A stretch of DNA of 63,911 nucleotides, the filler included, from Octopus bimaculoides (lineage: Eukaryota), in assembly GCF_001194135.2 (NCBI RefSeq). It is 9 parts of 9 records of this genome, joined end to end, with 100 filler letters (N's around TTAATTAATTAA, not from the genome) between each part and the next. Parts side by side here need not be neighbours in the genome. Positions count along the whole stretch, not along the records: positions 16,849 to 28,491 come from NC_068981.1; 8 more parts are not named here. One strand, given 5' to 3'. The position numbers and the translations under genes are program-made. Under the pieces are notes generated by a model. That model had not been told where the DNA came from. It saw only the letters and a list, made by a program, of their open reading frames with translations, and searched no databases. Positions 1 to 63,911 of this stretch are shown here, piece after piece (position 1 is the stretch's first letter; the number at the start of each line of letters is the position of its first letter).

Positions 1-530
1 TATGGTATAAACACACGCAAGAAAAGGTCACAGAAAACGAGAAAGCAACCATACTCTGGGATATGCCAATACACACAGATAGAGAAATTAAGGCAAATAG
101 ACCAGATATAGTTATCAAAGATTGAAGAAAAAAAACGCTTTCTAATTGATGTATCAATACCAGCAGATGACAACGTTTCCCTAAAAGAAATGGAAAAACT
201 TTCAAAATACAAAGACCTGGAAATAGAGATAACTCGAATGTGGAATCTAAAAACAGAAACAATTCCTATCATAGTAGGTGCCTTAGGTATAATAAAAAAA
301 AATATTCAGACAAATACACAACAAAAACACCAGGGCCTACAAATATATATAACATACAGAAAATTGCACTACTGGGTACTGCACACATTCTACGCAAAAC
401 ACTTTCAATACAGTAAACATAAGAGCACCACAGCAAACCACAGCACAGACCCAAGGCGCACAGAGCTGCGCTCGGTAGTGAAGTGAAAGCACGTTATAAA
501 AATAAAACTACTGAACAATAATAGTAATAA
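1..530 (+). mobile_element. 3' end of an R4/Dong-like non-LTR retrotransposon (restriction-like endonuclease domain), disrupted
   Basis: Hand translation gives ILWDMPIHTDREIKANRPDIVIKD*, then after a frameshift RFLIDVSIPADDNVSLKEMEKLSKYKDLEIEITRMWNLKTETIPIIVGALG. This is the PD...D...K-x-x-K-Y layout of RLE LINEs. An (AAT)-rich tail follows at ~516-556. Confidence 0.8.
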
Positions 531-784
531 TAGTAAAAAAAAAAATAATAATAATATATCTTTCCAACCGAACCTGTTTTGGTTTTTCACAGATGAGAAT
601 AATTTCTGCAGAATCAGTTAGTGAACACAGAGAACAAATGTTTAGCCTGCCGTATCCCCAAAACTTTGACCGAGAGTGATAAAAAACAAATATCCAGTCA
701 TCATTGTGTTTGGAGTGATCACTAGTGATTCCATACACTATGACTACATACATCTTCCCACACTCAACAGGGCCACCTAAATAA

Positions 785-1158
785 AGTCCTTGGAGGAGAT
801 AGTGCTGCCCTAGGACAAGAGGGTGGCTGCTAGAAGACGCTATGTCTGGCAGCAGGACTCTGCACAATGCCTCACAAGCAGGAGACCCATGTCATGGCTG
901 TAAGACAATTTCTGCGACCATACTACCCCTAAAATATGGCTATCTAATTCCTCAGACTGCAACCCCCTTGACTATTATGTGTGGGCCGCAGTTAAGCGTG
1001 AGACCAACAATACACCTTGTAACACCAAAGATAAACTGAAGGCAAGGATTATAGAAGCATTCACCAACTTAAACGAGGACACCGACCAGAAGGGTTGCGG
1101 GAGATTATCAAGTTGTCTGGAACACGTGGCTGTAAACAATGGTGATTTTATTGAATAA
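785..1158 (+). mobile_element. Tc1/mariner-superfamily transposase C-terminal relic, DD37D (maT-like)
   Basis: The frame starting at 841 reads YVWQQDSAQC...IWLSNSSDCNPLDYYVWAAVKRE...GDFIE*. There are 37 residues between the QQD Asp and the PLD Asp. In-frame stops are present. Confidence 0.85.
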
Positions 1159-1206
1159 ATTAACTTTGTATTGTTTCAAGATATTTTTATGCAATTTTGG
1201 TAGTAA

Positions 1207-1219
1207 ACACGCACACACA

Positions 1220-1250
<31 letters not shown>

Positions 1251-1290
1251 TCACACACACACACTCACTCACACACACACACACACACCT
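1207..1290. repeat. (CA)n microsatellite
   Basis: Direct reading of the sequence. Confidence 0.95.
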
Positions 1291-1677
1291 ATATATTTAT
1301 ATGAGAGAGAGAAAGGAATAAGAATGCATACGTATTTGTGTGTGCGCCTATGTGTCTCCGTGTATGTGTCAAGTTGACTATATGTATAAGCCTGTATATG
1401 TAGTTGCATAAACTTTTGGGTTATGACTTGCTGGAGAGATTTAGAACGTATAGAATTTGAAATACCCATTTATTGCTTGTTTTGCCCNNNNNNNNNNNNN
1501 NNNNNNNNNNNNNNNNNNNNNNNNNNNNNNNNNNNNNNNNNNNNNNNNNNNNNNNNNNNNNNNNNNNNNNNNNNNNNNNNNNNNNNNNNNNNNNNNNNNN
1601 NNNNNNNNNNNNNNNNNNNNNNNNNNNNNNNNNNNNNNNNNNNNNNNNNNNNNNNNNNNNNNNNNNNNNNNNNNNNN

Positions 1678-1710
<33 letters not shown>

Positions 1711-3509
1711 GCTCCAGCGTAAGCACCGGTTAATGATAGAAGCTGAGAAAAGAGGAAATTTCACGTAATCTACACAGACTTACAATTAAATTATTGGACA
1801 AAGGAAACAAAGAAAGAAAGGAAATAAAAAGAACGTATGACATTGAAAGGCAACGTACATAACGTTTCATAGGAAGTGATAGACACTTAAACATTATTTC
1901 TCATATAATTATTTGGAAAGGCCCATAACTTTGCAATAATGCTATCGAGAGTTAAGTATATCAATCTAATATGAAACTATCAGTAACATCTTGATACGAA
2001 AATTGAATTAATGTTCATTCAAAACTTAATATTAATATTGGTGAAGCCCCACTAATAACAGCCAGAAGCAAACAATAAAGTACTTGAAACATATTTAAAC
2101 TAAATTTCCTGAAGCCACATATCTTCTCTAAGTGTTTCTCAACTTGTACTAATAAATCGTATTTACGCATTATTTGTTTAATAATTTTCACTGAATACTA
2201 ATAACTTGAAAAAGAAATATGAAACTGAATGTCCTTTGTATCTAAAGACATGCTTCGAATTTCATGATCAGATACATTACGACCCCAATACTTTTATTTC
2301 TGTTCTAGTACACTTAAGAAATAGAGATGTTACTAAATAATATAAGCTGCAAGTTTAACAAAAAGTGGCAAAATATATTCATACGGGCCTCAAAAGTATA
2401 CATTCATTCTTTATTTTTGTTGTATATTTCTCAAATTTTAGTATTCGAACGCGTTTTATTAAACGATAACTATATATAATAAAATGTTCCATCGTATAAA
2501 TAAGTAGTATTATTCATATAAATTTTTATCATAATCAAAATTATTATCAAGAATTATGGCTCACCACATCGAGTGGTAAGTAACGCATAGGGTATTTGAA
2601 AATGTATGTGGAACAAATTTGAATGAAATGTATATATATGTATGTATATTTATGAAAAACAAGAACGAAAATGCTACTTTCTTAAAATTGGGTACATTTT
2701 AATTTTCCTTTTATATGAATGATTTTACAGGTTTCGGATTGTGAAAGACCTTATCAAAAATATGTACTAAAATAGAAATATGGAGAGAGAAAACAGCTAT
2801 CAATAAAGTTAAATTAAAATTAAAATTAAGCACATGGTAATATCTGTTAGTTCTGGTAGCATGACAAGCTGGACGGACTGTCTCCGAAAATTGCTACAAT
2901 CTGTTTTTATAAATTAAATAGATTGTTCAAGACATGGTTTCTTAGGGGTGGCTGTAACAGTCGAATAACTAGCAGCAGTAGTAATAATAGTCGTCGTGGT
3001 GGTGTTGTTCCACCTGGGGTTGTATATAATTTCAGCAATAGACGGCGGCCATAATCCACGTGTCATTGAAAGGTTTTGCCAAGGAAACAGACCCCTTAGT
3101 ACTTACACTTTAGCATCAAGTACTTCTTTTCTCGTGTGTCTCTAGCGAACGGTTAAGGTGCCGGGGTGTATACTAACCCAAACCATTTCTCAAGAGATGA
3201 TGTAGGAACAAACGCAAAAGTAGACACAAACTCACGCGCTAACACACAATCATATGAAATTAATTAAATTGAAAGGGAACAGGTTATTATATAATGAATA
3301 CCATTAGCTTCCAGTGGTTACTAATATAAGATGCAGTACATCTTGATCTTACCGTCTGTGCATTATCTAATAGCTTCCTCAGTGCTTCTAAAATCTATCC
3401 CAAGAGCATTTACGTGAGCATTTACACGTAAGAACGAACTCGGCGTCTATGATATTAAGAAAATATACATTTTGAAGAATAAAAGCCACGTATGAAAATA
3501 TTCTTCTAT

Positions 3510-3967
3510 TCTTTTACTTCTTGCAGCCATCTGACTGCGACCATGCTGGAGCACCGCCTTAAACATTTTTAGTCGAAGAAATTGCTCCAAGAAGTTATTC
3601 TTTGTAAGCCTAGTACTTAATTTATCACCCTCTTTTACCTAACCGCTAGGTTACGGGGACGTAAATACACCAACATCTGTTGTCAAGCGATTGTAGCGGG
3701 ACAGAGACACGAACACATGCACACACATATACGAACACATGCACACACACACACACGCATACACACACATACACACACACACACACACCCACACACACCC
3801 ACACACCCACACACACATATATATATATACGATTCTTGATGATTCCGCCTACCAAATCCATTCACAAAGCGTTGGTTGGACCGGAGCTACAGTAAAACAC
3901 ACTTGCCAAAGGTTCCACACAGTGGGACTGAACTCGAAGCACGTGCCTAGAAAGCAAGTTTCTTACC
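3510..3967 (-). mobile_element. tRNA-derived SINE family A (CORE-like centre, internal microsatellite, conserved 3' half), near full length
   Basis: The reverse complement matches the family A copy at 52278-52661: head with a GGTTCAGTCCC-like B box, CCTTGGGCAAGTG-like core, (CA/TA)n insert and GCACCGCCTT/CCATGCTGGAG tail. Confidence 0.85.
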
Positions 3968-4560
3968 NNNNNNNNNNNNNNNNNNNNNNNNNNNNNNNNN
4001 NNNNNNNNNNNNNNNNNNNNNNNNNNNNNNNNNNNNNNNNNNNNNNNNNNNNNNNNNNNNNNNNNNNNNNNNNNNNNNNNNNNNNNNNNNNNNNNNNNNN
4101 NNNNNNNNNNNNNNNNNNNNNNNNNNNNNNNNNNNNNNNNNNNNNNNNNNNNNNNNNNNNNNNNNNNNNNNNNNNNNNNNNNNNNNNNNNNNNNNNNNNN
4201 NNNNNNNNNNNNNNNNNNNNNNNNNNNNNNNNNNNNNNNNNNNNNNNNNNNNNNNNNNNNNNNNNNNNNNNNNNNNNNNNNNNNNNNNNNNNNNNNNNNN
4301 NNNNNNNNNNNNNNNNNNNNNNNNNNNNNNNNNNNNNNNNNNNNNNNNNNNNNNNNNNNNNNNNNNNNNNNNNNNNNNNNNNNNNNNNNNNNNNNNNNNN
4401 NNNNNNNNNNNNNNNNNNNNNNNNNNNNNNNNNNNNNNNNNNNNNNNNNNNNNNNNNNNNNNNNNNNNNNNNNNNNNNNNNNNNNNNNNNNNNNNNNNNN
4501 NNNNNNNNNNNNNNNNNNNNNNATATATAAACATATATGTGTACATATATACGTATATAT

Positions 4561-5178
4561 ATAAAATAACTATAAAAATCGCGTTAATGTTTATTATCAG
4601 GTAGTCAGCATGGAAATAGGCAATTTATATATTAAATTCATAATTATATATATCTAATTATATTAAGGGAAACTTCGAAACATGTCTTTTCTCCTTCATA
4701 CTAAATGAATGTTTAAATATTTAGAAGCTACCGAGATAAACTCCACAAATACATGCGACTGAAAGCGGGCTAGTGAGAATATATAAAAAAAAAGAACTCC
4801 ACATTTATTGAGAATTAGCTAATTTCAAGATTAAAATCTGAACATAGATTTTTTCTCATCATCAGCGCAATATATGTAAAAATTTACAGGTATTAGTACA
4901 TAACCATAACAAAGAGAATTTTTATCTGTATACGCAAACACTTGGTAGTATAGACTCGAAAAAGCCATATTTAAATCTTCTCTGGAAGACCACATGTATT
5001 TAAATCAGAATAAGACCGCGGAAAAGGTTGAATTTTGACGAGAAGTAAAAATATAATAATATTCTATTTATTTATTTATATACATAAAATAAGGATAAAA
5101 GTCACGTTAATGATTATTATGAGGTAGTCAGCATGGAAATAAGTTATCCATATATTAAATTAACAATTATATATATAT
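4561..5178 (+). repeat. Diverged ~93-bp direct repeat (4561-4653 and 5084-5178)
   Basis: Both copies read ATAAAATAA...CGTTAATG.TTATTAT.AGGTAGTCAGCATGGAAATA.G...ATATATTAAATT...AATTATATATAT. Confidence 0.8.
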
Positions 5179-5179
5179 A

Positions 5180-5345
5180 AATGCGCAAGTGTGGCTGTGT
5201 TGTAAGTAGCTTGCTTACCAACTACATGTTCGTGGGTTCAGTCCTATTTCATGGTGCCTAGGGCAAGTGTTTTCTACTATAGCCTTGGGGCGACCAAAAC
5301 TTTGTGCGTGGATTTGGTAGGCGGAAGCTTAAAGAAGTCCGTTAT
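5180..5345 (+). mobile_element. SINE family A 5' half
   Basis: GTGGCTGTGTTGTAAGTAGCTTGCTTACC...GGGTTCAGTCC...GGGCAAGTG...GGATTTGGTAG, ending in (TA)n. Confidence 0.85.
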
Positions 5346-6458
5346 ATATATATATATATATATATATATAACATAGTTTTCAAATTATGTACTTAGGTAC
5401 TTTGTGAGAGAGACAGAATAATGGATAGATACAAGTACAAACCTTATGAAAAATAGTTCATGGCTTGCAAATTTGCAGATACTTGCAGTTAAAATCTACG
5501 ATAAAGATAACAAAGTGCACTTTTATTATTACGCTGCAAAGTGTTAGAAAAGTGAATTGTGGTATGGATATGTATATATGGAAAATATAAGATTCTCCGT
5601 AATACACATATGTGCATACAACAACGTGTTCACTGTCACACTTCAACGAATACCGTAGCTCTATCTGAATACCTCTGTGTCCAAGTTTTGTTTGTGTGTA
5701 TTTATGCTCGCCTGCTTTAGTTTGTGAGTTTATGCCAGTTAAGCATTTTAAGCATAAAACAGTTTTATGTATATTTCAAAATATCGCTACTAGATACTTG
5801 ATATACACAAACATTAACATGAAAAACGCACAAACACATCTAGTTTACCAAATATAAACTTATAAACATTAATATTAGCAAGCAAATTATGATATTCTGA
5901 TAACCTTTTATATATATTTATTTTATGAAAATCACTCGATAAGAATTGGTATCCAAGAATAGTAAGAAGGAATAATAAATATTTGCAATAAATATATAGA
6001 AATTCAACAAATTATATTTACAAGTAGCAAACAATTGAAATATCTCGTTTTTGTTCAATTCTACTTACTTTTTTCTTCCTGAAATAATATTTTTTCTAAG
6101 GTACGAAAAATTCTATTATGAAATTGTGAAAAATCAAATGTATATTATTAATTCACAGCACGTTCAAAAACATGATATAAAATGAATAGAATTTGTAAAA
6201 ACGTAGAAAAATGTACAAGCTCAGACAATAAATTGCGTTATGAATAACGATATTTAATTAAATATATACGTCGAAACGATGGTGATATTTAGCCGACAAC
6301 TGACGAACAATTGAACATCTTTCCGTTCGTTTATTGTATTTATTCATTTTGGAGTTAATGCTCTGTTTCTTCACTCTCCGTACCATTTCAATGTGTATGT
6401 ATATACATTAATATGTACAAACATATACACACATGTTTGCACGTCTATCTATTTATAT

Positions 6459-6505
<47 letters not shown>

Positions 6506-6506
6506 C

Positions 6507-6543
<37 letters not shown>

Positions 6544-6605
6544 TATATATATATAAATATATATATATAGTAGTTTTATGTCATCTACTGCTTCTCCTGC
6601 TTTCC

Positions 6606-6850
6606 CTGCCCTTCTCTAAACATCGGGCAAACGGAACGCCGCTTGGCTGACCGGTTCGCGGAACACCTCCGAAGCATCCAACTCTGCAGTAACACTCTGG
6701 TCTCGTGCCATTTCCGCTCTAATGGTCACTCTTTGCAACACCCGCCCGTGTATACAGATATGGATGTATAAACGCCCTCTCGCAAGTTGCATGTTACGTA
6801 TACACTCCCTGATACTAGCATCTGGGAACATGTAAGCATTAGCACACGTG
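6606..6850 (+). mobile_element. Penelope-like element GIY-YIG endonuclease fragment
   Basis: Translates as CPSLNIGQTERRLADRFAEHLRSIQLCSNTLVSCHFRSNGHS, matching the YIGxTxRxLxxRxxEH and HF..GH motifs. Confidence 0.8.
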
Positions 6851-6999
6851 TGGTTTAGTGCACTCACGATCACAAAGCGAGTTGAGTAGCTATTTCGTGT
6901 TTATAAGAATGGGCGGAGGTTAAACCTAAACATAACCCATCCATACCTTACAGTAAATAAAGTTAACAGTTACTCAAATTCATTCATGTGTGAAAGTAT

Positions 7000-7255
7000 A
7001 TTGATCTGCGTGTAGGCACCTTGAGAGTCTTTCAGAAATTACATTAATGATCTTCACATTGGTCCACAGAGTTCCTCGGAACAGAGTTGGCATCTCCTGT
7101 AAATAGGATGTATTTACATGCCTTTCTATGGACCACGTCATGTACTTAATTTTATCTTCTTTCACTCTCCATGTAACATCAGCCAAAGATGCTGAATGTC
7201 TCTTATTAATTCTACTGAAGCGGGCGACATGGGTGCGATAAGGAATCTTAAATGA
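7000..7255 (-). mobile_element. Penelope-like element GIY-YIG C-terminal fragment (second type)
   Basis: YRTHVARFSRINKRHSASLADVTWRVKEDKIKYMTWSI, then RRCQLCSEEL after a frameshift. This fits the H..F...R.ST.L..Y.W.LK...W.I...CxLCxxE pattern. Confidence 0.65.
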
Positions 7256-8420
7256 ATCAGCCGTCTGCTCAATGTAAACCTACAGCCTTCACTTGTGTGC
7301 ACGGTACATTTATATACTCATTTGTACTCATACAGGGTACACATGATTTGTACATTATACTGATTTGTACTCATATAGAGGTTCCTCAATGGGCATTTTG
7401 TTGAGTGTTTATCACATTTATTTGTATATATGGCATTTTCGTTTTAATTTTCCGACGTTGTTACCGTGTAATCTATAACATAAGCATTTGTACTATTACA
7501 ATTTTGCCGTAATTGTTGCTTTTTTTTGCGGCTCAAATCTCCCTTTGTTGGTATTTAAGGAGTGTGTGTGTGTGAGAGAGACAGAGACAGAGAGAGACAC
7601 ACAAGTACGCTCAAATGTTCTTTCTTCGTGGTTTAAACTTTAAATTATTTTGCATCTTTAAACGTGGACACTTCAATATTTTGGCGAAAGCCCATTCTCT
7701 CTATACTTCTTTCCTTCATCAGATCACACATTCTCACTCTCTAAACTGTAGTAATATCTGAAAGCAATGCTTGTGTACACAAAAATGTGCGATATGTATA
7801 TATATATANNNNNNNNNNNNNNNNNNNNNNNNNNNNNNNNNNNNNNNNNNNNNNNNNNNNNNNNNNNNNNNNNNNNNNNNNNNNNNNNNNNNNNNNNNNN
7901 NNNNNNNNNNNNNNNNNNNNNNNNNNNNNNNNNNNNNNNNNNNNNNNNNNNNNNNNNNNNNNNNNNNNNNNNNNNNNNNNNNNNNNNNNNNNNNNNNNNN
8001 NNNNNNNNNNNNNNNNNNNNNNNNNNNNNNNNNNNNNNNNNNNNNNNNNNNNNNNNNNNNNNNNNNNNNNNNNNNNNNNNNNNNNNNNNNNNNNNNNNNN
8101 NNNNNNNNNNNNNNNNNNNNNNNNNNNNNNNNNNNNNNNNNNNNNNNNNNNNNNNNNNNNNNNNNNNNNNNNNNNNNNNNNNNNNNNNNNNNNNNNNNNN
8201 NNATAACAAACGGTGATCGGGAACGAGGGGCTGTGTGTGGGAGGTAGAATGCTGGTGATCTTGACGTATGTAGTGTGAAAATGGGGAAGAGAGAAAGGGA
8301 GAAAGTAGTTGGTCAGTTGTAGTGTGTGCGTGGTGTGATGCGAGGGTATTGGTGTGGTGTGATGTGAGGGTGTTGGGAGGTGGGGAAGGCATGGGTGGAG
8401 TGTGGGGTAGAGGTAGGGGG

Positions 8421-8421
8421 T

Positions 8422-8485
<64 letters not shown>

Positions 8486-8573
8486 TACTGCTGCTGTTGA
8501 TGATGATGACGACGACGACGATAACAACAACACCGACGACGACGACGACGATGATAATAATAATAATAACAAC

Positions 8574-8612
<39 letters not shown>
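8421..8612. repeat. Compound trinucleotide array (CTA)n-(GAT/GAC)n-(AAC/AAT)n
   Basis: Direct reading. It explains the poly-T/D/N and poly-L ORFs. Confidence 0.95.
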
Positions 8613-8629
8613 TGTTTCTTATTCGTGCA

Positions 8630-9915
8630 TTCTTAAAAGACTAGATGCAGTCGAAGCACCTAAAAATATCTATTCATTCACAAACATTACGAGAAGCGGA
8701 AATGCTGTTCTGACAGCAGGTGGAATACAAGACGGACATGTCGCTATCAGGAGGGAATTTTTTTGAAGTATATCCTTTGCATTTTCGTGCTAGTATGTTT
8801 CTCCTTTAAATGATTATGATAATGATATGGGCTGCTTACAAACTGTACAAATGCATGTGACCAATCAATCACCTTCAAAGGTAAACTGGATTCTCTCATT
8901 CAGTCAGTACGAATTTTCTCTCAAGACATTCAGATCAAATGATATTTGGTAGAGAGAAATGCGCATTTATTGAACTGAGGAGAGAGTGAAAGGTAGACAG
9001 CTATGGAATACATTATCTAGATGAGTGGATCCGACAAGTGAACAGAGAGGGTTGCTATTATCGCGGTGTTTTCTTCTGAATATACAAGAGGAGATAAAAA
9101 TGTATGCCACCATTTATCTTCCCACATGGCCTCGCACAAGAGGAGATATACAAGAGGAGATAAAAAGTTATGTAGACCTAATATAATTTGAGGGAACTTG
9201 ATTAAAGGCATTAACATGTGAGCTGCAGGTGTGATACGTCTTATGCAGGAGTTGTGGAATGAGCAAGCAATAACTTGCCAACATGGATAGAAAAAGCTAA
9301 GTAGGTAATGGTCAAGTATGGGTGCCTTCATTCTAGAATTAACCTAGCAAGCGTTATTTACCCAGGAAGGAAGGTGGAACACAGTTTGGAATACAACATT
9401 TTGTTGTGAAGGAAATTGCATGCCTATGCGAGGAATAGCGATAAAACAATGTTGCAGGCTGCACTGAATGTGAAGTTTATCAATGAGATCCTACATGGGT
9501 ACAATATGAAGACTAAGAGACAATATCATCAATTGGAAAGAGAGAATCCTATACGGGAAATATTCCAGCAAACATCAGATGAAACCGATGAAAAAACCTG
9601 GAGTTCTTTTTTAAAGAAGAAAACAGCTTCTTGCTGCTCTTTAATGAAGTTTACGAATCAATCAATATTGCCTTTGCATAGACTATTTGGAAAATTATGT
9701 GAAACAGTCGGGAAGTATCAAGACTTAGAATTGAAGGTGAAAAGAATCAATAGAACACTACAAATGATATTGTTGTACTAATTGCAATCGATGCACCCAG
9801 GACCATTTAAAATAGTGCAATATTCTGCAATCTAAAGCCGCCAATACCAAATAACATAGAATGTATTCAGTCGGCAGCAGTACTTGAAACACATCGTGTG
9901 TTGCATCTCTAAGCT
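8630..9915 (+). mobile_element. Heavily decayed, 5'-truncated R4/Dong-like LINE (RT to RLE)
   Basis: Scattered motifs lie in the expected order: FSQDI..FGREKC (~8915-8965), GNLIKGIN (~9190), RYLPRKEGG (~9352), KYQDLELKV (~9715) and IECIQSAAVLETHRVL (~9860-9905). Confidence 0.7.
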
Positions 9916-12283
9916 GATAGATGGAGCTGACATTGACGTAAAAGCATCAGAAGGTATATGAAGAAATAATGATAATGGATATTGTCTTTATAATGTCATA
10001 ATTTACTTAATAAAATACAACAACATTTAGAAAGGGTTGTGTATATGCCGTACTCAACAACAGTGGTTTGTAGACCTAAAAGCGATTGTAGTTACAATAA
10101 TTTTATATACACTAAAATATAAGATTGTATAATGCACACAATTAATAAAACCAACCAAGATATAAGTTTTCTGGTTAGATGCCTACTCACAGGTGAGAAT
10201 TCACTAGATATCTTCTTTCTACTATGTGCTCACCTACGCACATTTGCACCGTTTTTTGGTTCCAATAAATACTTTAATATACATTCGATTTTAACGGTTA
10301 TAGAAGACTTTTGAATAGTTTATATTCATCTGACAAGTGTACGATTATATCTCTTCTATTCGACAAAATATTCCTCTAGTTAGAATTCACCATCAGCGTA
10401 AATATATAAAACTCATCATGGAAGAATTCAGCCACACGTCGCTGTAACTGGTGCGTATGTCCTGCGTCTTCACTTTCTATGCAATAGCTGTTCTAAAGAT
10501 GTACTCCTCTGGGAATGAGACTCGTTTTCAGCTATTCGCATTTCGTGCCGTATCCAACATAGTCACAATATTGATTCCATTACAACTCTTAAACTTCGCT
10601 ACCATATGGTGCCTTTAGTTGTGAAATGGAGATACACTATCTGGTCTCTGATATCAGAGAGTAAGCAAGAGTTGGCTTTAATCACTATTTCGAGAAATGG
10701 GACACGCTATCTACTCGTGAATGATGTTAACTGTTGCTGGTTCTGTATTCACTACTCTTTATTTCTTGTGCTCTTTTTAAACATTTTGAAGTTTCTCTGA
10801 TGAAAAGCGGTTAAATAAACCTTATTCCCCAAGTTGTGCAGAGAAGCCCTTTTGGCCATCGCATGCCTCCTGTCCATCTTTAGTAATTTTGGCTGAATAG
10901 AGTTTTGAATTGATGTGACATGTTCAGAGTTCGTTATGAATTCAAAGTCACGATGAACAGGGGTACCTTCTGACACCATATTTTTACTGACGCTTATTGA
11001 CCCCGTATTTTCATATATGAAAGGTACCTTGATCCTACACAAAGACAGCGATAAAAATGGGACATATCATGAACAACATAACTGCGAGTACCACGTAATA
11101 AATCCCTTGTATTTTCTGCTCCCAAAACTGGTTCACTATTATGTTGCTCGTCTCTGCCCCAATATCATGTTTTTAGATTTAAGCAATTCCTGGTCGTTGT
11201 TAGTGTTACTCATGGGGTACGTTCTGCACTGCTCAAAGCACATTCTTCTCCGACTTATCGGAAAGCATTCTTTTCAGCTGTCTTTTTGGAGGCATTTGAA
11301 CGTTCCCTTGAAATTTAGAAAACGGAGCTGAATATTTCTTTTTCTCATTGGTATAGCGAGCCATTAAGGTGATAGTGTTTCGGTGAAAAATGTTTTCCTT
11401 GAATTGCCCTCCCCTAAAGGAAAACATGTAGATTCATATACATCGTCCTGTGTATTACGGTAGAAAATATTATTTTACGAGGAGAAATAACTGCATCGTT
11501 TTTTTCCTTTGTCAAATATATCGTCTGCCAGTGCTCTTGTTAGATTTACCAACATTTATATTCGAGGTTCTCCAATTCATATTTTTGTTCGTTTTCTTAA
11601 TACACATGATCAATATTAATGTTTTAACGTGCAATTCATTTACTATTATCTTTTATTCTATTATATTCGTCAAATGTAATACAAAGGGCGTTGTCAATAT
11701 TATTTGTGTGAGGCGTGGCTTAGAACGTCCATACTGATTTCGTTTTCTATAGTCGGACATCAGAAACTCGAATGAGCATTACCTTAATAAATACTAAACC
11801 TGTTTTTAATGAGAGTCCGAAATGTTCTTTATGGCTAGATTCCAAGCTTTCCTATATGATAAATGAATGGAACATTATGAAATGTACCAAAGCAAGTTGG
11901 CTTTTGAGGGACGTATAAATAAATCACACCATAAAACGTCAGAAGTGTACATCAACAAGAACATTAAATAACAAGAGCTGCTTCAACTTGAACAACAACG
12001 AAAAACAAGAGCACCATGTAAAATAGCACCACCGGCAGCAGTAGCCACAAGAGTTGCTAACAGTAATAGAGGCAATAAAATCAAACTTTACAAATAATAA
12101 TAATGTGTTGCTTAATTTTGAACATGGGTCTCTTTCATATATTTAATAAATATTTACACAAAGGCTTGCAATGCAGGTAGTGACGCTCAACCAAAGATAC
12201 ATACATACATGCATAGACAAACAAACGCGCGATCGCACACATACGCTCACAAACACACGTACATATACACACGCAAGTTTTTA

Positions 12284-12980
12284 CAGGGTGCGGTGAATAT
12301 ATTGTAGTTTGAATTACGCAAAAATGAAAATACCACCGACATCTCATTTTAAGTGATATGTTTACCATCAGTACATAAAAGTCTCTTGAAATACTAAGGA
12401 GCAAATTCATTCGATAATATCGCTTTAGTCTTCAACCACAACATCCAGACAAGTTCGAACTCTCTTGCAGCTCTTCTGAAAGGAGTCCTTGTGAAAGTTG
12501 GTGAATGCTCCCATAATACTTGCTTACAATTCATCTTAGTTTTACAAGGAGGTTTCTGGGTCTCTCTCTAAATTGCGCCCCACATAATAATCAAGGGGAT
12601 TGCAGTCAGGGGCGTTAGGTGCCCAGATGTTACAGGGGACGTGGTCGCAGAATTTGTCTGCCAAATTTGACTGGAGTCTCCTGTTTTTGTGGCATGGTGC
12701 AGAGTCCTATTGCCTGACATAGGTTCTTCCAGCAGCCACTCTTTGAACCAGGACTGCACTACCACCCTCAGGCACTTGCTGTAGGCCTCTGCTATTACGC
12801 AAAATTGCCGTTGGGCCAAAATGATGCTATTTAAAAAAACCAATAAATAGTTTCTACATTTCATACCAAAACCATTGATCAACACTTTGACAATTTTTGA
12901 TATCTTGACATCTGAAACAGCTGGAGATACGATAGTTTGACTAAAAGCACTGCTTATTAAAAGCAAAAATAAACAGTGAA
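12284..12980 (-). mobile_element. DD37D (maT-like) transposon 3' half with a terminal inverted repeat end
   Basis: The minus strand reads YVRQ*DSAPCHKNRR...IWAPNAPDCNPLDYYVG, again with 37-residue spacing and homologous to 785-1158. It ends at TA|CAGGGTG (TA at 12282-12283). Confidence 0.85.
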
Positions 12981-13028
12981 AAAAACATATTTGCCAAATT
13001 TGAACATACGCAATTTTAACATAATAGT

Positions 13029-13061
<33 letters not shown>

Positions 13062-13437
13062 NNNNNNNNNNNNNNNNNNNNNNNNNNNNNNNNNNNNNNN
13101 NNNNNNNNNNNNNNNNNNNNNNNNNNNNNNNNNNNNNNNNNNNNNNNNNNNNNNNNNNNNNNNNNNNNNNNNNNNNNNNNNNNNNNNNNNNNNNNNNNNN
13201 NNNNNNNNNNNNNNNNNNNNNNNNNNNNNNNNNNNNNNNNNNNNNNNNNNNNNNNNNNNNNNNNNNNNNNNNNNNNNNNNNNNNNNNNNNNNNNNNNNNA
13301 TCTTGACATGAAAGTAGCATGAAACGTGCGTACTGCAATCACTTTTGAAATCCGTGTTGCTTATTGTTTGATTTTAATCACCCATCCTTTTGGGATGTGA
13401 TATTCGGGTGCCTTCGCATAAGTACCATATTCAAGCC

Positions 13438-13479
<42 letters not shown>

Positions 13480-14574
13480 CAGAATGGGAGAAACAAGAAC
13501 GCAAAACATCCAGACAGTTAAATATATATATATATAAGTTAAGGAATAAGCTGTAACTGTTTTAACGCGCATGAAGGAAACGTTTTTTTCAGTATTACTG
13601 GGAATCCGATATTGCATTGGTTGGACAGCATCATATCTGCAGCAATGTCTTGGCTACGAAACTAATGAAAACAGAAAATTCCTCAGAACCGTATTACAAA
13701 CAATTCAAACAAAACTGTCTTTGTTTTTAATAACTGAGCTTTTGAAGTTTGGATCAGATATATCTAAGTAACTCTTCCTGACAAATTTGAATATAACTTT
13801 TAGAAAAAATCGAAAGAAAATTCAAGCAGGATTGCTTGGCAGGAAAGCGTAGTTGTCGGCAATTGTTACTGATGTCGATTAAGTTGAGGTGCTAATACAA
13901 TGTTTGATATTATTTGTCCTTCTCCGCCTGTATTTTAAGCTACGTACTTCAAATATTTTATGGAATACAAGAAACGGCCGTGTAGAAAATTCAGCAATAC
14001 GTCATTATATGTTTCTCACAATCTATTTTGTTATCAACAATGATGTAGTTGCTGTTGTTATGGATGCATTTCTTGTTGTTACTGTTGACTTTTGTCCATG
14101 CTTTTTTTGGTTATCTGCTACTGACCCATTACGTCGGGGCTTATTTGTACGCGAAATACTTTTAGCACATTAAGTAAACATGCTTTGAACAGCCATCAGA
14201 GAAATGTGCTAATTTCGATATAAAATTCCATGGTTCCGTCTCCGTTCGAGCTTTTACTGAATCATGCTGGCTTTAGCAATACACTTTCCTAAAAATTGTG
14301 AATTAGTTATGTACCTCTGAGCCACTTAAAACCATTATGCATCAGATACACACATATTCTCAAGGTTATGGATATATACAATTCATACATAAAAGAAATA
14401 GGTAGATGTTTTTGAAAACCAAGTAAATAAAAAATAAAACAGGGATGAACTGATTACGACAAAACTATCGTCATAACAAGAAAGTAAATAATGAATTAAT
14501 TTACTAAAATGCAAATCAGAAGGCTGTATCAAGTGATATCCAACATGAGATTAATATTGCTTTCAAATTTTCAC

Positions 14575-14760
14575 AAAGACTAGCAATTTTGGTGATGGGC
14601 AATTTGATTAATTTGACCCCAGTACTCTACTGGTACTTATCTCCTCAACTGCAAAAGGATGAATTCTAAATCGACCACGGCAGCATTTGAATGTTGAGCG
14701 TAAAAGCGGGTGAAATGCTGGTAAGCATTTTGCCCGGCATGTTAATATTTCTGCTACCCA
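14575..14760 (-). mobile_element. SINE family B, decayed
   Basis: The reverse complement resembles 28592-28985 (GAAATGCTT, GGTCGA, TCATCCTTT, AAGTACCAG, CTGGGGTC). Confidence 0.65.
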
Positions 14761-15744
14761 GCCACATTAGAAAAAATATATATTCAAATCAATCCCAACC
14801 ACATACTTTCGGAATCAGTCCTATTGTGTGGCACATTGGGAGAGTGTTGTCTATAGATCAAGGTCACCCAAATCCCTCAAAACAGATTAGGTTGACTGAA
14901 ACTAAAAGAATCACATCCCATATACACATGCATACGCGCACACACAAACACACACGTGCACACACACAAACACACACACACACACACACACACANNNNNN
15001 NNNNNNNNNNNNNNNNNNNNNNNNNNNNNNNNNNNNNNNNNNNNNNNNNNNNNNNNNNATATATATATATATATAATGCCTGATATGTATATATATGAGT
15101 GTGTCTGCTTGCGTGTGTGTTTGAGTGAGTATGTGCATATGTATATGAAATGTGATTATTTTTGTTCACTTGTGATCTAAACGAATAGGTACCGTGGTTA
15201 AGTATTGTAGTTGGTCGACCGTCAGGTTTCCAAAATGACAGCTAAATCTGGTCACAAAACGATCATGAAATTCACTATAGTTCACTCATCTCTTCCTTAT
15301 TTTGTGGGTTAAATCGTTAAACTTGCAGTGTTTCAAGAATATAAACCTATGGAAACTGGTAAGAGCATTTCACCTCCCTAAGAAAGGTAATCAAACGCAT
15401 GTTTTCCCATGCCTTCAATCCTAATCCAAATTTATTGAACCTAACAAAACATCCGTAACAAATATTTTGTAAGACTATTCTCTAATAATATTCACGATTC
15501 ATTTGATACATCCGAGAATATAGCAGAAAACGAATCTGTTTAAGTGACTTTAATTTGAATGAGTACATCCTAAATAAATCTACCGTCAAATAAGTTTCTT
15601 TCATCGAGTAAACTCTATTCCGAACATTGCAAGATATATCTTGTAATGAACTGATGGAGTAGTCACTACAATCGTGCGATTGAAAATGATACATCACAGT
15701 TTTGTCTTAGACATACCTTCCTACCTATTATTTATATTTCAATT

Positions 15745-15945
15745 TGCTTCTGTCATTTGACTGCGGCCATGCTAGGGCACAGTATGAGAGGACGCTTTTT
15801 AGCCAAGCAAATCGGCCCTAGGACTTATATTTTTAAGTGTAGTACATATAATATCGGTCTTAATGCTGAACCGCTAGGTTGCGGGTACATAAATACACCA
15901 GTACTAGTTGTCAATCGATTGCGGGAAACAATCACAGACACAAAG

Positions 15946-15990
<45 letters not shown>

Positions 15991-16036
15991 NNNNNNNNNN
16001 NNNNNNNNNNNNNNNNNNNNNNNNNNNNNNNNNNNN

Positions 16037-16094
<58 letters not shown>

Positions 16095-16240
16095 GACGTG
16101 CTACTTTTAGTTTTCGTCTACCAAATCTACTTACAAAGGCTTGGTCGGCCCGAGGCCATATTAGAGGACATACCTGAGGTGAGACACAGTGTTACTGGAC
16201 CAGGATCCATATAATTATGAAGGAAGCTTCTTGCCTCACA
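15745..16240 (-). mobile_element. SINE family A with a gap in its internal (CA)n
   Basis: Tail TTTGACTGCGGCCATGCT, then (CA)n, then head remnant CCGTCTACCAAATC...GGTCGGCCCGAGGC. Confidence 0.85.
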
Positions 16241-16679
16241 GACATGTCTGCCCCTCATCGTTAAATATTCACGAAATATTTCTACCAATAACAATTGTTG
16301 ATTTTACTGCTATTCGTTCTTAAGAATTTTACTCATAGAAAAGCGTTAAACAAATACGGCCTAGATATTTCACGCCACACATGCACTGACATAAATAATA
16401 TATTCGTATGTATCCTTAAGTTGAATAAGATATATTTCTCCAGTAGTATATCCCTAAATTTACTAAATATATCTTGAAAACAATACAGCAATACCCAGCT
16501 GAAACCTTAATATTGCGTACGCTATCTCTAAACTTCATTCGCTCGTCATAGCCAGAAATCAATTCTAAATAAAGAACTTCTTAAAAATAAAAATGAGCAC
16601 GATATCAGAATAATAACAGAAATATGATAGTTTTAATACTAGAAATAGAACAAAAACACAGAAGCACAAACAGACCCAG

Positions 16680-16748
<69 letters not shown>

Positions 16749-16904
16749 NNNNNNNNNNNNNNNNNNNNNNNNNNNNNNNNNNNNNNNNNNNNTTAATTAA
16801 TTAANNNNNNNNNNNNNNNNNNNNNNNNNNNNNNNNNNNNNNNNNNNNATAATAATAATAATGATAATGATGATAATAATAATAATAATAATGATAATAA
16901 TAAT

Positions 16905-17000
16905 ATTAAATATACGGTACAGTACAGTACTGTTTCTACTTCACGGATTTTCACTTATCGCGGGGGCTTTGGAGCGTAACACCCGCGAAGAGTAAATAAA
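16905..17000. mobile_element. Probable pogo/Tigger-type DNA transposon terminal fragment
   Basis: GATTTTCACTTATCGCGGGGG...GGAGCGTAACACCCGCGA resembles Tigger/pogo MITE subterminal sequence. No partner end was found. Confidence 0.45.
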
Positions 17001-17086
17001 TTAATAATACACGAACCTAGAACATTTATATTTGCCTCTCCTAAAAATTCCGAAAACCTTTGGAATGCACCTCGTTATATATATAC

Positions 17087-17120
<34 letters not shown>

Positions 17121-17164
17121 ATGTGTGCGTGCGTGTGTGTGTGTGTGTGTGTGTCTGTGCGTCT

Positions 17165-17700
17165 GTGTGTGTAAGGCATTTGATGAGAGTGGTCCACAAA
17201 ATCCTGCTGAAGAAACTGTTCAACATTGGAGTCCGTGGAAAGCTGCTGCAATGGATAAAGTGTTTCCTGACGAACAGAACCCAACATGTTGTGTTCGAGG
17301 GAATACGATCCAGCTTAGCCAAAGTCAGTAGTGGTGTCCCTCAAGGTACTGTGTTGGGATCACTTCTCTTCATTATCTACGTCAATGACATAGACGTCAT
17401 TAAATATTCTACACTGAAAATCTTTGCAGATTATTCCAAACTCCAGAAAGCCATAAACGGTATGGGAGACCGAACGTGCCTTCAGTCAGATCTGTTTGCT
17501 ATTGTCCAATGGGCGGGAAAAAACAAAACACAAAAAAACAATATGCTTCTAAATGAAGATAAGTTTGATTTGATCCACTTTGGAAAAGAGGAAACTTTGA
17601 AATTACCATATGCCCTTCCCTCGGGCGACTCCCTTACTGTCATTCAACAACACTAGAGACCTTGGAGTAATTGTTGATAACAATCTTAAGCTGGGGTTCC
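17165..17700 (+). mobile_element. CR1/L2-group LINE reverse transcriptase fragment
   Basis: VHKILLKKL...GKLLQWIKCFLTNRTQHV...SGVPQGTVLGSLLFIIYVND...IFADYSK...LQSDL..IVQWA. Confidence 0.9.
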
Positions 17701-17929
17701 CACGTAAACAGCAAGGTTGACTTGCAAATAAAATTTAGAAAAATCTAAGGCCGAGAAGGGACAGAATATGACCATCAATACATTGAGAGTGGTGAAAGAG
17801 GATTTGTTAGAACTAGGATTCAGTCGATGCTCAGGAGTCATGAAGTAGCTACAAAATCTTCCGTGGGCGCCATGTGAACCCCATGAGCCAAATGGACCTC
17901 GGTTGAGAACCATTTGTCGAGAGGATTAT

Positions 17930-18115
17930 CCAGGGTGTGATAGCTGTAAGGAGTGAGGATTGTACTAGTATACTGGCTGGTACGCATTCTAGCAGAGCAG
18001 ACCGAAATAACATGAAATGAAGTGCCTCACTCAGAAACACAGCGTTTCGACTAGCCGAGAATTGAACCCACGACCTTATGGTTGTCAGCGGAACACCCCC
18101 AACCGGAAGCCTCGA
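17930..18115 (-). mobile_element. Decayed tRNA-derived CORE-like SINE
   Basis: The minus strand has GGTCGTGGGTTCAATTCTC (B box) followed by TGTGTTTCTGAGTGAGGCACTTCATTTCA (CORE-like). Confidence 0.55.
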
Positions 18116-18395
18116 CTAAAGTGTTCAATGAAGCAGAAATTAAAACAATATCGAGTAAGTTTTGATATGGTACTTCATGTGTACAAATATAAATATAAAC
18201 AGAATAAGATTCGCTCAGAAATGCAATTGACCTTTTTGGTCAAGCTCTATCAAAGTTTACTTTTCTTATCATCTGTATGGGGCACCGGACAGATACTGGG
18301 TGTATTTAATAAACTATACTCTCCCCAACAATCTAGGGACTTGTGTTATATTATTATAATTATGTTAGGGAATAGAATGGTCTATAATCTCTTTA

Positions 18396-18414
18396 TGACA
18401 TCACACTGACGTCA
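18396..18414 (+). promoter_or_regulatory. Tandem CRE-like sites (TGACATCA at 18396-18403, perfect TGACGTCA at 18407-18414)
   Basis: Motifs read directly ~110 bp upstream of the ATG at 18525, with a further ACGTCA half-site at ~18431. Function is inferred only. Confidence 0.4.
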
Positions 18415-18524
18415 CAAACGTAGAAATTGAACGTCATTCTTTCAAGCTCTTTCTTTCACCGTGTTTCAGATTTAACTTCGTGACCAATTTTTCTATACAG
18501 TAGATTAAAACCTCAGATAGAAAG

Positions 18525-19058
18525 ATGGTTACTTTAAGCAGCAGTTCTCGCAGATATCCATACAGAGTATACAAAGGACACAGAAAAGTAACGAGATGTT
18601 CGAAACACTCAAAACCGAGTTCTTCCAAATATTTGAACGATAACCGAAGATCGCAGAGCAAAAGTAACCGGTATCGCAAGAGTTTGAGCAGAAGTAATTC
18701 GAAAAATTCTTATAGGCCTCTTCACGGGATGAAGAAAACTAAAAGAGATTCCAGGAGACATAGATTTCGGGGTAAAGGAACTTCAAATCGAAGAACGAGG
18801 CTGAGAGTCAAGAGGCGTAGGCGAACTCGCAATCATACAGGCGCTTTGACGAAACAAGCTGCGATGCCTCAAGATTGTTCAGAACAGGAGAATGCTGATA
18901 CCATGGAATCACAATCGAATACCCCAGTAAATGATTCTACAAACGAAGTGGAAATGGTTCGTAGTGTCCAGACCGATGAAAATATGCCAAATGCGTTGGC
19001 AATGGACAGTAAAGACCAAGGGGTAAAAACACAAAATGCGTCTGTCGGTACGGCTTAA
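18525..19058 (+). CDS. Orphan 177-aa protein: Arg/Lys/Ser-rich basic N-half and acidic C-half; candidate nucleic-acid-binding or sperm nuclear basic protein
   Basis: Uninterrupted, non-repetitive 534-nt ORF in AT-rich DNA. The start context is AAGATGG, AATAAA lies 20 nt after the stop, and no TE motif was recognised. Confidence 0.55.
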   Translation: MVTLSSSSRRYPYRVYKGHRKVTRCSKHSKPSSSKYLNDNRRSQSKSNRYRKSLSRSNSKNSYRPLHGMKKTKRDSRRHRFRGKGTSNRRTRLRVKRRRRTRNHTGALTKQAAMPQDCSEQENADTMESQSNTPVNDSTNEVEMVRSVQTDENMPNALAMDSKDQGVKTQNASVGTA

Positions 19059-19078
19059 TATTGATTTGAATTTAAAAA

Positions 19079-19084
19079 AATAAA
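19079..19084 (+). terminator. Candidate polyadenylation signal for the 18525 ORF
   Basis: AATAAA followed by T-rich and GT-rich sequence (~19130-19160). The motif is common in AT-rich DNA. Confidence 0.35.
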
Positions 19085-19259
19085 GAAATGAAAATATTAA
19101 TTTTAGTCATATTCTCAAACATAAACCTTTTTTAAGTCGTATTTCAATTTTTTCTTGTATAAAAAGAATAATTGATGTTAACTTGAATACTTCAAAGAGA
19201 TGGCAGATATGGCAAGACATAAATAATTTCTGGTGTAACGCCCGTAATTACATGTGTAA

Positions 19260-22200
19260 TACCTTAATTACATGAAGGTTACATTGTCGTTTGGGAATCT
19301 GAAGATAACTCACCGTAGATGTAAGTTGAAATGAACGGTGAAACCGGAAGAACACTCAATGTGAGCTACATGTCCTGGATCGACGTTATCCTGGATACTA
19401 TGTATGTATGTATGTATGTATGTATGTATGTATGTATGTATGTATGTATGTATGTATCTATCTATCTTGAAAACATCCCCTAATCTATGACGATCCCTCA
19501 GATATTTTGGCAAAGCATTAAATAGCTGTGGGCTCTTGAATCCCAAGCTACTACAGTACATGGTCCTCACTCTAGACGGAACAGTTGGGATATTTGTAAC
19601 AGTTCGGAGGTCTTTATAGTTCTTGATGTCAAAGTTTGATACCAACCCCTCCAAGATCATCCAAACGTATATCACTGCATCTCTCTCCCATCTTCGCTCC
19701 AGGGAGTAGATTCGTAGCTCTTTCAATATCTCCTAACTGCTCATCTGTTCAATTGATGCAACCTTCCTGATGTAGTACCGTTGAACAGCCTGAAGCTCCG
19801 CTATTATTTTGACACTGTGATATGACCACAGTTGAAAACGGTAGACCAGATGATTATATAGAAATGTACTCCATAGAATCAGCGTAGTTTCCTGGTCCCT
19901 TGTTCTGAAGGTTCTCAATCCATTCGGCCATTCGCTTTCACATTGTCACCATATTGGTGAAACGAGGCGTCATCGCCTATTCCCAGATCACGTACTGTAT
20001 TTGACTCAAGGATCGCTGTTCCATTTGGTCCAAAGTATCTTTGGACCAAATCTTTGGTCCAAGTATCTTTGGATCAAATGTTGCAAGATGTGAGTACTAG
20101 CTACCTCATAACAGAGGCCTTGGAATTTACTTGCATTAAATTGCATGTTGTTTTCTTTAGTCCATTTATATATATAACATCTAGGTCTTTTTGTAGAAGA
20201 TTAGTAAAAGTTCCTCGACTGTTTATACTATTTTGTGTCGTCAACAAAGCTTGTAAATGTGGCTGTCTGCGTAACTGATGGCATGTCCAAGAGAGCCACT
20301 ATAAATTGCAGCGTCCTCAATACAGTTCCCTGAGGCACCCACTTGTTATTACTGTTTCCTTGAAGAGGGACCCATTGACTGTCATAGACAGGCTTTTGTC
20401 TGTTAAAAAGTTATGTAACTATTCTTTCAGTTTTCCTGCTATACCGGGTCTCCGTGGCTTGTGACATATCATCCCATGATTAACCTTATGAAAGTCCTTT
20501 GCAAAATCGAGATATATCACATCCATGTTTGAGCGATTCATTAGTTGTTTCAAGACCCAGTCATTATGCTGCAAAAGCTGTGTAAGGCATCTTTTTCTTG
20601 AACGGAAGTCATGCTGGATGTCAAGGACAAGTCGTTATCTTCGAGGAACGCGATCTGTTTCCTCCTGACAATACGTTCTATAACTTTACTGATATGGGAG
20701 ATGAGGAAGACAGGTCTGTAATTTTTAGCATCTGTACTGTACCTCTCCTATGGATGGGGGCATATTACGCTTTCCCTTAACTCTCTGAGAAATCTTCTAG
20801 TTGCGAGGGAGCTGTGAAAGAGGATCGGTAGTGGTCATGCTAGAGCGCCTTTGCATTTCTTTTGGGGGATTGCTGGGAATCCATCGGTGCCTGTGGCTGA
20901 GTTTAACCTAATTTTCATCAATGGCTGATATTACATCCGTTTCCTCTTATTTCGATGTTTTCAATAATTGCCATTTCTTTGTGTAGAGCTATGGTACCGA
21001 AGAATTCATCAGGTATAGCTATTTGCATGTGCCTCAATGGAGTTGTGAAAACATTCTTGTATTGGACATTCAGCATTTCACTGATCCTCCGCGGGTCAGC
21101 AGTCGCCGAGCCATTTCCTTCGAGCAGTAGCCCTATCTTGTTCCGTACTGAAGCAGACTCTTTTGCAAATCTATCGAAGGCTTTAGGGTTTTTCTTTATA
21201 TGTTGTCTCATAAATGCAATTAGTGTGTCACGCCCTGAGTTCCACAAAGGGATCTGGGATGTGCAATTCTGAAAAAGGATTTGGGGCGTGTAACTCTGCA
21301 AAAGGAGCTGGGGGTGTGTGCAATTCTGCAAAAAGATTTGGGGCGTGCAACTCCACAAAGGGATCTGGGGCGTGCAATTCCACAAAGGGATCTTTTCTGT
21401 TGCTTTGCAATGCAACATACTTTTGCAATGTCAGATTTTAGGTGCGTTTCGGTGAGTGTTATGCAAAGGGCCTGATTGCATGCCACAAGGTCGCTCAGGA
21501 AGGTAATTTTTGTTCTGTCGTCACAGAGTTGTAACAGTCCTCTAATGTTTATAAAGTATATTGGTGAGACATCTATGTTGATAGCAGTAAATGAATGCCT
21601 GTGGATGTTGATGTACTTTGTATATATAGACCGAGGCTTGTTCTTGTGTGAGCGTTAACGCGATAGGGCAAAACTACAATCCAGGAGTCCTTATGGAAGT
21701 GGAGGAAGGAACTCAGTTAAACATGGTTGCAGCCACGTTTATATAAGTGACAATCGGACGTAGTAGAGAGAGCCTGATCGGATGTAGTAGAAGGAGCCTG
21801 TCTATTCGGCCAGTCACAGACCGAATACAACTGTAAACTTACAGTGCCGTCTGAGCCTTCTTGAGATTAAAAATGTATGTGTTAACTAATGCTAGTACAG
21901 GCATGCTACAGATCCATTGGATGTGGCGGTCTTGTGTGTTGGTGGGGATGGCTCCAACTCTGGAATTGATGTAGCTAGGTCAGTTGTCGCACAATCTTTT
22001 GTGCCATGCAGCCCTTATAATGGTTTCTGGAAAAGACTGACTTTTAGAGGCAGTATGCACTACATCAAACATATTTCAGTTATGATGCAGGTGATTTGCG
22101 ACTTCTCTCTTTGTTGATTGGTCCTTTTGGAGGGAAGCTTTTGTTTTGCATTTGATCCACTTGTGGCATGGTTTTGAGTGTAGGAAGCGGCAGTTTACAC

Positions 22201-22985
22201 TGTCATCTCTATATCAGCAGTTAGTGTGCTTGTAGACTTTACACACGTGTGTACGCTTTCTATATGCGTCTTTGAGTATTGACTGTCTGACTTGTTTCGT
22301 TTATTCGCTCTCGTTTGTTTTTTCTTCATTTTTTACCTCTGTCCTCATCCGTTTTTCCATTTTTAGCCCATTTTTTTTTAGCACTTTTGTCTTTTTGGCT
22401 GCACATTGGTGATGGTAGGGCCATCAGTGCTGGTATCTCCTTCCTTGACAGGTCTTTGACCTTGTGGAACAATAGAGACAGTGGGTATCGAACCACAAGG
22501 CTGGTCTTATTTTAGATTTAAGGGTGGGTGTTATCCTATCTATAATTTTCTTGCTAATTTTACCTATCTTGGATTTAAACGAACAAATTAGTCTGAGGGG
22601 TCACTTCCGAAATTGGGTTTGTGATATTTTAGGATTTCCTAGGGCCTAAGGTTCATCGTATCATCTATATCAAGCTTCCTAGCAATTTCTAAGTCTCTGC
22701 TGTTTATGTCAGTCAATATAGCCATACTTGCATGGCCAACTATCAAAGGATTCATTACCACCAGTTAGTCTACAGAAGAGCTGGACAGATATTGAAACAC
22801 TTTAAAGTGGGTTTTATTTTAATTAGTTGCATGCTTTATCTTTCCTTATTCTTTGTATTGTATTTTTTCTGAATTACTTTCTGCTTGTATTCCCAGCTCA
22901 GCAACTTGATCTACTCTTTGTCATTTCTCATTCCTCCTCAATGAATTTTAGACACAATTACTATCAGAAGCGCACGTTGATAAGC
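19260..22985 (-). mobile_element. Long decayed CR1-like LINE (ORF1 with Cys/His finger, APE N-terminus, RT, C-terminus)
   Basis: Minus-strand motifs in order: NCRFLHSKPC (~22190), YFINIRGL...CITLTETHL (~21560-21440), IKKNPKAF (~21190), IYLDFAK..KVNHG (~20520), GVPQGTVL...FVDDTK (~20340-20230), VRDLGI (~19990), LQAVQR and YSLERR (~19790-19700), and FNALPKYLR. Confidence 0.85.
21240..21393. repeat. 27-bp minisatellite, ~5.6 copies (consensus TTCCACAAAGGGATCTGGGGCGTGCAA)
   Basis: Units of 27, 27, 30, 27 and 27 bp plus a partial unit were delimited by eye. Confidence 0.9.
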
Positions 22986-23301
22986 GCACATCCAATGGAC
23001 CTGTAGCATGCCTGTACTAGCATTAGTTAACACATACATTTTTAATCTCAAGAAGGCTCAGATGGCACTGTAAGTTTACAGTTGTATTCGGTCTGTGACT
23101 GGCCGAGTAGACAGGCTCCTTCTACTACATCCGATCAGGCTCTCTCTACTACGTCCGATTGTCACTTATATAAATGTGGCTGCGACCATGTTTAACTGAG
23201 TTCCTTCCTCCACTTCCATAAGGACTCCTGGATTGTAGTTTTGCTCTATCGCGTTAACGCTGGCTTTTCTCACACAAGAACAAGCCTCGGTCTATATATA
23301 C
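21620..23301. repeat. ~305-bp near-perfect inverted repeat (arms 21620-21925 and 22987-23301)
   Basis: The arms align end to end with a few substitutions and one ~9-nt indel (GGCTTTTCT in the right arm). Confidence 0.95.
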
Positions 23302-23914
23302 GTGCGCTTATTAAGCTTAAGAGTGAAACATTACTTATGTAACAAAAAAAACAAAACAAAAAAAAACTGAGTTGCACTGTAATTCATTGTATAGTTTCCC
23401 ATGATGTGTCGAAACGAATCATTATAATAAATAAATAAAGTGTCCAGTATACTCTGCCTTCCGTCTCCATTGTTTCTACTATACTCAACGTGGATTTAGA
23501 AATTCCTAACGTAGATCCAGCGACAATTGCGCAATTACCGTGGATGATACAAGGTAGCCATAGGTAGTGAAGTGCTGTGTCAGCATACTATTAAGGACGT
23601 ACCCAAAACGCAGTTTAAATTTCGAATTTAAATGTAAACTTTAATTTCAACTAATATATATCGATGTTTGCAGCGATGCCCTGCTGTGTTGGTGTTTGTG
23701 CTTCGGCAGGGCAGCACGCTGCTCCACCACGGGCGTCTTTTCAAGTTAAAATAAACATGAGAATGAGCGCTTAACATCGCATTGATGGACAAATATTTTG
23801 TATTTGTAAGCTAACAAGGCCAGCATTGGTTTCATGCCGAGAGAAATCTTAGCAATTATGAAACCTGTCACCGAAGATCATGTTAGTGAATACGATAACC
23901 GTCAAATATTGTAA

Positions 23915-24665
23915 GAATCCTTCAAATGTGATACAAACATTCAATTCTAATTTAAAACACGCTGTTTAAGATTGGCATCATTACCAGCATTGAAATCGAA
24001 AATGGCGGTCAAAATCCAAGATGGCGCCCAACATTAAAAAAGTAAAACTTGCGATGAACAAAAAATAAGTTTTATTATAGTAAACCTTATATTTACTTTT
24101 TGAAGGAATTTTCTGCTATCGTCTTCACTAATTCAAGTTATACATACCAGACGGGATACATATAGGGCCAAGCTCTCCAGACGAAGCCAGTACTGCCATC
24201 ACCTATCAACTGGAGGGTGAAAAAATAATGACGATGGCACATTCACTGGACTGAACTAAGTGCCATAGAAGAACAATGCCAAGCACTTAAAAAGGGCCAT
24301 TGCAAAACTGAATGTGTAGGACGTTGCACATGCAAGAAGTCAGCCCTTCCCTGTACTTCAATTTGTGCTTGTCCATGCATTTGATTAATGATGACACCTG
24401 TATAACCTGAATTAGTGAAGAAAATAGTAGAAAAATGCATCAAGAGGTAAATATAAGGCTATTTGTGTAAAATGTTGCATAATAAATAACGTTTATTATT
24501 TTATTATAATAAAACTTATTTCTTGTTCATCGCAATTATCAATGTTTAATGCTGGACGCCGCCTTGAAAATTGGCCGCCATTTTCGATTTTCACGTTGGT
24601 AATCATGCAAACTTTAGGTGTGCCAGATTGTATGTTTATTTGCATTACTTCTTGAAGGATTTTCC
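23915..24665 (+). mobile_element. Internally deleted DNA transposon with long degenerate inverted repeats and a Cys-rich transposase tail (Academ-like)
   Basis: Arms at ~23915-24080 and ~24500-24665 share GAAAATGGCGG and TTGCGATGAACAA.AAATAAGTTTTATTATA. The interior reads YQTGYI*GQAL...LPSPINW...HWTEL...CKTECVGRCTCKKSALPCTSICAC. Confidence 0.6.
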
Positions 24666-25079
24666 TAATTCATTCTTGAGATTTTGAAATAGCCAAATAA
24701 ATATACAGTTGAAGGGGAACAATTCTGAATTGTTATCTCCCTTACATCAGTTGAAATTTAGAAATATAAATATGGATACGTGGGATTTTTAGGGGGGCTG
24801 TACCTCTGAAAAACCTAAACCTTGTGTATAATACACCCCCCCCTTCTCTAACTTGAGTCAAGGATGTCGATATAACGTCCTTGGTTTGTAAACATATATA
24901 CGGTAACGTCCTTTATTATTATTGTATATATAACATAATGCAAACGTGTAGCTTTTTTTTGTGCTCTTTGTTAGCAGGAAATAAAGGAATAACAGTAATA
25001 GCGCCAGTGAAAAATAAATATCAAGTAAATTGCCTTTTACATATTTATCACTATCAGTTACAAAAGCAAAAGCAAAAAC

Positions 25080-25546
25080 ATTTATTCAAATCCTTCAAAT
25101 TCAACGTCACTTTCAGCATCAAATAACTGTTCCATTTGTTCCTCCGTAAACATGTCAGCATCATCGTCGTGTAAATCTCCGTCATCGTCAGATTCAAAGT
25201 GAACATCAGAAGATTCACTTTCATTTATTTCATCTTTCCATACAACGTCATCCTGAGTACCATCCAGCGCAGACGATATACAACACTTTTATTTTAATAA
25301 ATGTTGCTTAATTGCAAGTTATGGATGATTCTTTTATGGCTTCATTGCTTTCAGGCTTAGCTTAAGGTATTTTCCCGCCCGACATCACAAAATGCGTCTG
25401 AATAAACATTGCGGGACAGCAAATAGACACGGACATGACTTAGAAAATATACTTTTCATTTTTAACCTCGTATATAGTACGCACGAGGGATTTTGAGCTT
25501 TAAATTTAGGGGAAAAAATGCGGATTATACCCGAAGATTTACGGTA
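25080..25546 (-). mobile_element. pogo-like DNA transposon deletion derivative
   Basis: Minus-strand 5' end TACCGTAAATCTTCGGGTATAATCCGCA (pogo-type TIR) and C-terminus CISSALDGTQDDVVW...ESDVEFEGFE*. Confidence 0.75.
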
Positions 25547-25744
25547 TGTATACTTATGCAGAATATGAGTCTGAGCACACATACGCGCGCGCGCACACAC
25601 ACACACTCACATTCAAACACACATACACGTACATACACAATCACACACACATCTTTACGTTTGCGTTATGCATGTTGTTTGTGTTCGAGTTGTGCTCAGA
25701 ATTGTAGAGTTTCGCATATTTTAAAGTTCTATATTTCTTAACAT

Positions 25745-26225
25745 TCACGGTCGTAGGATCGCGGTTTCGATTCCCAGACCAGCATTGTGAGTGTTTATTG
25801 CGCGAAAACAACCTAAAGCTTCACAAGGCTCCGGCAGGGGATGGTGGTGAACCCTGCTGTACTCATTTTTACCACAACTTTCTCTCACTCTTTCTTCCTG
25901 TTTCTGTTGTACCTGTAATTTCAAAGGGGCAGCCTTGTCACACTCTGTGTCACGCTCAATATCCCCGAGAACTACGTTACGCGTACACGTGTCTGTGGAG
26001 TGCTCAGCCACTTGCACGTTAATAAATGAGTTGCGACGTCACTGGTGCCAAGCTGTATCGGCCCCTTTACCTTTCCCTTGGATGACATCGGTGGCGTGAG
26101 GAGGGGAGGCTGGTATGCGTTGGTGACTGCTGGTCTTCCATAAACAACCTTGCCCGGACTTGTGCCTCGGAGGGTAACTTTCTAGGAGCAATCTCATGGC
26201 CATTCATGACCGAAGGGGGTCACAG
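25745..26225 (+). mobile_element. tRNA-derived SINE family C, slightly 5'-truncated
   Basis: B box GGTTTCGATTCCC, with a body highly similar to the reverse complement of 46261-46550. Confidence 0.85.
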
Positions 26226-26769
26226 CAACAATACCACCCACCGACTTTGTTGCCTCACAACTTCCAGAAAAACAGAATTGAGTGTGTAATGATTNNNNNN
26301 NNNNNNNNNNNNNNNNNNNNNNNNNNNNNNNNNNNNNNNNNNNNNNNNNNNNNNNNNNNNNNNNNNNNNNNNNNNNNNNNNNNNNNNNNNNNNNNNNNNN
26401 NNNNNNNNNNNNNNNNNNNNNNNNNNNNNNNNNNNNNNNNNNNNNNNNNNNNNNNNNNNNNNNNNNNNNNNNNNNNNNNNNNNNNNNNNNNNNNNNNNNN
26501 NNNNNNNNNNNNNNNNNNNNNNNNNNNNNNNNNNNNNNNNNNNNNNNNNNNNNNNNNNNNNNNNNNNNNNNNNNNNNNNNNNNNNNNNNNNNNNNNNNNN
26601 NNNNNNNNNNNNNNNNNNNNNNNNNNNNNNNNNNNNNNNNNNNNNNNNNNNNNNNNNNNNNNNNNNNNNNGGAGAGTCTGAGAAAATTATTACTGGGATT
26701 TATCCAGAGTGATTTTAATAAGAGGTAATGTAAAAGACGATTTATTTTGATAGCATAATTTTCCGGAGT

Positions 26770-27075
26770 GGCCGACCAAAGCCTTGTGAGTGGATTTGGT
26801 AGACGGAAACTGAAAGAAGCCCGTCGTATATATGTATATATATATATATGTATATGTATTTGTGTGTTTGTGTTTGTCCCCCTAGCATTGCTTGACAACC
26901 GATGCTGGCGTGTTTATGTCCCCGTCACTCAGCGGTTCGGCAAAAGAGACCTAGAATAAGTACTAGGTTTACAAAGAATAAGTCCCGGGGTCGATTTACT
27001 CGACTAAAGGCGGTGCTCCAGCATGGCCGCAGTCAAACTGACTGAAACAAGTAAAAGAGTAAAAAGAGTAAAGAG
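26770..27075 (+). mobile_element. SINE family A, 5'-truncated, with (GTAAAAGA)-type tail
   Basis: GGCCGACCAAAGCCTTGTGAGTGGATTTGGTAGACGG...GGCGGTGCTCCAGCATGGCCGCAGTC...AAGTAAAAGAGTAAAAAGAG. Confidence 0.9.
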
Positions 27076-27084
27076 TTAGAAAAT

Positions 27085-27570
27085 ATTTGTTTGCTTTAAG
27101 TTTTCCTCTCAAAAGATCGTCTTTAGCACCAACAACAACTTGATCCATAATAAGTCTGTCTTTTAATTCTCCAAAGCTGCAGTTTTTTGCAAGTTGGCGC
27201 AAGACAGATATGAAGGTTTCTATGTTCTCAAAATTTTCCTGTTTTCGAAGGTGGAATTGATAAGACTCATAAGCCGTGTGCGTCTCACCAACGAAAAATT
27301 CCTCGAATTTGTTAATCACTTCAGATAGGTCCTTTTTCTGTTCTTCATCGTCAAATTGTAGTCCTTCATATATATCAAAACATTCTTCTCGAATAGTTCT
27401 CCAGAAATACTGAAGTTTGATATCCAGTATCGACTTCATTTGAGAGTCGACTGGCAATTGAATAATTCAAAAAGCCTCGTTTAAATCTTCTCCAATTGCT
27501 AGCCATATTTCCTGATAAAAGACATTTACTTCGGTGGTGGGACACTAGCAGAAAAAGGCCTTGCGGACAT
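27085..27570 (-). pseudogene. Ty3/Gypsy gag N-terminal region, disrupted and truncated by a SINE
   Basis: GNMASNWRRFKRGFLNYSIA, then FEEFFVGETHTAYESYQFHLRKQ...IETFISVLRQLAKNCSFGELKDRLIMDQVVVG. Confidence 0.85.
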
Positions 27571-27626
27571 TTTCCAAATCAAAGGAAAAAAATAAAGTTT
27601 TTTTTTATTTTTTAAAATCCTTCGGG

Positions 27627-27644
27627 ATCCCACTTCTGACACCA
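27627..27644 (-). other. Primer-binding site complementary to the tRNA-Leu 3' end
   Basis: The minus strand reads TGGTGTCAGAAGTGGGAT immediately after the LTR-terminal CA. It is complementary to ...AUCCCACUUCUGACACCA, the animal tRNA-Leu(CAA) 3' end as I recall it. Confidence 0.85.
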
Positions 27645-27841
27645 TGTTGTATAATGAAGCTTGACGATATTGGTTAATAAGTGTGAGATAAGCTATTTCA
27701 ATTTATTAGCAAAGCATACCTAGTAACGGTCTCACACAATTAGTGATACAAATGTGTTCTTTTTAAACTAGAGATTTCCCGTTATGGTAGGTGAGTAATG
27801 GAAGGGAGATAACACCACACAAATAAACCGTCTCGACAACA
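27645..27841 (-). mobile_element. 5' LTR (197 bp) of the Gypsy element
   Basis: TGTTGT...ACAACA inverted termini, minus-strand AATAAA at 27702-27707, and the LTR abuts the PBS. Confidence 0.8.
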
Positions 27842-28075
27842 GACGTTGAGGTCTAGCTCGACTCCTAGCTTGGTGATATCATCAATGCCCAGAGCGGGCC
27901 CGAGTAGGTCGCCCTGTTGGACTCGTAAGATGGAGGTGATGGTTTGGTCACCGAAAGAGAGATAATCCTGCCATGCAAGGCGGTAGAGTTGTGGGACTTT
28001 CTATCTTACTGAGCTGAGGACAACATCGCGGCTGATGGAGTACTTCTCCCAACCACCAATTAATAAGCATTGATT
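27842..28075 (-). mobile_element. CRE-like (RLE-class) LINE reverse transcriptase fragment
   Basis: ISRDVVLSSVR*KVPQLYRLAWQDYLSFGDQTITSILRVQQGDLLGP...LDLNV, breaking off exactly at the LTR's TG. Confidence 0.65.
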
Positions 28076-28094
28076 TCCTACATGGACCTCTCTC

Positions 28095-28183
28095 TTTTAC
28101 TCGTTTCAGTCATTTGACTGCGGCCATAAACACACCAGCATCGGTTGTCAAGCAATGCTACGGGGACACACACAGACACACAA

Positions 28184-28224
<41 letters not shown>

Positions 28225-28397
28225 CATATATACGACGGGTTTCTTTCAGCTTCCGTCTACCAAATCCACTCACAAGGCCTTGGTCGGCCCGAGGCTATAG
28301 TAGGAGACACTTGCCCAAGGTGCCAGACAGTGGGACTGAACCCGGAACCATGTGGTTGGTAAACAAGCTACTTACCACACAGCCACTCCTGCGCCTA
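28095..28397 (-). mobile_element. SINE family A with an internal deletion in the 3' half
   Basis: Intact head (minus strand AGGCGCAGGAGTGGCTGTGTGGTAAG), (CA)(TA)n and a shortened tail. Confidence 0.9.
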
Positions 28398-28591
28398 TGG
28401 ATATTTTTTAATGAGATTTTATACAAATACCTTTCAAACGGTGTAGGTTACGGTTACAAAGAAACCTGTGGGCAAACCTTTTGGTTAATACNNNNNNNNN
28501 NNNNNNNNNNNNNNNNNNNNNNNNNNNNNNNNNNNTTAATTAATTAANNNNNNNNNNNNNNNNNNNNNNNNNNNNNNNNNNNNNNNNNNNN

Positions 28592-28985
28592 GCAGAAACG
28601 TTAGGACGCCGGGCGAAATGCTTAACGGTATTTCGTCTGTCGTTACGTTCTGAGTTCAAATTCCACCGAGGTCGACTTTGCCTTTCATCCTTTCGGGGTC
28701 GATTAAATAAGTACCAGTTACGCACTGGGGTCGATATAATCGACTTAATCCGTTTGTCTGTCTTTGTTTGTCCCCTTTGTGTATAGCCCCTTGTGGGCAG
28801 TAAAGAAATAGGTATTTCGTCTGCCGCTACGTTTTCAGTTCAAATTCCGCCGAGGTCGACTTTGCCTTTCATCCTTTCGTGGTCAATGAATTAAGAACCA
28901 GTTGTGTACTGGGGTCGATCTAATCGACTGACCCTCTCCCCAAAAATTTCGGGCCTTGTGCCGAGAGTAGAAAAGATTAATGATA
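28592..28985 (+). mobile_element. SINE family B, two head-to-tail copies
   Basis: GGTATTTCGTCTG...GTTCAAATTCC.CCGAGGTCGACTTTGCCTTTCATCCTTTCG...CTGGGGTCGAT occurs twice (~28627 and ~28811). Confidence 0.85.
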
Positions 28986-28989
28986 AGAT

Positions 28990-29555
28990 GACTTTTGTCT
29001 ATTGATGGATACTGCACGGTGGTGGAGTATGTACAATTTCTCTCTGGGATAGACTTGGTTATCGCTGACCCCGAGTGAGTAAAGAGAGGTCTTGTCAAAG
29101 ACGCTTCATGTGACGTTGAGGGAGTTATTTCGAAGGTCCCAAGGTCTCTAGATGAAGTTAGGCTGCGAAGTTAAATTTTCCCTGTCTCTACACTTGTAGA
29201 GGTGTTGAGAGCATCTACCCTTAAAGCAATTGGGCATCACGCTCGTGTAGTGTTTTGTCATAGCATTGGACTATATGAGGGTGGCTGTATAAATTACAGC
29301 TTTTGAGAGGCAGAATCCTCTCAATAGGCAGTTAGTAGAATTTCAGAAATTACGGGCTGTGATGTGGATTGGGGGTTGTGTAGGTACGTGCTTGCTTCAA
29401 TTGTCGCTGAATAGCTAACCTTGATATTGTGGGAATTAAAGAGTTTATGATAACTATGGGTTTGGGGGAAATGTTTTTTAACTAGCATCAGGAAGCTCCT
29501 AGCTATATTAGTAGAAGCCCCGAGATTGAAAGGTGGATTGAACCAGAAATCTGTT
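28990..29555 (-). mobile_element. Penelope-like element 3' part (RT thumb, Cys linker, GIY-YIG)
   Basis: WFNPPFN...TNIARSFL, HKLFNSHNIKVSYS, CLLRGFCLSKAVIYTAT...CFKGRCSQH...WDLRNN, and EKLYI. Confidence 0.8.
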
Positions 29556-29847
29556 TTTCTTTCTCACTCTCTCTCTCTCTCTCTCTCCCGGTTTGGTGGT
29601 GGGGCTGGAGATCCTTTATGCACTTACATAGTAAAGTAAATTTTTGTTTGTGCCCCCTTATAATGGTCTGTGGACCCGTTGGAAATCTTTATGTCCACTG
29701 ATAGACTTGAGATGCTCATGGCTAAGTTTCTACATATATACACACATATATACACATTTAGACAGATACAGGCAGAGAGTCCGAGAGAGGCAAAGACAGA
29801 CAGACAGACAGACAGAGCTACAATTTCATTTTCCTTTAATATCCTCT

Positions 29848-29902
<55 letters not shown>

Positions 29903-30394
29903 NNNNNNNNNNNNNNNNNNNNNNNNNNNNNNNNNNNNNNNNNNNNNNNNNNNNNNNNNNNNNNNNNNNNNNNNNNNNNNNNNNNNNNNNNNNNNNNNNN
30001 NNNNNNNNNNNNNNNNNNNNNNNNNNNNNNNNNNNNNNNNNNNNNNNNNNNNNNNNNNNNNNNNNNNNNNNNNNNNNNNNNNNNNNNNNNNNNNNNNNNN
30101 NNNNNNNNNNNNNNNNNNNNNNNNNNNNNNNNNNNNNNNNNNNNNNNNNNNNNNNNNNNNNNNNNNNNNNNNNNNNNNNNNNNNNNNNNNNNNNNNNNNN
30201 NNNNNNNNNNNNNNNNNNNNNNNNNNNNNNNNNNNNNNNNNNNNNNNNNNNNNNNNNNNNNNNNNNNNNNNNNNNNNNNNNNNNNNNNNNNNNNNNNNNN
30301 NNNNNNNNNNNNNNNNNNNNNNNNNNNNNNNNNNNNNNNNNNNNNNNNNNNNNNNNNNNNNNNNNNNNNNNNNATATATATATATATATATATA

Positions 30395-30545
30395 ATGAAC
30401 TTTCAGCTTCCGTTTACCAAGACCACTCTCACGACTTTGGTCAATGGTAGAATACATTTGCCCAAGGTGACACGCAATGAGACTGAACCTGGAGCCATGT
30501 GGTAGGGAAGCAGATTTCTTACCACATAGCCATATATGCGCCTGT
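30395..30545 (-). mobile_element. SINE family A 5' half, decayed
   Basis: TTGCCCAAGGTG...GACTGAACC...CTTACCACATAGCC. Confidence 0.8.
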
Positions 30546-30574
30546 ATTGGTCATCTTTGGCTGAAGGAGCATCG

Positions 30575-30900
30575 TTCGTCTTAAGTTCGTTCCACAAGAT
30601 GAGGCAATCACTAAAAGAGTTTACTTAGATGTTGAGATTCTGAAGAGGCAACAGGAAAGAAGAAATCTGGGACATAGACAAGCAAATCCTAAAGGCCTCA
30701 TTCACTTCAACATACCTGAATACGTGTTATTCTGTGACTTTTTCACGAAGTACAAGACTCTTGACCCTCAATCACTCTTCTCTCAAGATTTGGTCCCCGA
30801 GGAATTTTTTCTCCCCTTTCAAAACCGAAATCTACTCTGAAAAGTTGCCGGTTTCAGGTCATAGAGAAGATTGAAGACAATCTGGTGTTATTTAAGCGTA
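30575..30900 (+). mobile_element. mariner (DD34D-type) transposase C-terminal relic
   Basis: FVPQDEAITKRVY..., SQDLVPEEFFL, KSTLKSCRFQVIEKIEDNL is a degraded YSPDLAPxDFFLFPKLKxxLKGRRF motif. Confidence 0.65.
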
Positions 30901-31534
30901 CGTTCTACCTTGGTATCCGTAGTCTACACTGTGAGATGATCTTACCCCTGGGTTAGGGGTAAGCTTGTGGCTTGGAGTTAGGGTTAGGTTTTCGACTTCG
31001 GTTTACGATCAAGGATTAGGCTCAGATTCACGTTGAAGTGTAAACGGCCGGGTAGACCACTTAAATGGCATCTGATATTATAAGAACTGCATCAAGAATC
31101 CTTGAAAAACGAATTCCAGAAAATGGTCCAAAACTGGATTAAATTGTTAGGTGTGGAATTAAGATCTGTCTCGAAGAAGACAATTCTGATTAAATTCTCA
31201 ATTCTAAGCAAATCAATAACTTTATTTAAAATCAAAACAGGTTCGGTTTACTTTTGGTAAGTGCATGCGCGCGCGCGTGTTGACATTTGGACCGCAGCTG
31301 GAAGTCGAGCTTTTACAAACGAATATTTTGTTGTTGCTGTTGTTGTTGTTGTTGTTGTGTTTATGTTTGCTATTTTTTTTTTCGATATAAACCATTGTTG
31401 TTATTCTTGTCTTCATGTCAAGGCTTGTGGGAACTGACGCAGCCGTCTTAAAGTCTTTTCTTCGCTTTTTCTAATCTAATGAAACTCTATCAATCAATTG
31501 ACTGATAACAATATGAACACAACACCTCCTCTTT

Positions 31535-31545
31535 CTTCCTCTCTC

Positions 31546-31639
<94 letters not shown>

Positions 31640-31670
31640 CCCCTCCTTCTCTCTTTCTCTCTCTCTCTCT
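31535..31670. repeat. (CT)n microsatellite
   Basis: Direct reading. Confidence 0.95.
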
Positions 31671-33851
31671 TTTGCTTTCAAACAACCGTTAGTCTTTCAT
31701 TTTCACCATCTTTTTCTCGCCTCGATTCCTCTCGTCCTCTCTTTCCCTTTCATCTAACCACTTACGCTTTCGTCTTCAACTTCTTCCCCCTCCTCTCTCT
31801 CCCTCTCTTTTTCACTTTATCTATCTATTTATCTATCTATCTAATGTATCTATTTATCTCTTCCCCACTTCCTCTCTGTCACACACAACACACCTCAGAA
31901 ACACTTCAGAAAAGTCAATCTGATTCGCTAAGCAAGATTTATTCACGTGTTATAATCGTTATTTTAACAATGCAGTCAAGTGATATGAGACGAATAAGAC
32001 AGTGACAGACAGACAGACAAAGGGCGAAAGAGGGCAAATAAGAGTGGAAGAGAGAGAGAGAGAGAAAAATCAAAGGGGAGAGAGAGAGAGAGAGAAATCA
32101 AAGGGGAGAGAGAGGAGGAGTGGGCAACGAAGAAGGCAAAGTTTTTTGCTTTACTAAAGTCAGTCAAATACAGAACGCGGGTGTTCCTCTGCATTTTCCT
32201 GGCCATACACGTTAAGATTAATGCGGCTGATGTTCAGCTTGAACATCAGTTGGTTGCTGTGGTTTTAGCCATGGGTCAGCNNNNNNNNNNNNNNNNNNNN
32301 NNNNNNNNNNNNNNNNNNNNNNNNNNNNNNNNNNNNNNNNNNNNNNNNNNNNNNNNNNNNNNNNNNNNNNNNNNNNNNNNNNNNNNNNNNNNNNNNNNNN
32401 NNNNNNNNNNNNNNNNNNNNNNNNNNNNNNNNNNNNNNNNNNNNNNNNNNNNNNNNNNNNNNNNNNNNNNNNNNNNNNNNNNNNNNNNNNNNNNNNNNNN
32501 NNNNNNNNNNNNNNNNNNNNNNNNNNNNNNNNNNNNNNNNNNNNNNNNNNNNNNNNNNNNNNNNNNNNNNNNNNNNNNNNNNNNNNNNNNNNNNNNNNNN
32601 NNNNNNNNNNNNNNNNNNNNNNNNNNNNNNNNNNNNNNNNNNNNNNNNNNNNNNNNNNNNNNNNNNNNNNNNNNNNNNNNNNNNNNNNNNNNNNNNNNNN
32701 NNNNNNNNNNNNNNNNNNNNNNNNNNNNNNNNNNNNNNNNNNNNNNNNNNNNNNNNNNNNNNNNNNNNNNNNNNNNNNNNNNNNNNNNNNNNNNNNNNNN
32801 NNNNNNNNNNNNNNNNNNNNNNNNNNNNNNNNNNNNNNNNNNNNNNNNNNNNNNNNNNNNNNNNNNNNNNNNNNNNNNNNNNNNNNNNNNNNNNNNNNNN
32901 NNNNNNNNNNNNNNNNNNNNNNNNNNNNNNNNNNNNNNNNNNNNNNNNNNNNNNNNNNNNNNNNNNNNNNNNNNNNNNNNNNNNNNNNNNNNNNNNNNNN
33001 NNNNNNNNNNNNNNNNNNNNNNNNNNNNNNNNNNNNNNNNNNNNNNNNNNNNNNNNNNNNNNNNNNNNNNNNNNNNNNNNNNNNNNNNNNNNNNNNNNNN
33101 NNNNNNNNNNNNNNNNNNNNNNNNNNNNNNNGTCATCGTAACCGACGGAGTGCCAACTATATATATTAGTGAAAAGTTTCGTCAAAAAAATTTTGCTGTA
33201 GTAGAAGGGTAAGACAAAAATATGAAATGTTGTCCTGGCTGACGAATTGAAGTTAATTGAAGGAGGAGTTCTTTTCCGACGTGAATCCGCTGGGGATTTG
33301 AACCTCGCGCCCCGGTAATGGAGTACGAAGAAATTAAAGATAAGATAAAATGGTGAGAGATGTTTTTAACTGAAAAACTTCGACTAGACTTAGAAAAATC
33401 TTTTTGCTTAAAATTTTGTTTTAAAAAAGAGTGAATTCTTGTAACCAATTTGTTAAATGAGTATTTATTCATTTTAGTTAAACTTCAAAGTTTTAAAATA
33501 AAAAGGGATAATCTTGTAGTCATCTCGGATCGGGGCCGGGATGTCCTTTTTCATCTTCATTTTATATATTTCATTCCATTCTTCCATTCGTGTGTTTTTT
33601 GTCCCCGCATGTTTTTGTATGTCCCCTCTGTGTTGGCCCTTGTGGCTGCATTGAAATTTATTCGTAATTTCTCCGCTTTTGGATTAGTTCATTTCATATG
33701 TGAGTGTTGCATTGTTGGATTATTATTGTTGGAACTCTTTTGGGTTTTTCTTTTCTGTGTACAAACATCCAATTAAGCATACGTATATGCATGTATGTAT
33801 TTTTTTAATATTTTTTATAAATAATAGCAATAAAAGTAACGTTTTTATTTT

Positions 33852-36800
33852 TACGTACGTACGTACGAACGACTGAACGAACGAACGTACGTACCTACGA
33901 CGTGCGTACGTACGTACGTACGTACCTACGTACCTGCGTACCAACGTGTGTACGTACGAACTAACGAACGAAGGAACGTACGTTGATAAGTACGTACGAA
34001 AGAACGAACGATCGTACGTAAGTACGTACCTTAGTACGTACGCACGAATGAACAAACGAACGTAAATACGTAAGTAACTACGAAAGAACGACCGAACGAA
34101 CGTACGAACGAACGAACGATGTAACGAAAGAACAAACGAAGGTACGTACATACGTACGTACCTGCGTACCAACGTGTGTACGGACGTACAAGCGTACGTA
34201 CGAACTAACGAACGAACGTACGTACGTAGATAAGTACGTACGAACGAACGATCGTACGTAAGTACGTACCTAAGTACGTACGCACGAACGAACAAACGAA
34301 CGTACATACGTACGTAACTACGATATAACTAACGAAAGAATGAACCAACGAATGAACAAACAAACATACGTACGAACGAAGGTACGTACGTACGATCAAG
34401 CGAAAGATTGAAAGAACGAAAGAACGTATAAACGTACGATTGAACGAGCGTACGTGCGTACGAGCGAAAGGAAGAACAAACGAACTAAAGAACGAAATAA
34501 AGAAAAAACGAACGAACATACAAACGTAAATACGTACGAACGAACTGACGAACGAAACAACGAACGAAAGAACGAACGTACGTACGTATGCACGAACAAT
34601 CATACGTACGTATGTACGTACGGACGTACAAACGAACGACAGAACGAACGTACGTGCGTACGTACCACGTGCGTACGTACCACGTGCGTACGTACGTACC
34701 GGCGTACTTACGTAGATAAGTCCGTACGAACGAACGAACGATCTTACGTAAGTAGGTACCTAAGTACGTACGCACGAATGAACAAACGAACGTACCTACG
34801 AACGAACGAACGAACGAACGAACGAACTAAGGAAAGAATGAACCAACGAATGAACGAACGTAAGTACGTACGAACGAACGAAAGATTGAACGAACGAAAG
34901 TACGTATGTACGTACGAACGAACGTACGTGCGTACGAAAGAAAGAACAAACGAACTAAAGAAGGAAATAAAGAAAAAAGGAACATACATACGTACGTAAA
35001 TACGTACGAACGAACGAGCGAAATTACGTTCGAACGAACAGACGAACGAACGAACGAACGAATGATCAAACGAAAGAATTAACGAACGAACGTACCTATG
35101 AACGAACGAACGATCAAAGGAACGAACGAAAGAACGAACTACGTACGTACGCACGAACAATCGTACGTACGTATGTATGTACGGACGTACAAACGAACGA
35201 TAGAACGAACGAACGTACGTACGAAGGAACGAATGAACGTACGTATGAAAGAATGATCGAACGAAGTAACGAATGAACGAAAGAACTAACGAAGGTACGT
35301 ACATACGTATGTACGTACGAACGACCGAACGAACGTACGTGCGTACGTACGTACGTACTTGCGTACCAACGTGTGTACGTACGTACACGCGTACGAACGA
35401 ACTAACAAACGAACGTACGTACGTAGATAAGTTCGTACGAACGAACGAACGATCGTACGTAAGTACTACCTAACTACGTACGCACGTATAAACAAACGTA
35501 CGAACATACGTACGTACCTAAGAACGAACGAACGAACTAACGAAAGAATGAACCAACGAATGAACAAACAAACGTACGTTCGTACAAAAGAATGTGCGTG
35601 GGTACGAATGAATGAACGAACGAAAGTACATACGTACATAACTACATACGAATTACGAAAGAATTAACCAACGAATGAACAATCAAACGTACGTACGTAC
35701 GAACGAATTAACGAACGAAAGTAGGTACGTACGTACGAACGAACGAAAGATTGAACGAACGAAAGTAAGTATGTACGTACGAACGAACGATCGAACGAAC
35801 GAAAGAATTAACGTACGTACGAACGAACGAACGTACGTATGTACGAATGTACGAACGAACGAACGATCGAACGAACAATCGTACGTACCTACCTACGTAC
35901 GGACGTACAAACGAACGATCGAAGGAACGAACGTACGTACGTACGAACGTACGTACGTACGGACGTACAAATGAACGATGGAAGGAACGAACGTACGTAA
36001 GAACGAACGTACGTAAGAACGAACGTACGTAAGAACGAACGTACGTAAGAACGAACGAACGATCTAACGAAAGAACGAAAGAACTAACGAAGGTACGTAC
36101 ATACATATGTATGTACGACCGAACGAACGAACGTACGTACGACGTACGCCGTGCGTGCATTCGTACGTACCTGCGTACCAACGTGTGTACGTACCTACAA
36201 GCGTACGTACGAACTAACGAACCAACGAAAGAACGAACGATCGTACGTAAGTACGTAACTAAGTACGTACGAACGAATGAGCAAGCGAATGTACATACGT
36301 ACGTAACTACGAACGAACTAACGAAGGAATGAACCGACGAATGAACAAACAAACGTACGAACTACGCACGAATGTGCGAACGTATGAACGAATGAACGAA
36401 CGAAAGTACGCACGTACGATCAAACGATAGATTGAACGAACGAAAGATTGAACGAACGAAAGAACGTATATACGTACGATCGAACGAATGAACGTACGTG
36501 CGTACAAACGAACTAAAGAAAGAAATAACGAACGAACATACGTACGTAAATACGTACGAACGAACGAACTGAAGAACGAAAGAACGAACGAACGATCGAA
36601 CCAAAGCATTAACGAACAAACGTACGTAGGAACGAACGAACGTACGTATGTAAGAATGAACGAAAGAACGTTCGAAGGAACAAACGAAAGAACGAACGTA
36701 CGTACGTACGCACGAATGAACTAACGAAAGAATGAACCAACGAATGAACAAACAAGCGTACGTACGTACGCACGAATGTGCGTACGTACAAACGAATGAA

Positions 36801-62180: not shown

Positions 62181-63123
62181 AAATAATTTGTATATAAATT
62201 TAGTATTTGCTGACGAAGATATATAGAATACAACTAAACATTTATTTACTGATATTAGGGGTTCTGAACATTTAGTACAGTAATAACAATGAGCTGAACT
62301 TGAAATTTAACTTTAGTGGCTTTTTCAACTGTTTAAACAAGACAAAAACGGGAAACTTTGAGTGCCAACCAATTAAGGAAAAAAAATCAGTATGGCTATC
62401 TGTCTGTCTGCTTGTCTATCTAATCTATCTGTCTGTCTCTGTCCTGTCTATTTAATCTATCTATCTATCTATCTATCCATCTATCTATCTAATCTATGCA
62501 CACACACATATATATACACATACACATATATATTTAAGGGTGTAGACATATACACAAGCATACATGCATATCTCCATACTTAATCAGCCAATGAAGCAAA
62601 ACAACTATATTACATATATCTTTGTATTAATTCTTGGGAGAGAATACATTTGCGGCTGAAGATAGCTTTATACTATCAATTATACACCAATAATGATGCA
62701 ACGACTATAAAGCTTGAAACACGTGTACCGCAGAATCCTTTGTGTTTTGGTTTTATTTTTACATTNNNNNNNNNNNNNNNNNNNNNNNNNNNNNNNNNNN
62801 NNNNNNNNNTTAATTAATTAANNNNNNNNNNNNNNNNNNNNNNNNNNNNNNNNNNNNNNNNNNNNACATAAAAAATGAAATTGAATCAAAGAAATAGATA
62901 AAAAAAGAATTTTTTTTCTGGAATTTTCTAAATGATATAGACAGAAATAAAAATAATTTTTAATTTTCCTTTCGGTTGTTTTTAATTAATAACTTTGTGG
63001 GCTGTTTTTTTTTTTATTATTATTTTGTTGTTTTTGTTTTTTATATATATAGTATTGTAGTGTATTTCGATGTTAAAAGTACTTTCCAATCCCAGCCAAG
63101 CGGAAATGTGAATATTCTAACAT

Positions 63124-63124
63124 C

Positions 63125-63196
<72 letters not shown>
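63124..63196. repeat. (CTA)n microsatellite
   Basis: Direct reading. Confidence 0.95.
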
Positions 63197-63197
<1 letters not shown>

Positions 63198-63290
63198 AAA
63201 CTGCTGCAGTATACTGAACACATTGCAAATGATTCAGTGAGTAAAATAATGTAAATAATGTGTGTGTGTGTTTGTGAATAGTTTTATTGG

Positions 63291-63393
63291 CAGAAGTTAC
63301 AAACGTGCCTCAAGAGCCAGGAGTTTCGTGCATGGGACCCGGTAAATGCCATATATGATTCTCTCAGCTCTTGAGACAGTTTTGTAACTTCTG
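63291..63393. repeat. 27-bp imperfect inverted repeat with a 49-bp spacer
   Basis: CAGAAGTTACAAACGTGCCTCAAGAGC matches the reverse complement of 63367-63393 at 24 of 27 positions. Confidence 0.85.
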
Positions 63394-63431
63394 GTGGTTA
63401 AAAATAAAAGAATATATATAATACTGTGTAA

Positions 63432-63470
<39 letters not shown>

Positions 63471-63511
63471 GCAGACACATACACACAAACACATATATGT
63501 ATAAGTACATA

Positions 63512-63904
63512 TACTTTTATTTGTTTCAGTCATTTGACTGTGGCCATGCTGGTGCACTGCCTTTAGTCGAGCAAGTCGACCACAGGACTTATTCTTCGTA
63601 AGCCTAGTATTTACTTTATCGGTCTCTTTTGCCAAACTGCTAAGTTAAGGGGACGTAAACACACCAGCATCGGTTGTCAAGTGATGGTGGGGGACAAACA
63701 CAGACACAAAAACATATACACATACACACATATATATATATGATGAGCTTCTTTCAGTTTCCATCTACGAAATCCACTCACAAGGCTTTGGTTCGCCTGA
63801 AGCTATAGAAGAACACATTTACCCAAGGTGCCACGCAGCGGGACTGAACCCAGAACCATATGGTTGCTAAGCAAGCTAATTACCACACAGCCACTCCTGC
63901 TCCT
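63512..63904 (-). mobile_element. SINE family A, full length
   Basis: Complete tail, insert and head, ending ACCACACAGCCACTCCTGCTCCT on the plus strand. Confidence 0.92.
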
Positions 63905-63911
63905 ATATATA

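What the first reader, a model, noticed from the sequence alone, without database searches (positions are those of the whole stretch)
18525..19058. Intact orphan ORF encoding a basic/acidic bipartite protein amid dead transposons
Seen: 177 codons with no stop in an AT-rich region where every TE frame is broken. By hand count there are ~25 Arg and ~13 Lys plus many Ser in the first ~102 residues (ending RVKRRRRTR), then ~12 Asp/Glu and few basic residues in the last ~65. It has an AAGATGG start context and AATAAA 20 nt downstream. Established: Arg/Ser-rich small proteins include sperm nuclear basic or transition proteins and viral genome-packaging proteins, and cephalopod protamines are made from precursors. 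Inference: a lineage-specific chromatin-condensing or RNA-binding gene, possibly with a self-neutralising acidic tail. An endogenised viral fragment is the alternative.
Basis: partly seen in the sequence, partly recalled or inferred. Interest (0 to 1): 0.75.

Follow-up and report, generated by a model that had tools for sequence, protein, structure and literature searches.

The report
Octopus-only basic/acidic disordered protein gene
The open reading frame is a real, intronless gene found only in octopods; it is the faster-evolving of two tandem copies and encodes a small disordered protein with a strongly basic front half and an acidic tail, whose role (probably binding DNA or RNA in the nucleus, possibly in developing sperm) is untested.

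Summary
Residues 1-102 hold 25 Arg, 13 Lys and 19 Ser (pI 12). The last 65 residues hold 12 Asp/Glu (pI 4). The start context is AAGATGG, and AATAAA lies 20 nt after the stop.

It is not a chance ORF, a transposon ORF or a detectable viral fragment. Full-length orthologues exist at the syntenic site in Octopus vulgaris (90% identity) and in another octopod (77%), and every indel is in frame. O. vulgaris has a 182-aa paralogue ("B", 41% identity) 8 kb upstream, and Argonauta hians has a single 167-aa homologue. Nothing else turned up among 5.8 billion proteins, and there was no Pfam, PDB, PHROG or IMG/VR match.

All six gene copies examined share a compact promoter: a palindromic CRE 111-130 bp before the ATG, a conserved leader, and AATAAA 13-35 nt after the stop. 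B and Argonauta also have a TATA box.

B is under clear purifying selection (dN/dS 0.21). The finding's copy, A, is only weakly constrained (0.56-0.79), and its acidic half changes at the rate of the flanking DNA.

AlphaFold predicts disorder (pLDDT about 50).

A chromatin or RNA-binding role is plausible, but it rests on composition and gene anatomy alone. No expression data could be reached.

The parts
18370..18387 (+). Conserved distal promoter block (GAATAGAATGGTCTATAA in the window)
   Evidence: Aligned and largely invariant in all six gene copies: A and B in Octopus, plus Argonauta hians.
18396..18403 (+). CRE-like site TGACATCA. The B paralogue and Argonauta have the perfect palindrome at this position.
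   Evidence: Promoter alignment A5; positions of perfect CREs in the loci.
18407..18414 (+). Perfect palindromic cAMP-response element TGACGTCA, 111-118 bp upstream of the ATG
   Evidence: It is the only occurrence in the whole window (0.10 expected by chance). A perfect CRE lies 118-130 bp upstream of the ATG in every other family member.
18420..18427 (+). Position homologous to the TATA box of paralogue B and Argonauta; degenerate in gene A (GTAGAAAT)
   Evidence: Alignment A5, columns 93-100.
18431..18436 (+). Extra CRE half-site ACGTCA, present only in the A copies
18450..18465 (+). Conserved block with an invariant CCGTGTT. It lies about 30 bp after the TATA position, so it is the inferred initiator and transcription start, giving a leader of about 65-75 nt.
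   Evidence: Alignment A5. The start site is inferred from spacing and not shown by any transcript.
18490..18524 (+). Conserved 5' leader ending in the AAGATGG start context
   Evidence: 84% identical between paralogues A and B over the last 45 nt, against 61-67% in the coding sequence and 54% in the 3' flank. Still recognisable in Argonauta.
18525..18830 (+). Coding sequence, basic half (codons 1-102; 25 R, 13 K, 19 S; K[KR]x[KR] motifs at residues 70 and 96)
   Evidence: dN/dS 0.35-0.43. 91.6% nucleotide identity to the SRR11869391 octopod, against 85.5% in the far 3' flank.
18831..19058 (+). Coding sequence, acidic/polar half (codons 103-177) and the stop codon
   Evidence: dN/dS 0.74-1.7. 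85.6% nucleotide identity, the same as the flank. Short acidic motifs are nevertheless shared with paralogue B and Argonauta.
19079..19084 (+). AATAAA polyadenylation signal, 20 nt after the stop
   Evidence: Conserved in the orthologues. B and Argonauta have AATAAA 13-35 nt after their stops.
19085..19131 (+). Conserved 3' end region. Synteny with O. vulgaris stops at 19131.

Best explanation
Window 18370-19110 is one compact, intronless gene restricted to octopods. The window is most likely Octopus bimaculoides.

Inferred gene anatomy: a proximal promoter built around cAMP-response elements drives a transcript of about 0.65 kb. This has a leader of about 70 nt, a 534-nt coding sequence, and a very short 3' UTR with AATAAA.

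The product is a 177-aa, fully disordered, very hydrophilic protein with no signal peptide. Its N-terminal 102 residues carry net charge +36, are rich in Arg/Lys/Ser/Tyr, and contain classical K[KR]x[KR] nuclear-localisation-type motifs. I take these to be a nuclear-import and nucleic-acid-binding module. The acidic C-terminal 65-75 residues carry a few short motifs shared with the paralogue. I take this half to be a tail that either folds back on the basic half, tempering its DNA/RNA binding, or docks a partner.

The gene is copy 'A' of a two-gene tandem family (A and B, about 8 kb apart in O. vulgaris). B is strongly constrained. A keeps its frame but evolves about 3-4 times faster at the protein level and is richer in Arg.

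Shown: the ORF, its conservation, the family, the shared promoter, leader and poly(A) elements, predicted disorder, and the lack of known relatives.

Inferred: transcription start, nuclear location, nucleic-acid binding, the role of the tail, and any link to spermatids.
For: - ORF and composition.
- Orthologues of 179 and 177 aa at 90% and 77% identity. The O. vulgaris copy is at the syntenic site on chromosome OX597814.1. All internal indels (3, 9 and 3 nt) are in frame.
- Neutral simulation: keeping the start and avoiding stops in all three lineages has P about 0.02 from substitutions alone.
- Paralogue B at L001 1764-2312: 41% identity, E 8e-25, same layout. It is also present in O. bimaculoides as A0A0L8GAK6 and in the SRR octopod.
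- The A-B synonymous distance is 0.74-0.92, so the A frame has stayed open long after the duplication.
- Argonauta hians homologue: E 3e-22.
- B has dN/dS 0.21 (p 2e-4); A against the SRR octopod has 0.56 (p 0.04).
- Shared CRE, TATA, initiator block, leader and AATAAA.
- No hydrophobic stretch, and conserved K[KR]x[KR] motifs.
- AlphaFold2 pLDDT 51 and 50, pTM 0.09 and 0.10, with only one 3-residue helical turn in the B model.
- Low copy number: each protein cluster has 1-2 members on 1-2 contigs.
Against: - No transcript, protein or localisation data could be reached, so every functional step is inference from composition and gene anatomy.
- In gene A, differences are spread evenly over codon positions (7/11/8, 18/19/23, 17/22/20), unlike B (7/4/14).
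- A's acidic half is no more conserved than the 3' flank.
- Between O. bimaculoides and O. vulgaris the coding sequence (94-96%) is no more conserved than the DNA upstream of it (92-95%).
- CREs are not tissue-specific: in mouse, CREM/CREB occupy thousands of promoters of many kinds (PMC3091680).
- Gene A has lost the canonical TATA box that B and Argonauta keep.
Confidence: 0.55

Rival explanations
1. The protein is a sperm nuclear basic protein: a transition-protein-like or protamine-like factor made in spermatids from a CRE-driven, intronless gene. It helps displace histones, and the acidic tail keeps it soluble or is removed.
For: - Arg/Lys/Ser/Tyr/His-rich basic half with some Cys: 2 in A, 5 in B, 8 in Argonauta.
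- Compact intronless gene with CRE(+TATA) and very short UTRs. In mammals CREM/ACT bind CREs in the TNP1, TNP2, PRM1 and PRM2 promoters (PMC8753101).
- Fast protein evolution, tandem duplication and lineage restriction.
- A is more Arg-rich than B and Argonauta, the direction usually seen in sperm basic protein evolution (the trend itself is from my own knowledge).
- Octopods are reported to have a cysteine-rich protamine (Gimenez-Bonafe et al. 2002, as listed in PMC11607694).
Against: - Only 25% Arg in the basic half and 15% overall, and the family's slower members are Lys-rich.
- No match to any protamine or transition-protein Pfam model.
- Basic-N/acidic-C is the reverse of the cephalopod protamine precursor layout as I recall it.
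- No expression or proteomic evidence.
- CREs are common in non-germline promoters (PMC3091680).
Confidence: 0.25
2. Gene A is a relaxed, slowly decaying duplicate. B is the working gene, and A's frame is still open mostly by inheritance and luck.
For: - Flat codon-position spectrum in A.
- dN/dS 0.74-0.79 with p 0.26-0.31 in two of the three pairs.
- Acidic half evolves at the flank rate.
- No contrast with neighbouring DNA in the bimaculoides-vulgaris pair.
- Canonical TATA lost.
Against: - The frame is open in three species (P about 0.02 by substitutions alone), and all three internal indels are multiples of three.
- The A-B synonymous distance of 0.74-0.92 implies about 200 neutral hits per lineage without a stop.
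- The basic half has dN/dS 0.35-0.43 and is more conserved than the flanks against the SRR octopod.
- Charge pattern and R+K count (42-44) are kept.
- CREs, leader and AATAAA are retained.
Confidence: 0.13
3. It is a transposon ORF1/gag-like protein or an endogenised viral nucleic-acid-packaging fragment.
For: - Basic, disordered, nucleic-acid-binding-like composition.
- It sits between transposon remnants.
Against: - No Pfam, PDB, PHROG or IMG/VR relative.
- Single copy per genome plus one old tandem paralogue, at a syntenic position in two species.
- It has its own conserved promoter and poly(A) signal, with no repeats bounding the unit.
- Only five related protein clusters among 5.8 billion proteins.
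Confidence: 0.03
4. It is a chance open frame that automatic pipelines annotated as a protein; the conserved unit is really a non-coding element.
For: In the closest species pair, the promoter and leader are as conserved as the coding part.
Against: - About 0.014 such frames are expected in the piece.
- Frame, length and charge layout are kept in a 41%-identical paralogue and a 28%-identical Argonauta homologue.
- B shows third-position-biased change and dN/dS 0.21.
Confidence: 0.02

Closest known systems
Mammalian spermatid transition proteins TNP1/TNP2 and protamine genes
   Same: Small, basic, Ser/Arg/Lys-rich, disordered proteins. Compact genes with a CRE close to the start site (PMC8753101). 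Fast evolution.
   Different: No sequence relationship (no Pfam hit at E<=10). The protein is longer and has a 65-75-residue acidic half that those proteins lack. Arg content is far below that of protamines. Testis expression is unknown. The mammalian genes have an intron (my own knowledge); this one appears to have none.
Cephalopod protamines and their precursors (Sepia, Loligo; cysteine-rich protamine of Eledone, Gimenez-Bonafe et al. 2002, cited in PMC11607694)
   Same: Same animal group. A basic protein with some cysteines. The idea of a non-basic portion attached to a basic one.
   Different: From my own knowledge, those protamines are small and mostly arginine, and the removed leader is N-terminal. 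Here Arg is 25% of the basic half and the non-basic part is C-terminal. I had the Octopus/Eledone protamines in mind, but none came back as a hit in any search, so the comparison could not be made residue by residue.
HMGN (HMG-14/17) nucleosome-binding proteins and other basic proteins with acidic tails, such as HMGB1
   Same: Short, intrinsically disordered nuclear proteins with NLS-type motifs and a basic nucleic-acid or nucleosome-binding part, followed by an acidic C-terminal regulatory tail. Restricted to one animal lineage (HMGN: vertebrates; my own knowledge). This is the closest match for how it may work.
   Different: No HMG14_17 or HMG-box Pfam match, and the basic part here is much longer and more highly charged. 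This is an analogy of layout only, not membership.
SR-related / RS-domain proteins
   Same: Ser- and Arg-rich disordered basic region.
   Different: Only 6 RS/SR dipeptides, and no RRM or other domain.

Membership tests
Protamines (Pfam Protamine_P1 / Protamine_P2 and relatives) | Sequence match to a family profile | tested here: not met
   hmmscan against Pfam-A at E<=10 gave 0 families for the window protein. At E<=1, three of the four relatives scanned had none, and P0003 had only two chance-level matches to unrelated families (Dsh_C, EsV_1_7_cys; E 0.3-0.4).
Protamines (Pfam Protamine_P1 / Protamine_P2 and relatives) | Very high arginine content (about half or more of the residues) in a short mature protein | tested here: not met
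   25 of 102 residues (25%) in the basic half and 26 of 177 overall. The Argonauta member has 14 R and 26 K.
Protamines / sperm nuclear basic proteins in general | Presence in spermatid or sperm nuclei | not testable with these tools
   No expression or proteomic data could be reached. Searching the papers for the accession numbers found nothing.
Spermatid transition proteins (Pfam TP1, TP2) | Sequence match to a family profile | tested here: not met
   No Pfam hit.
Cephalopod protamine precursors | Short N-terminal leader followed by an arginine-rich mature part | tested here: not met
   The layout here is basic N-terminal half then acidic C-terminal half. The family's layout is from my own knowledge and was not retrieved by any tool.
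HMGN | Conserved nucleosome-binding domain (Pfam HMG14_17) | tested here: not met
   No Pfam hit.
LINE ORF1 / retroelement gag / viral nucleocapsid | Profile or structural match to a known gag, ORF1 or nucleocapsid family | tested here: not met
   Pfam, PDB (single sequence and profile), PHROGs and an IMG/VR scan were all negative. The structure models were too poor for a fold search.
LINE ORF1 / retroelement gag / viral nucleocapsid | Many dispersed copies, non-syntenic between species | tested here: not met
   One syntenic orthologue and one tandem paralogue in 20 kb of O. vulgaris. Protein clusters have 1-2 members on 1-2 contigs. A whole-genome copy count was not possible.
SR proteins | RRM plus an RS-dipeptide-rich domain | tested here: not met
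   No RRM; 6 RS/SR dipeptides.
Octopod A/B family defined here | About 167-183 aa, basic N-half and acidic C-half, alignable end to end; CRE 111-130 bp before the ATG; AATAAA within 35 nt of the stop | tested here: met
   There are 36 invariant columns across the seven sequences.

The most novel reading that the evidence does not exclude
Octopods evolved their own family of spermatid chromatin-remodelling proteins, unrelated by descent to vertebrate transition proteins or to H1-derived protamine-likes. These genes are switched on through the same CRE logic as mammalian TNP/PRM genes. After a tandem duplication, one copy (the gene in this window) is drifting from a Lys-rich towards an Arg-rich form, which would be an early step on the road from basic nuclear protein to protamine. 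The conserved acidic tail would act as a built-in chaperone.
Probability: 0.22. Interest if true: 0.6.

Novelty: new variant of a known kind. Interest (0 to 1): 0.35.

Why it matters
If the family turns out to act in sperm chromatin, it would be an independent invention of a histone-replacement helper in a lineage whose sperm basic proteins are known only biochemically. It would also be a clean case of a duplicated pair with one conserved and one fast-evolving, Arg-enriched copy. If it is instead a general nuclear disordered protein, it is one more taxonomically restricted cephalopod gene. It would then be useful mainly as an example of how such genes keep charge layout, promoter and leader while the sequence drifts. 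Either way the practical gain is modest: two unannotated or 'hypothetical' octopus genes get a family, a gene model and a testable expectation.

Tried and rejected
- Pfam on the protein and four relatives: no supported match; only chance-level hits for P0003.
- PDB by sequence and by profile: only chance-level hits, E 0.5-1.1.
- PHROGs: nothing meaningful.
- IMG/VR viral contig scan with the family alignment: 44 pattern matches, none confirmed.
- Three word-indexed searches of 5.8 billion proteins and one exhaustive profile search of 1.84 billion representatives: only the octopod sequences came back.
- AlphaFold2 on A and on B with the five-sequence alignment: pLDDT about 50, no fold. I therefore did not run fold search, because matches to such models are meaningless.
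- Rfam and tRNA scans of the piece: nothing.
- The sigma-70/terminator scan is irrelevant to an animal genome and gave background counts.
- Exact-protein look-up of the window protein and of the O. bimaculoides B protein on contigs: not on record. No transcript contigs were found. The Logan contigs that carry the SRR orthologues include promoter and microsatellite flanks, so they are genomic, not mRNA.
- Literature: searches for octopus protamine or SNBP work, for the accession numbers, and for the SRR run prefix gave nothing usable on this gene.
- The GACCAAT at 18482-18488 looked like a CCAAT box. I rejected it because it is not kept in B or Argonauta and lies downstream of the inferred start site.
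- The pyrimidine tract plus AG at 18490-18500 looked like a splice acceptor. I rejected it because the TATA and initiator blocks lie less than 50 nt upstream, leaving no room for an exon and an intron.
- The antisense ORF 18434-18679 (-) is interrupted in both orthologues.

Full report
**1. The observation**

The piece holds an ATG-initiated open frame at 18525-19058 (+) of 177 codons.
- An in-frame TAG lies eight codons upstream (18501-18503), so the ATG is the first possible start.
- The start context is AAGATGG (18522-18528). AATAAA sits at 19079-19084, 20 nt after the stop.
Residues 1-102 contain 25 Arg, 13 Lys and 19 Ser, with net charge +36 and pI 12.0, and they end in RVKRRRRTR. Residues 113-177 contain 12 Asp/Glu and 3 Arg/Lys, with pI 4.05.
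- With the piece's composition (40% GC), only about 0.014 frames of this length are expected in six frames.

The flanks do contain repeat debris:
- a reverse-transcriptase fragment at 17060-17653 (RVT_1, E 6.5e-6, below Pfam's cut-off because it is a fragment);
- a stretch at 19496-21086 that has a second, inverted copy at 65-71% identity in the O. vulgaris locus.

**2. It is a conserved gene, not a leftover frame**

A search of 5.8 billion proteins returned two full-length relatives:
- a 179-aa 'hypothetical predicted protein' of Octopus vulgaris (CAI9715817.1), 90% identical;
- a 177-aa protein from Logan assemblies of runs SRR11869391 and SRR11869384, 77% identical.

The window's own protein is already in UniRef. 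Together with the O. bimaculoides origin of the paralogue described below, this makes O. bimaculoides the likely source of the window (inference).

The O. vulgaris copy lies on chromosome OX597814.1 at a syntenic site. Window 17722-19131 aligns collinearly with it at 90-94% identity.

The two Logan contigs run from microsatellite to microsatellite and include the promoter, so they are genomic DNA from a third, unidentified octopod.

Evidence that the frame is maintained:
- In the three-way DNA alignment, every indel inside the frame is a multiple of three (3, 9 and 3 nt), while indels outside it are not.
- I simulated neutral substitutions on a tree scaled to the synonymous distances. All three lineages keep the start and avoid stops with P about 0.02, before counting the in-frame indels.

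**3. It belongs to a small family**

BLAST of the piece against the O. vulgaris locus turned up a second, diverged match 8 kb upstream of the orthologue. That site holds an intact 182-codon frame at L001 1764-2312, which was not called as a gene there. Its product aligns end to end with the window protein at 41% identity (E 8e-25) and has the same basic-then-acidic layout.

I call the finding's gene A and this one B. B also exists elsewhere:
- in O. bimaculoides, as UniProt A0A0L8GAK6, 'uncharacterized protein';
- in the SRR octopod.

A profile of A plus B found one more relative: a 167-aa hypothetical protein of Argonauta hians. It is 49% identical to B and 28% to A, and it is the only copy within 10 kb either side.

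A further profile search that included Argonauta, and an exhaustive HMMER pass over 1.84 billion cluster representatives, found nothing outside octopods. Seven sequences share 36 invariant columns, spread over both halves.

**4. Gene anatomy**

The 200 nt before the ATG align across all six gene copies. The shared blocks, in order, are:
- an 18-nt distal block (window 18370-18387);
- a CRE position (TGACATCA at 18396-18403 in A; the perfect palindrome in B and Argonauta);
- a second CRE/AP-1-like position (perfect TGACGTCA at 18407-18414 in A);
- a TATA box in B and Argonauta, which is degenerate in A (18420-18427);
- about 30 nt further on, a block with an invariant CCGTGTT (18450-18465), which I take to be the initiator region;
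- a leader ending at the ATG.

Supporting numbers:
- The perfect CRE is the only one in the window (0.10 expected by chance).
- A perfect CRE lies 111-130 bp before the ATG in every member.
- Between A and B, the last 45 nt of the leader are 84% identical. The coding sequence is 61-67% identical and the 3' flank 54%. The leader itself therefore seems constrained.
- All members have AATAAA 13-35 nt after the stop.

There is no room for an intron between the TATA/initiator blocks and the ATG. The inferred transcript is therefore unspliced, about 0.65 kb long, with very short UTRs. None of this is backed by a transcript.

**5. Selection**

- B is clearly constrained. O. vulgaris against the SRR octopod gives dN/dS 0.21 (Fisher p 2e-4), differences of 7/4/14 at codon positions 1/2/3, and about 95.5% identity in both halves against 73-80% in the outer flanks.
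- A is not clearly constrained. dN/dS is 0.56-0.79 (p 0.04-0.31), and the differences are spread evenly over codon positions.
- A's basic half has dN/dS 0.35-0.43 and 91.6% identity to the SRR octopod. Its acidic half has 0.74-1.7 and 85.6%, the same as the far 3' flank at 85.5%.
- Between O. bimaculoides and O. vulgaris, the coding sequence is no more conserved than the DNA upstream of it.
- At the protein level, A has changed about 3-4 times as much as B between the same two species (90% against 97% identity).
- Even so, A's frame has stayed open since a duplication with synonymous distance 0.74-0.92. Its R+K count (42-44) and its D+E count (14-16) are stable.

I read A as a functional but weakly constrained, fast-evolving copy. 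I give 'decaying duplicate' a confidence of 0.13.

**6. What the protein is like**

- No Pfam family matches the window protein at E<=10. At E<=1, its relatives give nothing beyond two chance-level hits for P0003.
- The PDB gives only chance-level hits, by sequence or by profile.
- PHROGs and a scan of IMG/VR are negative.
- AlphaFold2 with the family alignment gives pLDDT 51 (A) and 50 (B), pTM 0.09-0.10, and no secondary structure beyond one 3-residue turn in B. That is predicted disorder.
- GRAVY is -1.5 and no 15-residue stretch is hydrophobic. This rules out a signal peptide or membrane segment, and with them secreted-peptide readings.
- A K[KR]x[KR] motif at about residue 70 is kept in every member, followed by an invariant R-D-S-R a few residues later. 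A has a second such motif within RVKRRRRTR.
- Cysteines number 2 in A, 5 in B and 8 in Argonauta. Argonauta is Lys-rich (26 K, 14 R), B is balanced, and A is Arg-rich.

**7. Most likely mechanism**

A charge of +36 over 102 disordered residues, with NLS-type motifs and no targeting signal, points to a nuclear protein that binds DNA or RNA electrostatically (inference). The acidic tail carries a few motifs that survive between paralogues and into Argonauta. It is best read as an intramolecular damper of the basic half or as a docking site. This is the arrangement known from HMGN proteins and from HMGB1's acidic tail (my own knowledge; analogy only, as no homology was found). The promoter suggests control by a CREB/CREM-type factor.

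Several features fit a spermatid chromatin role:
- an intronless compact gene with very short UTRs;
- fast evolution, tandem duplication and lineage restriction;
- the mammalian precedent that CREM/ACT act on CREs in TNP and PRM promoters (PMC8753101).

But CREs are bound at thousands of unrelated promoters (PMC3091680), and no expression data were available. I therefore hold the sperm-specific reading at about 0.22-0.25. It is not a protamine by any tested criterion.

**8. Comparison with the known, and novelty**

The closest analogues by layout are HMGN-type basic proteins with acidic tails. By composition and gene anatomy, the closest are the transition proteins. Membership of each was tested by profile search and was not met.

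The family members sit in databases only as hypothetical proteins, and B is unannotated in the O. vulgaris locus I read. The family as such appears undescribed: searching the papers for the accession numbers found nothing. I rate it a new variant of a known kind, namely small basic disordered nuclear proteins, and of moderate interest.

**9. Limits**

- Only three A sequences, two B coding sequences and one outgroup were available.
- The SRR species is unidentified.
- Whole-genome copy number could not be counted.
- No transcript or peptide evidence was reachable.

Noticed in passing
L001 1764-2312 (+) (O. vulgaris OX597814.1, about 8 kb upstream of the orthologue): An intact 182-codon paralogue (B) with its own CRE, TATA box and AATAAA. 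It was not among the genes called in this locus, although its O. bimaculoides counterpart is in UniProt (A0A0L8GAK6).
   Followed up: yes
window 17060-17653 (+), with (GT)n at 17089-17172: ORF fragment with a partial reverse-transcriptase match (RVT_1, E 6.5e-6, below the curated cut-off). A microsatellite runs through its 5' part. It is a LINE-type remnant; I did not count its breaks.
   Followed up: partly
window 19496-21086: Matches L001 6215-4716 in reverse orientation at 65-71% identity, so it is a dispersed repeat copy lying just 3' of the gene. ORFs at 19310-19726 (-) and 19733-19918 (-) lie in or next to it, and a (TATG)n array sits at 19399-19465. No Pfam family was assigned.
   Followed up: partly
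window 21245-21393: Tandem array of a 27-nt unit, 5.4 copies, 76% matches. It creates several overlapping repetitive ORFs on both strands.
   Followed up: no
window 21753-21800 and 23112-23159: Two 24-nt x 2 arrays that are reverse complements of each other, about 1.4 kb apart. They may be terminal inverted repeats of a small DNA element.
   Followed up: no
window 23967-24144 and 24399-24616: Foldback-type inverted repeat: three adjoining arm pairs, 78-85% complementary. The same structure is present at about 13250-13900 of the O. vulgaris locus at 82-86% identity.
   Followed up: partly
window 26996-27457 (-): A 153-aa acidic ORF with no Pfam match above noise. By eye it resembles a retroelement gag-like N-terminal region, but this is unconfirmed.
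   Followed up: partly
window 19131 / L001 10611: Synteny with O. vulgaris breaks 47 nt after the AATAAA. The SRR octopod contig stays collinear with the window for about 115 nt more, so the rearrangement is on the O. vulgaris side.
   Followed up: partly
window 18434-18679 (-): An 81-aa antisense ORF overlaps the start of the gene. It is interrupted by stops in both orthologues, so it is a chance frame.
   Followed up: yes
window about 26290-26665: A run of N (376 bases in the piece), which is an assembly gap. ORFs that cross it are artefacts.
   Followed up: no
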